A DNA stretch of 64,000 nt, taken from the IMG/VR virus record IMGVR_UViG_3300037455_000372, positions 203,710-267,709 of that record. One strand, given 5' to 3'. A program made the translations under genes and the position numbers. The notes beneath the pieces are model-generated. The model was given only the letters and a program-made list of their open reading frames with translations, ran no database searches and was not told where the DNA came from. The stretch comes from a virus. Its lineage: Duplodnaviria > Heunggongvirae > Uroviricota > Caudoviricetes. Position 1 is the first letter of the stretch. The number at the start of each line of letters is the position of its first letter. Positions 1-64,000 of the stretch are shown piece by piece.

Positions 1-2
1 AT

Positions 3-140
3 ACTACACACGTTGAACGCGATGAACAACCTTTTATGCTTACCGAAAGTTGCGGTGGAGGTAGTGAAATCGACCGAGAAATTCTTGCATCGTCTGCATA
101 TGACAACGGTCCGATTATGTTTGAGGCACCGTGGTGGTGA
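3..140 (+). CDS. 3' end of a hypothetical protein entering from outside the window
   Basis: Frame 3 is open from the window edge to TGA at 138-140 (...DNGPIMFEAPWW*). Confidence 0.4.
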   Translation, partial: TTHVERDEQPFMLTESCGGGSEIDREILASSAYDNGPIMFEAPWW

Positions 141-211
141 AAGAAGTCTGGGGACAGCTATCCTAAACTAAGTAGTAAAGCGAAAAAGTGGGCAACCGTA
201 TTGGAGTAACT

Positions 212-919
212 ATGGCCGAGAATGTAGATCCGAACACCTTTTTTAACATAAAGAATATCGGTTCCAAACCAGCGGCGACTGATGAACCGAAGGACGATAA
301 TGTATTTAACGAATTTGAACACCATCTGAACCTTCCGATGGGATCCACCCAAGAGGCTCTGGATAGTGCAAAGCAGCTTATCGCACAGACAAAGTCCTTG
401 TCCACCCAAGCGTTGGCTGTACAGTTCGAAGAAACCAAGTTTGACGATATCCAAGCAGAGGACATCAATGACGAAGTGCTGCGTAACGACCGTGCCAGAA
501 TCCGCAAGGAGGCTCACGAGTTGTACGATATGGGCAAGAATATGCTCAAGTATATGTATGACCAAGTTCGTACGCAGATCGACCCCGGTGACAAGATGTG
601 GGCTGCCGTCGCCAATATGATTTCTTCCGTTACCAACTCCTTGAACAACTTGAACAAGATGACCAAGGACTTGCGCGAGGAAAACGAGCACGATACCGAG
701 AAGCGTATCTTGTCCGGCGAACTGGCCGACAACGATGCTCAGGACTACGAGCTGTCTCCGCAGCAAGCCAACAAGCTCATTGCCGCTTGGACGGCTGACG
801 CCGAGGCGAAGGTTCAGGCGGAAATCAAGGCTACCGCCGAAGCCAACGAGCGTCGCCTCATTGAGCAGCATTCCAAGGAAACCGAGCAAAAACTTTTAGA
901 GAGTGAGAAAAAAGTATGA
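212..919 (+). CDS. Putative terminase small subunit (T4 gp16-like)
   Basis: Central helical hairpin DRARIRKEAHELYDMG...PGDKMWAAVANMISSVTNSLNNLNKMTKDL resembles the T4 gp16 oligomerisation domain. ATG 212 preferred over GTG 188. Confidence 0.55.
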   Translation: MAENVDPNTFFNIKNIGSKPAATDEPKDDNVFNEFEHHLNLPMGSTQEALDSAKQLIAQTKSLSTQALAVQFEETKFDDIQAEDINDEVLRNDRARIRKEAHELYDMGKNMLKYMYDQVRTQIDPGDKMWAAVANMISSVTNSLNNLNKMTKDLREENEHDTEKRILSGELADNDAQDYELSPQQANKLIAAWTADAEAKVQAEIKATAEANERRLIEQHSKETEQKLLESEKKV

Positions 920-2043
920 AATTCGCAATAGTTGGAGACCTCCATCTCGGAGCGACTAACAAGAAGAGTCCGATTGGCAACGCTTTTGTCAAGGGACAGC
1001 ACGCTTACATTGACCAGATGATTTCTGAATGGAAGGAAGCCGACGTGACCCACGTCGTGTTCCTTGGCGATATTTTCGACAACGAACGGTTTATCGCAAC
1101 CGACGTGATGGATTATGCGCTACGACTTTTCCGTGACAAGCTGGCCGATTTCAAGGTGTTCGTCATTGCCGGAAACCACGATATGCGCTATACGAACACC
1201 AGCGAGGTGTGTTCAGTGAGCTTCCTCGGCCTCATTCCGCACGTTACCGTATACGACGCCAAGATTGGGGTGGAACATTTCTTTGGACGCGAATGGATCT
1301 TTGTCCCGTGGATTCTCCAAGACAATATGGACAAGGTTAACAAGTGGCTGGTGAAGCTGTCGCGGTCTGGAGTCGAAAAGAGGGTCATCCTAGGCCATTT
1401 CGACATCATCGGTGCGGCTATGGGTGCCGGTAACATATCGCAGAACGGTTTCGACTCGAAGCGTCTTCTTAATGCGGCTTCCCTCACTTTCAGCGGCCAC
1501 TACCACGTTGGTTCGGAGATGAACAGCGACGAATCGACGATTATCTACACCGGTACGCCTTACCATATGACCTTCTCGCACGTAGGCTCTACTCCCGGCT
1601 ACTATATCGTGGACGATGAAGGCTGCGCCGAGGACGGTCCGCTCAATTTGGAATTCCGCGAAAACAAGCTGTCTCCGCGCTTTATCGATGTCAAGGATGT
1701 CGATATCGACGCCCAGCCAGCCGACTTGTCCAACTGCGTAGTTCGTCTTTTCTCCGACAAGGCTTGCTCTATGGAGCAGTATGCCGAAGTCAAGACCAAG
1801 CTGGTCGAACGTAACCCGATTTATATCGACCAGTATTACTACGGCGACGACGGTACTATTGTCTCCGAGGACGGTGAGGTTATCGACGAGGAAGAAGCCA
1901 AGCGCATCTTGTCTTCCGACTCCTTGGGGATGGCTTCTATGTATATGGACAAGCATCCTGACATTTTGCCGGTATTGAATGACCAAAATGTGGACGCAAA
2001 GTCCAAAATTATCGAAATGCTTCGCGAATACGACGCAAAGTAG
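916..2043 (+). CDS. Mre11/SbcD-family recombination nuclease (T4 gp47-like)
   Basis: Metallophosphoesterase motifs GDLHLG, LGDIFD, AGNHD, LGHF, SGHYH and YTGTPY. Confidence 0.9.
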   Translation: MKFAIVGDLHLGATNKKSPIGNAFVKGQHAYIDQMISEWKEADVTHVVFLGDIFDNERFIATDVMDYALRLFRDKLADFKVFVIAGNHDMRYTNTSEVCSVSFLGLIPHVTVYDAKIGVEHFFGREWIFVPWILQDNMDKVNKWLVKLSRSGVEKRVILGHFDIIGAAMGAGNISQNGFDSKRLLNAASLTFSGHYHVGSEMNSDESTIIYTGTPYHMTFSHVGSTPGYYIVDDEGCAEDGPLNLEFRENKLSPRFIDVKDVDIDAQPADLSNCVVRLFSDKACSMEQYAEVKTKLVERNPIYIDQYYYGDDGTIVSEDGEVIDEEEAKRILSSDSLGMASMYMDKHPDILPVLNDQNVDAKSKIIEMLREYDAK

Positions 2044-2090
2044 ATATAAATGTAATAATTTATTTCGTGAATAACGATAAAAGGAAATCT

Positions 2091-3434
2091 ATGGATATCC
2101 AGAAGAAAATCGATGAATTCGTAAACGATGCCTTCAAGGGTAAGGTCGCTTTCAACATTTTGCTGGTCTCTGACGAGACTTCTCGTCTGTCCGTGCTTCG
2201 CGGCCATAACGCATTGAGCTACTTCAGGAAGCATTTCGCCAAGCTCGCCGATGTGAATTTGGTTTCTATGACCAGCAGCGACTTCTGCCGCATCAACCCG
2301 GATTTGACCAAGTACAATGTCCTCTGGATTGATAATGTCATTAACGAACGTATGAACCTTTTGCTCGTGGACAAGCTCGACGATCTCGCCTCCTCGTTGG
2401 TTGGTAAGAACGTCTTGGAACTCCCCGAAGCCGACCAGATTCTCGCTCGTAAGCTGAGAAGTCTCCACCTCCGCGTCGTGTACGCTATCGACGAGTTCGT
2501 GTGGGATGCCCCGGCTGGACGCTCTAAGAGCATCGGTGCTTGCCGAGTGGTGGAAGATGCGATGTACATCGCGGATTCCGTCCTGACTCCGAATGCCGAG
2601 CTGCAGTGCGCCTTGGTCGATATGCACTTGGTGGCACCCGACAAGGACGTTATCAGCATTCCTACTTTCGTGAATGACCAGTTCTACCCGATTCACCGTA
2701 TGAACGAACGCTCGTCCCATTATGCGACCTCGATTCGTAACCCGAAGATTCTTATCAAGGGTACGGTGATTCCTCCGAATGTTCAGGATTTCATTGTCGA
2801 AGCTATGAAGCCTCGCGACCAGCGTGCCAAGGTGTTTGGTACTGACTACAGTATCACCATTTCGAGCGTGATTGACCTACGTCCGGAAATCTACCAGCTC
2901 ATTAAGGAGAACAAGGTGACTATTCTCCAGCACTGGGCTAGTCCGTATTTGGACAAGAGCAACGTGACCGAGACGCTGGCCTACGAACGCGATACCGGCT
3001 TTGACTTTGTCATCAACACGATTCCGAACGATATCAACGACAATCCGTACGAAATCACGAACCTTGATACCGACTGCGTGCTGGCGGTCGCCGAAGGTGC
3101 CGTGGCTATCGCCGGTGTCCGCGATGCTGGATTCAGCGCAGAAAATCACATTTGCGTTGCCAGTAACCTCGTCTTCGGTAAGGATGACTCGTTCTCCAAG
3201 ATTGCGTCGCTTATTGAAACTTGGCGTATTATCCTTAACTGGGACGCCGCCTACAAGAAGCAGCGTGCTCTTCTCAACGAACGCCTTATCGGAAGCCGTA
3301 GCGTGATGGGTGGTTTCTTCCACGCTATGCTGGGTCGTACGTTGTCTGAACGCTATGCCAAGACCGTCGAACAGACTGTAGCGGCAGAAAAGGCGAAGCT
3401 CGCCGAGCAGAATAAGAGCAAGAAGGACAAGTAA
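2091..3434 (+). CDS. Putative GT-B fold glycosyltransferase-like protein
   Basis: VVYAIDEFVWDAP...ADSVLTPNAEL...IPTFV pattern is typical of phage GT-B proteins. AAGGAA RBS precedes ATG 2091. Confidence 0.5.
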   Translation: MDIQKKIDEFVNDAFKGKVAFNILLVSDETSRLSVLRGHNALSYFRKHFAKLADVNLVSMTSSDFCRINPDLTKYNVLWIDNVINERMNLLLVDKLDDLASSLVGKNVLELPEADQILARKLRSLHLRVVYAIDEFVWDAPAGRSKSIGACRVVEDAMYIADSVLTPNAELQCALVDMHLVAPDKDVISIPTFVNDQFYPIHRMNERSSHYATSIRNPKILIKGTVIPPNVQDFIVEAMKPRDQRAKVFGTDYSITISSVIDLRPEIYQLIKENKVTILQHWASPYLDKSNVTETLAYERDTGFDFVINTIPNDINDNPYEITNLDTDCVLAVAEGAVAIAGVRDAGFSAENHICVASNLVFGKDDSFSKIASLIETWRIILNWDAAYKKQRALLNERLIGSRSVMGGFFHAMLGRTLSERYAKTVEQTVAAEKAKLAEQNKSKKDK

Positions 3435-3679
3435 TGAAGTTTTGGGTAACCAAATACGACGTTGCTAGTTTCGCTGCGGACACCGAAGGCTACAAGGATA
3501 TGTCCGTAGCGGCCCCGTCCATTGTGGGCGACCCGTTTGACGATGTCGAGCTGGCACAGCAGAAGTGCGACGAGCTTTCCGTTACCGAATGCGGCGACGA
3601 AGTCGAGTTCGATATGAAGAACGGCAAGCACTACAAGGGGCCGAGGTACATCTATCGAATCGGTGAATCCGATAAGTAG
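3434..3679 (+). CDS. Hypothetical protein
   Basis: 81-aa ORF coupled to the upstream gene by a TAATG overlap. Confidence 0.7.
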   Translation: MKFWVTKYDVASFAADTEGYKDMSVAAPSIVGDPFDDVELAQQKCDELSVTECGDEVEFDMKNGKHYKGPRYIYRIGESDK

Positions 3680-3687
3680 GTTAGTCT

Positions 3688-5205
3688 ATGTCAAAGATCA
3701 ATGATTTGTTGGATAACACCGACGAGCAAACTCGCACATATATGCAGACTGCAAGGACTATGATGGCCGCAAACCACGGCCTCGTTCTTGACCGCGATCC
3801 AGCCGAAGTTATGCGCGAGAACAACAAGGGTCTTCACGAAGTCGCGAAGATCATCAAAAAGAAGAAGGGTATGGTTCGGCAGCAGACCGTTGCTAAGCCG
3901 ATGGTTCAGACGGTCGTCCCCCCGACCGTGGAGCCAGAGGTTCAGAACGCTCCGATTACCGACCAGAATATGGCAAGTCAAGGCTATGACCGCTATATGG
4001 AATCGATGATGGCTCGTACAGCACCGCAACCCCCGCAACCTTCTGCTCAGTACGTCGAGACGATTGAAGACACGCAGCCTTACGTACAGAGTCCGCAACC
4101 AGTACAGGCTCAGCCAGACCCTGTAGTGGAAGCGGTACAACAGCCGCAAGTGCAAGTACAAGAACAGCCTCGGATGGAGCTTTCTGCCTTCACGCCGAGA
4201 CCGTACGTGCAAGCACCCATTCAGCCGCAGCGTCCCGTTCAGCCAGTACAGCAGATGCAGCCGGTCGCGTCTCCCCAAGTGCCGCCGGTCGTGCCTCCCC
4301 AAGCACCCGTGCAGATGCCGCCTCTTGTTCAACCGCCGCAGCCCCAGCAGCCGATGGCAGACCCGTTCGGAGTGGGTCCGGGTCAGTATCGGTTTGCCGA
4401 CTCGCAACCACGAAAGGTCGTCCCCCAGCAAGTACACGACTACGAAGCCTTCAGCGAAATCCGTGGATTGCCGTCCAATGGTGCGCTGTACGGAAGCCCC
4501 ATCTCCGGTCAGGCTTTCAAGCTTATGGACTTGTTGATGCTTAACGACATCGATTCCGAGAACATTACTACGGTGTTCAACGAGCTATACGCTCGCCGTC
4601 TCCGTGGCGTTGACCCGGAAGATATCTTGTCGTGTGACGACCCGTACATCCTTCATTGGTTGCGTGCATCCTCGTTCCCCGACCAGCCGCTTCCGGGAAT
4701 TCTCTGGTTCGAATGTCCGGAATGTGGCCAGCGAAACGAAGCACCAGCGAACAGCAACGGCTTCGATGTCGGTTTCTATAATCTCGATTTCAACATTGTC
4801 GGCGATGTGAAGAGCATCTTGGCTAAGCACGCCCAAGGCTATTACGCGTTCCGTCTGCCGGATGGCCGCGAGTGCGATGTTTACCTGAGACGACGCTCCC
4901 ACGACAGAATGGTTGATGAAGCTGTTAACCAGTACGCGAAGGACATCGGCAAGCCGATGCCGCAGTATCTCCGCGAAATCATCAAGGCTGCCGTGGTACT
5001 CGAAATTGAGGAATGTGAAAACCTGAACGACAAGATCAATTATCTCTCGAATATGAACGTGGGCGACGCAACGAAGATGTTCGAAGAGATAAATGCTGCA
5101 AGCCTCACTACTGTCATAACTGCTAGACTGAAGTGCCCGAAATGTGGAAAGGAGGTCAAGGTCTTCTATCCCTTTCGTCTCGACCAGTATATTTCCAGTC
5201 TATGA
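3688..5205 (+). CDS. Baseplate hub/tail assembly protein (T4 gp26-like) with a Q/P-rich N-terminal extension
   Basis: LPSNG...DD-YILHWLRASS...CPECG...CPKCG pattern; lies directly upstream of the tape-measure-like gene. Confidence 0.65.
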   Translation: MSKINDLLDNTDEQTRTYMQTARTMMAANHGLVLDRDPAEVMRENNKGLHEVAKIIKKKKGMVRQQTVAKPMVQTVVPPTVEPEVQNAPITDQNMASQGYDRYMESMMARTAPQPPQPSAQYVETIEDTQPYVQSPQPVQAQPDPVVEAVQQPQVQVQEQPRMELSAFTPRPYVQAPIQPQRPVQPVQQMQPVASPQVPPVVPPQAPVQMPPLVQPPQPQQPMADPFGVGPGQYRFADSQPRKVVPQQVHDYEAFSEIRGLPSNGALYGSPISGQAFKLMDLLMLNDIDSENITTVFNELYARRLRGVDPEDILSCDDPYILHWLRASSFPDQPLPGILWFECPECGQRNEAPANSNGFDVGFYNLDFNIVGDVKSILAKHAQGYYAFRLPDGRECDVYLRRRSHDRMVDEAVNQYAKDIGKPMPQYLREIIKAAVVLEIEECENLNDKINYLSNMNVGDATKMFEEINAASLTTVITARLKCPKCGKEVKVFYPFRLDQYISSL

Positions 5206-5398
5206 CAAGATAGCGTTGGTTCGTGACAAGTGCCTCATCTCTGATATGCTCCATACTTCGATACTGGATTGCGACCAGCTTTTCATACCGGAGTTCTTGG
5301 AGGTCAAGAAATACTGCGTGGAGAAATTCAACCAGCTCTACGGGGTAGAAGAAGAGGAATCCGGCCAAGAAATTGCAAGTATGCTGGGTGCAAGATAG
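5144..5398 (+). CDS. Small tail-assembly ORF (gp51-like position), possibly a frameshift extension of the upstream gene
   Basis: Overlaps the gp26-like gene in the +1 frame, has no convincing start plus RBS, and ends at a terminator. Confidence 0.5.
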   Translation: MERRSRSSIPFVSTSIFPVYDKIALVRDKCLISDMLHTSILDCDQLFIPEFLEVKKYCVEKFNQLYGVEEEESGQEIASMLGAR

Positions 5399-5425
5399 GC
5401 GAAGCCGCGAGGCTTTGCCTTTTTT
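5397..5425 (+). terminator. Intrinsic terminator
   Basis: AGGCGAAGCC-gcga-GGCTTTGCCT followed by a T run. Confidence 0.85.
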
Positions 5426-5439
5426 GATGCCCAAAATCA

Positions 5440-5447
5440 TATAAACT
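5440..5447 (+). promoter_or_regulatory. TATAAACT putative late promoter of the tail/baseplate operon
   Basis: Exact copy of the recurrent motif, 25 nt upstream of ATG 5473. Confidence 0.75.
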
Positions 5448-5472
5448 GCAAGTAACCGATTTGGAATGCAAA

Positions 5473-7386
5473 ATGGCTACTGTAGACATCAAAAATGCGG
5501 TAAAGGCTGGTATGCTGGAGGCTTTGGCCGAACAAGAGGCCGCAAAGGCTCACCAAAATCTTGTGGATTTCCACGAGGAGCATAACAGTGCGCCTAAAGC
5601 CGACCCGATGGCTGCGGTCATTGAAAACCAAGCATCGATTATAGAACTGTTCAAGCAGTTCAACGAACGGACTAGCGGAATCGGAAATGCCGCTACGGCT
5701 CAGGAAAATTACGGCCAGTCTGGGTTTGCCCAGCAAGCTATGGCGTCCAGCCAGAACAGTATGAGCCTCGGTAGCAACTTCACTGGCGATATGGTCGCCG
5801 GTAATGGTTCTATCAAGAACATCATTGTCAACCACGGTATAGTGGTCACCGACTCGTCTGGCGCGGTTCAAGGCGGAATCTCCAATATCGGAGCCGCACA
5901 GACTGCTTCGCCAGTGGCCGGGTCTGCAGCCGAGAACAATGAAAATATATCGTACAAGGCTGGACTCGCTGGGGACGAGACCGACCGCGTTCAAGCGAAG
6001 ATTGATCACGAAGAGAGCAAGGCTTATCAAGAATACACGATGAAGCCGACTATGACCAAGCTTTCCCAAGCTCTGGACAAGTATCTGAACCAAGAAAACC
6101 AGCCACTGACTGTTTCTGACGAGTCCGGGTTTGGGCTGTCTAGCTTTCTTGGAACTCTTATTGGTGGTGCTATCGGTGCTCTGGGCGGTCTTGCTATCGG
6201 ATGGATGCAAGGTCTCAAAGCTCAGTGGAGCAAGGTCGGTAAGGCGTTTGCAAATGTCTGGAAGGGTGCTACCAAGTGGATGAAGGACACGAAGCTTGGT
6301 AAGGCCATTGCGAATCTTGGGACAAAGTTTAAATCTACTATCAGCGGAATGACGCAGACCGTTGTAGGCAAGTTCAAGAGTATGACTTCTGCAGTGAAGG
6401 AAACTCTCGGCGGCCTAAAGTCCTCGTTCTTGAAGACGCTCTCCGGTTGGAAGGACGCTGTCAAGAACAGTGCCGTTGGAAAGGCCGCCAGTGCGGTCAA
6501 GGATAAGATTGGCGGTCTTTTCAGCAAAGCCAAGAGCCTAATCGGGTCGGCCAAGAACGCTGCCCAAGAAGGTAAGCTGCTGTCGTTTGTCGGCGCGAAA
6601 CTCTCGAAGGTCGGAAAGGCGGCGGCAACTGCTTATGCCAAGTCTCCGGTCGGAAAGTTCACTAACGCCGCCATTTCGGCGGCCAAGTCCGCTGGCTCTG
6701 CTGCAGCGAAGATCGGACGTAAGCTACCCGTTATTTCTGGCGCGTTTAGCCTTGTTGACGGCGCAAAGAACACTTATGACGTTTGGAAGAAGGGTGGTAG
6801 CATTTCGGACATCACCTCGACGGCTCTTGCTGGTGCTACCGATGCCTTGATGAACACGCTCGCAGTGCCTGAAATTATCGGAACCGTCAAGGGTGCCGTT
6901 AATGGTGCGATGAAGAACGGCCTCAAGGGTGCGCTGAAGGGTGCCGGTTCCGGATTTATGAACGCTCACGACGCGAACGAAGTTTCTATCGGTCAAGCGT
7001 TCTCTGCCGAAATCGCTCACTTAGCTGGTAACGAGACTGAAACAACCAAGGCAATCCGTCGCGCAAGTATGTACGGTTTGACCAAGGATCAAGTCGGCCT
7101 TGTGAACATCAACGGAAACGCTGGTGGTTTTGGAACGGCTGCCGCTCTATATCAGGGAGACAAGAAACTTGCCGCCGGTTCTACCGCTAACTCGAATACG
7201 CCTACCGCGACTACTGGCGATAACGCTAACGGTAAGCGTGCAAACGAGAATGAAAAGAACAAGGAAACTGTCGAGGCGATGAAGGAAGCCTTTATCGAGG
7301 CTATGACAAGTGAAGAAGTTAAAACTGCTAACGCTGAACAGGCTAAGGCTACTGGCGAAGCGATTAACGGGTCGTTGTTGGGGTAA
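5473..7386 (+). CDS. Tape-measure/baseplate hub-like protein (gp29-like)
   Basis: A/G/K-rich amphipathic helical repeats with a hydrophobic GG-rich stretch; first gene of the baseplate operon. Confidence 0.6.
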   Translation: MATVDIKNAVKAGMLEALAEQEAAKAHQNLVDFHEEHNSAPKADPMAAVIENQASIIELFKQFNERTSGIGNAATAQENYGQSGFAQQAMASSQNSMSLGSNFTGDMVAGNGSIKNIIVNHGIVVTDSSGAVQGGISNIGAAQTASPVAGSAAENNENISYKAGLAGDETDRVQAKIDHEESKAYQEYTMKPTMTKLSQALDKYLNQENQPLTVSDESGFGLSSFLGTLIGGAIGALGGLAIGWMQGLKAQWSKVGKAFANVWKGATKWMKDTKLGKAIANLGTKFKSTISGMTQTVVGKFKSMTSAVKETLGGLKSSFLKTLSGWKDAVKNSAVGKAASAVKDKIGGLFSKAKSLIGSAKNAAQEGKLLSFVGAKLSKVGKAAATAYAKSPVGKFTNAAISAAKSAGSAAAKIGRKLPVISGAFSLVDGAKNTYDVWKKGGSISDITSTALAGATDALMNTLAVPEIIGTVKGAVNGAMKNGLKGALKGAGSGFMNAHDANEVSIGQAFSAEIAHLAGNETETTKAIRRASMYGLTKDQVGLVNINGNAGGFGTAAALYQGDKKLAAGSTANSNTPTATTGDNANGKRANENEKNKETVEAMKEAFIEAMTSEEVKTANAEQAKATGEAINGSLLG

Positions 7387-7389
7387 CAT

Positions 7390-8664
7390 ATGGCTAAGAA
7401 GAACGAAGTCAAAAAGTATCAGAAGCGTGTAGGCCATACCTCTGGTAGGATGATCGAGAATCTACCGAAGCCTAACGTGGTGCGAATCCAAGTATTGGAT
7501 GGTCCCGCTCGTCGTTCGTATATGGGCGGTTTCCAGAGCGTCCTTGATGAATTTAGAACTACGATGCAAGATGCGTGCGCCGAGGCAAGCCATTATAACT
7601 TGTATGAACCGTTCTATGGTATTCTGGATCAGAGCGCGGCTGCTGGTCCGAGTATCAACGTGACCGCATCTTGGAACCAGCCCAGCCAGAAGTCTGGTTT
7701 CTCGATGATGAACACGCTGCTTACCGGTGACGGTGCTGGCGGTCTAGTCGGTCTTGTTCCGTTTGCTGGGGCAACTTTGTCAAAGAAGACCAATACGGCT
7801 CTGCAGTCTATCGAAAAGCTGGCGTCCACCTCGATGTCGTTTGCTGGTATGAACAACAACTCGACTGGTAGTACGACCATTAAGCAGTTTACCAAGACTA
7901 CCATCGGCGCGAATATGCCGCTCAAGTTCAAGTGGTATCTGCCTGAACAGGAACAGATGTGTCGAATTTCCATCAAGCGTTTGATTATGATGACCTATGT
8001 CCGTCCGATGGATATGGACTCGGCCACGATTATTAACGCCGCGATTAACGGCATTATGAACGCTGGCGGAAAGGCTCTTGACGCTGCCAAGGATGCAATC
8101 AAGGAAGTCGGAAACTTTGCTGCTGATACGGCGGCTGATAGCTGGGGAATCGTTACTGATAACGGTTCGACCGAGCAGAACAGAAACTTCTTGTTTGGGT
8201 CGGATATGAATGACGGCGGCGGTAACACCCAGTCGTCATCTGATGTCGATAAGTCCGAGGGAAGTTCTACTGGAACTAGAGGCCAGCGAGCGAAGGATTT
8301 GATGAAGAAAATCGCTGGTGGCGCGGTCAGTGCGTACAACAGCATCAATACTTATTTCGGTGGCGAAATTACGGCAAACCCCCTTCCGGTGCGAATCAGT
8401 GTCGGTCACTATTTGGACTTGGAACCGGTCGTGCTGACCTCGGTTAAGATTACCGCCTCGAAGGAACAATTTATTTCGAAGGACGGTACCCACTTGCCGC
8501 TTTGGGTTTCCGCCGACGTGAACTTTGATTACTGGATGCAGCCGGGTCCGACTAAGGACTTCCTCTCGTTCCTCGGTAGCGAAGTGTTTGACGAATGGGT
8601 CAAGCGCGGTGATTCCAAGACCGAAAAGAACCAATCCGCTGGCGGCATCACCAAGAAGAAGTAA
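7390..8664 (+). CDS. Baseplate-tail tube junction protein (gp48-like)
   Basis: Tube-fold pattern LKFKWYLP...VVLTSVKIT...DGTHLPLWVSADVNF; synteny with neighbours. Confidence 0.5.
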   Translation: MAKKNEVKKYQKRVGHTSGRMIENLPKPNVVRIQVLDGPARRSYMGGFQSVLDEFRTTMQDACAEASHYNLYEPFYGILDQSAAAGPSINVTASWNQPSQKSGFSMMNTLLTGDGAGGLVGLVPFAGATLSKKTNTALQSIEKLASTSMSFAGMNNNSTGSTTIKQFTKTTIGANMPLKFKWYLPEQEQMCRISIKRLIMMTYVRPMDMDSATIINAAINGIMNAGGKALDAAKDAIKEVGNFAADTAADSWGIVTDNGSTEQNRNFLFGSDMNDGGGNTQSSSDVDKSEGSSTGTRGQRAKDLMKKIAGGAVSAYNSINTYFGGEITANPLPVRISVGHYLDLEPVVLTSVKITASKEQFISKDGTHLPLWVSADVNFDYWMQPGPTKDFLSFLGSEVFDEWVKRGDSKTEKNQSAGGITKKK

Positions 8665-8673
8665 GGAGGAATT

Positions 8674-9114
8674 ATGGCGACAGCTGATGAAAAATTCCCT
8701 AGAATCCGCGACGACAAGTTTAATGTCGCTGGAATGTTCCATATTCCTTTGGTACAGAACGGTCGTCTTGACCGTGTTATTGGTGACCTTTACGGTACTC
8801 CTACGATGTACAAGGCATTTGCTGCGGCGAACGATATCCGGAATCCTATGCAGCTCCGTGGTACCATCCGAATCTCGTCCGAGGCCATCCACAACGAACT
8901 AGTTTTAAAGGGGTATAAGGGAAATGACCTTGTACAGGCCGAAAAGCAAGCTAACGAGGATGTGGTTCTTGGAAACCGAGACTGGATTGGCTACAGCGAC
9001 CCGTTTAACGGTGTGATTACCGAAGCGGTTGGCGACGACAACTATGTTCTCCCTGACCCTAATAGCGTTGTGGCTTGGCATATGAAGTACAACGAAGTTG
9101 AAGAGGATGAATAA
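8674..9114 (+). CDS. Baseplate wedge LysM-like protein (gp53-like)
   Basis: GRLDRVIGDLYGTPTMYKAFAAANDIRNP motif. Confidence 0.7.
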   Translation: MATADEKFPRIRDDKFNVAGMFHIPLVQNGRLDRVIGDLYGTPTMYKAFAAANDIRNPMQLRGTIRISSEAIHNELVLKGYKGNDLVQAEKQANEDVVLGNRDWIGYSDPFNGVITEAVGDDNYVLPDPNSVVAWHMKYNEVEEDE

Positions 9115-10451
9115 TGGCAAGTGGACTTGGTACCAGTTTTAGCGTTACTGTGGTATTGAATGACCGTATTTTTGACGCTAACGACATAGATGAACTGTCG
9201 ATGACAATTCCCATTAACGAATTGCCGTTTGGAACTGCTACGGTTCTTGTTACCAATTTGCCGGATTTTCAGATCGATAGCGGATGTTTCGGTAGGTTTG
9301 TGTTCCTAAACACTGGTTATCAAGGCGTTGACGGCAGCGGATTTACGTTTTTGATTACTTCGGCGACCCAGACGCTAGTCAATGAAGGAACTATTGCGGT
9401 CAAGTTTAATTGGAAGATGAACTCTCCGGACCTTATGAAAAAGACGACGGAGGCCATCAAGGGTTCTAGTCTCGATGCGATGATTGACATCTTGAAGTCG
9501 TACGAAGGCGTAGCACCATACCAGAATCTCATTGTCGGCGATGCGGCCAATCTTACCGATACGATGACTTGGCGTTATATCAACTGTAACCTAGTCGACA
9601 AGCTCCGCACGACCGTCGACCATTCCGCGATGGTTGGCGACTATATGTTCTGGACTTACGATATCGTGTCCCAGTGCATTCTTATATCCTCGTTGAATAC
9701 GTCGAAGAAAGTCAGTACACCGATGGCTTGTATCTATTCTCAAGATGCAAGGACATCGACCGCAAGCTCTAGGTTTGTGGATTCTAACACCAAGAGCGAG
9801 GCTTGGCTGTATTACCAAGAGGAACGGATGTCCAACAAGGGTGAGAACCTTGCTGAATCGTTCCCGAACATCGTCCATTCGAGCGTGGACTCGAAGGGTA
9901 AGGCAGACGTGTCGAACTGCTACGGCGACTGCTACGATGCTCTTATGCAGCATTACGGAGCGATGAACGCAGAACAGACCGCCACCAAGTTTAATCTACC
10001 GGACACGAAGTCCGTTTACGGCGACATCAAGGTCATCAACAACTTCCCCGGCAATGTGCATAATTCTTATTGTATCGCCGAACAGATTCGCCTCCGTCAC
10101 CTCACGGAATACTCCAAGCTGATGTCAATCGGCTTGACGAACTGTATCGGTCCCGCCGTTGGTAGTCGCGTGTATGTCTACTCGCTGAATCCAGCCAATG
10201 ACGGCGGCACGAACGGTCCGGATATGTATTACACAGACGAATACATCGTTATTGCCAAGCGTATTAAGAAGGATACGACCGTTTCTGCTGGTGCATTGGG
10301 TTCGTCTCATTTCAACCAGCAGCCTGACCACTTGACTATTCTGACCTTGATTTCCAACCACGAAGGAACCCAAGGTTACGACCCGACGATGCAGAAGCTT
10401 GATGAAATTGCAAAGGCTTGTAAGATTGAAGCCGATAAGTTGAAGAAGTAG
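9114..10451 (+). CDS. Baseplate hub protein (gp27-like)
   Basis: Size, beta-rich character and position between gp53-like and gp5-like genes; C-terminal YIVIAKRI strand. Confidence 0.5.
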   Translation: MASGLGTSFSVTVVLNDRIFDANDIDELSMTIPINELPFGTATVLVTNLPDFQIDSGCFGRFVFLNTGYQGVDGSGFTFLITSATQTLVNEGTIAVKFNWKMNSPDLMKKTTEAIKGSSLDAMIDILKSYEGVAPYQNLIVGDAANLTDTMTWRYINCNLVDKLRTTVDHSAMVGDYMFWTYDIVSQCILISSLNTSKKVSTPMACIYSQDARTSTASSRFVDSNTKSEAWLYYQEERMSNKGENLAESFPNIVHSSVDSKGKADVSNCYGDCYDALMQHYGAMNAEQTATKFNLPDTKSVYGDIKVINNFPGNVHNSYCIAEQIRLRHLTEYSKLMSIGLTNCIGPAVGSRVYVYSLNPANDGGTNGPDMYYTDEYIVIAKRIKKDTTVSAGALGSSHFNQQPDHLTILTLISNHEGTQGYDPTMQKLDEIAKACKIEADKLKK

Positions 10452-10458
10452 GTGCGAT

Positions 10459-11697
10459 ATGGGAATGTACAACAAGTTACCAGATGTCGATTACCTAGCT
10501 GTGGTTGTTCAGGGTAGCGTCGATACGATGCACCGTGGTGCCGTGATGGCTCGCGTTTTGGGCGTTACTGACGAATTGGACGATGAAGACCAGCCGTATT
10601 TCTATCCGGCGTTGAATAGTTCAATCCAGCAAGTCCCGCCGGTTGGATATTACTTGAGAGTCCGTTTCGAAGATGGCGATATCAACCGTGGTACTTACTA
10701 CGGAATGTCGGCCACGCCTGATGTACTTCCTCCGGAGTTCGCTGACAATTACCCGGATGTGGCCGTTGGAAATCTGGGAGAGGACGGATTCTTCTACACG
10801 CATAATCGTCAGACTCATACCACGACAATCGTAAATCCCGGAAACAATTCTGGATTTGTCTGGGATGCCGCTGGTTTTATTACCTACGAGTCCAACGTCG
10901 CTCACGCGCAAGCTGGGCAAGGAGCCAAGGAAGGCGGTGGAGCTAACACCCACCACGTCCTTACCGAAGCCACGATAGACATTTTCACTTGTATGCCGGT
11001 AGGCGGTAACCGAGACAACACTGGTATCGGCCAAGGCAGTGAATACTTACAGATTTCTCACATTTCCCAGACGACCATCGATGCGTTCAACGGTCAGCCG
11101 CCGCAAGACGATACTTCGAAGTCTCCGGCTCTGTCCGAACCGTTCGACGACAATGTTCCTCACACCGATATCGTCAACAAGAGCGGCGAAACCGTTATGA
11201 AGGTTCCGCTTGAACGAACCGACAAGATGATTCAGAGAAATGGAAAGCAGATTAAGCGTATCTTGGTGTGCCATACTGAAGGAGAATGCTTCCCGGTTAT
11301 GGCTAACAAGTTCACTACGACTGATACCAATGCCCACTTCTTGGTCGGTAAGGTTGCTGGCGACCCCGAAGTCCTTGGCGAAAACGGCAATAAGGATTCG
11401 CTCAAGAATAGCGGCCTTTACCAGTTCATCGACCTTGACAACGATGCTGGCGCATACAGCAACGCATCGATTGATGGCGACAAGGCCAACGTGGATGCCG
11501 TCGTCATTATGCTTGTGGGCGACGCTACCAGTGCTCCCACCTCCTATCAGATGGATGTTCTGGATAAACTGATTGTGCATATCCGTACAAAGGCGGATAA
11601 CTTTGATATTCCAGTCGTTTCGCCGAACAGCTTCGACTTCCCGCAGAATCCGCGTGCGCTGATGCCGAACTTTAGTGCGGACGACTATAACGAGTAG
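10459..11697 (+). CDS. Baseplate spike protein: gp5-like OB-fold plus C-terminal Amidase_2-like domain
   Basis: N-terminal AVVV..DTMHRGAVMARVLG...PPVG..LRVRFEDGD..RGTYYG; C-terminal ILVCHT..AHFLV..VIMLVG..PTSYQMDVL. Confidence 0.7.
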   Translation: MGMYNKLPDVDYLAVVVQGSVDTMHRGAVMARVLGVTDELDDEDQPYFYPALNSSIQQVPPVGYYLRVRFEDGDINRGTYYGMSATPDVLPPEFADNYPDVAVGNLGEDGFFYTHNRQTHTTTIVNPGNNSGFVWDAAGFITYESNVAHAQAGQGAKEGGGANTHHVLTEATIDIFTCMPVGGNRDNTGIGQGSEYLQISHISQTTIDAFNGQPPQDDTSKSPALSEPFDDNVPHTDIVNKSGETVMKVPLERTDKMIQRNGKQIKRILVCHTEGECFPVMANKFTTTDTNAHFLVGKVAGDPEVLGENGNKDSLKNSGLYQFIDLDNDAGAYSNASIDGDKANVDAVVIMLVGDATSAPTSYQMDVLDKLIVHIRTKADNFDIPVVSPNSFDFPQNPRALMPNFSADDYNE

Positions 11698-11705
11698 GTA
11701 ATTGT

Positions 11706-13673
11706 ATGAGTGCTGCGTCAAACAAGAAAATGGATTGCGAGAAGCCTAGGAACGCCGCCAGTGCCGGTATGCAAGCGTCCGTCAATTCTGCGGTCGTTTC
11801 CACTCCTACTGCGAATACCTCGTCCCAGCTCGCCGGAGACTCCAGCTATCCGCTGAAGCCGTCGTTTTTGACCGGAGTTGACGGTATCGCCAATACGATT
11901 ACCGGAGGCATCGAGAAGGCCGCCTCCGCTATGGACGCTACTACGAAGCGTATCAACAACGTCGACTGCAGCGATATGCTGTACGAGTACATAATGAGCA
12001 AGCTGCCGCCATTTACGGCGACGCTCATTAACGGAGCCTCTAAGGGTCTGGACAAGGCAGCGAACTTTGCTCACGGAATCACATCGGGCGCGTCTATCGG
12101 AAACTTGATCCGTAAGCCAGATTTCGTGAAGAACGTGTGTACATTTATCGAGATGTGGGGTGGAACCATAGACGGCTGGCTCGACGTGATTGTCAAGGCG
12201 GCGTTTGCATTGTTCAACAAGATCGATGCCGCTCGCGAGCGTCTGGAGAACGCGACTCTCGACTTTACCGAGGCCGTCCGTAACTGTGTCCTAGATGTCA
12301 TTAACGCGATACAAGACAAGTTGAACGGCTTGCTGAATTTCACGATGGCGATCAACTGGGACGACCTTGGAAAGTATATGGCCAAGTGTCCTTGCTTGGC
12401 GAACGTAATCGCGTACTTGACTGGTTGTACCGAGGATGCCGATGGTAATCCGACTAAAGGCCGTCCTTGGGCTATAATCGCGTGCATCAATGAAAAGTTC
12501 TCGTTCCTTAACGTAGATGACTTGAAGTTTGGTCTTGACACGATGATTACGAAATATGTCAAGAATTTCATCAATGGTCTGTTTAATCTTATCGAGGCTT
12601 GGATTGTCTATGTCTATGACCTTGTCATCAAGCCGTTCCGATTCTTGATGAAGAAGTATGTCGAGTTGCTTACCAAGAAAATGAACGTGGACAAGTTCAT
12701 AGATACGGTCGGTCCGTTTGAGTGTTTCTTCGTCTACACGGAGGAATACGAAAATGGAAAGAAGTATTACGGTATGTCTGCCATCGATATGATCAAGACT
12801 TACAAGGGATGGATTGGTTGTCTCGAAATTGCTTGTCCGAACCTTTCGGAAAAGATTAAGAACCGTACCAAGCAGATGTACAAGGACTTGCGCCTAGAGG
12901 ACAAGTATTGGCGTCGTGCTATGGAAGCCGATATCTATACTTGCTGTCTGGCCACCGAGCTTGATGCGCCTACCGCCCGTGAGAGTGTTCTCCGCCAGCT
13001 GTACTTCGAGAATCCTTGGGATTGGCTGTTGTCTCTATTCAAGAAGGCCAAGAACAAGGACGACAATACCAGCGAGGCAGACGCGGAAGCCGAAGAATAC
13101 GACGTTAGCCGTCCGTTCACTTTCGCCGACTTGCATCCGTCCGAGGGTTCGTCTCTTGGTGGAAGTATCAAGGACGCTATCAATTTCACGTACTCCGTCG
13201 AAACTGAAAACGAGGTGATGGCCGGACCCAAGAAGATTTCGAAGTTCGAGGAAAATACCTTGAAGAGTATTGTCGGCAGTATGTCGTCCCAGACCGATGA
13301 CAACTACTACGTCGAGCATATGTACCAGCTCGTTCGGTTCTCGAACAATTATGCGACTTCGGAAGCATATATCCAGTATGTCTCTGATAAGCTGGATTCT
13401 ATCGAGTCGCTGTCCGGTAATTATTCGTCTGGCGACAACGGTATGAACAATTCTAGCGTTCGCCAGCCGTACTATGTAGACAATCCGACTGGCTATCCGA
13501 CGGCTGATGGTTCCGTGTCGACCCCGGCCATCGTCGCTACCTACACGGTGCCGAGCGATTTCGACCAGACCCGTTCGGAAAAGATATCCTACTTCCAGTT
13601 CACGCCGCAAGCGTCAGGTGAAACACTGGCAAACTACTACGCGAGAATGTACCAGTCAGCTGTGAGGTCGTAA
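11706..13673 (+). CDS. Cys-rich helical hypothetical protein, probably virion or baseplate associated
   Basis: 655-aa ORF inside the baseplate operon; no family recognised. Confidence 0.75.
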   Translation: MSAASNKKMDCEKPRNAASAGMQASVNSAVVSTPTANTSSQLAGDSSYPLKPSFLTGVDGIANTITGGIEKAASAMDATTKRINNVDCSDMLYEYIMSKLPPFTATLINGASKGLDKAANFAHGITSGASIGNLIRKPDFVKNVCTFIEMWGGTIDGWLDVIVKAAFALFNKIDAARERLENATLDFTEAVRNCVLDVINAIQDKLNGLLNFTMAINWDDLGKYMAKCPCLANVIAYLTGCTEDADGNPTKGRPWAIIACINEKFSFLNVDDLKFGLDTMITKYVKNFINGLFNLIEAWIVYVYDLVIKPFRFLMKKYVELLTKKMNVDKFIDTVGPFECFFVYTEEYENGKKYYGMSAIDMIKTYKGWIGCLEIACPNLSEKIKNRTKQMYKDLRLEDKYWRRAMEADIYTCCLATELDAPTARESVLRQLYFENPWDWLLSLFKKAKNKDDNTSEADAEAEEYDVSRPFTFADLHPSEGSSLGGSIKDAINFTYSVETENEVMAGPKKISKFEENTLKSIVGSMSSQTDDNYYVEHMYQLVRFSNNYATSEAYIQYVSDKLDSIESLSGNYSSGDNGMNNSSVRQPYYVDNPTGYPTADGSVSTPAIVATYTVPSDFDQTRSEKISYFQFTPQASGETLANYYARMYQSAVRS

Positions 13674-14206
13674 TGGCTCACAATTACTACAAAGATTGCC
13701 ACAAGGGTACGTACACCCTGTTGCACCCGGAGAAGTATATGCCGAACGCTCCGCTCCCACAGTACAAGTCTGAATGGGAGCAGAAGTTCTTCGTACTTTG
13801 CGACGTGCATCCTCTTATAACGATGTGGGGGTATGAACCGCCTCCGATTTCCATTGCCTATATGTCTCCGAAGTACCAGAAGATTTCGATATACAAGCCT
13901 GACATTTACGTCGAAATCACCGATAAGGACACCCAACAGGTCACCAAATACCTTATCGAGATTAAACCGACCACCTATTCCGTGATCCCAAAGATGCCGA
14001 AACCGCCTTCAAATCAGGCCGATGAAGCGGCTTGGGCTAGGTATAGGAAGCGCAAGGTGTCGTTCGAGGCCAAGCTGATGGATGTTATGGTTAACCACGC
14101 CAAGTGGGCTGCTGCAGAAGAATGGTGCCGCTTGAGGGGGGTAAACTGGTTCATCGCGAACGAAAAGAATATGGGAAGATTGTTCCATTATGACGTTCGG
14201 CTCTAA
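13673..14206 (+). CDS. Head completion nuclease (T4 gp4-like, TnsA-type PD-(D/E)XK)
   Basis: PEKY..YKSEWE..CD..W..E..Y.PD..LIEIKP..N.AKWAAA motifs. Confidence 0.85.
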   Translation: MAHNYYKDCHKGTYTLLHPEKYMPNAPLPQYKSEWEQKFFVLCDVHPLITMWGYEPPPISIAYMSPKYQKISIYKPDIYVEITDKDTQQVTKYLIEIKPTTYSVIPKMPKPPSNQADEAAWARYRKRKVSFEAKLMDVMVNHAKWAAAEEWCRLRGVNWFIANEKNMGRLFHYDVRL

Positions 14207-14246
14207 AATGTAATAATTTAGGGTTTAATCAAGGATTGTACGGATT

Positions 14247-14672
14247 ATGTCGTGCTGCAGTGATACTGTTGTCATTCACGGTGGATATGAGCCTCTGAGC
14301 CAGCGTCTCCTCAACTATGGGAAGGACGCTTATAGCGATGTCGTTTCTCGCCAGCGTGTGGTTATGTGGGTTTTCGTGTTTTACGACGAGAATGACCAGT
14401 GTCCGACTTGCAAGCAAGCTTTCAGCGATATGTTCGCGTGGTTCAACAAGTACCATCTGTTCGACGACCCTGTTCGCTGCGTTCGGACGGTCATTGAGCC
14501 GGAACCAGAGAAAAACCTTATCTACACCGACCTCGGTATGCACAAGCTCCCGGCGGTCGTGTTCTGTACTGATAAGGGTCTGATCTACGATATCGTGTTC
14601 GAGTTTCCGGGTCAGAAATGGCTTGAAGAGTACATCTTGCCGTACATCCAGAACGACGGAAAATTGGGATAA
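14247..14672 (+). CDS. Thioredoxin-like protein
   Basis: FVFY..CPTC CxxC motif and a cis-Pro-like LPAVVF segment. Confidence 0.75.
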   Translation: MSCCSDTVVIHGGYEPLSQRLLNYGKDAYSDVVSRQRVVMWVFVFYDENDQCPTCKQAFSDMFAWFNKYHLFDDPVRCVRTVIEPEPEKNLIYTDLGMHKLPAVVFCTDKGLIYDIVFEFPGQKWLEEYILPYIQNDGKLG

Positions 14673-15718
14673 TGGAATCAAAGGAAACGGTCTACATTAT
14701 GGGCTACAGCCTCGACGCGGTAATCGAGGCTTTGAGACGCAATATGAATGGCGAGTCTGTTCACTTTTTGGCAACGGCCAAGCTCGGTGAACCCCTTGAC
14801 CTTTTCAACGATATGCTGTCGAACCGCACGGTCGCGATCTTGAAGGTCGTGTCCCCTATCGACATCAACTATACGGAATATCATAACCCACGGTTCCTTT
14901 ACATACCGTATGACCGGGTGCGCATCAAGAATACCAAGAACGGAATCATACAGTTTCCGCTTAACAAGAACTCGTTCGAGGACACCGACGAGTGGACTTC
15001 CATATGCGAGTCCTTCAAGAAAGACCCGGTCTATTCAGTTTTGATGGACAAGGGTAACTCTCCGTCTAAGCTGGTCAGCGCAATGAAGGCGCATATGCCT
15101 AGTACGTTCGTGGACACGTTCTGCAAGGCTATGGGCATCACGCGCTGGCGTGGAATCCAGTTGTCCCACTTGACAATGATCGGCTTCAACTACGAATATC
15201 CGTTCTCCTACCTAGACAGAGACTACCAAGAGACGTTCTATAAGCCCGATATGACTTACGAGGAAATCTGTACGCAGATGCTCGCCGTCGCCGGAATTCC
15301 GGTTACGCATATCAACGCCAAGGTTTGCTCGAAAATTATCCGTGACCGGGAGTTTACCGACCCTCTAATCATTATGGACAACCGTATCGACGGCTACCTC
15401 CGATATGTGTGCGGTCGTTTCGATAGAATCCGTATGTCGAGCGAACAGGTCAAGATGCCGCCGCAGCTGTCAACTGGCCGTAACGGGCTGTACTACACGC
15501 CGTACAGCACTGACTTCTGGGGTGTCGAGATACTGGGTGACAAGGCTTATAAGCTCAGTTCCGAGCTGGTCAATACGCTCTACGACGAGTTCATTTCCGA
15601 AATCCCGCTGAGTAGGACGAACGCCAAGCTTTATAACCAGTACGAGTCTATGGTGAAATTCTACGGGCCGAAGAAGATGCTCGATGTCCGCCAAAGAGTC
15701 GAAACTATGGTCAAATAA
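14672..15718 (+). CDS. UDP-galactopyranose mutase (Glf)-like protein, degenerate
   Basis: FPLNKNS and IDGYLRYVCGRF resemble Glf motifs; the GxGxxG FAD motif is replaced by GYSLDA. Confidence 0.5.
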   Translation: MESKETVYIMGYSLDAVIEALRRNMNGESVHFLATAKLGEPLDLFNDMLSNRTVAILKVVSPIDINYTEYHNPRFLYIPYDRVRIKNTKNGIIQFPLNKNSFEDTDEWTSICESFKKDPVYSVLMDKGNSPSKLVSAMKAHMPSTFVDTFCKAMGITRWRGIQLSHLTMIGFNYEYPFSYLDRDYQETFYKPDMTYEEICTQMLAVAGIPVTHINAKVCSKIIRDREFTDPLIIMDNRIDGYLRYVCGRFDRIRMSSEQVKMPPQLSTGRNGLYYTPYSTDFWGVEILGDKAYKLSSELVNTLYDEFISEIPLSRTNAKLYNQYESMVKFYGPKKMLDVRQRVETMVK

Positions 15719-15748
15719 AAGAAACCCACACTGAGTGTGGGTCTTTTC
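15717..15748. terminator. Bidirectional terminator between convergent genes
   Basis: ACCCACAC-tga-GTGTGGGT flanked by A and T runs. Confidence 0.75.
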
Positions 15749-15749
15749 A

Positions 15750-16763
15750 TTAGTCGTCTTTCTTCTTAAATGTACGCATTCCGTAATCTGAATAGTATTC
15801 CGTCGGATTGAATGTCTCGTATGTAAATGCCTTCTTGGTGGCTTGGAGAGACTTATAAGTTTCCTCATAGAATGAATGGCGGAAGGTATTGTAGTCGGTT
15901 TTCTTTTCTAGCGCATTGGAGTCCGAACCGTCACGAGTATTGTCGCGAAGATATCGGAGCTGAGTCTTGAATGTTCCGTGGAAGCAGTTCGGGTATGCAA
16001 AGCTTACGCTGAACTTGTACGGATTGTTCTCGCTGAACCCTAGCTTCATATCCGGAGAATTTTTCAGTACGGCGGAGTTGAACTCGAACATTTGGTTCAA
16101 TGCGATATCGGTGATGTACGGAGCCGTTTGGGTCGCCAGCTGGCCAGTACCACTACGCTGCATAGTCGTGGCTTCTGAATACACATCGATGGCCACGTTG
16201 ATCTTGTGCCAAGTGCTCCTAGCCTTCAGGACGAGCGGACTGAACTGCACGTTGAACAAGGCGTTGAAGAACTGGTACCACATCATATACGGGTCGTCAA
16301 CGATTTGAAGCTGTAAATCCTTCGGACCGGCGTCACCGGTAAGCAGAGGGTACTGCATCTGTTTCGTAGTATCGAGAGAACCGAATCGCATCGGGTTGGC
16401 AGTGTTACCCTTAACCGTCGCAGACTCGCAAGCCCAATACATATTGAGAACCTTGCTAGAACGGTCATAGAACATATCGAGCCAGTCGTTGAACGCCGCT
16501 TTCCAGTGAAGGTCACCGGTGTCCTTGAACGTCTTTGTGTTAGACAGCGTGTACTTGTCGGCGTATGCGTTCCTGTCCATCACGCGAAGAGCTTCCGAGA
16601 CGTACTCGCCCCAGAATCCGACGTGATACTTGTTGAGCAAGTGTCCGCGAGCTGCCGCGTAGAACTTGTCCATATAGAAAGCGAGGTAAGCGTCGCCGGA
16701 TGCCTTTCGGTTTAGCGGATCACCTATACCAGCGGACGTGCCGCGTTTATAGTTTGTAGCCAT
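15750..16763 (-). CDS. Tail tube initiator-like protein (gp54/gp19 fold)
   Basis: NKYHV..CESATV.G..LQLQIVDD..YQFF..FEF...FSVSFAY tube-fold pattern. Confidence 0.5.
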   Translation of the reverse strand: MATNYKRGTSAGIGDPLNRKASGDAYLAFYMDKFYAAARGHLLNKYHVGFWGEYVSEALRVMDRNAYADKYTLSNTKTFKDTGDLHWKAAFNDWLDMFYDRSSKVLNMYWACESATVKGNTANPMRFGSLDTTKQMQYPLLTGDAGPKDLQLQIVDDPYMMWYQFFNALFNVQFSPLVLKARSTWHKINVAIDVYSEATTMQRSGTGQLATQTAPYITDIALNQMFEFNSAVLKNSPDMKLGFSENNPYKFSVSFAYPNCFHGTFKTQLRYLRDNTRDGSDSNALEKKTDYNTFRHSFYEETYKSLQATKKAFTYETFNPTEYYSDYGMRTFKKKDD

Positions 16764-16772
16764 AGCTTACCT

Positions 16773-17465
16773 CTACTGGTTATAGTAACTGTCTGAACCG
16801 TAGGACACGCAGATAGCGTTCATCAGTTCGTTTGGGTCGGGCAGACGGATAATCCGCTGGATTTCGTACTTGATGCTCAAGTTGAAACTCACGGTCTGCA
16901 GAGTACCCGGCTTGAAGTTGAGAGGGGATATTGCCGTAAAACGGCAGCGTTCCAGACGGACTATCATATACTCTTGGGCTACGTCGTCGGCCAAGTGCAT
17001 ATCGATCCACTGGAGATAGGTTAGACGGTTGCGGTAGCGGCGGTCAGTGCCGTATACACGGTGCATACGGTCAAGAACCGGGTCGGCATCGGTCTGGCCG
17101 CTCTGGACTACGTCCATATAGCGACGGATCGCCCACCAGTTCTCGTATCGGTTGTCAGCCAGCATAGCGACTGAAATGGTGTCGTCGTACTGGTTGTCTT
17201 CTTGCGTGGGGATGTTGGTCACAAACTTGTAGTGGCCTTCCTTCTGCAGTGAACAGCTTAGTCCGGGGCAAACCCAGTCCATAATGTTGGCATTGACAAC
17301 TTCCTGAGCGTCTGTCGTGTATGGTTCGGTAACGCTTGTGCGGCGTTCGACGTAGTTGACCGGGAATTCAGAAAAGCGGAGACGCGCAAAGCCCTGATGC
17401 ACGGGCACCGGGTTTCGCGTCAATCGTCTCGCTTGATGCTGTAACTGTTCGGTCAAATCTGTCAT
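16773..17465 (-). CDS. Tail tube terminator-like protein (T4 gp3-like)
   Basis: CPGLS..YDDTISVAMLADNRYENWWAIRRYM..ISPLNF..FNLSIKY resembles gp3. Confidence 0.6.
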   Translation of the reverse strand: MTDLTEQLQHQARRLTRNPVPVHQGFARLRFSEFPVNYVERRTSVTEPYTTDAQEVVNANIMDWVCPGLSCSLQKEGHYKFVTNIPTQEDNQYDDTISVAMLADNRYENWWAIRRYMDVVQSGQTDADPVLDRMHRVYGTDRRYRNRLTYLQWIDMHLADDVAQEYMIVRLERCRFTAISPLNFKPGTLQTVSFNLSIKYEIQRIIRLPDPNELMNAICVSYGSDSYYNQ

Positions 17466-17474
17466 CGACGAACC

Positions 17475-18236
17475 TTACTTCTTGACGTTGGCCGGTTCGA
17501 GCTTCTTGGGCTTCACAGCACCGCTCTTGTCAACCATCTTGTTGTCCTTGGACGGAATCGCATCCTTGACAACGACGGTCGTACCGGTCATATCAATGAT
17601 CTTCGGCTTTGCGTCAATCTTTCCGAGGCCGTCTTTCGGTTTTACAACACCGGTCTTGTCGACCATCTTGTTATCCTTGGACGGGATGGCGGTCTTGACA
17701 ACGACTTCGGCACTTGCGTCAACGTCGAACTTCGGCTTCTTGTCGATCTTTCCGAGACCGTCCTTCGGTTCCACAACGCCGGTCTTGTCCGGGAGCTTGG
17801 TAGCGGTGGTCTTGGCCATTTCCTTGAACACGCCGAGGACTTCGGTTTCGGAAGTGCTCTTGCCGTTGAGTCCGGTGACCTTGGTGGTCTTGAGAGCCTT
17901 GATGGTATTGGAAATCTTTTCGACGGACGGAATCTTTTCGCCGTTCTTCACTTCGAGACGACCGAAATCGTCACCCTTGGTTTCAGCCTTCTTGGCCTTC
18001 ATATTGCCAAGGAACTTTTCCCAAGCGGTCGCAACGTCGGAATCACGGAAGTCAACCTTGGGCTTCACGACGCCAGTCTTGTCGGAAACGACCTTGGACT
18101 TCGCCGGGGTGGGCGTGCTGAACGGGAAGATGTCTTTGACATCGATGGTGGTATCGGTCTTGCGCGGCTGTTTCTTGGCCTCCAGAATGATCTGGGCAAG
18201 CTCGGTTTCATTAGGGAGGTCGAACATATCGTACAT
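17475..18236 (-). CDS. Lys-rich repeat protein (DKTGVVKPK repeats)
   Basis: Four DK(T/S)G(V/A)V(K/E)PK repeats; TATAAACT at 18267-18274 upstream. Confidence 0.75.
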   Translation of the reverse strand: MYDMFDLPNETELAQIILEAKKQPRKTDTTIDVKDIFPFSTPTPAKSKVVSDKTGVVKPKVDFRDSDVATAWEKFLGNMKAKKAETKGDDFGRLEVKNGEKIPSVEKISNTIKALKTTKVTGLNGKSTSETEVLGVFKEMAKTTATKLPDKTGVVEPKDGLGKIDKKPKFDVDASAEVVVKTAIPSKDNKMVDKTGVVKPKDGLGKIDAKPKIIDMTGTTVVVKDAIPSKDNKMVDKSGAVKPKKLEPANVKK

Positions 18237-18266
18237 AGTATACCCTTCAAATGTGCTTTACATCCT

Positions 18267-18304
18267 AGTTTATATGATTCTGTTTGGCTCAAAATGAATA
18301 AACT
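18267..18304. promoter_or_regulatory. Divergent pair of (T/A)ATAAACT promoters
   Basis: Minus-strand TATAAACT at 18267-18274 and plus-strand AATAAACT at 18297-18304. Confidence 0.7.
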
Positions 18305-18323
18305 GCGTATTGAGGAATAACCG

Positions 18324-19520
18324 ATGAATGACACGAAAAACAAGCGAATCAGCCTCTTCAATAGCATCAACGCTGATATGCTGTGGGACAGCTCGCAGCA
18401 GATTCTTCTTGAGATGAAGGCCAAGAAGGTGGCCGGAATTCGTCTGATCAACTACATCAACGCAGGAATTACTTGGGACTCCCACAAGGACATCATCCTT
18501 GATTTTTGGATTATGAACAAGTGCCGCGAGGCTGGTTTCGCGCCTCACGACTTCGACGGTATGTCTCGTGTCGTTGACTTGCCGACGCTCGCCCAGAAAA
18601 AGTATGCGGAGTGGTTCGGCTCCTACGATTTCCAGAACGAAGACCCGCAGTGGATTACGTTTGTCAACGGTACTTTGAACCTTTTCTACCACACCAGCGA
18701 CCCGAAGGAAGAAGATGACGGCGAGTGGTATATCGAGCTGATGCAGTCCGAAATGGATGCGCGTTCTATTTGTGAAACACAAGTGTACCACGGCTTGCCG
18801 AACATCAATACGTTCTGGAAAGTCGATACCAACTCCAAGACCGAAGAAGTCGGTGGCCGTCGTAACGGTTATATGTACACAGTCAAGCTGAAAGACCTCA
18901 GCCCGGTCGATACGAAGAATTTCTACTGGGGCGTGGTTTTCCAGTGCAAGGAAACCGTTAGCCTTGGTTACAACGACCACGGAGAGTCGAAGCGAAAGTG
19001 CATTAACTGGGCGGCCAACGCTGAACATATGACATTGGTCCAAGTAAATGCGGACGGTCGTCTGAAGATTATCCCGGTTCAAGTAGAAGGTAAGGCTTGG
19101 AAGGCTGACCGCTGGGTTCCAGAAGGCGTGGTTAACCAGAACCCGATGTCTCCGCAGTCCCTTTGTTCATATATCGAGGCGAACTTCGACAAGATGTATG
19201 GCGTATGGGACAGAATTGATGCGGTCGTCAAGACCGCTCGTGAGAACACGACCGCTCGTATTAACGCATTGAATACGTTCAACGACGAAGAAGTTAAGGT
19301 TGCGAAGGTTATCGGAAATGTCGACCGATTCATCAAGGAAGGTAACGTGTCTCCGCAGCGTCTTGAGTACAACAAGGAAGTACGTAAGGCTCTGCTAAAG
19401 AAGATCCGTACTCGCGAGAAGGAAGAAAAGAAGCAGTTGCGCGACATTGTCAAGGCCGAGAAACGAAAGGAAGAGGCCAAACACGCAAAGTTCCACGTCT
19501 CGTCTCAAGCGACAGTATAA
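18324..19520 (+). CDS. Hypothetical protein with a basic C-terminal coiled coil
   Basis: 398-aa ORF with a GAGGA RBS; no family recognised. Confidence 0.8.
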   Translation: MNDTKNKRISLFNSINADMLWDSSQQILLEMKAKKVAGIRLINYINAGITWDSHKDIILDFWIMNKCREAGFAPHDFDGMSRVVDLPTLAQKKYAEWFGSYDFQNEDPQWITFVNGTLNLFYHTSDPKEEDDGEWYIELMQSEMDARSICETQVYHGLPNINTFWKVDTNSKTEEVGGRRNGYMYTVKLKDLSPVDTKNFYWGVVFQCKETVSLGYNDHGESKRKCINWAANAEHMTLVQVNADGRLKIIPVQVEGKAWKADRWVPEGVVNQNPMSPQSLCSYIEANFDKMYGVWDRIDAVVKTARENTTARINALNTFNDEEVKVAKVIGNVDRFIKEGNVSPQRLEYNKEVRKALLKKIRTREKEEKKQLRDIVKAEKRKEEAKHAKFHVSSQATV

Positions 19521-19550
19521 AAATAGGCGGTTATTTAAACCGCCTTTTTA
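19520..19550. terminator. Bidirectional terminator
   Basis: AGGCGGTT-attta-AACCGCCT flanked by A and T runs. Confidence 0.75.
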
Positions 19551-19551
19551 A

Positions 19552-20052
19552 TTATCCGTCCAACAGACCAGCTAGGTCTTCGTCCGATGTTCCTTCTGGA
19601 ATCGACGGCGGAGCGTTTTGGATTTCGTCCCACGTCATTTCATCGTCGCCGCCTTCTTCCGGCTGGGCTAAGTCAACCGGCTCTTCTGCTGGGGGTTCGA
19701 CGGTCTGGCCGCCACCAGTCGGGAGGTTTTCAAACTGGTCTTCTTTGGGGAGCTGTACGTCGATAGGCTGTATAGCGGCCATATCGTTGCTGACCTGATT
19801 CAGTAACTGGTCTTCATCCTTCGCAAGGCTGCTCTCGCCGTCCATACCGACCTTACCGGCAAGTCCGACGATTTTCGTACCGTCCTTCACCTCGTTGGGG
19901 TTCACTCCCACGGTCGCCTGAAGATGTTCGACCGCGTCGGAGCTGGTCGGGGTGTTCAGCGCACCCTCGATTAGCAACTCGTACATCTCGGTTACGGCCT
20001 TTTTCATCGACGGCGAAACCGATTCAAGAACATTTTTTAGCGATTCGTGCAT
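19552..20052 (-). CDS. Acidic hypothetical protein with the shared N-terminal leader
   Basis: 166-aa ORF, GAGG RBS, D/E-rich tail. Confidence 0.75.
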   Translation of the reverse strand: MHESLKNVLESVSPSMKKAVTEMYELLIEGALNTPTSSDAVEHLQATVGVNPNEVKDGTKIVGLAGKVGMDGESSLAKDEDQLLNQVSNDMAAIQPIDVQLPKEDQFENLPTGGGQTVEPPAEEPVDLAQPEEGGDDEMTWDEIQNAPPSIPEGTSDEDLAGLLDG

Positions 20053-20063
20053 TTTGAAACCTC

Positions 20064-20375
20064 TTAGATGAATCGAACGATGTTCGGGTTCTGGCAGATG
20101 ATTGCCGCCGAGAGCTTCTTGGCACCCTTCTTGCGGATGCGGATTCGCTTTTTCTTCACCGGGACGGTCGGAGCCGCTGGGGCGACGGTCTCTTTGGGAA
20201 GTGGGCGCGGAACCGGAGGCACTGCTCTGTGAACCGGGTTGATAACTGGGGGAACTTCTTCAGCTTCGGCAGTTTCTACGAGGATATCCTCGGACGGCTG
20301 CTCGTCTTGAACAGTTTCCACGGGAATGATATCGACGGCATCGAGCGCGTCTGTATTTGATTTTTTCTTAGCCAT
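20064..20375 (-). CDS. Hypothetical protein (acidic, Pro-rich and basic segments), probably leaderless
   Basis: TATAAACT at 20382-20389 ends 6 nt before the ATG. Confidence 0.7.
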   Translation of the reverse strand: MAKKKSNTDALDAVDIIPVETVQDEQPSEDILVETAEAEEVPPVINPVHRAVPPVPRPLPKETVAPAAPTVPVKKKRIRIRKKGAKKLSAAIICQNPNIVRFI

Positions 20376-20456
20376 ATCCGTAGTTTATAAGTTCCGACTT
20401 TAATATGAATGTACTAGTTTAATTCTTACGTAAAAATCCTATAGGAGAAAACCCAA

Positions 20457-21095
20457 ATGACCCCTGAAATCATAGCCGCATTGGTTGTATTCGCAGCAGT
20501 GGTCCTCGTTGTTGTCGTCTTGAAGGTTCGCGCCTCCAAGAAGGTTGACATTGTGGACGACTTTGCAATCGCTCCGGAAGCTGCCTCCGAGCATACCCTA
20601 ACTGTTGACGAAGCCACGGCTCCGACAGCTGAAACTGGAATCGTATCGGCTCCGATCGTTCCTGTTGTTAGCGAATCCGCCGAACTCGTGGTTCCGGCTG
20701 CAGAACCGGAAACTGTCGAAGTTCCCGAAACTCCGACCGCTGAACCGGTTAATGAAACCACTAATACTGAAACGGCAGAAACTGCCGAAGCGGTGGTGAC
20801 TGAAACTGTCGCAACTGTTGAAGCTGCTACCGAAACCAAGGTCGAGGAACCGAAGCCGACCAAGACGAAGGCCACCAAGAAGGCCGCAACGAAGTCTACC
20901 AAGGCCACGACCAAGAAGACCACGAAGAAGACTACCAAGGCCACCAAGGCCAAGGATGTCGCCAACTTCATCGACACGCTATCCAAGCCGACCGAAAAGA
21001 AGCCGCGTGGTCGCAAGAAAAAGTCCGATGACGTAAAAATCATCGTAACCGCGCCGCTTGGCAAGTCCAAGACGGTGAAAAAGAAAAAAGCCTAA
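20457..21095 (+). CDS. Membrane-anchored protein with an acidic linker and K/T/A-rich basic tail
   Basis: N-terminal hydrophobic helix, then an E/T/A/P-rich region, then KATKK repeats; GGAG RBS. Confidence 0.8.
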   Translation: MTPEIIAALVVFAAVVLVVVVLKVRASKKVDIVDDFAIAPEAASEHTLTVDEATAPTAETGIVSAPIVPVVSESAELVVPAAEPETVEVPETPTAEPVNETTNTETAETAEAVVTETVATVEAATETKVEEPKPTKTKATKKAATKSTKATTKKTTKKTTKATKAKDVANFIDTLSKPTEKKPRGRKKKSDDVKIIVTAPLGKSKTVKKKKA

Positions 21096-21119
21096 GAGCT
21101 TGCGCTTTAGGTTTTAGGG

Positions 21120-21146
21120 AACCGCTGCCATATCGGTAGCGGTTTT
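21120..21146. terminator. Terminator between convergent genes
   Basis: AACCGCTGCC-atatc-GGTAGCGGTT followed by T residues. Confidence 0.7.
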
Positions 21147-21147
21147 C

Positions 21148-21369
21148 TTATTTGTATCTGTAGGTAATTCGGCCTCGGTCAAGGTCATACGGACTGATTT
21201 CGACAATTACTCGGTCTTCCGTACATACTCTGATTTTGTTACGTTTTTCCATTTTCCCGGCTAGACGGGCAATTAGCTGGTGACCGTTTTCCAGCTGGAC
21301 GGTGAAGAATCCGCTTCCTCTTTCTTCCGTCACTACTCCATTGACTGATATGCTTTCTTCCTTAGCCAT
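21148..21369 (-). CDS. infA: Translation initiation factor IF-1
   Basis: MAKEESISVNGVV..F.VQLENGH...GKM..I....DRV.VEISPYDLDRGRITYR matches the canonical IF-1 pattern. Confidence 0.95.
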   Translation of the reverse strand: MAKEESISVNGVVTEERGSGFFTVQLENGHQLIARLAGKMEKRNKIRVCTEDRVIVEISPYDLDRGRITYRYK

Positions 21370-21715
21370 TTCCTTCCTTTTCTGATGATTGATTGTTGGC
21401 GGCCAATAACGATTGTAGATGGTCTTCTACAAAAATGAACTCGTGATGGACACTGGCTACCTTACCACCAATCATTGCATACACCATTACACCGGTCCGG
21501 TTTCGGAATACGCAGCAAGACTGTCGGTCGTGGGTTACTCGAATAGTTACGACATAGTCGGAATATTCATAACCGGGACCGGATTTGCAGCCGACCACGC
21601 TGACGGAGCGGGAATACTTGGTTAGCTTAACCGAAGCATCGTCCACCAGCTTCTTGAAGGCCGCTTGGTCACAGGTCAGTGCCACAGAATCGTATATATC
21701 TCGTTTCATAGTCAT
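21362..21715 (-). CDS. Hypothetical protein co-transcribed with infA
   Basis: 117-aa ORF overlapping the infA start. Confidence 0.7.
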   Translation of the reverse strand: MTMKRDIYDSVALTCDQAAFKKLVDDASVKLTKYSRSVSVVGCKSGPGYEYSDYVVTIRVTHDRQSCCVFRNRTGVMVYAMIGGKVASVHHEFIFVEDHLQSLLAANNQSSEKEGNG

Positions 21716-21732
21716 ATAAACTGCAGTTTATT
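21715..21732. promoter_or_regulatory. Palindromic double ATAAACT motif
   Basis: Perfect palindrome ATAAACTGCAGTTTAT at 21716-21731. Confidence 0.65.
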
Positions 21733-21749
21733 CACTGTCCGTGTAAAAT

Positions 21750-21778
21750 TTGCATTACAAACTCGGATGTATTATATT
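21750..21778 (+). promoter_or_regulatory. Sigma70-type promoter of the phage sigma gene
   Basis: TTGCAT-N17-TATATT. Confidence 0.65.
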
Positions 21779-21806
21779 TATTCACAATTCCACAAAGCGA
21801 GTGCGG

Positions 21807-22619
21807 ATGAAGACCTATGAAGAAGATTGGTCTACGAAGAAACTGATTGAGGAAACTGTAAAGTACAAAATCCTCGGACGAAAGGCCGAAACTGAGCTAT
21901 TTCGTGAATTCCATTCAACAAAAGACGAAAAAAGGCGTACCGAAATAAAGCTCGCCATAATACAGTCTAACTTGAGATTCGTACTGGCTGTAGCCAGAGC
22001 GTACAAGAAGACGACCGGTCTGCCGATCAACGATTTCTTTGCCGAGGGAAAACTCGGTATGCTCGAAGCATTCAACAAGTACGACTACACTTGCGGCACG
22101 AAGTTCGGCTCGTTCGCAGTTTTCGAGGTTCGACGCCATATGGACCTGATTGTCCACAACAGCGATATGGTTCGAGTACCGGTTAGAATCCGTAAACGCG
22201 TTCTGAAGGCTAGGAAAAAAGGCGAATCGGTTGAACATATCCAATATGGCCAGCTTGCCGACAACGCCGTATCAGAACCCGCCTCGGTCGAACGAAGCAT
22301 CGTAGGCGATACGGCAAAGAACCGAACCCCAATCGTCTTGGTAGATACGCTGGCTTCCGACGAGCGTACCGACGCCAATCTGGAAGACGAAATGCGCCGT
22401 GACAAGCTAAAATCGATCCTAGAAGACAACTTGACACCAGAAGAGACTAATTTACTGCGTAGACTGTATGGCTTGGATGGATACGAAGATACCGTTAGTG
22501 AAATTTCCGCTGAACGCCGTGTCAGCAAGGAAATCATACGCCGCATTAGGAATCGTGCGTTGGCAAAGCTAAGAAGTGTACCCGTCGTGTCCGAGCTTCG
22601 AGATGCGCTGGGTAGTTAA
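21807..22619 (+). CDS. RNA polymerase sigma70-family factor
   Basis: Region 2 SNLRFV..EG.LG...A..KYD...GTKF.S.A; region 4 HTH TVSEI..VSKEIIRRI..RALAKLR. Confidence 0.9.
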   Translation: MKTYEEDWSTKKLIEETVKYKILGRKAETELFREFHSTKDEKRRTEIKLAIIQSNLRFVLAVARAYKKTTGLPINDFFAEGKLGMLEAFNKYDYTCGTKFGSFAVFEVRRHMDLIVHNSDMVRVPVRIRKRVLKARKKGESVEHIQYGQLADNAVSEPASVERSIVGDTAKNRTPIVLVDTLASDERTDANLEDEMRRDKLKSILEDNLTPEETNLLRRLYGLDGYEDTVSEISAERRVSKEIIRRIRNRALAKLRSVPVVSELRDALGS

Positions 22620-23518
22620 TGGGATTCTTTAAGAACATTGCAGCTAAATTATTCGGTGCCAAGGACGACGATATAGTCGAAGTTGAACATTTAAAAAGAA
22701 GGTCATCTATGGCTGAAGAAGATTTTGGTTCTACCATCATTTTCAATAACGGTGTCCCAGACTACAACGTCACATTGGGGAACACCGGTGAAGGCGAACG
22801 TGTCAGTATGTCCGCCATACAGCAAACTATGAGAGAAACAGATATGATTAACCAGCGTCATCGCGTTGGTGGTAGGGGTATGGGCATCGGTCTGAATACG
22901 ATGGCCCAGCAACCGGCTCCACAGCCTATGCAGAATCAGCAGTTCGCCGGTAACTACGCCCAGCCGTCAGTATACCAGCAGCCGCAACAGCCGCAACAAG
23001 TACCACCGCAATATTATCAGCAGCCGGTTCAACAACCGGTACAGCAGATGCAGCAGCAACAGCCGCAGGGCATTCCCATTACCCAGCAGCCTCAGCAACA
23101 GCAACCGCAGTCCGCCTACTACTTGCAAGAACCGTTCTCCGAGCTGATTATGACGAACGACGAATGTCACGTCATCGTCGACTTGCCGGGAATTTCGAAA
23201 GAAAACGTGAGCGCGACGCTGACTCCGCAGAACGAGGTCTCTATTACGTTCACACGAATCACTTTCGTAGACAAGCTTACCGCTGAACTGAAGGCCGCAA
23301 AGAAGGTCAAGGGTGCGAAGGGAGCTGCCAAGACGAAGCCGAAAATCACTTCCCAAGTGAACATTCCGGACTACTTGCTTGGAACCCATACCGTCGTCTA
23401 CCCGATTCCTAGACCGGTTGACAGCAACAACATCAAGTGGAGCTTCGATAACGGACAGTTCCATTTAACCCTTGGCTTCTTGACTCCTCTTGAAGGCACG
23501 ACTATCAAGCTTGGTTAG
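22619..23518 (+). CDS. Hsp20/alpha-crystallin domain protein with a poly-Q/P region
   Basis: VIVDLPGISKENV...P..VD..I...FDNG...LTL alpha-crystallin motifs. Confidence 0.8.
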   Translation: MGFFKNIAAKLFGAKDDDIVEVEHLKRRSSMAEEDFGSTIIFNNGVPDYNVTLGNTGEGERVSMSAIQQTMRETDMINQRHRVGGRGMGIGLNTMAQQPAPQPMQNQQFAGNYAQPSVYQQPQQPQQVPPQYYQQPVQQPVQQMQQQQPQGIPITQQPQQQQPQSAYYLQEPFSELIMTNDECHVIVDLPGISKENVSATLTPQNEVSITFTRITFVDKLTAELKAAKKVKGAKGAAKTKPKITSQVNIPDYLLGTHTVVYPIPRPVDSNNIKWSFDNGQFHLTLGFLTPLEGTTIKLG

Positions 23519-23530
23519 ACCTAACGAAAC

Positions 23531-23565
23531 TATAAACTAGGGAGTAGCTATAAAGGTTACTCCCT
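23531..23565 (+). promoter_or_regulatory. TATAAACT promoter followed by a hairpin covering the RBS
   Basis: TATAAACT at 23531-23538, then stem AGGGAGTAGC/GTTACTCCCT ending directly before ATG 23566. Confidence 0.65.
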
Positions 23566-24042
23566 ATGTTGTTTTTAGAGACAGTCAAGAAAATATGCGG
23601 TTCTAACGAGAACCTTTACGAGGCTATCCTCAGCTTGTACAAGAACGACCCGGAACATTTCGTATTTACGTTCTGCAACGAGCTTGACGCCAAGGTCAAT
23701 AACGCTTATGCGGCTGGTGTGCTCGACCAGATTTTCGCGAACGATGGAATCCAGTTCAACGTCCTCGGCGCGACCGTCAGGCTGTCGGTAGGAAAGCAAG
23801 AGCACACGGTAATCTATAACGCTGGCTTCGGCGGAGTCCGCAATGACTCCGTGAACATTACCATTATGGACGAAGTCGCCCAGATTTGCAGCGAGGAAGG
23901 GAACAGCTTCTCGCTGAACCGTGGAGACCCGCATTATCGCAACCGAATAGCTCTCGATGCCTACGAGCTGGCGAAACCAAAAATAAAAGAGCAGCTTCGT
24001 AAAAAGCTGCCCAAGTATTCAGTCAGACGTAACGTCTACTAG
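23566..24042 (+). CDS. Hypothetical protein with the shared N-terminal leader
   Basis: 158-aa ORF beginning MLFLETVKK..LYEAILSLY. Confidence 0.75.
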   Translation: MLFLETVKKICGSNENLYEAILSLYKNDPEHFVFTFCNELDAKVNNAYAAGVLDQIFANDGIQFNVLGATVRLSVGKQEHTVIYNAGFGGVRNDSVNITIMDEVAQICSEEGNSFSLNRGDPHYRNRIALDAYELAKPKIKEQLRKKLPKYSVRRNVY

Positions 24043-25064
24043 ATTTCACCCTTGGCCTTGCGGATAGCGAGGCCAATCGCTTTTGCAAGGCGCGGCGGAA
24101 CGGCGTTTCCGATCTGAACCAGTTGCTTGCTTTTCGGTCCTTCGAAGATGAAATTGTCGGGGAATGATTGCAGACGAGCCATTTCCCTTGCGGTAAGTAC
24201 ACGCGGAAGCTTCGGGTGGAGGTTTACGCCGCCGTGATTTTCCTTGATGGTGCAAGATGCTTCATTCCAAGGACACTTCTTCCAAGCGTCACTGTAGCCG
24301 TCGTAGAGGCTCTTTCCTTCCGGTGTCATAGCGATGCGAGCCGCCATTTCCGGACTGTGCTTGGTCGGGACGTGGTTGAAGTCTGGATCGGGCTTGTGTC
24401 TCATAAGGTCGGCAATCGCTTGGCCGGTCGTAACGTACACGGACGGTTCCAGAATGGGCTTGGGGTGGAGGTTCGGCACTCCGATACGGTTCCCGATGAA
24501 GATTACGCGTTCGCGCTTCTGCGGTGTGTAGTATGCGGCTGCGTTCAATGTGGCGACGGTCATTTCGTAACCGATTTTCTTGTAGTCAGCTACGATCTTC
24601 TTGACCACTTCGCCGTCAAGCATACTCAAGATGCCTTTCACGTTTTCGCAAACGACGAACTCAGGCTGGAGGTTCTTGACGACTTCGAGCATTTCCTTGT
24701 ACAGAGAATTCCTTGGGTCGTCGGCGATACGCTTTCCGGCCAGACTGAACCCTTGACAAGGGAATCCGCCGACCACCAAGTTGAGCTTACGATTCTTGAG
24801 CTGTTTCTTGACGATCTCGTAGAACTCGTCCTTCTGCTCCGGAGTCGTGATGTCGCCGTTGACGAACGGATGCTTGAAGTTCCTCGCATAGGTCATACCG
24901 GCTTCCTTAGACCAGTCAAGGCCGCAGACGCCTTGCAGACCAGCCATTTCCAGACCCTTGCTCAAGCCACCGGCACCGCAGAACAAGTCCACGAAAGTCA
25001 TCGACGACGGTTTTGTTTTTCCCCAGACGGTCGATATGTCGACCCACTGTACTTCGTTTGCCAT
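24039..25064 (-). CDS. C5-cytosine DNA methyltransferase (orphan)
   Basis: DLFCGAGG, GGFPCQGFS, ENV, QKRER, LQSFP and QIGNAVPP motifs; no adjacent restriction enzyme seen. Confidence 0.95.
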   Translation of the reverse strand: MANEVQWVDISTVWGKTKPSSMTFVDLFCGAGGLSKGLEMAGLQGVCGLDWSKEAGMTYARNFKHPFVNGDITTPEQKDEFYEIVKKQLKNRKLNLVVGGFPCQGFSLAGKRIADDPRNSLYKEMLEVVKNLQPEFVVCENVKGILSMLDGEVVKKIVADYKKIGYEMTVATLNAAAYYTPQKRERVIFIGNRIGVPNLHPKPILEPSVYVTTGQAIADLMRHKPDPDFNHVPTKHSPEMAARIAMTPEGKSLYDGYSDAWKKCPWNEASCTIKENHGGVNLHPKLPRVLTAREMARLQSFPDNFIFEGPKSKQLVQIGNAVPPRLAKAIGLAIRKAKGEI

Positions 25065-25087
25065 AAATATCCTCTTGTTTTGTCACA

Positions 25088-25116
25088 AATATAGCATAAA
25101 GAAAAGCCGGGCGCAA
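25088..25116 (-). promoter_or_regulatory. Sigma70-type promoter of the methyltransferase
   Basis: Minus-strand TTGCGC-N17-TATATT with a TG extension, overlapping a terminator hairpin at about 25101-25129. Confidence 0.6.
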
Positions 25117-25148
25117 TGACCCGGCTTTCCTTTATGATGACGAGAATT

Positions 25149-25496
25149 TTAGTGTTTGCCGCAGTTACAGCCTTTCTTGACCGTTCCGTAAGCCTTCCGG
25201 ACTACGCTGCTGACCTTGTAAACAGCCTTCAGCGCGGTCATCTTGTACTTTTCTGGAAGAACCCACATATAGTCCTTGACTGCTGGGAAATCCTTGACTA
25301 GAGCTTCAATCGCTTTGGCTCCGGAATACTTAACTCCGTCCGTGGCGAGGTATTCGAAGTCGGAGGCGTTCTGCTGGGCAGGGACGTATTCGACTTGGTC
25401 GCCGATTTTGCGTTCGACTAGACGGCGGTACTGAGAACAGATGGGGCATCCGTTGTCATAGAAAAACTTTGGTTTTGCCTTGATCTGTTCGCTCAT
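25149..25496 (-). CDS. DCC1/DUF393-like thiol-disulfide oxidoreductase
   Basis: FFYDNGCPIC motif and G.KYSGA.A; ATG 25496 overlaps the upstream stop. Confidence 0.75.
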   Translation of the reverse strand: MSEQIKAKPKFFYDNGCPICSQYRRLVERKIGDQVEYVPAQQNASDFEYLATDGVKYSGAKAIEALVKDFPAVKDYMWVLPEKYKMTALKAVYKVSSVVRKAYGTVKKGCNCGKH

Positions 25497-26413
25497 TACC
25501 ACGCTCCGAAGCTAACCTTGCCAGCACACTGGCTAGTCTCAACATTTCCGTTACGGTCAAGCGTAGTTACTTTCGGCGAAGCGAAGGTGTACGACTGGTC
25601 GCCGAAAATATCCTTCATACGCTCGATCACGGCCTCTTGGTCGCAGAACTCACCGGGCTTGCAGTCATCTGCGCCTTCGAGTTTCTTGTCTTGGAGCATA
25701 TCGTTGGTCTTGTCAACGATTTCCTTCTGCTTGTCTTCGTCGACGGAACCGTCGGTAAGGCTTTCGCACTTTGCGTCATTGAATGCCATAACATTCATAA
25801 TGTCGTTCAGCGAAATGCCCGGAATCGGTTCGATTTCGTCTTGGTTGAAGGAAAATTCCGGCCAGCAACCGTCGTTGCCTTCACAATATTCGTCCATATC
25901 GTTCGTCGGCTTTGCGGTTGTGATAACCGGACCGTCGGAACTCTTGATGATAAGGATTACCGGCTTCTTGCAGCATTTGGTGGTCACGTAGTCGCCCGGA
26001 TGGAACTGGTGTTCGCAGTCGGGGTCGCCGTCCACGCAGCATTCGAGAGCCTTCTTGAGGGAACCGATGCCACCAATCTTTGCACCGAGACCCTTGCCGA
26101 AGATGCCTTCGAGGTCGCTGTCGGTCAGTTCTTGGTCGGGCTTCTGTTCGAAGATGGGTCGCTTGGACTTGACCTTGTCGGAAGTCAAGTTTCCAGAACT
26201 TCCACCAACGGACTTGGTGTCAGCCGCGCCGTCCACTTTGATGACCTTTACTTTACCGTCATCCTTTTCGAACGGTCGATTATCCATCTCACCGTCAATA
26301 ATCATCGCACCGTGGTCGGTGTCGTCAGCCTCTTCCTTTTCCTTGGTGAGGTCGATTGCTTCCAAGGCCACGGCCTGTGTAAGTTGCTTCAAATCGTCAA
26401 GTTCGCTGAACAT
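25496..26413 (-). CDS. Acidic Cys-containing hypothetical protein
   Basis: 305-aa ORF; TATAAACT at 26441-26448 overlaps the terminase stop codon. Confidence 0.75.
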   Translation of the reverse strand: MFSELDDLKQLTQAVALEAIDLTKEKEEADDTDHGAMIIDGEMDNRPFEKDDGKVKVIKVDGAADTKSVGGSSGNLTSDKVKSKRPIFEQKPDQELTDSDLEGIFGKGLGAKIGGIGSLKKALECCVDGDPDCEHQFHPGDYVTTKCCKKPVILIIKSSDGPVITTAKPTNDMDEYCEGNDGCWPEFSFNQDEIEPIPGISLNDIMNVMAFNDAKCESLTDGSVDEDKQKEIVDKTNDMLQDKKLEGADDCKPGEFCDQEAVIERMKDIFGDQSYTFASPKVTTLDRNGNVETSQCAGKVSFGAW

Positions 26414-26443
26414 CGGTCAATCCTATGGTTGCTTATTCGCAGT

Positions 26444-28126
26444 TTATACGCTCGCCATTTGGTTCGGCGTCCCGATTTTTGGCATATTGTACGCCTTTGC
26501 TTGTTCGTACTGGAGCTGTCCGACCGCCGCTTGTTCATCTACCGCGTCTTGGTCTTGTACGAACTCGATGGCCTTGTCCTCCTCGGACTCGTGACCCGGC
26601 ATAGAAGCGAACATAAGCTCAAGTCCGCTGAGGAACGGAATCTCGACCTGATTGCCTTGGAACCAGTTGGATGCAGCGTGATATACGGCCCAGTACAACG
26701 AGGTAACGTGGTCGTCGTGGTTTCCGCCGCCACCTCCCCAGTGCTTCTTTGTAACTTCAGTAAACGACATCAATTCTGTGATGGTAAGTTCATCGTGCAA
26801 TTTTACATAAAATCGTTGTACATAGAGCTTTAATAGCATAACCGCACTTTGTTTAATACTATCTGTCGCCCACATTCCACGGAATTTGTTGTCGTAGTTT
26901 ACGAGGTTCTCGTATTCCAAGTTTTGTTGGAATATGTAGTACGTTCGAGATCCCGGACCGTTGAATTCGATTGTCAAATCTGGGTCGTAGTAACCCTTGA
27001 GCAACTTTCTGGCCAATATACAGAAATCTTCAATAGTAACTTCGTTAGACGACAATACGCATACTTGTTCCAAGTCGGTACTGCTTCTAGCTAATAGAAT
27101 CTGAAGAACGTGATAATCTTGTCGGATACCATAACCAGAGTCAATCGCTGCGATATAGACCCAACCGTTCATTTCTAGTTTCTGCTTTGAAAGCGGTGTC
27201 TGGAAGATTCGTAGGTTATACGCTGACGGCAATCCTCTAATGGGTTTCGGCTTCGATGGGTGAAGTTTCTGCAGAATGGTAAAGTCGATAAGCGTCACCG
27301 CAGATCCGATGAAGTCGCACTCGTATTCTTGTCTGAACTTCTGTTCACCGATACGAGCCTTTTCATCGATACCCCATTGTGCGTCACGACCCGGAACCTC
27401 GTTCCATTTAACCGTAGAACGCACATATTTTGACATCAAATCGTGATAGGAAGCTTTATCTTCATCAACAGCATCTTCCCACATTTGATAGAATTTATTA
27501 AGGCCGCATGGTGTGCTGGTAATTATCACACGAGTTTTCTTACCGGACGAAATGGCTGGAAACACGGATGCACAGAATTCTTCTGCCATACCAGTACGCA
27601 AGAACGCAAATTCGTCCAAATACAGCAAGTTTGGCGAGAAACCACGAATACCGTCCGGAGAACTGGCCGCCACAAGGATACGAGTGTTGTTCGAGAACTG
27701 TATCGACATCTTGTTCCAGAGCTTCACACCGGGCTGTAACCAGTAAGGCAACGCCACATAGGAATCGCGCAGAAGCTGCAGCTGTTCCTTCGCGAGCGAA
27801 AGTTTGTTTGCAAGCATAGCGACTAGCTGGTCGCCGTGGAACATCGCGTGCCAAAGGATGAACCCTCGAACGATTGTTGATTTACCGACTTGTCGTGACC
27901 AACGGTTAATGTTGAATCGATACTTCAAGAATCGCTTGATTGCTTCGTCTTGGAAAGGCCAAGTCTTAAAGAGCTGCATACCGTTGTCTTTGGTATTGAT
28001 ATACATATACGTGTTGATAAAGTACAACGGGTCCTGAGCACACTTCTTTATTTCAGCGAGGTGTTCGGGTTTCAGCTTAACCCTTTCTTTAGCGTCTCTC
28101 AGGTTTGTAATACCGTTAAATGACAT
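26444..28126 (-). CDS. Terminase large subunit (T4 gp17-like)
   Basis: KCAQDPLYF, WPFQ, SRQVGKST (Walker A), LLYLDEFAF (Walker B), TSTP, FRQEYEC, HDDHV; TATAAACT at 28161-28168 upstream. Confidence 0.95.
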   Translation of the reverse strand: MSFNGITNLRDAKERVKLKPEHLAEIKKCAQDPLYFINTYMYINTKDNGMQLFKTWPFQDEAIKRFLKYRFNINRWSRQVGKSTIVRGFILWHAMFHGDQLVAMLANKLSLAKEQLQLLRDSYVALPYWLQPGVKLWNKMSIQFSNNTRILVAASSPDGIRGFSPNLLYLDEFAFLRTGMAEEFCASVFPAISSGKKTRVIITSTPCGLNKFYQMWEDAVDEDKASYHDLMSKYVRSTVKWNEVPGRDAQWGIDEKARIGEQKFRQEYECDFIGSAVTLIDFTILQKLHPSKPKPIRGLPSAYNLRIFQTPLSKQKLEMNGWVYIAAIDSGYGIRQDYHVLQILLARSSTDLEQVCVLSSNEVTIEDFCILARKLLKGYYDPDLTIEFNGPGSRTYYIFQQNLEYENLVNYDNKFRGMWATDSIKQSAVMLLKLYVQRFYVKLHDELTITELMSFTEVTKKHWGGGGGNHDDHVTSLYWAVYHAASNWFQGNQVEIPFLSGLELMFASMPGHESEEDKAIEFVQDQDAVDEQAAVGQLQYEQAKAYNMPKIGTPNQMASV

Positions 28127-28182
28127 TCAAATCTCTTTTTTGTATAATTGCCAACTAAGTAGTTTATAAAACGGCGGATCTA

Positions 28183-29250
28183 ATGAAATTTTGCGTTTTA
28201 ATGGCATTTTATGACAAAGGCAACAAGTTTCGCGAACGTAATTTAAGCGAAGTGGTCGACAAATACTTGACAACTGACGACTTTGATGTTATAATCGCTG
28301 AACAATATCCACAAGGATTTGCCGAGACGATTTCCAAGATGAATCCGGATAGGGTAAAGTTCGTTCCGTGCAACGAAATGAAAGGAGACCCGGAGAAGAA
28401 GGGACGGTTCTGCAAAACCGAACTGCTCAATGCCGCAGTGAAAGCATATCCTGATTATGAGTATTACGTGATGGGTGATGCTGATGCGTACCTCTCGGAC
28501 GAGTGTTTCAGCTCGTTGCGAGAGGCCGCTTCTCGCCTAGACTCTGGCGAAGCTTCGATTGTATTTCCGTTTGACGACGTTCTGTACTTGAACGAGCCTG
28601 ACACGAAACGCATCGTCTCTGGAGAAGAGCTTCTGCCCGGTACGAAGGATCACGGAGCCGAGATTTTCCGTCAAACCGGACTTTGCAACATCTTCAAGAA
28701 GTCTACTTGGGACACGGTCGGCGGTTTCGACGAGGCTTTCACTAACTGGGGAGCCGAGGACGACGCCTTCTTGACCAAGTGCAAGCGTCTGGTAGGCCAT
28801 AGCCTTAGACTTTCTGGAATCATCTACCATCTGTTCCATCCGAAGGTCGATACAGAATCGTACCGAGAATCCAAGGACTACGTGGATAACAGAAAGCGTT
28901 GCGCTTGCTTGCGCCGTATGTCGAGCGACGACTTGAAGCAGTATTGCGCTGGAAATAAGAATCTGGCCGATCTGGTGGAGAAGTACGACGCTTTGGGACG
29001 GCTTTCAATCCGTCTGCGTTGGCAGTGTACGCCTTTGTGCCTTCTTACCGTGGACACGACCATCTACGATATCGATAACGAAGGCGATATGTCGTTCACC
29101 AAGTTGCTTGACGCGGTCGCCGCTGAGGATGGCGCGTGGTACATCCCGACTTTCGTCAAGACCGCGCTAGGTGGTCTTGAAGGGATTCCGGGTCTTAGCG
29201 ACGAACAGAAACAAGAACTGAAGGACTATCTGAAAAAATGCAATTCGTAA
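28183..29250 (+). CDS. GT-A fold glycosyltransferase (GT2/GT7C galactosyltransferase-like)
   Basis: DAD motif, VGGFDEAFTNWGAEDD and YHLFH. Confidence 0.85.
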   Translation: MKFCVLMAFYDKGNKFRERNLSEVVDKYLTTDDFDVIIAEQYPQGFAETISKMNPDRVKFVPCNEMKGDPEKKGRFCKTELLNAAVKAYPDYEYYVMGDADAYLSDECFSSLREAASRLDSGEASIVFPFDDVLYLNEPDTKRIVSGEELLPGTKDHGAEIFRQTGLCNIFKKSTWDTVGGFDEAFTNWGAEDDAFLTKCKRLVGHSLRLSGIIYHLFHPKVDTESYRESKDYVDNRKRCACLRRMSSDDLKQYCAGNKNLADLVEKYDALGRLSIRLRWQCTPLCLLTVDTTIYDIDNEGDMSFTKLLDAVAAEDGAWYIPTFVKTALGGLEGIPGLSDEQKQELKDYLKKCNS

Positions 29251-29933
29251 AGGATATCGGAACCGAGGACGGTTTTTCGAAGTACAACCGACTTGCTAGA
29301 GACGTTGCAGCCGTGTGTCGAGACACACGGTTCTCTTGTCACGAGAACCCCGATGTCGCCGTGTGGCAGCTTGGGGACGGAATGGCAATCGCCGACCGCT
29401 TCTTCAAGAAGCCAATCGTCCTCGTACACGACTGGTACGCCCATTACGAGCAGTACCTAGATTTGGCTGGCAAGATTGTCTTCTTGGGCAATTTCGACCA
29501 CCCAAGGTACCCGCGGTCGTTTACTCTGTCGAGCTTCCCGTACGATGCCGAGAAAAGGCTTCCTAGCGACGGCATAGACGTGCTTGTGGAAGGCGTTTTT
29601 GACGGCTCCTCTATGGACTGGGTGCTCGAACGGTGCGAAGGAAAGCGTGTCCGTATGGCGTGTTTCTCCAACGATGACCCGGATTGCGACGATGCCCAGA
29701 CCGAGCTTGAAAAGCGTCTTGGGGAGGTTTCCAAGTACCTAGAGGTCAAGCGGAGGGTCTATGAGCTGGTTCTGACCACCTATATCCGTTCGGCACCCCT
29801 GACTCTCCATTGCGGGTCCGGAAATAGGGGTTTTTTGCACTGTGTGACCGTGTCATACAATGGACAGACACAAAAACGTGACGACAATTACACTGTTTCA
29901 ACATTAAACGATTTGCTCAGGGTATTGCGCTAG
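29238..29933 (+). CDS. Hypothetical protein, possibly glycosyltransferase related
   Basis: 231-aa ORF overlapping the glycosyltransferase gene; IVLVHD strand. Confidence 0.65.
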   Translation: MQFVKDIGTEDGFSKYNRLARDVAAVCRDTRFSCHENPDVAVWQLGDGMAIADRFFKKPIVLVHDWYAHYEQYLDLAGKIVFLGNFDHPRYPRSFTLSSFPYDAEKRLPSDGIDVLVEGVFDGSSMDWVLERCEGKRVRMACFSNDDPDCDDAQTELEKRLGEVSKYLEVKRRVYELVLTTYIRSAPLTLHCGSGNRGFLHCVTVSYNGQTQKRDDNYTVSTLNDLLRVLR

Positions 29934-29953
29934 GCATAGTAAAATGCTATAAT
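29925..29953 (+). promoter_or_regulatory. Sigma70-type promoter
   Basis: TTGCGC-N17-TATAAT with a TG extension. Confidence 0.7.
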
Positions 29954-29977
29954 TTTCTTGTTTTTTGAGGAATTTAG

Positions 29978-30163
29978 ATGAAAAACATACATTCTACGAT
30001 TATTTATTGGAGTAAGGTGGTACTGTTTTCGGTATTCATCTGCAACGTACTCCGCGTTTGCATCCGCACTTGGAAATATGGCGGATCAAAGACTAAGGTG
30101 GATGTCAGCTATGACGGCGACGAAGAATTGAACCCGATGGATGACAGCATAGGTGGTGTATAA
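29978..30163 (+). CDS. Small putative membrane protein
   Basis: GAGGA RBS, hydrophobic stretch, TAATG coupling to the ATPase gene. Confidence 0.6.
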   Translation: MKNIHSTIIYWSKVVLFSVFICNVLRVCIRTWKYGGSKTKVDVSYDGDEELNPMDDSIGGV

Positions 30164-31806
30164 TGGCAAATAGTAATGAGTATGTGGAAGAGCCGCAAGA
30201 AGGCGGCAATGTCGGTTCCAAGATTATCAGGAACCTTGGCGATATGCTCTTGCATATCAGCATCGATACGGATATGTGGGTCGGTCGTTCGGCGAAGGAA
30301 AAGTTCCGCTATCTGAAGAACCAGCTCAACGGCGTTAACGGTTCGAAAATCTTAAATGTCGGCTCGCAGCTTCTCGAAAGTATTATCGTTACGGCAAAGG
30401 CGTCTACCAACAATCCGATCATCCGGAAGTATGCTGACTTGGCGGAGACCGCTTTGAATTTGGGAAAGGCAAGTATGGTTATCAATAACTTGTTTGTTGC
30501 CCAGAAGTACGAAGTGCATACTGATTACGACGAACTGGCCAAGTTTATGGGCTACAAGAATGGACGCTCGATTCACGTAAGCCAGATTGACGCTACCGCC
30601 GATATCTGCAAGGCTCTTGTCGAGATGACCAAGGACCAGCAAGAAAAGTGCGGCTTGAAAATCAACAAGATGTTTACTCCCAAGAACGATACGCCGAGCA
30701 CCAGTAATTCTCGGCTGGTTTGTACCTATATCTTGGCGAAATACAAGAACACCTCCATTGGCTTTGAAGTCAACTATATGCAGCACAAGAGCGCGAATAT
30801 GGACGCTACCGCCAATTCGCAGTTCAGCTACATCAACATCGGCGTGTTCAATGGCGACCTCTTTAACAATTCCGAAGTTGACGACGAACCAGACGATCTT
30901 GATATCTTGAGCGAAGTGGAGAACATCATCTACTCGAACTATATCAAGACTATCGATATCTCGAAGCACATCATCAAGATTGACGGCACGACTATCCATA
31001 CGGCTCGCCGCGAGAACATCAATTTCGATATCAAGAATATCGACTTGAACACTATGGCGAAGACTTGTCGTTCCGTTCTGAACGCTCACCGTCGCCGTGG
31101 CTATATCTTGCAGGGCGACCCCGGTACTGGCAAGACCGTGTCTATTCACAAGCTCATTATGCAGTTCACCGACACGCCGGTATTCTGGATTTCGTCTGAC
31201 GCGATTAGCGATACGAAGAAGATGCGCTCCGTGTTCCGCATTCTGAATATGTTCCCCGGTTCCATCTTCGTGTTCGACGATATCGACGGTAACGATTTCA
31301 GCGGTAAGACCAACTTGACCACGACCTTCATTACTTGTATCGACGAAACCAACTCGAAGAAGTTCAGCGGTATCATCATTATGACCATCAACGAGCCGCA
31401 GAGAGTCCACGCGACAATCAAGACTCGTAACGGTCGTATCGACGAGGTTATTCACGTCCATAACCCCAGCACGGTTGAACAGGTGTTCGATGTTATTACA
31501 CAGCGTTATATCCATCTTGGTGTTGAAAAACCGGATTGGATGAGGATGGAAAACAAGGAATTCGTCGATGGTATGGAAAGAATCGTGAAATCGAACTTCA
31601 CTCACGCACACGTCGCCGGTATTATCAGCGACTTGGTAGACTTGTTCGACAAGGACGACTGTAACTGTGCTGCGTTCAATTCTTTGATTGACCGTCGTAT
31701 CGAAAGTATCAAGAACGCATCTATGGTGGCTGACGCCTCCGGACATATCGAATCGGCTGGCCCGACTATGAGTGTCCACGTTTCGTCGACCAACGTCACC
31801 CACTAG
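30163..31806 (+). CDS. AAA+ ATPase
   Basis: GYILQGDPGTGKT, FVFDDID, MTIN and RNGRID (Arg finger). Confidence 0.9.
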   Translation: MANSNEYVEEPQEGGNVGSKIIRNLGDMLLHISIDTDMWVGRSAKEKFRYLKNQLNGVNGSKILNVGSQLLESIIVTAKASTNNPIIRKYADLAETALNLGKASMVINNLFVAQKYEVHTDYDELAKFMGYKNGRSIHVSQIDATADICKALVEMTKDQQEKCGLKINKMFTPKNDTPSTSNSRLVCTYILAKYKNTSIGFEVNYMQHKSANMDATANSQFSYINIGVFNGDLFNNSEVDDEPDDLDILSEVENIIYSNYIKTIDISKHIIKIDGTTIHTARRENINFDIKNIDLNTMAKTCRSVLNAHRRRGYILQGDPGTGKTVSIHKLIMQFTDTPVFWISSDAISDTKKMRSVFRILNMFPGSIFVFDDIDGNDFSGKTNLTTTFITCIDETNSKKFSGIIIMTINEPQRVHATIKTRNGRIDEVIHVHNPSTVEQVFDVITQRYIHLGVEKPDWMRMENKEFVDGMERIVKSNFTHAHVAGIISDLVDLFDKDDCNCAAFNSLIDRRIESIKNASMVADASGHIESAGPTMSVHVSSTNVTH

Positions 31807-31850
31807 ATATAGATACATATCAACAACTTATCAACAATATGTTGTAGAAG

Positions 31851-31873
31851 AGGCCGGGTAAACCGGCCTTTTT
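31851..31873 (+). terminator. Intrinsic terminator
   Basis: AGGCCGG-gtaaa-CCGGCCT followed by a T run. Confidence 0.8.
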
Positions 31874-31957
31874 GGTTTGCAATTCAACCTTAACATTGCT
31901 AAACTACCGATTACCCAAAAGAGATAATTTAACCGCTGAAGAAGCAAAAGAGATGCT

Positions 31958-34534
31958 ATGCTAATTTCTGTAATTAAGCGAGACTACCGCAAAAGACCAT
32001 TTGACACCAAACACATTTATGACGCCATTGAAGCCGCGTTTAAGGACTGCAAGGAGTCATATACCAATGAACAGCTTGACGGACTAGTAGGGTCGGTCGT
32101 AGATGAATTGAGTGCGGGTGGCAAGAAATCCGCTAACGTGGAAACCATCCAAGATACCATCGAAAACGTCTTGATGAACAACGGTATGAACGCCGTCGCC
32201 AAGGCATTTATCGAATACCGCCAGAACCGCGCTCGGATTCGTGAAAACCAGAGCGGAATTTATGCGATTATCCGCCGACTCAAACACGATAAATTGTCTA
32301 GCTGCAACATCTTGCGCGATAACGCAAATGAATCTGGCGTTACCCCGGCTGGTATGTACGGTAAGATTGCCAGTGAAATGAACAAGATGTACAACTGCTT
32401 GAACACGATTTCCGAGAAGTACGTTAACGAGCACGCCAATGGTCAGATTCATATTCACGACCAGAACTTTTATGACCTCTCCTTTAACTGCTTGTTTGCC
32501 CCGGTGGGTAAGTTACTACGAGAAGGATTTGATTCTGGTACAGGGTTCTTGAGAAAGGCTAATTCGATCCAATCCGCCGCCGCATTGACCGCTGTTATTT
32601 TGCAGCTGCAGTCTAACCAGCAGTATGGCGGTATCGCGTGCGACAATATCGACTTTGACTTGGCTCCGTTTGTTGATATTTCGTTCCGAAAGAATTTGGG
32701 TCGTGAAATGAATGGGCTTGCGGTTTGCTCTAAGAACCCGGAATATGCAGAATACCTTGCACTGCCGACCGAGAAGAAGATTGACGATACGATTGCCCGT
32801 ATTGCAAAAACGCTCCAATCGCGTGGCGTAACGATGGATAGTCCTAGAGAGTTATTGTACTCCCAGTTCCCTATCGAACAAGTTGACCGTGCCATCGAAT
32901 TTACGGATAGTAATACCCACCAAGCGATGGAAGCACTGGTTCACAACTTGAATTCGTTGCAATCAAGGTCTGGTAACCAAGTACCGTTCTCTTCTTTGAA
33001 TTTCGGTATTGATACTTCCAATTGCGGTCGAATGCTCAGTAAGAACCTTATGCGTGCTCAGTACGAAGGTATGGGCGACGGTCTTACGGCCATCTTCCCC
33101 ATTTTGATTTTTAAGCTTATGAAGGGGTTCTCCAAGCTTACGACTGATCCTAATTACGACTTGTATTTGCAAGCGGTTGAATGCTTGGCCCGTCGTTTCT
33201 ACCCGAATTTTGTAAAGGTCGACTCCAAGTTTAACCTTCCGTATGTGAAGTATGACACCGTTGAACTTGATTTTAAGGATGGACAGCGGATTTCTCACCG
33301 TGGGTGTGATGATTCTATTACAGTGACAGCCGACACGGACATCGAAACTGCTAAAGGTGAATATCCGATTTATTCTGTAAATCTTGGCGTTGGCAGTAAC
33401 TGGGATATCGTGTCTTGTAAGGGGTTCCACGCAAAGCTCCGTCGAATTGTTCCTAACACTACCGTGGCAACGATGGGATGTCGTACCCGCGTTATTGGTA
33501 ATGTGAACGGTGTTCAGCAGACGACTGGACGTGGAAATTTCGCTTTCCACACGATTAACCTTCCGCGTCTGGCCATTGAAGCTCATATCGAGTCCACCAA
33601 CGTCGAAACCCGCAAAAATTTGTTCTTTAGCAAGCTTGACGCTATGCTTGAAGATGCCAAGGGAAGCCTTCTCGAACGCTTTAAACTGATTTGCGAGAAA
33701 ACGTATGAGAATTTCCCCTTTACTATGCAGCAAGGCGTATATTTGACTTCCGACGATAAGCCGCATAAGCTCACCGACAAGATTGCCGAGGTTATGAAGC
33801 AGTCTACGCTGAGCATTGGTTATGTTGGTATTGCCGAAACAATTCGCGTTATTACTGGCAAGACGTATGGCGTTGACCACGAAGAGGATGAGTTTGCACT
33901 ATCCATTGTCAAGCGCATTCGTGACTTTTGTGACCAGACTCAGGCTGAAACACACTTGAACTGGAGCTGTTTTGCAACACCGGCTGAAGCTGTTGCCGGT
34001 CGTTTTGCAACAATCGATAAGAATAAGTTCTCCAAGGAAGTAACCGACGAGAATGGTCATACGATGTTGGTTGCAAAGAACAAGAAACTTGCTGATGTGG
34101 ATTTGCATAGACTGTTTGGTAAGGGTTACTATACCAACAGCCATATGATGGATTTCTCGCTCGAAACGTCTCTTGAAAACAAGATTAAGACCGAGGCTCC
34201 TTTCCACGCTTTGACGAATGCTGGCCACATCTTCTACTTCAAGATGAATGGCGACTTGACTAAGAATGTCGAGGCGGTAAAGGCTACCATTGATGCAATG
34301 TATGACGGCGACTTGGGCTATTTCACCGTGACAATGGATTCGGACGACTGCTTGGAATGCGGATTCCACGGCATTATCAATAATGAATGCCCGAAATGCC
34401 ATTGTAATGATGAAGATAAGTTTGTTCGGGTGAGACGTATTACTGGATATTTGACTGGGTCGCCGAGAAAGACGATCAAGAAGTCTTGGGGTGATGGAAA
34501 GCTGGCCGAGCTGGAAGACCGTCACAATATCTAA
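31958..34534 (+). CDS. nrdD: Anaerobic ribonucleoside-triphosphate reductase with ATP cone
   Basis: VIKRD ATP cone, HIHD, MGCRT, TPAE, YYTNS, CxxC..CxxC and the glycyl-radical loop RRITGYL. Confidence 0.97.
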   Translation: MLISVIKRDYRKRPFDTKHIYDAIEAAFKDCKESYTNEQLDGLVGSVVDELSAGGKKSANVETIQDTIENVLMNNGMNAVAKAFIEYRQNRARIRENQSGIYAIIRRLKHDKLSSCNILRDNANESGVTPAGMYGKIASEMNKMYNCLNTISEKYVNEHANGQIHIHDQNFYDLSFNCLFAPVGKLLREGFDSGTGFLRKANSIQSAAALTAVILQLQSNQQYGGIACDNIDFDLAPFVDISFRKNLGREMNGLAVCSKNPEYAEYLALPTEKKIDDTIARIAKTLQSRGVTMDSPRELLYSQFPIEQVDRAIEFTDSNTHQAMEALVHNLNSLQSRSGNQVPFSSLNFGIDTSNCGRMLSKNLMRAQYEGMGDGLTAIFPILIFKLMKGFSKLTTDPNYDLYLQAVECLARRFYPNFVKVDSKFNLPYVKYDTVELDFKDGQRISHRGCDDSITVTADTDIETAKGEYPIYSVNLGVGSNWDIVSCKGFHAKLRRIVPNTTVATMGCRTRVIGNVNGVQQTTGRGNFAFHTINLPRLAIEAHIESTNVETRKNLFFSKLDAMLEDAKGSLLERFKLICEKTYENFPFTMQQGVYLTSDDKPHKLTDKIAEVMKQSTLSIGYVGIAETIRVITGKTYGVDHEEDEFALSIVKRIRDFCDQTQAETHLNWSCFATPAEAVAGRFATIDKNKFSKEVTDENGHTMLVAKNKKLADVDLHRLFGKGYYTNSHMMDFSLETSLENKIKTEAPFHALTNAGHIFYFKMNGDLTKNVEAVKATIDAMYDGDLGYFTVTMDSDDCLECGFHGIINNECPKCHCNDEDKFVRVRRITGYLTGSPRKTIKKSWGDGKLAELEDRHNI

Positions 34535-34571
34535 ACTAGTGAACACCGCCAAGTACATTTAAAGGTCAATA

Positions 34572-34698
34572 TATAAACTTCCTTTAGAATACTTGGTGGA
34601 ACTCGTATTCAAATATAAGTTTCGGATACCCTTGGTATACGCAGAGTTCCACAATATTGCTATACCGAGGGTATCTTTTTAGGTATCTTATGGAACTC
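34572..34698 (+). promoter_or_regulatory. TATAAACT promoter and structured 5' leader of the endonuclease gene
   Basis: Motif at 34572-34579; 15-bp hairpin 34625-34675; loop GAGTTCCAC is complementary to 34596-34604 and to 34691-34698. Confidence 0.6.
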
Positions 34699-35739
34699 AA
34701 GATATTAGAAACTGACGAAGACTTTAACCAATTTGTGATGGTTAAAGGTGTATGTAATCGAACAAAGTGTGTATTTAAGTGTCGAGTGTGTGGAAACATA
34801 GATACTAAATCGGTTGCCGCGATGCGGCACTACCCATTTAAATGCAAATCGTGTACGCTAAAAGAGTCTCACAAAGGTGATGAATATATACAGAAGCTTC
34901 ATAAAACCAAGCTTGAAAAGTACGGAGACCCGTTATACATCAATACTGCTAAGATTCGAGCCGTGTTAAACGAAAGGTATGGCGGTTCGCCATTAAATGA
35001 CCCTGAAATTAAAGAAAAATATATCAAAACTATGATGGCAAAGTACGGTTGCGAACATCCTAGTCAAATGAATGACTATGTTGAAAAGTGTAAATCTACT
35101 CGATTAAAGAATTTCGGTGATGAAAATTTTAATAACCGCGAAAAATCTAGGCAAACTTGTTTAGCTGTCTATGGGGTGGAACACGCTATTCAGAACGCCG
35201 AGGTTATTCAGAAGTCGAAAAGTACGAAGACTATGCTTTATGGCGACCCAACTTTTAATAATCACGAAAAAACGATTAGAACAAATATGGAACGATATGG
35301 GGTTCCCGCAACTATGCAAGTCAAAGAATTTTCGGACAAAACACATTCCAAATATATCTATAATGGAATGTTATTTGATAGCACTAATGAAATTGCTTAC
35401 TATATTTGGTTAGTTGATAACGGACACACGGTCGAATATCAACCAGCCGTTGAGTTTGACTATCAATATGACGGCAGTCTGCATAAATACTATCCAGATT
35501 TTATGGTTGATGGCCAATTAGTAGAGATCAAGGGGTTACAGTTCTTTGAAAATAAGGATGCGTCAAGTAAGATGATAAATCCGTATGACCGCCGTATGGA
35601 CGGCTTATATGAAGCTAAACACCAGTGTATGGTTGCCCATAACGTCAAAATCGTAACTGATTGTAAAGCGGCAATCAAATATGTCTCTAGCAAATATGGT
35701 CCAAAATTTCTAAGTTCTTGCAAGAATAAGAGGAAATAG
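34690..35739 (+). CDS. Free-standing homing-endonuclease-like protein (Zn ribbon, KYG repeats, PD-(D/E)XK nuclease)
   Basis: Two CxxC motifs, repeated K..T...(K/R)YG units, FDSTNE..YYPDF..VEIKG; AT-richer than its flanks. Confidence 0.75.
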   Translation: MELKILETDEDFNQFVMVKGVCNRTKCVFKCRVCGNIDTKSVAAMRHYPFKCKSCTLKESHKGDEYIQKLHKTKLEKYGDPLYINTAKIRAVLNERYGGSPLNDPEIKEKYIKTMMAKYGCEHPSQMNDYVEKCKSTRLKNFGDENFNNREKSRQTCLAVYGVEHAIQNAEVIQKSKSTKTMLYGDPTFNNHEKTIRTNMERYGVPATMQVKEFSDKTHSKYIYNGMLFDSTNEIAYYIWLVDNGHTVEYQPAVEFDYQYDGSLHKYYPDFMVDGQLVEIKGLQFFENKDASSKMINPYDRRMDGLYEAKHQCMVAHNVKIVTDCKAAIKYVSSKYGPKFLSSCKNKRK

Positions 35740-35740
35740 T

Positions 35741-36241
35741 ATGAATTATGGCAACATTTACTATATGTCCATCGTAGACGGCCCCGGAAACCGCGTATCG
35801 CTGTATGTAAGCGGTTGTAGAAACCATTGTCAAGGATGTTTTAACGAGGAAACTTGGAACTTCAATTATGGAAAGCCGTTTACTGAAATTGAGGTAAACG
35901 AGATTATCGAAGCGTGTAAGAAGTCCTATATTTCTGGTTTGTCGATTCTAGGCGGTGACCCGTTCGAGCCGGAGAACCAAGCTGGGTTGGTTGGTTTAAT
36001 CAGTCGTTTCAAAAACGAATGCCCGGATAAGACATTATGGATGTATACTGGGTATATTTATGAGCAAGACTTGAAACCGGGACAGAGAAACCACATAGAT
36101 GGGGTTACAAGCCAAATTCTTGACGCGGTGGACGTGTTAGTGGATGGTCCGTTTATTCAAGCCCAGAGAGACCTAGATTTGCAATTTAGGGGTAGCCGTA
36201 ACCAGAGACTACTGAGTAAGGCGGATCGAGTCGGGTTATAA
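35741..36241 (+). CDS. nrdG: Anaerobic RNR activase (radical SAM)
   Basis: DGPGNR..GCRNHCQGCFN, LGGDP, VDVLVDG and FRGSRNQR. Confidence 0.97.
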   Translation: MNYGNIYYMSIVDGPGNRVSLYVSGCRNHCQGCFNEETWNFNYGKPFTEIEVNEIIEACKKSYISGLSILGGDPFEPENQAGLVGLISRFKNECPDKTLWMYTGYIYEQDLKPGQRNHIDGVTSQILDAVDVLVDGPFIQAQRDLDLQFRGSRNQRLLSKADRVGL

Positions 36242-36245
36242 CAAG

Positions 36246-36270
36246 AAAGGCGGCACAAAGCCGCCTTTTT
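36246..36270. terminator. Bidirectional terminator
   Basis: AAAGGCGGC-acaaa-GCCGCCTTT. Confidence 0.8.
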
Positions 36271-36418
36271 ATATTTGTACTTGTGGAAATTTCCGTCGGA
36301 TTAGTTCAAGTGTCGCTGGTTTTGGCGGATCCTTGCTGTTAAGCTCGTCTATAACAGTCCAGACGCCTTTATAGCAGTATGTGGAGATTCCGCTGGATAT
36401 GTATTCGCGTTTGCTCAT
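36269..36418 (-). CDS. Small hypothetical protein (49 aa, not in the ORF track)
   Basis: MSKREYISSGISTYCYKGVWTVIDELNSKDPPKPATLELIRRKFPQVQI*; AGGA RBS; fills the gap to the terminator. Confidence 0.55.
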   Translation of the reverse strand: MSKREYISSGISTYCYKGVWTVIDELNSKDPPKPATLELIRRKFPQVQI

Positions 36419-36427
36419 AGGAGCATC

Positions 36428-37015
36428 CTACTTGGCTATGCCGAGGTCACGCTGCGCTCTGGAGATGCATCCTTCGATTGCTACCTTCCAGTGGTTCGAT
36501 GTAAAGGAGCCACCGACCTCGATCGGCTTGTCCGCTATCTTCTTGCGGCTCTTGGATATGCCCAGCTTGAATCCCATATTCTCGCCGTAGTTGAACGTGA
36601 GCATAAGGCTATCTGTCTTGAAGATGGACATATACTTGGAATCGCAGTCGCGGACGAAACCGAGCTTGGTGAGCATCTGGTTGAGTTCCTTGCGGTACTG
36701 CAGCGAGCGGTCGTTTTCCTTCTCTACCTCGGTTTCCTTTGCCGTGATGAAGTTGTCGATCTGGCTGCAGACGATTTCCGGCTTCATATCCTTGATTACG
36801 ATGGAGTCCTTGCGGTTACCGGCGTAGTTGTAGAACGCGACGCGGACTGTATGGTGGCCGTTGGACTCGGTTATGGACACTCCGACGGTTCCTTCAAGTT
36901 TCACCTTCGCGTCCTTGAAACGAAGCGTGAAGCTCTGATTCTCGTGGATAAGGACGCTCCAGTTCTTGGAAAGTTCGTCGAAAATCTGCTGCTTGTATGG
37001 GTCTAGGGGGTACAT
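36428..37015 (-). CDS. Hypothetical protein
   Basis: 195-aa ORF coupled to the upstream gene. Confidence 0.7.
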   Translation of the reverse strand: MYPLDPYKQQIFDELSKNWSVLIHENQSFTLRFKDAKVKLEGTVGVSITESNGHHTVRVAFYNYAGNRKDSIVIKDMKPEIVCSQIDNFITAKETEVEKENDRSLQYRKELNQMLTKLGFVRDCDSKYMSIFKTDSLMLTFNYGENMGFKLGISKSRKKIADKPIEVGGSFTSNHWKVAIEGCISRAQRDLGIAK

Positions 37016-37536
37016 TAGCCTAACCTCTCTTTGTCGGTTGCCTTGTTAATGTCGAAATCAATCATTATCTGGCCGCGAATCAGCTCGATGGACTTGCGGA
37101 AAGCTTCCATCCGGTTCTCCGGTAGATACTTGGCAATTTCGGCAAGTTTCTCGCATTCGGCGGAAATAATTTCGTACTGCTTGGGAGCTATGCTGGAACG
37201 CGTAAAATACAGCTTGTGAGCGTTCATAAGCGAGCGCATAAGGTCTTGCGAACTTCCGAGCTGAATCATAGATTCGGCTGGGCTATCGCAGATGGTTATG
37301 TATATACGTTCTACGGTAGCGTTGTCTTCCTTTGCGGAATACGTGCCACGGAAGGTACCGTAAATCTCGCCAGCGGCGAACTCACCGACAAAGGATGCTA
37401 TAGTCGTACTGAGAACCTTTTTGGTCTCTTCTACGGCCTGTACAGCCACTTCCGCATCGGTTTCGAACACGAAGCACATCGCGTCGGTAAGTTGTCTTGC
37501 GAACTCGTCCTTGAAGTTATTGGTACTGAAAATCAT
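37015..37536 (-). CDS. Hypothetical protein
   Basis: 173-aa ORF. Confidence 0.7.
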   Translation of the reverse strand: MIFSTNNFKDEFARQLTDAMCFVFETDAEVAVQAVEETKKVLSTTIASFVGEFAAGEIYGTFRGTYSAKEDNATVERIYITICDSPAESMIQLGSSQDLMRSLMNAHKLYFTRSSIAPKQYEIISAECEKLAEIAKYLPENRMEAFRKSIELIRGQIMIDFDINKATDKERLG

Positions 37537-37662
37537 CGTTCTGGGGCTTAATTTGGATTCTAAATATTAAATTATTACATTCTTGGTTATTAAGAACTAG
37601 TTTACTGTTCAACAGGCGTCTTCTAGCCTGGTGAACCGTATAACCATTTTCGAGGATTTTAA

Positions 37663-38217
37663 ATGAGATCACGAGAAGAAATTAAAGGTTTTCTGAAGGA
37701 TATCCAGCGCAAGGACGTTGGTATGGTTGAACGAGCTAAACTTTTTGCGGAATTTGCCCACGCCGGACAGCTTGACAAGGGTGGACAGGCATACATCTAC
37801 CACCCCACTAGGGTTGGCGAGATGACCGCCGAGAAGTATGGCGATGACTATCTCACGGCGGCTGCCTATATGCACGACGTTGTTGAGGATGGCGGATTCG
37901 CGGTGACCGACTTGTCCGTATTTTTCCCGGTGGCCGTGTGGAAGACCGTCGAACTGCTTACTAGGGGTAAGTCTGAAGCTCGCGAAGTCTACATCGACAA
38001 CATCGCCAAGAACTTGCTCGCGACGAAGGTCAAGCTTATGGACTTGCGCGACAATATGAACTTGTCTAGGCTCACATATGTCACCGAGAAGGATTCCTTA
38101 CGACAGTCTCGCTATATTGACGAGTTCCGAAAGCTGGAAGCTGTCTTGAAGAAGTTCGGCGAGGAATTGACTCCTGAAGAGATGGAGTCCGAAACCTATG
38201 CTGAGTTGTATATGTAG
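37663..38217 (+). CDS. RelA/SpoT-type HD hydrolase (small alarmone hydrolase/Mesh1-like)
   Basis: AHAGQ.DKGG..YI.HP..V, AAYMHDVVED and VKLMD..DN. Confidence 0.85.
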   Translation: MRSREEIKGFLKDIQRKDVGMVERAKLFAEFAHAGQLDKGGQAYIYHPTRVGEMTAEKYGDDYLTAAAYMHDVVEDGGFAVTDLSVFFPVAVWKTVELLTRGKSEAREVYIDNIAKNLLATKVKLMDLRDNMNLSRLTYVTEKDSLRQSRYIDEFRKLEAVLKKFGEELTPEEMESETYAELYM

Positions 38218-38224
38218 GTAGGAT

Positions 38225-38527
38225 ATGAAGTTTGTCAAAGTAAGCGATACCCAGTACCTAAACCTTTCCCACATTAACTACATCCGCTACGACCCCGATG
38301 ACGGCGACAGCGTGGTTCACTTCGGCGACGATAATTTGCTCCACTTGGACACGGACGAGACCAAGAAACTGCTGAAGGTAGTCGAAGAATTTTCGGCGGT
38401 CAGTCTTGAAGAGGTGTACCATAGGCTAGGGTTTCCGTGGCCGCCCCAGTTCCAGATCAAGGAAGAAGACAAGATCGCCATTAACAATGTGGTGCGGTTA
38501 GAAAAAACGCAAGAATCTGGAGAATAA
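38225..38527 (+). CDS. Hypothetical protein
   Basis: 100-aa ORF with an AGGA RBS. Confidence 0.7.
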   Translation: MKFVKVSDTQYLNLSHINYIRYDPDDGDSVVHFGDDNLLHLDTDETKKLLKVVEEFSAVSLEEVYHRLGFPWPPQFQIKEEDKIAINNVVRLEKTQESGE

Positions 38528-38530
38528 AAG

Positions 38531-38557
38531 AAAACCTCGCTGCGAAGCGAGGTTTTT
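38531..38557. terminator. Bidirectional terminator
   Basis: AAAACCTCGCT-gcga-AGCGAGGTTTT. Confidence 0.85.
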
Positions 38558-38573
38558 GTTAAGTGTTTGATTT

Positions 38574-39302
38574 TTAGACGGCCCAGTCGACCGCCGCCAA
38601 GACGCGATTGAACTTTCCGAACGCGTTGTCACGGCTGCCCCACTTGGTCATATTTCCGCAAAGGCCGGTATGGTAGGGATATACCATACGGTAATCGCAT
38701 TCCAGAGGCTCGTCGTGGAGCTTGAGGATGGACAAACCTTCGTGGCAAGCCAGAAGGTCGTGCATAAGCTTGGACGGCCTCACTCCGTACTCGTCGACAA
38801 TCATTCCCTTGAGGCTACGCCAGATGCCGTTGGCGGCGTTGCGCTCGTTGTGGCAGACGTTCTTGCCGATAAGGACGATTCGGTCGATGTTGCTGCTTTC
38901 GAGGACGCTGACGGTAGCGTTCACGTCGCAGTTGAAGTTGAAGGTACGGATTTCGCTCTTTCCGGCGAACTTGGGCAATACCTTGCGGATAGGCACGATG
39001 TTCGCGCCGACGAATCCGCCGTTCATCACGAGATTAGAAATCTTGTGGGTCTTGACGAAATCGGCGACGATGGTCAGCGCACCGCCGTTGAAAATGGTGT
39101 CGGTATCTTCCGGGATTGTGTCTCGGACTTCGATACCAAGGTTCTTGAGCATTTCTACTCTGTGGAGGCCGACTTCCGAAGTCGGCTTGGGATCGAGCAC
39201 TACGCATCCAAGGACTCCCTTGTCGCGCAAGTAGCGTGCTGCAATCAGGTCATCGACATCTTGGTCGATGTCAGCAATGTATGTTATCTTTTTCATAGTC
39301 AT
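38574..39302 (-). CDS. Nucleoside hydrolase (IU-NH) family protein
   Basis: DIDQDVDD aspartate cluster, GALT, MNGG, FNFNCD and MHDL. Confidence 0.8.
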   Translation of the reverse strand: MTMKKITYIADIDQDVDDLIAARYLRDKGVLGCVVLDPKPTSEVGLHRVEMLKNLGIEVRDTIPEDTDTIFNGGALTIVADFVKTHKISNLVMNGGFVGANIVPIRKVLPKFAGKSEIRTFNFNCDVNATVSVLESSNIDRIVLIGKNVCHNERNAANGIWRSLKGMIVDEYGVRPSKLMHDLLACHEGLSILKLHDEPLECDYRMVYPYHTGLCGNMTKWGSRDNAFGKFNRVLAAVDWAV

Positions 39303-39308
39303 GCTATG

Positions 39309-39337
39309 AATATAACAAATGTTGCACGACTTGTCAA
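39309..39337 (-). promoter_or_regulatory. Sigma70-type promoter, probably giving a leaderless transcript
   Basis: TTGACA-N17-TATATT-N6-ATG on the minus strand. Confidence 0.75.
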
Positions 39338-39371
39338 TAGAAAAGCCGCAATTTTCTTGCGGCTTGTTGAA

Positions 39372-40061
39372 TTAGGTTGCGTTTACGTCATCGGCTGCTG
39401 GCTGTTCTGGCTGGTCTTGCGGTTGCTGTTCGGCACCGCCGTCGCCTCCGGTAGGCTTGGGAGCCTCTTGCTTTTCGGCTGCCTTGGCTTGTTCTGCTGA
39501 CGCCTTCTTGGCTTGGTCGACCGCCTTCTGACTACACGAGTTGGTAAGGATCAGAATTGCTCTTGTAATGTCAGCCGCCGTGTAGTTGTCGGAACACTTG
39601 GATGCGAAATTCTCGACCGCCTTCGTGATGTACGGGACCAGTTTCTCCACTTTCATCTTCTGCTGCGGATTGGTAATACCGAGGTCGTGCAGAGCGGTGC
39701 GTGCGACAAGTCGGAGGTTTCCGGCGGCCTTGAAATCGTTGGCGAGCTTCTGGGCGGTAGGAGCCACGCCGTTGTCCGCCTTTTGGTCGGTGTTTACGGC
39801 TTCGGCTGACGATTCTGGGTCGGCATCGGTAGCGGGGTCTTGCTGCGGCTGCTCTTCGGCTGGCTGTTCGGTGGGCTGTTCCTCTGTCTGCGGCTCGGCG
39901 TTTTCCTCAGCCGGTGCTTCGGGAGCTGGCTCTTCGGTCGGTGCTTCTTGGCCATCGGTAGCCTCTTCCGGACCGGGTGCTTGGCCATCTTCACCCTCGA
40001 AAATGAAGCATCCGCCGTTACGGAAAGCCTCTATAAAGTCGTCGTTAATGCTGTATGCCAT
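39372..40061 (-). CDS. Acidic low-complexity protein
   Basis: Start reassigned to ATG 40061, downstream of TATAAACT at 40088-40095. Confidence 0.75.
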   Translation of the reverse strand: MAYSINDDFIEAFRNGGCFIFEGEDGQAPGPEEATDGQEAPTEEPAPEAPAEENAEPQTEEQPTEQPAEEQPQQDPATDADPESSAEAVNTDQKADNGVAPTAQKLANDFKAAGNLRLVARTALHDLGITNPQQKMKVEKLVPYITKAVENFASKCSDNYTAADITRAILILTNSCSQKAVDQAKKASAEQAKAAEKQEAPKPTGGDGGAEQQPQDQPEQPAADDVNAT

Positions 40062-40099
40062 AAGAAACTCTTTTTCTTGTCTCTTGCAGTTTATACGGT

Positions 40100-40260
40100 G
40101 GGTTACGTCCAACCGTGTGAACTACGCACCGCCTAAAGGCGGTGAGCTTCGCGTTGCGTATCGATGTTTCCCGCGCCTTTAACCGCAGTCCCTGCGGCGA
40201 TTAAACTTTTACCTTCGGTAAGGATGTTGATAGCGGCATTGACATCACGGTCGTGTGACG
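40100..40260 (-). ncRNA. Predicted TnpB omega/reRNA (scaffold plus flank-derived guide ACGGTTGGACGTAACC)
   Basis: Inferred from the established TnpB architecture: scaffold overlaps the tnpB 3' end and right end. The 5' boundary is approximate. Confidence 0.55.
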
Positions 40261-41432
40261 TGCCGCACTGCGGACACGTCCACGACCTTACGTTCAAGTC
40301 CTTTGTCAACATATTCTTGAACCCACAGCAGTGACATAGCTGAGATGATGGGAACCATCGTCCGACCCGGACTATGGTTCTGCCATACCATTCAGCCTTG
40401 TACTGTAGTTTGTTCAGGAACATCCTCCAAGCTGTGTCGTGTTCGGACTTCGCGTGGTCGCCTTCTGCGACCTCGCGCACGTCCAAGTCCTCGACCACCA
40501 CCGTTTGGTTCTCGCGGAGTAGTCGTGTAGACAGCTTGTCAAGGAAATCCTTCCTTCGGTTAGCAACTTTTTCGTGTTCACGAGCGATGCGCAAGCGCAA
40601 TGCCTCGTGTCTCTTTGAACCATTCTGCTTCTTGGCGAAAGCTCGCTGAAGGCCAGCGATACGAGTTTCTGATTTCTTGAGGAAACGAGGATTCGCGACG
40701 GCTTCGCCGTCGCTGGTAACGCAGAATTCTTTAAGTCCTAAGTCGATTCCTATTTCGAATTCGGTTGTAGGTAATGCCTTCGGCACAGCTTCTTCGACTA
40801 GGATTGACGCATAGTATTTCCCGGCGCGTGACCGTGACACCGTTACGTGCTTGATGTTTCTTACAGACCAGTCGATGTCCTCGTAGTTGCGGAAGGAAAC
40901 GAAGCCTACCTTCGGTAGGCGGAGTTTCCTCCCTTCTACACGGATATTATCCTTCGTTCGATAACTTGTATACGAATCCTTGTCTTTATGTTTCGACTTA
41001 AACTGCGGAAATCCGACACCGTCGGCCTTCCGCTCGAAGAAGTTCTTAAACGCCGTATTCAACGTAAGCACTTCGGCTGTCAATGCGTTCGAGTCGACTT
41101 CCTTCAAGAAAGGAAACTCGGCGTAGAAATCTGTCGGCTTAGACCGGCACTTCGTGCCGGTCGCCTCGTACGATTTCTTGCGTGCTTCCAACATACAGTT
41201 GTATACCTTACGGCAGCAGCCGAAAGTCTTGCAAAGCAAGACTTCTTGCTGCTTGTTAGGATACAGTCTGACGTTGTAGGCACGTTGAAACATAGTTCAA
41301 TAGTTCTAATTTTTATATAGTTTATATGACTAGTTAAATTATTTTTGTCAAGTTCCGCACATATCATCTGCCACCCTAAAGGGTACCCCAGCACCTAGCG
41401 GTGCTGGGTGGCAGTTTTCTCGGCGCGTTCGT
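40117..41432 (-). mobile_element. IS200/IS605-family tnpB-only element (IS1341-like, non-autonomous)
   Basis: Right-end hairpin CACCGCCTTTAGGCGGTG followed by TAGTTCAC; left-end hairpin 41368-41414; TTTAT abuts the left end; no tnpA or target duplication; the empty site rebuilds an inverted repeat. Confidence 0.85.
40133..41293 (-). CDS. tnpB: RNA-guided endonuclease TnpB
   Basis: HTH RLYPN..FGCCRKVYN; RuvC residues in GIDLG, VVEDL and DRDVNAAIN all present; Zn finger CHCC..CPQC. Confidence 0.95.
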   Translation of the reverse strand: MFQRAYNVRLYPNKQQEVLLCKTFGCCRKVYNCMLEARKKSYEATGTKCRSKPTDFYAEFPFLKEVDSNALTAEVLTLNTAFKNFFERKADGVGFPQFKSKHKDKDSYTSYRTKDNIRVEGRKLRLPKVGFVSFRNYEDIDWSVRNIKHVTVSRSRAGKYYASILVEEAVPKALPTTEFEIGIDLGLKEFCVTSDGEAVANPRFLKKSETRIAGLQRAFAKKQNGSKRHEALRLRIAREHEKVANRRKDFLDKLSTRLLRENQTVVVEDLDVREVAEGDHAKSEHDTAWRMFLNKLQYKAEWYGRTIVRVGRWFPSSQLCHCCGFKNMLTKDLNVRSWTCPQCGTSHDRDVNAAINILTEGKSLIAAGTAVKGAGNIDTQREAHRL

Positions 41433-41467
41433 ATAAACTGATGGAAAAGCCGTTTGATGGATGTAGT

Positions 41468-44400
41468 ATGGAAATTAAGACGCACGTATTGACCAATCCG
41501 CAGAATCTCAGTGAGGAACGGAAACTCCAAGCTCGCAAAAACATTGACTTGGGGAATGTTGAGAATACATCCGATATGGACAAACCGGTATCGACCGCAC
41601 AACAGGCCGCCATTGACGCGCTTGGTACTACGGTCGATGGTAAGCTGGCTGGAAAGGTCGACAAGGAGGCTGGAAAGGGTCTCTCGACCAACGATTTCGA
41701 CGATACGTACAAATCACACGTCGATGAAAGTTACGAAATGCGTCATTCGCATAGCAACCAGAGTGAGCTTGACCAGCTCACCGGAGACGCCATTGCCAGT
41801 GCCGAAACGACTGACGAAGGCAAGACTCTGGTGCTCCATCCTATCGAAGGTGAAGCCGTTACCTTTAGCGGCGAACAGAACGCTATCAACACCATTTCGC
41901 AGAATGGCGTAACTCTTCCGATTGACAATAAAAATGTCGAAATTACGGAAACCATCCAGTCTATTTCCAAGAATGGAACTCCGTTGGTTCCTGACGCGAA
42001 CCACAACGTGGACATTACGATTGAAAGCCCGGTGACTCCGTATGAGGAAACTCCGGCGATGAACGGTACTGGTAGTGCTGGTTCTTCGGCTCTGTACTCT
42101 CGCGGCGACCACGTTCACCCTTCCGACACCACGAAGGCTGACAAGGACAGTGATGCGATAGCAGACCATTTGGCTAAGTTCGACAGCAACGGAAATCCGG
42201 TCGATTCTGGTATTGCGGTTTCTGAGTTGAGCAAACTTCACGAACACGAAAACAAGTCTATTCTCGACAATACGACGGCGTCGTACACGGTCGAGGATAA
42301 GGACAAGCTTGATAATATTGCCGAAGGTGCGACCAAGGTCGAGGAATCCGCAACCAATGGCAATGTCATAATCGATGGTACTGAAACTACGGTTTACACT
42401 CATCCAACTACGGAGGCTACCGCTGCAGCCGCAGTTAAGGTCGGTAACAATTCCGAAGGACACGTAGTCCTTGGTGATCCGTTGACCAAGGGTGACGTTG
42501 GTCTCGGAAATGTCGATAACACGAGCGATGCCGATAAGCCGATTTCTACAGCTACGCAAGCGGCGTTGGACAATAAGGTTGATAAAGAAGAAGGCAAGGG
42601 TCTTTCTACTAACGACTTTACCAACGATTATAAGACGAAACTTGATGGAATCGAAGCCGGAGCACAAGTCAACGTAATCGAGCATATTAAGGTCAACAAT
42701 ATCGAACAGACGCCTAGCGAAAAGACGGTCAACCTTGATTTGACTGGTTATAAGACCGTTCAAGAAGCCGTCGGCGACCCGTCCGCTGAAGGAACTGGTA
42801 CCGACTTTATTTCTTCGCTTACCCAGAGTTCGAATGGTAATATCACGGCTTCCAAGAAGACGGTTCAAGATGGTACGACCGCACAAAAGGGTATTGTACA
42901 GCTTGAAGATTCTGTGATCAGTGATTCTACGGACAAGGCGGCTACTCCGCATAGTGTCAAGCAAGCTTACACGCTTGCTGATGGTAAGCAAGACCCGATT
43001 ACGTTTGACGGAACCTATAACGCATCGACTAATAAGGCAGCGACTGTTTCGACGGTTACAAATGCTATCAATGATTTGGATTCTGAGGTAACTTCGTCCA
43101 ATGGAAAGAATGTCCAAGTTAAGGTAACCGAAACGAACGGTAAAATTACCGAAGTAAGCGTAACTACGGATAATACGCTTAACGAAAGCGATATTCTTAG
43201 TAAGGCAAATAAAGTAAATCCAGCTGTTGCTGGTAATTTTGCTGGGTTGTCGGCTGACGGTGATTTAACCGATTCCGGTAAGAAGGCGGCTGATTTTGCG
43301 ACGGCTGCACAAGGTGCTACGGCTGACACTGCTGTTCAAGGAATTTTATTGAACGGTGTAGAGCTTGACAAGGGTGTAGACGATAAAAAGGTAAACCTTG
43401 GTAACTTGAAGATTAAACAGAATGCCGTGTCTGACCCGACTACGTCTGGAAATACTAGCGATTTCCAATTTATTAGCGGTATCACACAAAATGAAAATGG
43501 CGAAATGTCTGCCACTAAGCATACCATTCCAGTTGCCGTCGCGACAGATGCTCAAGGCCAGACTGATGGCCTTATGTCGAAAGACGATAAGAAGAAGCTG
43601 AATGGTATTGCTGAAGGTGCCGAAGTAAACAAGATTGAGAAGGTTAAAATCGCCGGGTCTGAGTTGACTATCGACTCGGCTGACCGTTCTGTCAACATTC
43701 CAGATGCTGCTACCAATGTTAAAGGTGTGGTTAAGCTAACCAGCGATATTGATAGCGAAGATAACAATTCTGCCATTACTCCTACTGCTGTTAGAAATGC
43801 GTTAAAGAGTCGAGCTGTATTCTGGTCGGAATCCGACTGGGAAGACCACGCGCCAAATCCGGGTGACCCGTCTAAGGTCAACTATGTCTATGATTCAGAC
43901 AATCCGGGTGAGGACAAGTACAATGTCTATGTGTGGGACGTTAATGCCAACAGTTACAAGAAGATTGACGAATCGACAATTTCTTTAGACGGCTATTGGC
44001 ATAACGGACCGACTGAAACCGGAGTCGCTGGTGGTAATGTAGTTACGGATTTGACGCTTGGTAACGATGGTGTTCCGGTTGTGACTAAGGGAACTCTTGG
44101 TGACGGTACGTTGACGGTTACGGTTGGTTCGGCAAATGCGCAGACATTCTCGGCTAACCAGACATCTAATGTGTCAGTTACTGTTCCTCTTGCACAATCG
44201 GCTTCCGAAAACCCAGATACACACGAACTGATTCCAGCATCGGAAGGTCTTATCTCGGCTTCCGATAAGTCGAAACTCGATAGTATGACCGCTGGTGCTC
44301 AGCCGAATGTAATCGAAAGTGTCGGTATGGAAGGCGAATCCAGCAATCTGCCGATTGTTGACAAACACGTTGAAATTCCGTTGGCTACCTCTGCAACTAC

Positions 44401-46651
44401 AAGCCCAGCGGCAGCGGCAAAAACTGGCCTTATGTCTGGTGCTGATAAGGCTCGCCTCGACGGTATGACTGATGGAGCTGAGCCGAATACAATTGACTCC
44501 ATTTCGGTCAACGGTACCGCAGTCCAACCAGACGGCAATAAGAACGTCGATTTAACTATTGGAGACGCTACGGTTACTTTTGCGCTCGGAGGTGTTGCTT
44601 CGGGTGATACCAGCCCGTCAGTTGGTTCTTTCTCGACCAATCAGGTAGCGAATGCAACCATTACGATTCCGGCGGCTGTATCTGCGACTACTGATGGTAA
44701 TACCCTAGTCCCAGCAAAACCGGGTGTTATGAGTTCTGCCGATAAAACGACCCTTGATAATGTTGCCAATGCGGTTAAGGATATCACGCTTGAAGGAGAA
44801 TCTGACCCGCTTACGGTTACAAACAACGCGGTTGAGATTCCGTTGGCTAGTGCAGATGACGACGGTGCAGGTAGTGTCACCTATTCGCCGGGTCTTGTAA
44901 CTGGACAAGAACGTGAAAAGATACAGAATTTGGTGAACTTCTCTACCGTCGCTGTAAGTGATGGAGAATCCACTCCGACTATTACAAATGTTGTTCCAAG
45001 TACAGCAGACGATACCTTGACGCTGGTTGCCGGAAATAACGTTACGCTTACTCCGGACGTGAACTCGAATAGCATAACTATTTCATCATCTGGTTCTGGT
45101 TCCGATGTTACGGTAAGCGGAAGTGATGGTATTTCAGTTACCGAAACGGTTGATCCTAATACAGGTGTAAAGGATTTCAACGTCTCGGTAACTGGTGGCC
45201 TTGGAATCGTGTCTGGTCACGCGTCTGTAATTAACCCAGAAGCAGTTGCGCCAAGCACAACGGCTGTAGTAGACCTTATTCCATCGTCGGCAATTGGTTC
45301 GTTTAATGTTCCAAATGACCGTATCAAGCTAATGTATGACGCGGATACTGGTCACGTTTATCTGTGTGCGCTAAAGACTATCGCAAGTGTTAATCCGTCG
45401 GACGCCGTTCACGGAGTTGATACTTTTACTATATCGATGAATACGCGGTTAGACCGAAACCCGACAAGACACGGATTTTATGGAGAAGCTTTAACTCAAG
45501 TATCTCGTGTACTTGACGGTAGTACGCAAATCCTAGCGCAAGCGTTCGAATCATATCCGTCTGAAATCGGTTGTGCTACGATGAATCTGACCGTTACAAT
45601 TCAGAATACCAGTGGTTTGGCGTATCGCGATCCGGTAAGCAATAAGTTGTATTATCGTTATTTGCTGACATACAGCGGAGATGCTGCTGATACGACGGTT
45701 GAGTCAATGTCGCTTTATACGTTGCTTAGTGCCGTCGAAGAAACCGTTGGTATAGCCGAGTATAGCAACAGTTCTACAACTTATACAAGTGGTTCTGGTA
45801 TTTTTATTAGCCCAACCGATAATAGTATATCGGTACTGGATGGTCCGGGTCTTGAAGTTGATTCGTCTACGAATCAGTTACAAGTTAAGATTAAGCCCAA
45901 TGGTGGTATAAAAATTGATAATGATGGCGTCAGCTTGGTTCTTGATGTTCAAGCCGAAGAAGCTGTTGAAATTGCACACGAAGTAAAAAATGTAATCGAT
46001 GAACGTATTATTACTGATATGTCGTTCAGCGAAATTCACGAAGCGTATACATCAAACCAGCATTTCCCGGCACGCGACGGTGATGGCCAAATGTATGGAA
46101 CCTTGTTTACGCCAGTTATGAGCCAACAGCTAACCGCTGGCGCGAAAATGGGTATCTATATGGGTGAATTAAGTAGCCAAGGCCGGTTTGCGCTTGCTAT
46201 TTACCAGTACGATTTCACTTCCAATTTGACTCTGGTTTGCTATACCGATGTTATGACGTGTGATCCTAGTTCTATTCCACCGGCATCGTCCACGGTGTCC
46301 GCTTTCCGTGAATTTACCGTTCATATCAACGATGCTTGCGATACATTGTCGTCAGAAAAGCTTTATTACGCTTGCGTGGTGTTGCTAAAGGATTCTGGCG
46401 GCAACGAGCCTGTATTAAAGCAAATGTGTGGTACTAGTGGATATAATACGAACATTAACGGTGTTCCTCGATTGACAATTGCGGTAAATCACCTTCAAAA
46501 TTTCTGTGGCGGTAATATCAATAACCTAGATACGCAGAGTTTTAAAAACTATCTATCGACAATCAGCGCGACCGCTGGAAGTGAACAAGCTTCTACGCCA
46601 AGAATCTTTATATCGGTTCGAAACATTCCGGTCGTATCGAATAACGCATAA
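41468..46651 (+). CDS. Long tail fibre-like protein with internal repeats
   Basis: Two LGNV.NTSD.DKP.ST..KVDK..GKGLSTNDF units and several GL(M/I)S..DK.KLD..GA..N.I units. Start moved to 41468 because 41408 lies inside the IS. Confidence 0.85.
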   Translation: MEIKTHVLTNPQNLSEERKLQARKNIDLGNVENTSDMDKPVSTAQQAAIDALGTTVDGKLAGKVDKEAGKGLSTNDFDDTYKSHVDESYEMRHSHSNQSELDQLTGDAIASAETTDEGKTLVLHPIEGEAVTFSGEQNAINTISQNGVTLPIDNKNVEITETIQSISKNGTPLVPDANHNVDITIESPVTPYEETPAMNGTGSAGSSALYSRGDHVHPSDTTKADKDSDAIADHLAKFDSNGNPVDSGIAVSELSKLHEHENKSILDNTTASYTVEDKDKLDNIAEGATKVEESATNGNVIIDGTETTVYTHPTTEATAAAAVKVGNNSEGHVVLGDPLTKGDVGLGNVDNTSDADKPISTATQAALDNKVDKEEGKGLSTNDFTNDYKTKLDGIEAGAQVNVIEHIKVNNIEQTPSEKTVNLDLTGYKTVQEAVGDPSAEGTGTDFISSLTQSSNGNITASKKTVQDGTTAQKGIVQLEDSVISDSTDKAATPHSVKQAYTLADGKQDPITFDGTYNASTNKAATVSTVTNAINDLDSEVTSSNGKNVQVKVTETNGKITEVSVTTDNTLNESDILSKANKVNPAVAGNFAGLSADGDLTDSGKKAADFATAAQGATADTAVQGILLNGVELDKGVDDKKVNLGNLKIKQNAVSDPTTSGNTSDFQFISGITQNENGEMSATKHTIPVAVATDAQGQTDGLMSKDDKKKLNGIAEGAEVNKIEKVKIAGSELTIDSADRSVNIPDAATNVKGVVKLTSDIDSEDNNSAITPTAVRNALKSRAVFWSESDWEDHAPNPGDPSKVNYVYDSDNPGEDKYNVYVWDVNANSYKKIDESTISLDGYWHNGPTETGVAGGNVVTDLTLGNDGVPVVTKGTLGDGTLTVTVGSANAQTFSANQTSNVSVTVPLAQSASENPDTHELIPASEGLISASDKSKLDSMTAGAQPNVIESVGMEGESSNLPIVDKHVEIPLATSATTSPAAAAKTGLMSGADKARLDGMTDGAEPNTIDSISVNGTAVQPDGNKNVDLTIGDATVTFALGGVASGDTSPSVGSFSTNQVANATITIPAAVSATTDGNTLVPAKPGVMSSADKTTLDNVANAVKDITLEGESDPLTVTNNAVEIPLASADDDGAGSVTYSPGLVTGQEREKIQNLVNFSTVAVSDGESTPTITNVVPSTADDTLTLVAGNNVTLTPDVNSNSITISSSGSGSDVTVSGSDGISVTETVDPNTGVKDFNVSVTGGLGIVSGHASVINPEAVAPSTTAVVDLIPSSAIGSFNVPNDRIKLMYDADTGHVYLCALKTIASVNPSDAVHGVDTFTISMNTRLDRNPTRHGFYGEALTQVSRVLDGSTQILAQAFESYPSEIGCATMNLTVTIQNTSGLAYRDPVSNKLYYRYLLTYSGDAADTTVESMSLYTLLSAVEETVGIAEYSNSSTTYTSGSGIFISPTDNSISVLDGPGLEVDSSTNQLQVKIKPNGGIKIDNDGVSLVLDVQAEEAVEIAHEVKNVIDERIITDMSFSEIHEAYTSNQHFPARDGDGQMYGTLFTPVMSQQLTAGAKMGIYMGELSSQGRFALAIYQYDFTSNLTLVCYTDVMTCDPSSIPPASSTVSAFREFTVHINDACDTLSSEKLYYACVVLLKDSGGNEPVLKQMCGTSGYNTNINGVPRLTIAVNHLQNFCGGNINNLDTQSFKNYLSTISATAGSEQASTPRIFISVRNIPVVSNNA

Positions 46652-46666
46652 CATAGGAGACTCGTT

Positions 46667-47002
46667 ATGTTACCTACGTATAGACGTGAAGATTTAATTA
46701 AGGTAAAAACCGATGATGCCGCTCGTGTTATTTACGAAAGCGGATATAAGACTGGACTAGACTGGAATATGTATATAGGCCGTATTATTATCCGGGATTT
46801 TATTTATAAGCTGTCTAATTACGACGGTATGGACTTTGATTTGTATATCAAGGATGTTGTGCCATATATCGAATTGGGATTGTTTCAGTCAGCCATTGTT
46901 AAGATACAGAACATTGAAATATCTGGTCTTGAAAGCCAGAAGGCTTGGCTTATTAAATCGCTTGAAGAAGGCGAAGACCGTCCTGAATGGCGGAAGGAGT
47001 AA
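46667..47002 (+). CDS. Putative fibre assembly/chaperone protein
   Basis: Follows the fibre gene; GGAG RBS; similar to the N-terminal part of 49955..51421. Confidence 0.6.
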   Translation: MLPTYRREDLIKVKTDDAARVIYESGYKTGLDWNMYIGRIIIRDFIYKLSNYDGMDFDLYIKDVVPYIELGLFQSAIVKIQNIEISGLESQKAWLIKSLEEGEDRPEWRKE

Positions 47003-47005
47003 GTG

Positions 47006-48493
47006 ATGAAAGAGAACACCAGTGTCATCTATGACGAAGCGCAAAACCTGACTTCAGAGCAAAAGGCTCGTGTGTGCTCTAGTATCGGCGCAGTAGCTGC
47101 TGTTTCGGGTAAACAACTCAGTGATGAAAACTATACTATCGCTGAAAAGAGTTTGCTTGGTACAATTCAGTCCGGTGCTGAAGTTAACGTAATTGAAGAA
47201 ATTACGGTAAATGGAACCGCGCTTACTCCAGACCAGAATAAGTCGGTTGCAATCACTATTCCTACGGTTACCGTAGACCAAACATATAACCATTTATCAG
47301 CAAATCCACAAAGTGGTATTGCTGTTGCTCAAGCAATCAGCGGTTCTGGACAAGTCCCTGCGGTTACACAGAATGATGATGGCAAGGTATTGAAGGCATC
47401 ATATAACGGCACCACAGGTTCGTTTAACTGGGATTCGGCACCGAGCGGGGTTCCATCAATTTCATCGGGCGATGTCGGAAAGGTGCTTAGTGTAACAAAT
47501 GATTCTACTGGTACGATGGGGTGGGTTGATCAAACTGACCCTGCGAATAATTCAACGATTACGTTGAAAACTGACGAACCGACTCCGATTACGATTGATT
47601 CGTTTACGCTAAACCAATCTAGTGATAAAGATATTCGTCTTCCGTTGGCCACGGGTGGACTAACTCCTAACGCCGGATTGATGTCAATCTCGGATAAGGA
47701 TAAGATTGATGCGTACCCAACGATTCCACAAAGCGGCGTTGGTAAATTTCTGAAAGATGATGGTACTTGGGGTATACCTCAAGACACTACATATTCCGAT
47801 TATGCGGGTAGTACGCACGGACTTGTGCCAGAACGGCCATCTGGTAGTTCTACGACTACTAAATTCCTACGAGAAGATGGGTCTTGGGAAATACCGACCG
47901 ATACGACGTATAGTGGAGGCGATGGTATCGATATCACCAGCGGCATTATTACAGTGGATCTAGCGGCATCCAATTCTGGGCTGGTGATTGATTCGCATAA
48001 GCTTGCTGTTAATGCTAATTCGGCTAAGGGTATCGAAGTTGGGGCTAGTGGTGTCGGTGTCCGCTTGGCGACTAATTCTGGCTTGGAATTCTCATCTGGA
48101 TTGAAGGTCAAGACCGATGGAAACACTATACAGACGAACGCGTCCGGCGCACTCGAAGTCATTGGTGGTGGCGGTAGCGGTGAAGTGAACGTGGTCGACG
48201 GTGTCCAGCTCGAAGGTGCCGCTTCAGTTCTTCCGCCGGATGTTTCTACGAAGGTTGTTACTATTCCGAATGCCATTCCGACTGGTACGACTGGCGCGTC
48301 TAACGGCTTGATTACAGCAGATGACCAAGCTAAACTTGACAAGGCAGTGGTATATCAAGAAAACACGTACGATTCTACTCATACGCTTCTTGCACAGCAG
48401 TTCTACGTGGTTACATCTGACCAGCAAATCATCGACATTGCCATGCAAGGTGTTCCCAACCGTAGCGGTACAATCTTCTTCCGTATCGGATAA
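47006..48493 (+). CDS. Tail fibre-like protein
   Basis: QNLTSEQKA N-terminal motif, two KFL..DG.W units and GLMS..DK units shared with the long fibre. Confidence 0.8.
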   Translation: MKENTSVIYDEAQNLTSEQKARVCSSIGAVAAVSGKQLSDENYTIAEKSLLGTIQSGAEVNVIEEITVNGTALTPDQNKSVAITIPTVTVDQTYNHLSANPQSGIAVAQAISGSGQVPAVTQNDDGKVLKASYNGTTGSFNWDSAPSGVPSISSGDVGKVLSVTNDSTGTMGWVDQTDPANNSTITLKTDEPTPITIDSFTLNQSSDKDIRLPLATGGLTPNAGLMSISDKDKIDAYPTIPQSGVGKFLKDDGTWGIPQDTTYSDYAGSTHGLVPERPSGSSTTTKFLREDGSWEIPTDTTYSGGDGIDITSGIITVDLAASNSGLVIDSHKLAVNANSAKGIEVGASGVGVRLATNSGLEFSSGLKVKTDGNTIQTNASGALEVIGGGGSGEVNVVDGVQLEGAASVLPPDVSTKVVTIPNAIPTGTTGASNGLITADDQAKLDKAVVYQENTYDSTHTLLAQQFYVVTSDQQIIDIAMQGVPNRSGTIFFRIG

Positions 48494-48504
48494 TGAGGTA
48501 GTCG

Positions 48505-49953
48505 ATGGCTTTTAGAGGAAAAATAGCGTGTCACTTTCCGGACAGGTCGAACCCTAACGCCGACGTTCAAAGCATCAGTTTCTTGCCAGTAGGAACTGAT
48601 CCGTCGACTATTTCCGACATTACCGATATACCGAAGGTGAAAGCCGTTTATGCTATTCCGGCTGGCGTTACATCGGTTACAATTAACGACTTGCCTAATT
48701 ATCTGGTGTGGGAATACGTCGACCCACTTGCTGCCGGAAGCACAAATGTCGCAATAGAGTTCGTTCCAAGTACCGATATACAGTTAAGTAGCGTCAGTAT
48801 CTTTACTGATTCAAATTACAGCACTGCGAATGGTGCAAGGGTAAAGATAATGCACGAGAGCGGTATCTATGTCGGTGCCGCCGACGGTGATGTTATTAGC
48901 GCGGAAACAACGCTATATGGTCTCACTGGGCGTGAACACACTGCGTCGTTCTCGCTGACGCTTTATGCTGGCAATAAGTATTATATCGTATACCAAGGGC
49001 CAACTAATAGCGTTTTTTATCCGGCATACTATGATGGGTCTACAAATGGAAAATACAAGGCGTATGCCAATACAACAGCGGCATCCCAAATAACGCCTTA
49101 TCCAAATATAAACAGCATTTATTCATTTATGCCTCCTAGTGGACAACGAGACCTTACCGAAGACTTGCTTAAAACTATAATGGATGCGCCTAGCGGATCT
49201 AATATTTTCTGGTTGGGTAATGACGTTTCACCAAATGGAACCGTTATCTTGAAGTATGGCTACTTGTCAAGCAAACAAATGAGTACGCCCAATACGCAAG
49301 TTACGGCAACCGACAGTGACATTTGGGGATATTCGGCGAACACTTACTTCATTTGGCATAACAAACAAAACACCAATGTGTATGACCGTATTTATCAGAA
49401 AAACACATCGACGACATACGACGGCACATTTACGATTACATCTAGTTCAAACTCCACCCAACAAGCAGAAACTCTTGTGGCACTTAAAAATGGTAATGGA
49501 ACATACGCAAAGGTGTTGACCAGTACACCAGACCCCAATAACGGTATGGGACTAAAAACTAACCACCTTTTGTCGATAAAAAATGGATACGCGGTTGGTT
49601 TTGATTCTTTTCAGCCGAGTTCAGCCGCGCCATCCGGTGGGTGGAAAGACGACACCTTTTACTTCTTGGTACAAGGCATTGACTACTCAAGTAGCGGTGG
49701 TCCTAATATATTTTATGGTGATAATGCTGTTTGCATAAAGAGTAATGGAACTTGGGATGTATTAAACCAATATGACATTTCTGATTTAATGACCTATCTC
49801 AATGATATCGAAATCAGTAGTGTAGTTACTCAAATTGCAATTACATCGTTGCTACAACTCGGCCAGCAAGTAAGCAACGACGAAAACCTCCGTAACGCGA
49901 GTGTTGTTACTGGAAGCAAGTATTATCTAAAAATCAACGGAAACGAGGTATAG
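48505..49953 (+). CDS. Putative receptor-binding/tail-associated protein
   Basis: S/T/N/Y-rich beta protein; AT-rich centre; GAGG RBS. Confidence 0.65.
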   Translation: MAFRGKIACHFPDRSNPNADVQSISFLPVGTDPSTISDITDIPKVKAVYAIPAGVTSVTINDLPNYLVWEYVDPLAAGSTNVAIEFVPSTDIQLSSVSIFTDSNYSTANGARVKIMHESGIYVGAADGDVISAETTLYGLTGREHTASFSLTLYAGNKYYIVYQGPTNSVFYPAYYDGSTNGKYKAYANTTAASQITPYPNINSIYSFMPPSGQRDLTEDLLKTIMDAPSGSNIFWLGNDVSPNGTVILKYGYLSSKQMSTPNTQVTATDSDIWGYSANTYFIWHNKQNTNVYDRIYQKNTSTTYDGTFTITSSSNSTQQAETLVALKNGNGTYAKVLTSTPDPNNGMGLKTNHLLSIKNGYAVGFDSFQPSSAAPSGGWKDDTFYFLVQGIDYSSSGGPNIFYGDNAVCIKSNGTWDVLNQYDISDLMTYLNDIEISSVVTQIAITSLLQLGQQVSNDENLRNASVVTGSKYYLKINGNEV

Positions 49954-49954
49954 A

Positions 49955-51421
49955 ATGAACCAGATCTATGCAATAGATAAGGAAACCTCCGCAATCGCCT
50001 TCATTGCAGCAAACCTGGAGTTATTGAAGGAAAAGCTTGCCGAAACTGGCAAGCAAATCGATGACTATTTAATCTTAGGAGACATTGGTATGAAGTATGT
50101 ATCTCGCATCGTATATGTAGATGGCAACTGTATATACAACAACTGCGACTACTGGCTGAATCACGGCAACGAAATACTCGACGATTACGACAAGCACGAG
50201 GTCAAGGATATACTCGGTAACGACGTGGACATTGTCCGCTATCGTACCGAACTAGATTCGAATGTGACTAGAATCGTTCAAATTGACGGTCGTCCGGGTG
50301 AAGTGGTCTACAACATCGCGGTGGCAAACGAGATGATTGCTCTTTTCAAGGAAGAGTGCATCCTCACCAAGTTTACTGGAATCACACCGCTTGAAATTGC
50401 CGCCAAGCTCGCGCAAGCCTATACGCTCGTGCTTACCGGTTCATTCAGAGAGGCCAAGACGGTTTTCCAAGCACTTGAAACAGACCCGTTCCTCACTGCG
50501 GAGCGAAAGCAGAAGTATATCGATATGCTGGATGCAGCCGACTCTATTGAATATGCGTCCGAAGACGAGCTAATCTTCACGACCGAGCCTGAAGAGGAGC
50601 CGGAACCGGAACCAAGCCCGGAATTGGTTGATTATGTCCGTGTTTACTTGATGGACCAGTCTAGTGATATGACCAAGGAACACACGTTCTATTATGCGGC
50701 AATGCATCAACCAGATGAAAGCAAGAATCCTAGGTTCAATGATGGAGACAAGCTCATATATGTAATTAGGCACGCGGAACGCGATAGTGACAGTAGCTCT
50801 ACAACCGACATCAACTCGACCGGTGTTAGCCGAGCAACCGGTATTGGACAGCTTCTCGCTTATGGTAATGCACCGTCTTCGCATGAAAGCAGCGTGACTA
50901 TTACGATTGAAGCCAACGATGCGCATTATTTTGCAAATGATTTGGTCAGATGCAAGCACACAGCCCAGTGCATTGCGCTAGGTCGTGGCGATACCGACAG
51001 TTCAGCTGACGACTATTCTGGCGTAACGGAAGAGGCCGAACTGTTGTATGGTTATAGATACCTGAAATCACATCCGGATTCTGGAACTACCAATCTACTG
51101 AAGAAATATTGCAATAATCCCGACGAACTTACCGAGTCGGAATTGGCATATATCGGTGTAGAAACTACAGAAGAGGCTCGTGCCAAGATCGTTTCAGACA
51201 CCCACCAGTTCATTAACGAGATTATCGCCAAGGCGGACAAGACGCTCAATTTCTTCATTACGAGTGACTACTTCGTTGGTTGTATGCAAGCTGGTGTGAC
51301 GGAATATGGTTATAACCAAACCAACAACGATCCGTGGGTCAACTGGTGTTCCGGTGTTGCCATCGTCGTGCATCCAGATAACACGTATGACGCGTTTGCT
51401 GTCAAGTGTGACAAGAAGTAA
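49955..51421 (+). CDS. Fusion of a fibre-chaperone-like N-domain and a histidine phosphatase-superfamily domain
   Basis: YVIRHAER (RHAER at 50768-50782) and RCKHTA follow a PEPEP linker. Confidence 0.7.
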   Translation: MNQIYAIDKETSAIAFIAANLELLKEKLAETGKQIDDYLILGDIGMKYVSRIVYVDGNCIYNNCDYWLNHGNEILDDYDKHEVKDILGNDVDIVRYRTELDSNVTRIVQIDGRPGEVVYNIAVANEMIALFKEECILTKFTGITPLEIAAKLAQAYTLVLTGSFREAKTVFQALETDPFLTAERKQKYIDMLDAADSIEYASEDELIFTTEPEEEPEPEPSPELVDYVRVYLMDQSSDMTKEHTFYYAAMHQPDESKNPRFNDGDKLIYVIRHAERDSDSSSTTDINSTGVSRATGIGQLLAYGNAPSSHESSVTITIEANDAHYFANDLVRCKHTAQCIALGRGDTDSSADDYSGVTEEAELLYGYRYLKSHPDSGTTNLLKKYCNNPDELTESELAYIGVETTEEARAKIVSDTHQFINEIIAKADKTLNFFITSDYFVGCMQAGVTEYGYNQTNNDPWVNWCSGVAIVVHPDNTYDAFAVKCDKK

Positions 51422-51612
51422 CTGGACGTACAGAAGAAATCCTGGCAGTTCGACGAGATACTGCCAGGATTAGAATGAGTTATGTTTTTGTTTTCAGTTG
51501 TTCTTGATGTTCTTTTGTTGTTTCCTTCGCTTCCATTTCGACATTAAACTTGGGGAACAACTGAGCGAAATGCTGTCTAGTTAATTACAGCTTATCCGTA
51601 TATTATCGTTTT

Positions 51613-52416
51613 TTACGAAGGAATAAACTCAGTAATATCATTTGCGGAGCTATAATGCCCATAGAAGGTATTATTATTCACATAAAAGTATCCGAATTCG
51701 CCAGTTTGTAAATTTTCGCAGGGAACCAATTTTTCTTTAACGTCCAAACTACTTGCGTCCAATATTTCAACCGTTCCTAACGCAATGTCGGGCGATCCAG
51801 CAGAATCACAAGCTAATAGTTTAATTGACTTATAAGCATAATTATTTGGAACCGACAACGTATTTATATACGGAGATCCATTAACGCATAAATTTGGCGC
51901 ATTTACTACAATTATTTCATCACGTACTAATGGATTTGCATCGCTATAGTTTTTAATATAACCATAATGAGTGTCATCAAAATTACCGTCATATTGACAT
52001 TGCCCCGAATGATATACCGTCCATAGCCTCATAGTGAATACGTGGGTTCCGCTAGAATTAACATTATTTGTTAATTGTATATAGTTATTAGAACGGTCAC
52101 GCAAGTTTTTAATATAAATATGGTATTTTAAGATATCAGAACTTGTACACGTACCAGTTAAATTAACGATAACACAATCTTTATTTGATTGCAGAAATTC
52201 AACTTGCCTAAAGTTCTTTTTATATCCAGACGGAATGTCCGGCGATCTATCCGTCGTTGAAATACTTGCTATTAACGCTGGACAATCGGATAAAGTAGAC
52301 CCCGATGGGACAGAGACTCCTTTCGACTCGATAGCCTCAAAGATAGCATTGGTATTAGCAGTTATGGCACCTACGTTCTGTGCCATTCGTGTGAGTTCTG
52401 TTGATAGTGACATCAT
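51613..52416 (-). CDS. Tail-associated hypothetical protein with an AT-rich C-terminal domain
   Basis: N-terminal AIESKGVSVPSG..L....LIASI motif; the remainder is clearly lower in GC. Confidence 0.7.
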   Translation of the reverse strand: MMSLSTELTRMAQNVGAITANTNAIFEAIESKGVSVPSGSTLSDCPALIASISTTDRSPDIPSGYKKNFRQVEFLQSNKDCVIVNLTGTCTSSDILKYHIYIKNLRDRSNNYIQLTNNVNSSGTHVFTMRLWTVYHSGQCQYDGNFDDTHYGYIKNYSDANPLVRDEIIVVNAPNLCVNGSPYINTLSVPNNYAYKSIKLLACDSAGSPDIALGTVEILDASSLDVKEKLVPCENLQTGEFGYFYVNNNTFYGHYSSANDITEFIPS

Positions 52417-52481
52417 AGATTCCTTTTAAATTATTAATTAGTATAAGGGAGCGTAATTATTAGATGAATAGGTACCTAAAT

Positions 52482-52507
52482 CTGCTGATGCTTTACTGCA
52501 TCAGCAG
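52482..52507. terminator. Perfect 10-bp hairpin downstream of the Fib_succ_major gene
   Basis: CTGCTGATGC-tttact-GCATCAGCAG; T tract is weak. Confidence 0.45.
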
Positions 52508-52518
52508 TTTGAGTTTAA

Positions 52519-53151
52519 TTACGCATTTTTGCATAATCTTATTGAAAATCCCTCATTAGTTCCAGCGCGTCCGTTGGCTGTCCAATTAGCATATTTAGGG
52601 TATTCAAAAGCTACAATTCCAGCTTGAGAGCTAGAGTACCTATCGGATAACCAAAAACATCCTCTACTACCTAAATTATAAAACCTACCTTCATAAATTT
52701 GTCCAGATGGTAACATAGAAAAGTCAAAATAATCTATTCCATCCCAAGGAGATGGAGGAAAATTATTTCCAAAAGAGTTAGACTTGGCAAGCATATATTT
52801 AGAATTAATTCCTACTAATCCCTTTACATATTCATATATCTCTTGACATTCTAATTGACTTGGTACATGCCATTCCGATATTCCCCATTCTTGCAGCTTG
52901 CTAGTAATTAGACTTTCTACTGTAGTGAATGTGTATAATCTCCCGCACTTATATCCATTCCAACCATAGGTAGCTTCATCGTTATTGTAATATCTGTCAT
53001 CTGAACCTATCGGCTCATCTAGGTTATATCTGATAAAAATTTTATTCTTTATTCGTACCGTAGGATAAGTATGTGAGTTAATAATGACATCACTAGTATG
53101 CCATGGATAACTCTCTACACTCACGCTATTAGCTCCGTGTGTCAGTATCAT
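52519..53151 (-). CDS. Fibrobacter succinogenes major paralogous (Fib_succ_major) domain protein
   Basis: TVRI..NLD..YNND..GRLYT..WHVPS..E..FSMLPSG..FWLS..GFSIRLCKN; AT-rich. Confidence 0.8.
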   Translation of the reverse strand: MILTHGANSVSVESYPWHTSDVIINSHTYPTVRIKNKIFIRYNLDEPIGSDDRYYNNDEATYGWNGYKCGRLYTFTTVESLITSKLQEWGISEWHVPSQLECQEIYEYVKGLVGINSKYMLAKSNSFGNNFPPSPWDGIDYFDFSMLPSGQIYEGRFYNLGSRGCFWLSDRYSSSQAGIVAFEYPKYANWTANGRAGTNEGFSIRLCKNA

Positions 53152-53163
53152 ATCTAATCTCCA

Positions 53164-53787
53164 CTAAGCATTAGCAGTTCCAAATTCGGCCAGCGTCCAG
53201 CACTTGCCAACGCAAGTGATCTGGCAAATCTTACCAGCATTAACCTTATTACCAGCAGCCGTAGACTGGTAGAACGTAGTCGTGTCGGAACTATCCTTGA
53301 CGGTAACGGTCACGTCGTTCGAGTTTCCGCTGTTATCAACAAGCAGAGCGAAGTTGGGAACGCCGGAATTCGCCAGTACGGTCAGTGCGTTCACCGTAGT
53401 CAGTGTCAGTTCCGTATTGGAGTTACCGCAGCCGATAGCCAGCTTTCCGTTGCTCAAGTCGGATTCGGTCTTTGTTCCGAGGTCGTACATACCGGCGTGG
53501 CTTACCGTCTCGATGGTATCGTTCAACGTGTCGAGTGCAGTCTCAAGACCGTCGATTATATCCTTGGTAGCATAGGTTTCGGTAATCACATTCCCGGAAG
53601 CGTCTTGTTCCGCGCTGGTGGCGGAAATATCCTTTCCGCCGATTTGGGAAACCTTGCTGTCGACTATGGTAAGCGTGATATCGTTGTCATTCACGTCGGA
53701 GCGGGCACGCTCCGAGTAATGAGAGTATTCGGCGGAGAACCCCTTGCCGTTATAGTCAGTCCACAAGTCTTTCTTCATATCTGCCAT
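53164..53787 (-). CDS. Tail fibre-associated protein
   Basis: A..D.SGNVI..TYATK fibre motif; GAGG RBS. Confidence 0.65.
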   Translation of the reverse strand: MADMKKDLWTDYNGKGFSAEYSHYSERARSDVNDNDITLTIVDSKVSQIGGKDISATSAEQDASGNVITETYATKDIIDGLETALDTLNDTIETVSHAGMYDLGTKTESDLSNGKLAIGCGNSNTELTLTTVNALTVLANSGVPNFALLVDNSGNSNDVTVTVKDSSDTTTFYQSTAAGNKVNAGKICQITCVGKCWTLAEFGTANA

Positions 53788-53798
53788 AATTCACCTCG

Positions 53799-55007
53799 TT
53801 ATGCGGTCACGTCCTTGACTAGACGGATGGATGCGCCAGTGTTTAAGTTGCCGACGCCAATGATTGATACCGTAGGGGATATCCTATTTACGGTTTGTTG
53901 TGTATATGTCGTGCGAGCAACAAAGTAAGTTCCTTTATATGAGTATGCGGTTCCATCCCATTGTCTTTCACCAGAAGGAGGTAAGTTAAGTCCTAACGTA
54001 TTTGCACCTTGTGTGCCACCGTTCCACCCAGATGTTGCACACATATTTTTTAATCCATCTTGTGTCACACCTCCAGATGGAATATGCGCTTGTATAATAG
54101 TATCCCAATCTCGGTCAGTCCATATACGCCAGCCTTGTGCATATATACAATCATAGACTTCTTGTGTCGGGACGAATTCATTTGAATGATAGTAGTCAAT
54201 ATATTGGAACGATCCTAACGCACTGAATTTATACAGCATACCAAGGTCACGATTAGTGTCCTCGTCATCATTATACCAGAAGCAGTTGGTACCAACGGTT
54301 CCGAGTGGAATGTCGAGGTTTTCTGTGGTAACTAGTAGGTTTCCAATCTGTACGTACTTGAACAGGTGTCCCTTGACTTCGATTGTGTCTTTCGGTAGAG
54401 GAATCGTGATATTTGCATCGTGCTTCCAGTTATCCCACCTAGCGGTATCCTCCCCGGAAACCACGCCTTTCACCCAAGCACCGGCTGTACCGCCGGCTTC
54501 CGGCACGTTGACCGACTTGCTTTCAATGTCAAGCACGGTACCAGCAACGCTCACCGATTCGATTAGGTTGACTTCCGCGCCTGATTCGATGCCATTGAGC
54601 TTCGTTTGTTCTTCCGTGGTATACGAGGCCGTAGTAGCGTCAAGGACTGCCTTGTTCGAGTGGGAATGTGAGTTCTGCACGGATGTCGCGACATCGGAGG
54701 CGGCGATGCCAGAATCCTCCAGTTCGCCGTTAGCGTCAAGTCCAGCAAAGTTTCCAGAGGTCGCATTGGCAACCTTATCGGCCTTACCGGAAATATCCTG
54801 ATGCTCTTGCAATGCGGTATCGGCCTTTCCGAGTGACGCTTGCACGCCAGAATCCAAGTCAGACTTCGGTATTCCGTCAACCAGTTTCTGGTAGGCGGCA
54901 TCGGCTTTAGCACCTTGTTCAGCAGTAGCATAATTAGCAGACAACGCCTTGACACGGCGATATAGCTCTTGAGCACCTTCTTGTCCTACATAAATCTTAT
55001 TAGCCAT
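53799..55007 (-). CDS. Tail fibre-like protein with a C-terminal Fib_succ_major domain
   Basis: Shaft modules shared with 41468..46651; C-terminal VQIGN..ENL..G.LY..GWR..GLNLPPSG..ASIRLVKD. Confidence 0.8.
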   Translation of the reverse strand: MANKIYVGQEGAQELYRRVKALSANYATAEQGAKADAAYQKLVDGIPKSDLDSGVQASLGKADTALQEHQDISGKADKVANATSGNFAGLDANGELEDSGIAASDVATSVQNSHSHSNKAVLDATTASYTTEEQTKLNGIESGAEVNLIESVSVAGTVLDIESKSVNVPEAGGTAGAWVKGVVSGEDTARWDNWKHDANITIPLPKDTIEVKGHLFKYVQIGNLLVTTENLDIPLGTVGTNCFWYNDDEDTNRDLGMLYKFSALGSFQYIDYYHSNEFVPTQEVYDCIYAQGWRIWTDRDWDTIIQAHIPSGGVTQDGLKNMCATSGWNGGTQGANTLGLNLPPSGERQWDGTAYSYKGTYFVARTTYTQQTVNRISPTVSIIGVGNLNTGASIRLVKDVTA

Positions 55008-55845
55008 TATTCACCTCGTCATCAACGGCATCCAGCCATTCATCCATTTGTGCAACCGTACACGCATCGGTATTGTCTACGTCAGACCAGCTGCCGTCAC
55101 CTCTCAAGAACTTCGCTTGATCTCCCATAGTTCCGTGTGGAACCAGTCCAGCATCGCTGCCGGCATACACACCCGGCTTGTTCTTGATAAAATCTTCTTG
55201 TGTATCGTCATCTTGCGCCCAGTCGGACTGAACGATAGTCGGCTTGTCGGTCAAGTCATTGTAAGAACCGGTAGTGGCGACCGTAGCCAGTTCGGGCTTA
55301 TTCTTGATATAGCTAGGTGCATCGGTATCTTGTTCCGACCAATCCGACTGTTCTACTTCTGGGATAGTAATAGTTGCCCACTTGCCGTCGCCACGAAGGA
55401 ACTTAGTCTCTTCGCCAGCTTTGGGAGCGGGAACAGAGCCAGCCTTTCCGTCTACGGAATCCGTGGCACCGGCCATATCGTTGATGGTTATCAGGTAACC
55501 ATTACGTTCAGAACCGTCATCATCTGTAAAAACGCCTTCCTTGACTACAATCGGGTCTTCGCCCACTATAACCGGTTTTGCCCAATCGCGATCCAGTTCG
55601 ATAAAATAAGCCGGACGGCCTTGGACATACCCCTCGGTAATCTTCAACGCACCGTCTGTCGACTTGACAATCGTATTGTTCAGTACAAGCGTGTTTGTCG
55701 GAGGACAGCACGGACCGGGCATAAACGGCGGAGGTGGCGGAGGCGGTGGGAACGGGCGTTCCGGCCTAGGATGCGGTCTAAATGCCTTGGGAGGCGGCGG
55801 TGGAGGACAACCGCCTTGCTTCTTCGTTCCAACATCAACAGCCAT
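55000..55845 (-). CDS. Poly-Pro N-terminal fibre-like protein
   Basis: Poly-Pro tracts, two QSDW.Q.D....IKNKP units and two KFLRGDG.W units; TATAAACT at 55874-55881. Confidence 0.75.
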   Translation of the reverse strand: MAVDVGTKKQGGCPPPPPPKAFRPHPRPERPFPPPPPPPPFMPGPCCPPTNTLVLNNTIVKSTDGALKITEGYVQGRPAYFIELDRDWAKPVIVGEDPIVVKEGVFTDDDGSERNGYLITINDMAGATDSVDGKAGSVPAPKAGEETKFLRGDGKWATITIPEVEQSDWSEQDTDAPSYIKNKPELATVATTGSYNDLTDKPTIVQSDWAQDDDTQEDFIKNKPGVYAGSDAGLVPHGTMGDQAKFLRGDGSWSDVDNTDACTVAQMDEWLDAVDDEVNNG

Positions 55846-55928
55846 ACACAGACCTCAAGCGTCATTTACTTGCAGTTTATAACGGGCGCGGTATTCCTCG
55901 CCGTTATTTGTAGGCCGTAGCGGCTATT

Positions 55929-56927
55929 TTATTGCTTCGGTATTAAGCCCGTGCCGTGGCATTCCGGACACACGTTCTCGTGGTCGTCGACGCCGGTACC
56001 GCCGCATTCGGGGCAGTAGTCGCGGTCGTCAGCGGTCTCGTCGATGGTGCCGTCTTCCGGGTCGTCAAGGTCGTCCTCGCTGAAGTCGTATCCTTCGCGG
56101 TCACGATCCCAAGTGTGGGACGGAACCTTGCGGAATTCGTCGCTGTCGCCTCCGTCGCGGTTAAATTCTTCCGGACGCTCGTACTTCAGGATGATGTCCT
56201 TGATCAGCTTGTGGCGGACGATGTCTTCTACACCGAGTTCGACAAACGCGATGCGAGGAACACCTTTCAGTCTGGTCAACGCATCGACGAAACCGGAACG
56301 GACACGTTCGGGCAAGTCGCACTGGGCGGCGTCACCACAGATGACCATTTTGGACTCGCGTCCGAGACGGGTGAGCATAAGCTTCATCTGGGCTTCGGTG
56401 GTGTTCTGGAACTCGTCGCACACTATGAAGCTCTTCGCGAGCGTGGAGCCTCGAATATAGGCCAGCGGACACACCTGGATCTTCGAGTAGAAGTCGTTGT
56501 TGGAGAATGTCTCCTCCAAGTCCTTGCCTTTCTTCTTGGCACGCTTTTCCTTTCCGGTGAGGACCGGCATCTTCTTGACCTGTTCTTCCGGGGTCACGCG
56601 CCGTCCCTTGATAAGGGAAATCGCGTCATAGAGAGGCTGCATATATGGAGCAATCTTCTCGTCCAGACTTCCGGGAAGGAAGCCAAGCTCTTCGCCACCA
56701 GTCACGACTGGTCTGGTTAGAACCAACCGTTCGTAGTCGCCTCGGTCCATTCCGGCGATACCAAGCCAAGTCGCGATAGCGGTCTTGCCGGTGCCTGACG
56801 GGCCGTTTACGAAGATGATGTCGTGGGTCTTGATTGCGTGGACAAGTTCGTCCTGTCCTTGCGTCTTAGTATAGATTGGTCGGTCGTGCCGATCACGGAT
56901 AATCTCTTGGCCGCTATGCTGTATCAC
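55929..56927 (-). CDS. phoH: PhoH-family ATPase with an acidic, CxxCxGxG Zn-finger tail
   Basis: GPSGTGKT, LTRP, LGFLPG, AYIRG, DEFQN, LTRLG and DIVRH. Confidence 0.93.
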   Translation of the reverse strand: MIQHSGQEIIRDRHDRPIYTKTQGQDELVHAIKTHDIIFVNGPSGTGKTAIATWLGIAGMDRGDYERLVLTRPVVTGGEELGFLPGSLDEKIAPYMQPLYDAISLIKGRRVTPEEQVKKMPVLTGKEKRAKKKGKDLEETFSNNDFYSKIQVCPLAYIRGSTLAKSFIVCDEFQNTTEAQMKLMLTRLGRESKMVICGDAAQCDLPERVRSGFVDALTRLKGVPRIAFVELGVEDIVRHKLIKDIILKYERPEEFNRDGGDSDEFRKVPSHTWDRDREGYDFSEDDLDDPEDGTIDETADDRDYCPECGGTGVDDHENVCPECHGTGLIPKQ

Positions 56928-57024
56928 TGGCGAATCCTTGATAAGGTGGCTTCATTGCCATCCAGTATATTGTTTATACTTTCTGGCGGTTATCTTCAAC
57001 CTAAACTAGCATAAACTGGTTTGT

Positions 57025-57294
57025 ATGGCAAATATTCTGTTAGAAACCGTCGTATACCGCAAAGGACACCGCAATTCCAAGGGAGAAATTGCCGAGTGGG
57101 TTATTGTTCAGCACAATACTGGCAAGGAACTGTCCTCGCACAAGAGCAAGGGTGCCGCCGAAAGGCATCTGAAGCAGATGGAATACTACAAGCACGCCAA
57201 GCAAGAGTCCTTTGTCGGCTACCTAAACAAACAGCCGCTTACCGAGATGGTAGCGGCTGCTAAGAAGCTTTACGAAGCTATTATTGCTTCCTGA
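57025..57294 (+). CDS. Small basic hypothetical protein, probably leaderless
   Basis: TGKELSSHKSK..AERHL.QMEYYKH; CATAAACT at 57010-57017 ends 7 nt before the ATG. Confidence 0.75.
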   Translation: MANILLETVVYRKGHRNSKGEIAEWVIVQHNTGKELSSHKSKGAAERHLKQMEYYKHAKQESFVGYLNKQPLTEMVAAAKKLYEAIIAS

Positions 57295-58054
57295 TTTCTT
57301 CGGCTCTCTGTTTTGCCATCTTGTATTCAGGACGATTCAGGATGGCTTGCCAAGCCGAATAGCCGTGCTTTGCGATGAAGTCGGCAATCTTGGGCAGCGT
57401 GATCTGCTTCAAGTGGTTAGTGGCGATATTGAAGTTCTCCATCCATTCCTTGGTGTGTACCATCTCGGTAAGCGGCTTCCAAGTGGGGTCGATGACCGAC
57501 ACTACCGGCGAACCGTACATAGACTCGACCACTACATAGGATTTCATAGCGCAGTCGATAAGGGATTCGTACTGGGGAAGCTGCTTGGCCAGTTCACCCA
57601 TCTTCTCGAAGAACATATTAGCGTGTTCGACGGATTCGTGACGAGGCGAATACTGTAGGAGGTTGTCCAGATGGCGGCCTCTTGCCTCGGCATCCTTGAA
57701 CTCTGGTGACATAAGGAACTCGATAAGAGCCGCGTCGCCGTAGGAATTCATATACATCAAGAGTTCGTTGACATACATCTTGAAGTATTCGTAGTCGTTC
57801 TTGTAGGTTTCCTTGTCGAGCTGGATAAGTTTTTCATCTTCCGGAGTCTTCTTTGGCGTTACCGGTACTGGGTTACTAACCGGGTCGGTAGTCAGCGCGG
57901 TCTTTGCCTTGTTTAACAGCGACTTGATGTTGTCGGCGATGCCTTCGTTGAGAATGTAGCACTTGGCGATGCACTTCAGTGCTTCGGTGCATTCGGGCTT
58001 ATTCTTGGCGAGCTTGGCCAAGCTTTCGAGGTAAATTGCGTGTTTTGTAGCCAT
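57281..58054 (-). CDS. Hypothetical protein with two copies of the shared leader
   Basis: 257-aa ORF; TATAAACT at 58081-58088. Confidence 0.75.
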   Translation of the reverse strand: MATKHAIYLESLAKLAKNKPECTEALKCIAKCYILNEGIADNIKSLLNKAKTALTTDPVSNPVPVTPKKTPEDEKLIQLDKETYKNDYEYFKMYVNELLMYMNSYGDAALIEFLMSPEFKDAEARGRHLDNLLQYSPRHESVEHANMFFEKMGELAKQLPQYESLIDCAMKSYVVVESMYGSPVVSVIDPTWKPLTEMVHTKEWMENFNIATNHLKQITLPKIADFIAKHGYSAWQAILNRPEYKMAKQRAEEIRKQ

Positions 58055-58127
58055 AGGACATCTACAGTTGAACTAACCGTAGTTTATAAAAAACCACCAG
58101 AAGTGCCTGGTGGTCGGCTCCAATACG

Positions 58128-58958
58128 CTAATTAGAGGGTTGTTGCCATCTTATGACTTCGTCTAAGGCTTCTTGAGTGCGGCAGTCCTTGATAAGCTTC
58201 TTTATCTTGTCGCACGACATCACGTCGTTGATGATTCTTGCGCGGTCGGTCGTGTGGTTGTTCAGCTGGAGCTTGAGGCCGAACTCAACCATATCGTAAA
58301 TGGCTTGTCCCGGAACGTCCAATTCTAAGAAATCGTCACGGTCGACAATCGGGAGCGGTCTGGGCTTTCCAACCCAGCGAGCCACCTTGGGGTCGCTGAG
58401 GACATCGGAGAAAGGCCAATGCGGGGTTCCGTCTTCACCGAGCGTGGCGAGCGAGTCGGCGGTGGCCAGTCGCGCAAGCCTAGGGAAACATTCGTTGGTC
58501 ACGACATCCATCACGCGGTAGACCGAAGACGAGTCGGCTAGGTGGTGCGCGAGCATATGGTTCTCGATGATCCATTCACCGTCCCAGCGGAGCTTGGCGG
58601 TAGACACGATGCCGTCGGCGAACAGTTTGAACTTGTTAGCCCATTCGGTGAACCATTCGCGGCTGTATACGTCGTGCTTGGCCATATTCTTGCCTTTGTT
58701 GGTTTCGAGAGCCTTGCGCTTGCCCACGTCGTGGAAGACGACCATAAGCAAGTCGAACCAGTCGTGGTCAGGAATCTTCTGCATTTCCTCGAACGCGAGC
58801 TTGACGTGGTCGAGGACTCCGCCTTCGGCGTGGTAGTTGACGTGAGGGACACCGGACATCTCCGCGATGGTGTCCTTGAAGAATTCTTGGTCGTTGACGA
58901 CGGCCTCCCAAGCATTTGGGGCAAGGAGGATATTTTTAATCTTTTGTAAAGTTGTCAT
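58128..58958 (-). CDS. HD-domain phosphohydrolase (resembles the HD domain of multifunctional CCA enzymes)
   Basis: YHAEGGVLDH, FHDVGK, H..NHM..AD. Start set at the second ATG because of promoter geometry. Confidence 0.8.
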   Translation of the reverse strand: MTTLQKIKNILLAPNAWEAVVNDQEFFKDTIAEMSGVPHVNYHAEGGVLDHVKLAFEEMQKIPDHDWFDLLMVVFHDVGKRKALETNKGKNMAKHDVYSREWFTEWANKFKLFADGIVSTAKLRWDGEWIIENHMLAHHLADSSSVYRVMDVVTNECFPRLARLATADSLATLGEDGTPHWPFSDVLSDPKVARWVGKPRPLPIVDRDDFLELDVPGQAIYDMVEFGLKLQLNNHTTDRARIINDVMSCDKIKKLIKDCRTQEALDEVIRWQQPSN

Positions 58959-58964
58959 AGCCAT

Positions 58965-59025
58965 AATATAACAGTTTTAACTATATTTGTCAATACTTGG
59001 AATATAAATTTTTCATTTCTATATT
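58965..59025. promoter_or_regulatory. Divergent sigma70-type promoters
   Basis: Minus-strand TTGACA-N17-TATATT (58965-58993); plus-strand TTGGAA-N17-TATATT (58997-59025). Confidence 0.7.
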
Positions 59026-59043
59026 ATAAAACCGAGGAAAATT

Positions 59044-59451
59044 ATGCGTAATCCAGACCGTTTGAAACCCATCTACGACCACATTAAGGGCATCCACAAG
59101 GAGCATTTCCCCAAGCTGGAGTTCGGCCCGTTCATAAAGAAGTTTTTCGACTGGTATAAGCAAGACCCGTTCTATGTAGAAGATTGCTTGGTGTGCGGAC
59201 TGTTTGACAAGTTCGCCTTGGAAGCTGCTGGTACCGAAGACTCGGTTCGTCTCGATGCGTCAGGTCTCGATATGGCCTACGACTATATCTGCGATATGCA
59301 CAAGACGCATCTCCCGGACTGGCGTTTCTTCCAGCTGATGTTCAATGTATTCTCCGAGTACGGTGAAGAGCTGACAAAGTGCGACGACGTGTGTACATTG
59401 TATACCGTGTTCGACAAGTTCTTGAAGCGAGGTAACGATGGCCGGAGCTAG
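59044..59451 (+). CDS. Phage protein with an internally duplicated helical domain
   Basis: Halves YDHI..IHKEHFP..EF..FDKF and YDYI..MHKTHLPDWRF..FDKF. Confidence 0.75.
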   Translation: MRNPDRLKPIYDHIKGIHKEHFPKLEFGPFIKKFFDWYKQDPFYVEDCLVCGLFDKFALEAAGTEDSVRLDASGLDMAYDYICDMHKTHLPDWRFFQLMFNVFSEYGEELTKCDDVCTLYTVFDKFLKRGNDGRS

Positions 59452-60835
59452 ACGACTATCGATGGGAGACCTGAACGAAGACCAAGTGAAAGCCTTGGCT
59501 TCGATTAGGGACTTCCTTTCTCAGGCTGACCGCCGACAGATGGTCTTGTACGGTGCCGCCGGTACTGGCAAGACCTCCCTCATTAACGTGTTACTAGACG
59601 AGCTGGACAAAGACCCGGACTCGCCAGTCTATTATTGCACGGCTCCGACTAACAAGGCCGTCGATGTCATCGCCGAGCGCACCGGCAGAGACTTTGACCG
59701 AACAATCTATTCACTACTGGGACTTACACTTCTCGACTTCACTGACGGTCGTCCGAAGCTCAAGAAGGAGAACGAGAGCCATCTGCAAGACTATGACTTG
59801 GTTATAGTTGACGAAGCGTCTATGGTGTCTCTCGCGTTGCTGAACGAGATCCAGCGTCAGCTCCTCATCTATACTTCGATCAAGGTCATATATGTAGGAG
59901 ACCGTTGCCAGATTCCTCCGGTAGACGACGCGAACAACGGTATGCTCGAATCCATCATCTTCCAGCTCCCTTGGCAAGTCGAGCTTACGAAGGTTATGAG
60001 AACCGCAGCCGAGAACCCGATTCTCGGAGCCGTTACAGCGATGCGTGCCGATATGAAGTCCCCGGTTGACCTGTTCAAGCACGAGACAGCAGTGGCACCT
60101 GACGGAACCGGCATCTACTTCTATCCGCTGCAGCGACCGTTTATGAACAAGATGCTTGAATATTTCAAGCGCGACGAGTTCAAGGAGGATTCCAGCTACG
60201 CGATGGCGGTCGCCTACACGAACGCGGCTGTCGACGCCATCAACGAACAGGTACGCAGCGTCCTATATCCAGACTGTACTCGAACCATCGAGGTCGGCGA
60301 GGAAGTGCGCGTGGTGAAGACCTACGGCAACAACATCGTCCGTGGCCAGTCTACTTTCTTCAGCGTATTGTACAATGTGGAGGAACGGCTACGAGTCTTG
60401 GAAATCGAGGATGTCGAGGACCCGTCGTACCACATCAAGTGCTACAAGGTCAAGGTGAAGAACCTCGTTCGAAAGAAGGCGAAGCAGTCCACCGCGACGG
60501 CCTACATAATCGCTCCGGAAGGAATGAACGATTATCTGGTACAGAAGGAGAAACTGGCCGTAGAGGCTCGCGAGAAGGCCAATGCGCTGAACGCCCGTGG
60601 CCACCACATCTATACGCCGAGGGAGGCGTGGAAGGAGTATTCCGCGTTCACCAAGTTCTACTTGTGGTTCGGCTACATCTACGCTTTGACTGCCCACAAG
60701 TCGCAGGGCAGCACTATCCAAAATGTGTTCGTCGTCGAGCGCAATATCAACCGCATCCCCGAAGCCGAGTTACGAAACAAGTTGAAGTATACGGCATTCA
60801 CCAGAGCGGCCAAGGAATTGCACGTACTGAAATGA
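59438..60835 (+). CDS. SF1B DNA helicase (T4 Dda/RecD-like)
   Basis: LNEDQ, GAAGTGKT, APTNKA, VDEASM, GD..QIPPV, YALTAHKSQGST and YTAFTRA. Confidence 0.92.
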   Translation: MAGARRLSMGDLNEDQVKALASIRDFLSQADRRQMVLYGAAGTGKTSLINVLLDELDKDPDSPVYYCTAPTNKAVDVIAERTGRDFDRTIYSLLGLTLLDFTDGRPKLKKENESHLQDYDLVIVDEASMVSLALLNEIQRQLLIYTSIKVIYVGDRCQIPPVDDANNGMLESIIFQLPWQVELTKVMRTAAENPILGAVTAMRADMKSPVDLFKHETAVAPDGTGIYFYPLQRPFMNKMLEYFKRDEFKEDSSYAMAVAYTNAAVDAINEQVRSVLYPDCTRTIEVGEEVRVVKTYGNNIVRGQSTFFSVLYNVEERLRVLEIEDVEDPSYHIKCYKVKVKNLVRKKAKQSTATAYIIAPEGMNDYLVQKEKLAVEAREKANALNARGHHIYTPREAWKEYSAFTKFYLWFGYIYALTAHKSQGSTIQNVFVVERNINRIPEAELRNKLKYTAFTRAAKELHVLK

Positions 60836-60875
60836 CCTATGGATCGCAGAAATCACAAAAATGTGAAAAATACTA

Positions 60876-60904
60876 TTGACAAATCGATTTAATTGTGCTA
60901 TATT
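60876..60904 (+). promoter_or_regulatory. Strong sigma70-type promoter of the IF-3 gene
   Basis: TTGACA-N17-TATATT with a TG extension and an A-rich UP-like element. Confidence 0.8.
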
Positions 60905-60934
60905 TACCTTTGTAAATTCAAAAAGTGAGGCAAA

Positions 60935-61654
60935 ATGGCTTATATCAAGGCGAGCTTTCTCGCTATGAAAGATGAAAACGGTCGAGACCTAGGCACGATG
61001 GCTACCGGTCTCGCGAGAGATTATGCGCGTAAGAAGGGAATGGAACTTGTCGCAGTGAACGAAAACGTCGACCCGCCGATTTACACGGTAAAGCCGCGCC
61101 AGCGTTTCGTTCCCCGTGTTCAAGACGACAAGTCCCAGTATGAAGTTACCGCAGCGACCGTCCGCTGTACGGACGAGACCGGAAAGTCTCTCGGCGTCAT
61201 CTCAACTGCTGAAGCGAAGAAACTGGCCGAAGAACGCGGACTGTCTCTTATCGCCGTGAACAACAAGATTGATCCGCCGATCGGTCGCATCGGTGACTTG
61301 AACAAGTACATCTACGACCAGAAGAAGGCTCAGAAGGAAAAGGAAAAGAAGAACCGCGCCGCAGCGAAGGCTTGCGAAAAGAAGGACTTGAAGCTCACTT
61401 CCGACACGACTCCGTCCTCCCAAGCTGACCGAGACCGTATTATGAAGCAAGCGAACGATTTCTTGAAGGACGGTCACCCGGTAGACCTGACCATCCGCTT
61501 CCGTGGCCGCGAGATTTCCCACGCGGAGACTTCGATGAACCGCATCCGCGACGAAATCCTCCACGGTATCGTTGAAGGAACGGTCACTAAGGAAACCCGT
61601 AACCAGAACGGCGATACCTACACGATTAGCTGCAATCCGGTAAAGAAAAAGTAA
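60935..61654 (+). CDS. infC: Translation initiation factor IF-3 homolog with tandem N-terminal domains
   Basis: Two DE.G..LG....A...A...G..L..V....DPP units, KYIYDQKK linker, FL..G..V....RFRGRE C-domain. Confidence 0.88.
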   Translation: MAYIKASFLAMKDENGRDLGTMATGLARDYARKKGMELVAVNENVDPPIYTVKPRQRFVPRVQDDKSQYEVTAATVRCTDETGKSLGVISTAEAKKLAEERGLSLIAVNNKIDPPIGRIGDLNKYIYDQKKAQKEKEKKNRAAAKACEKKDLKLTSDTTPSSQADRDRIMKQANDFLKDGHPVDLTIRFRGREISHAETSMNRIRDEILHGIVEGTVTKETRNQNGDTYTISCNPVKKK

Positions 61655-61673
61655 TTCTGTTAGAGAGACGAGC

Positions 61674-61705
61674 AAGAAGGCTGGGCTTTGCCCAGCCTTT
61701 CTTTT
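61674..61705. terminator. Bidirectional terminator
   Basis: AAGGCTGGGC-ttt-GCCCAGCCTT followed by T residues. Confidence 0.8.
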
Positions 61706-62045
61706 AAAGCATAGCGATTTCGGCTCGCATAACGTCATCTTCTTCTTCGTCGTAGATGGCGTCGATGCCTTCTTCGACACTGTCGGTTGCGTTCCAAGCC
61801 TTCACGAAGGTGGAATAGTGGTCGTCGACCCAGTCCCAGAACGATTCGAGGTCGTCGCCCCATCCGTATTTCTGCTTGGCATACGCGTAACCGGTCTGTG
61901 CCACGTAAGGAGATGCGCGGTGTTTCTTGCCTTCGGCCTCGCACATAGCGTCGAAACCTTTCTGGAGGGGTGCAACCGCTTCGGCGCAGCCGACCTTGGT
62001 GCAAACCTGTTCAATGAAATTCTTGAAAATCTGGGTCTGGTTCAT
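61704..62045 (-). CDS. Hypothetical protein with the shared N-terminal leader
   Basis: 113-aa ORF; TATAAACT at 62070-62077. Confidence 0.75.
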   Translation of the reverse strand: MNQTQIFKNFIEQVCTKVGCAEAVAPLQKGFDAMCEAEGKKHRASPYVAQTGYAYAKQKYGWGDDLESFWDWVDDHYSTFVKAWNATDSVEEGIDAIYDEEEDDVMRAEIAML

Positions 62046-62126
62046 ACTGATTACCGGTTATTTCCTACCAGTTTATAAAAAGGAGCCGGATTACTCCGAC
62101 TCCCTACTCTCTATGACCAGATTCGA

Positions 62127-62906
62127 CTAGTAGTTTCTTCCAGAACAGAAGATCTTGTAGTTCTCGCCAGCAGCGGCGGCGTAGCTTGCCCAGTTTCCCG
62201 TCTTGATGAGGGTCTTGAGCGTCACGTTGATGTTCTTGCTGTCCGTCTCGATGATGGACATACCGAACTCGTTACGTTCGCTCTTTTCCGACACTACGCA
62301 GCAGTTGTTAATTACCGGCGTGAACATCCTCACTTGCTCCTGTCTCATTACCCCATCGAAGGCGTGGAGGTTGAGGATAATCTTCGACCTCTGGATATAG
62401 TTAACCAGGTCTTGGCCACGAATACCAGTCGCGATGACAGTCTTGGCGTGGTACTGGCTCATTCCCATCCAAGCTTGGAGAAGCTTCATCCGTCTGTCAG
62501 TCGGCGCACCGTAGAATAGGACATCGATATCCTTTTCTTCCGGAGCCTTGGTCTCGTACATCACTGCGGTCGTGTATTCGAGAGGAACATACTTCGCACG
62601 CAGCCCGAACGAGCCTAGGTACCTGATGTTGTCCAAGTCGTAGTCCCATATTTCGTCGGCCTGTTTTAGCCAGTCGAAGGTGAACTGGTTAGCCCAAACG
62701 CTTCCCGGAAACAGCTGTTCAAGGTTGTAGACGATCACCCTGCAGCCCGGTCTCGTGGCGCGGTACTGCTGGGGGAGCATCTTGGAAGCAGCCGAGCCGA
62801 GCACGACGCAGCTGTTGTCCATTTCCTTCACGTTGGCGTACTTGTTGCATAGCCACTGCTTGACTTCCGTGAAGACGTAGTCGTTGAACGAATCTACCGT
62901 AATCAT
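62127..62906 (-). CDS. Glycosyltransferase-like protein (CgeB/GT-B C-terminal type)
   Basis: YNLEQ, IWDY..N, DIDVLFYG..RR, SKIILNLH, EQVR and VVSE. Confidence 0.7.
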   Translation of the reverse strand: MITVDSFNDYVFTEVKQWLCNKYANVKEMDNSCVVLGSAASKMLPQQYRATRPGCRVIVYNLEQLFPGSVWANQFTFDWLKQADEIWDYDLDNIRYLGSFGLRAKYVPLEYTTAVMYETKAPEEKDIDVLFYGAPTDRRMKLLQAWMGMSQYHAKTVIATGIRGQDLVNYIQRSKIILNLHAFDGVMRQEQVRMFTPVINNCCVVSEKSERNEFGMSIIETDSKNINVTLKTLIKTGNWASYAAAAGENYKIFCSGRNY

Positions 62907-64000
62907 TTCTGGACATCCGATAGGTTGACAGCGACCTTGGCGACGACTCGTTCGCCATCGGTGATGAACACGTTCGACTCAGCCGGATAGTAGGCGTGGA
63001 GAACGGTGGTGGCGAATTCGTCGGGACCGACGACACTGGGGTTGATGTACACCTTGGTCATATTGCCGTCCTCGCGAGCGTCGATTGCGCCTTCCGCGCC
63101 AACGTGCCAGTGACCCATAATGGAGACATCGGCGTGGTTGTGGCGGAGGTCGGTACCGATTTTGCGGAGAACGGTGTTTATAGCACCGGCGGCGGCTTGT
63201 GAGCCGTTATAGCGGTCGCCGTGCTCCAGCATCCAACGCTGGTTGCCAATCTGCGTGATAAGGACGGTAGCCTCGTCGTCGAACTCGACCTTGATGTTCT
63301 TCGCTTCGGCTTCGCAACGGTCCTTGATGGTGCTGTAGATGATGTGCTCGTAGTTGTCTTGGCTGCGGTTCTTGCTCTGGAGCTTCTTTCCGGTGCGAGA
63401 ATGGTTACCGACAACACACGAGATAATCACCCGCTTGTACAGCTTGGCATATTCAAGAATGAGACCGATAAGGTACGAGTTGAGGCAGCTGACGCACTTC
63501 GGAGCCGTGTATGCGTTGGTTTCCCTCAATTCGTCGTGGATTTCGCCGGATATTAAGTCACCGAGCATAAGGATATGCAGCTCGTCGCAACCGTAGAGCG
63601 TGGCGAACTTGTAGTTCTCCTCGAACAGCTTGGCGAGACGGTGTTCGGCGATTTCCGGGTTGTACTTGTTGAATCCGAAGCTGATCTGGGGCTGTACAAC
63701 CTCGCCGTAGTGAAGGTCGGAGATGGGAAGCACGTTGTAGAACTTTCCGCCGGACTTACCGGCGTTGACCACCTTGATATTCACTTGGGCTGGCTTGACC
63801 GTCGCTGCAGCGGCGGCCATACGGTTTGCCTTCTGCTTGCCGATGAAAGCTTCAGCTTCGAGCTTCGTCGCACGGCGTTCCGCCTTCTTCAGCTCGCGCT
63901 TGTAGTAAGAAGCCGCGCCACGTTCCTCTTCCTCGGTGTAGTCGAACATCGGGTCCGGTTCGAGCGCGATTTCCTCCATTTCGGGCGGTTCGTCTTGCGG
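62903..64000 (-). CDS. Calcineurin-like metallophosphoesterase (5' end probably outside the window)
   Basis: SDLHYG, LGDLISG, VGNH, EHGD and MGHWH; the frame stays open to the window edge. Confidence 0.85.
   Translation of the reverse strand, partial: PQDEPPEMEEIALEPDPMFDYTEEEERGAASYYKRELKKAERRATKLEAEAFIGKQKANRMAAAAATVKPAQVNIKVVNAGKSGGKFYNVLPISDLHYGEVVQPQISFGFNKYNPEIAEHRLAKLFEENYKFATLYGCDELHILMLGDLISGEIHDELRETNAYTAPKCVSCLNSYLIGLILEYAKLYKRVIISCVVGNHSRTGKKLQSKNRSQDNYEHIIYSTIKDRCEAEAKNIKVEFDDEATVLITQIGNQRWMLEHGDRYNGSQAAAGAINTVLRKIGTDLRHNHADVSIMGHWHVGAEGAIDAREDGNMTKVYINPSVVGPDEFATTVLHAYYPAESNVFITDGERVVAKVAVNLSDVQK

Follow-up and report, generated by a model that had tools for sequence, protein, structure and literature searches.

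The locus analysed here raises two questions: why does a transposon-derived nuclease gene lie one base inside a likely phage promoter, and what has kept it there? The stretch of DNA that was analysed (the window, 64,000 nt) belongs to a single 355,392-bp virus record with T4-like genes for terminase, baseplate, head closure, major head, portal, polymerase, clamp loader and a UvsX-like recombinase. The genome is 91% coding, and the runs that hold the window stretch are ruminant or other gut metagenomes; clues to the host in a Pfam search amounted to two weak Fib_succ_major matches under the cut-off. RNA runs cover small parts of this stretch only. The window also encodes a translation initiation factor IF3 and a sigma-70-type sigma factor (60935-61654 and 21750-22619).

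The element (40117..41432, minus strand) is a 1,316-bp unit of the IS200/IS605 type that carries tnpB without tnpA. On its right flank lies a 229-aa gene (39372..40061, minus strand), with orthologues 90-97% identical and no match in Pfam and PHROG searches, and on its left flank a long fibre-like gene (41468..46651, plus strand; Phage_fiber_2, E 4e-13), which has a second in-frame ATG at 41441. In silico excision of 40117-41432 yields exactly CAGTTTATACGGT-N12-ACCGTATAAACTG, as an earlier note on this sequence had proposed, and the 13-bp repeat so formed is made up of 5 nt and two promoter motifs arranged back to back. Comparable pairs occur elsewhere in the genome, at 110605/110637, 160871/160910 and 305388/305418.

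The alignment with relatives that had been suggested as a check returned three empty alleles with the predicted junction, TTTAT-ACGGTT (the hyphen marks the insertion point), without duplication: two from relatives about 97% identical genome-wide (L029 and L030) and one from run X3. These alleles place the ends of the element directly after TTTAT and at a terminal TCAC. The ends given previously were therefore right, but the repeat does not fix them as had been claimed: in the window alone they can slide by 3 nt, because ACG begins both the element and its right flank. Reading this ACG as a 3-bp target duplication was ruled out, as sister copies have no such repeat. Likewise, the description of a 13-bp inverted repeat around a 12-nt spacer is true of the window sequence but not of the empty alleles, in which the spacer is longer, by 4 nt in both L029 and L030 (16 nt in L030 and X3), and in L029 the repeat carries one substitution; the window allele has lost 4 nt just past the guide. 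Of the four orthologues of the 229-aa gene that were found, those in L029 and L030 adjoin the fibre gene directly, and a different gene lies upstream of the remaining two.

Among the 4 of 24 listed runs that were examined, the X3 contig skips the element and reads the predicted TAM and all 16 guide bases, run X5 carries the whole filled allele within one 108-kb contig (82 differences over 2.5 kb), and in run X2 the filled left junction is bridged. As filled (X5, X2) and empty (X3) alleles both exist, the insertion site is polymorphic among close relatives. Pieces of the filled junction in X3 and X13 fall below the 31-letter threshold and give no more than a hint that the two alleles coexist within a run.

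The motif at whose edge the element lies is likely to be a late promoter, judging from its position and from the few annotated genes behind it. The window contains 14 copies of the 8-mer TATAAACT, where shuffled sequences contain 1.9 on average and 7 at most, and the whole genome contains 58. N-ATAAACT lies 5-50 nt ahead of a gene start in 59 cases, with a peak at 24-29 nt; the first base varies at these sites (T 44, G 9, A 3, C 3), so the core is ATAAACT, and in some relatives G is commoner there than T (29 vs 10 in G004). Annotated genes directly behind the motif comprise two terminase pieces and genes for baseplate wedge, head closure, amidase, a Dps-like protein, a homing endonuclease and the fibre, 34 of the 40 proteins searched having no match. 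The motif does not directly precede the genes for polymerase, primase, helicase, ssb, clamp loader, ligase or UvsX, nor those for major head and portal. We take it to resemble the T4 late-promoter consensus.

At the insertion site, one copy of TATAAACT (41432..41439, plus strand) stands 28 nt before the fibre ATG at 41468, its first T being the first base of the element, and another (40088..40095, minus strand) stands 27 nt before the ATG of the 229-aa gene at 40061; these are the likely late promoters of the two genes. The target motif and predicted TAM, TTTAT (41433..41437, minus strand), reads as ATAAA on the opposite strand, within the promoter core; it is retained in the empty alleles, and the same motif lies 5' of 25 sister left ends. 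Elsewhere in the window, an nrdD match is split into two stretches, possibly by an insert, and is followed by a homing-endonuclease-like gene (31958-35739 in all) with TATAAACT ahead of the latter at 34572.

The tnpB gene (40133..41293, minus strand) encodes 386 aa with matches to Pfam HTH_OrfB_IS605, OrfB_IS605 and Cas12f1-like_TNB and to ISDra2 TnpB (E 2e-79). HTH, WED/RuvC and zinc-finger regions are all present, and the RuvC triad D184/E268/D350 is intact here and invariant in 12 of 12 aligned TnpB proteins. The element encodes TnpB domains only, with no GIY-YIG or HNH domain of the kind found in T4 seg and mob endonucleases. A Rfam search of the window at gathering thresholds gave no matches, and there is no group I intron in the left part. 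The Y1 TnpA domain (PF01797) was found neither in the virus record itself nor in any of 18 related contigs, 16 of which are less than 90% complete, which makes this a tnpB-only, non-autonomous element.

Both ends have the subterminal hairpins of the IS200/IS605 group. At the left end, a hairpin at 41368..41414 (minus strand; ssDNA fold z = -3.5, with none of 200 shuffles as stable) follows the guide tetranucleotide AAAA (41415..41418, minus strand; +15 to +18), which under the IS608 rule predicts TTAT. At the right end, GAAG (40147..40150, minus strand) lies 5' of a hairpin at 40125-40146, in whose stem seven of eight pairs have changed on both sides, and by the IS608 GR/CR scheme predicts the cleavage site TCAC (40117-40120). 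Across the family the guide and cleavage pairs are AAAA/TTAT, AAAC/TTAG and GAAG/TCAC, with GAAA/TCAT in lineage 2, and they fit those of IS608 (PMC5934647).

A predicted omega-RNA, comprising scaffold and right end, overlaps the 3' end of tnpB (40117..40225, minus strand; 5' limit approximate). When 13 right ends are aligned, a structure of three stems with an additional GAA/TTC pairing leaves 96.9% of cells paired, with nine pairs changed on both sides, which exceeds 500 of 500 shuffles and every slid control; the structure was drawn from the same 13 sequences, which favours it. The putative pseudoknot between GAA (-100) and TTC (-5 to -3) has three invariant pairs, consistent with pairing and without covariation; that of the ISDra2 omega-RNA (PMC10097598) is similar. 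Support for the structure comes from covariation, as the single-sequence fold of the region was no better than shuffles (z = -0.13).

One feature of the element is, in our analysis, new: tnpB has its own copy of the phage motif and is likely to be transcribed from it. Within the 139-nt leader, an internal TATAAACT (41319..41326, minus strand) lies 25 nt before the ATG, and a sigma-70 scan found no site worth retaining ahead of the gene. ATAAAC(T/A) stands 22-32 nt before the tnpB ATG in all 18 lineage-1 elements examined, and ATAA(A/G)CT about 100 nt before it in eight of eight lineage-2 elements; among loci of at least 2,600 nt, the motif preceded tnpB in none of the 69 bacterial cases and in none of the 64 from distant viruses. 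Several further phage contigs carry distant tnpB-like genes with TATAAACT upstream, in several cases with a structured leader (G002 C1:18787; G008 C1:226564 and 95000; G015 C1:41800; G018 C1:44900).

Protein and DNA scans and fetched contigs yielded a family of such elements. Lineage 1 is 70-96% identical; lineage 2, one copy of which lies at the start of the present phage genome (G000), is about 40% identical with a similar left end, and there are tnpB-less short copies of about 185 nt. In lineage 2 (G000 C1:1-977, L243; L281-L289), a leader of about 100 nt has two alternative pairings, one a terminator-like hairpin, with compensatory changes, and is attenuator-like in appearance. The mini elements (L065, L067, L070 and G008 C1:97213-97403) join a left end to an omega-RNA right end; most of them lie at the promoter motif, and they could supply guides in trans. 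Two individual loci stand apart: L059 (about 1350-1410, tnpB strand) has lost the left-end hairpin and retains an intact tnpB and both promoter motifs, so that it would be immobile by TnpA and in principle still capable of homing, and L347 (G000 C1:16763-18058) is a 431-aa ORF with a weak PHROG transposase match (E 6e-7) that tblastn with the window TnpB missed.

The earlier note had named TTTAT as the target motif, and two lines of evidence bear it out: the AAAA guide predicts TTAT, and the TAM-contact residues of the protein covary with the motif. Some lineage-1 copies are inserted at TTTAG instead, and among copies with an intact left end AAAA accompanies TTTAT sites and AAAC accompanies TTTAG sites. 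TnpB positions 68, 69, 73, 75 and 114 separate all 11 TTTAT from all seven TTTAG proteins, and the label switches twice on the lineage-1 tree. The five residues and one left-end guide base thus change together relative to the window tnpB on two tree branches (L004, L007, L010, L016, L052, L074 and L083). Positions 68, 69 and 114 align with K76, F77 and N124 of ISDra2 TnpB, which contact the TAM (PMC10097598); this covariation indirectly links the predicted TAM to the insertion motif.

To what extent are insertions concentrated at the promoter? After removal of duplicates and of copies without a readable left end, the junction set held 32 insertions, 25 of TTTAT type, six of TTTAG type and L007. 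Right-end-only copies (e.g. L054, L056, L060, L061, L066, L068, L073 and L078), L063 and L071 with their left ends unread, and one further left end of promoter type, from run X13, lie outside this count. AGTTTAT, that is, the motif on its template strand, holds 20 of the 25 distinct TTTAT-type insertions in related phages (15/17 in lineage 1 and minis, 5/8 in lineage 2), and an outward ORF start lies 6-37 nt away in all 20, as it does in only one of the other five. In 19 contigs, AG precedes TTTAT at 532 of 3,927 sites overall (0.135) and at 380 of 953 intergenic sites (0.399). The bias of sister copies that the earlier note had asked about is thus present, at 20/25 against 0.14 for all TTTAT and 0.38-0.40 for intergenic TTTAT.

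The excess survives stricter expectations. In 13 non-redundant contigs the expected share is 0.377 for intergenic sites and 0.496 for 'safe' intergenic sites, the latter being those judged harmless and their share ranging from 0.14 to 0.77 between contigs; the nulls rely on a crude ORF caller, with occupied sites included. Against them, 20/25 gives p = 2e-5 and 0.0018. Lineage 1 without the window copy (14/16) gives p = 0.002 at a null of 0.5, and lineage 2 alone (5/8) is not significant against the intergenic nulls (p = 0.14 and 0.35). With the null set to 0.6, the p values of the bias are 0.012 and 0.029. Five TTTAT-type copies lie outside the motif, and the TTTAG-type sisters persist without it.

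It had also been proposed that the terminal CGT of the element restores the promoter of the fibre gene. The 8-mer is indeed completed, but within it the element contributes only the first base, A on the tnpB strand. An A also begins all 11 copies outside the motif (30 of 32 elements overall, L007 set apart), and the leading A is therefore a family trait and not an adaptation to the site. At the 19 promoter sites with both ends available, the first base of the flank is A in nine, C in six and T in four; the 8-mer is restored exactly at 10 of these sites, including L003, whose element starts with C, and at the other nine the first base is altered, from G- or A-ATAAACT to T-ATAAACT. L007 had at first been counted as a promoter insertion and was dropped, as its empty allele (G013) shows a TTTAG target. 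There, a TTTAG-type insertion cut a promoter off its gene, and a new GATAAACT then arose across the left junction, so that selection can build the promoter pattern after insertion.

What would the nuclease be aimed at? The predicted 16-nt guide, ACGGTTGGACGTAACC, is flank DNA (40101..40116, minus strand) and matches the empty allele at 16/16 positions in X3, 15/16 in L030 and 13/16 in L029. The three mismatches of L029 fall at positions 7-9; for ISDra2 TnpB, two mismatches in positions 1-12 stop cutting (PMC10097598), and L029 would likely escape. The earlier suggestion that the guide addresses the same promoter pair in relatives without the element fits the X3 allele, but it applies to the orthologous site only and not to every promoter. 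The other promoter motifs differ from the guide at two or more of the first 12 positions, and the next-best matches to TAM plus guide all lie at such motifs, with 2-3 mismatches in 12; no self-target is predicted, as the phage genome has no TAM-plus-guide site with fewer than three mismatches in 12. In more distant empty alleles the number of matched seed bases is uneven, about 3 to 12 of 12. The exact 16-nt guide-side pattern was found at four loci in viral contigs (L033-L036), none of them among the empty alleles from BLAST.

Empty alleles were found for seven promoter sites, this one and six others, and like X3 they show insertion 3' of a fixed motif without target duplication. AGTTTAT is retained in 13 of 13 empty alleles at 67-95% identity, as would be expected of a predicted TAM that is also promoter core; at the non-promoter site L289, both orthologues are without TTTAT. 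No clear co-conversion tract was seen among the compared contigs. Separately, G018 and the present genome, G000 (C1:1-3847 in each), share a 3.8-kb tract, 96% identical, around a lineage-2 element and otherwise barely align, which may reflect co-conversion or an assembly chimera.

Our data are consistent with a model, which we hold to be probable on the sequence evidence, in which a transposase-less tnpB element, of a lineage seen only on phage-like contigs, lies one base inside a likely late promoter, spreads between co-infecting sister phages as an RNA-guided homing endonuclease, and is kept at promoters by selection and persistence. Rare insertion 3' of TTTAT would be carried out by a TnpA from outside the phage, the motif being set by the left-end AAAA by analogy to IS608. 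Insertion at the template strand of ATAAACT, which makes up 38-40% of non-coding TTTAT sites in these phages, would leave the core facing outward to its gene, with the first A of the element completing the 8-mer; copies so placed would likely cost little and hence persist. From its own motif, tnpB would probably be expressed late, like the T4 intron endonucleases, whose late promoters are similarly placed (PMC2988022). Guided by its omega-RNA, TnpB is predicted to cleave the orthologous site where this is still empty, recognized by TAM and 16-nt guide, and recombination would copy the element in, a step that the UvsX-like recombinase of the phage would fit; escape would be possible through the guide region only. 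The element is then a non-autonomous tnpB member of the IS200/IS605 group that most likely works like a phage homing endonuclease.

An alternative, which we consider rather unlikely, is that the bias arises at insertion, with TnpA acting in trans and preferring ATAAACT promoters where the template strand is open or replication stalls. The excess over the 'safe' null holds (p ~0.001-0.002) and includes three of five tnpB-less minis, which could not home alone. IS608, moreover, needs its target DNA in single-stranded form and has a preference for rrn genes with high transcription (PMC5027513), and three of six TTTAG sites (L010, L016 and L074) lie behind (T/C)ATAT(T), a possible early -10 box, ATA preceding 30 of 370 intergenic TTTAG. 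However, inspection of the left end by eye revealed no pairing partner for the AG ahead of TTTAT, nor any extended left-end/target pairing of the kind engineered in PMC5934647. In the TTTAG-type sisters, whose left ends are nearly identical, AG is present at none of six sites, and L007 is a case of a left-end promoter that formed once the element was already in place. We think that the promoter bias is mostly the product of selection and persistence, with a possible added preference at insertion.

We find it improbable that this is an ordinary non-autonomous IS whose TAM overlaps the promoter by AT-rich coincidence in a 91% coding genome, with TnpB guarding only against loss by excision and no spread between phages. 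TTTAT is a known bacterial TAM, that of ISGst2, and tnpA is missing from most tnpB elements (both 10.1101/2023.03.14.532601); the leading A is family-wide, and promoters account for 38-40% of intergenic TTTAT in any case. Against this, the best 80 of 214 matches in species genomes include no close relative on a bacterial chromosome: three close matches are short phage-like contigs and the remainder are at most 44% identical. These three (L083-L085) were rejected as host copies and appear to be mis-binned phage contigs, since L083 and L084 represent a single locus that was binned under two genera. The phage motif also precedes tnpB in every copy, and excision should be rare without tnpA in the phage, so that spread accounts better for the intactness of the nuclease. 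A domesticated regulator, in which TnpB would bind promoter TAMs and tune late transcription as TldR does, is highly improbable: the near-matches at other promoters that might suggest it are expected from shared promoter context, the catalytic triad is intact, and copies occupy many different, polymorphic sites with guides that differ at each.

Extending the homing model beyond this locus, we tentatively suggest that IS605-derived TnpB lineages may include phage-resident, self-reprogramming homing endonucleases that seek the late promoter, for which the motif would combine the roles of landing site, neutral harbour, expression signal and escape-proof TAM, and that this habit may have been adopted more than once in the phage family. 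In the literature searched, from which most subscription papers and supplements were absent, no promoter-sited TnpB elements were described in phages. New here are the motif copy ahead of tnpB, the five-residue switch of TnpB with its target, and the absence of tnpA from 19 contigs. The TTTAT/TTTAG protein pairs, 88-90% identical with five differing positions, offer natural material for mapping how a compact genome-editing nuclease selects its TAM.

The element resembles ISDra2, IS608 and ISGst2 (PMC10097598, PMC5934647, 10.1101/2023.03.14.532601) in its end hairpins with guide tetranucleotides, duplication-free insertion 3' of a short motif, a TnpB with RuvC triad, an omega-RNA over the right end and the frequent absence of tnpA, and shares its predicted TAM, TTTAT, with ISGst2. 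Unlike them, its lineage is found on phage-like contigs only, targets a phage promoter core, where 20 of 25 copies lie, carries a phage motif ahead of tnpB, and has natural TTTAT/TTTAG pairs with matching protein changes. TldR (PMC10705468, PMC13565253) is likewise a TnpB-family protein with its TAM in promoter regions, sometimes phage-borne, but it is a dead nuclease that works in trans at promoters of the host, whereas the window TnpB retains its triad inside a mobile element. IStrons (PMC10690162) are IS605/IS607 elements that also lower the cost of insertion; they reportedly splice out as RNA, whereas the window element has no intron and would avoid the cost by position in the promoter, a third way for an IS605 element to spare its host.

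The closest parallels to the proposed behaviour are with systems that spread by cutting. TnpB drives a plasmid gene drive by cutting IS-free copies of a multi-copy replicon (Mears et al., PMC11870625); that drive between replicon copies has been demonstrated, whereas the case of co-infecting lytic phages, with a TAM embedded in a promoter, is predicted from sequence. A 2026 review (PMC13565253) treats TnpB homing between phages as a theoretical type, and the present locus would provide a testable natural case of what has so far been shown only for plasmids. I-TevI/II/III, SegB and MobE of T4 (PMC2988022) likewise have a late promoter just upstream, spread to a related phage in mixed infection and keep neighbouring promoters working. 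The T4 enzymes recognize DNA through protein (GIY-YIG, HNH) and have no transposon ends, whereas the window element is predicted to be RNA-guided and to re-aim itself at each site. Mutation would not readily remove a TAM that is part of an essential promoter, much as with the conserved codons read by classic homing endonucleases.
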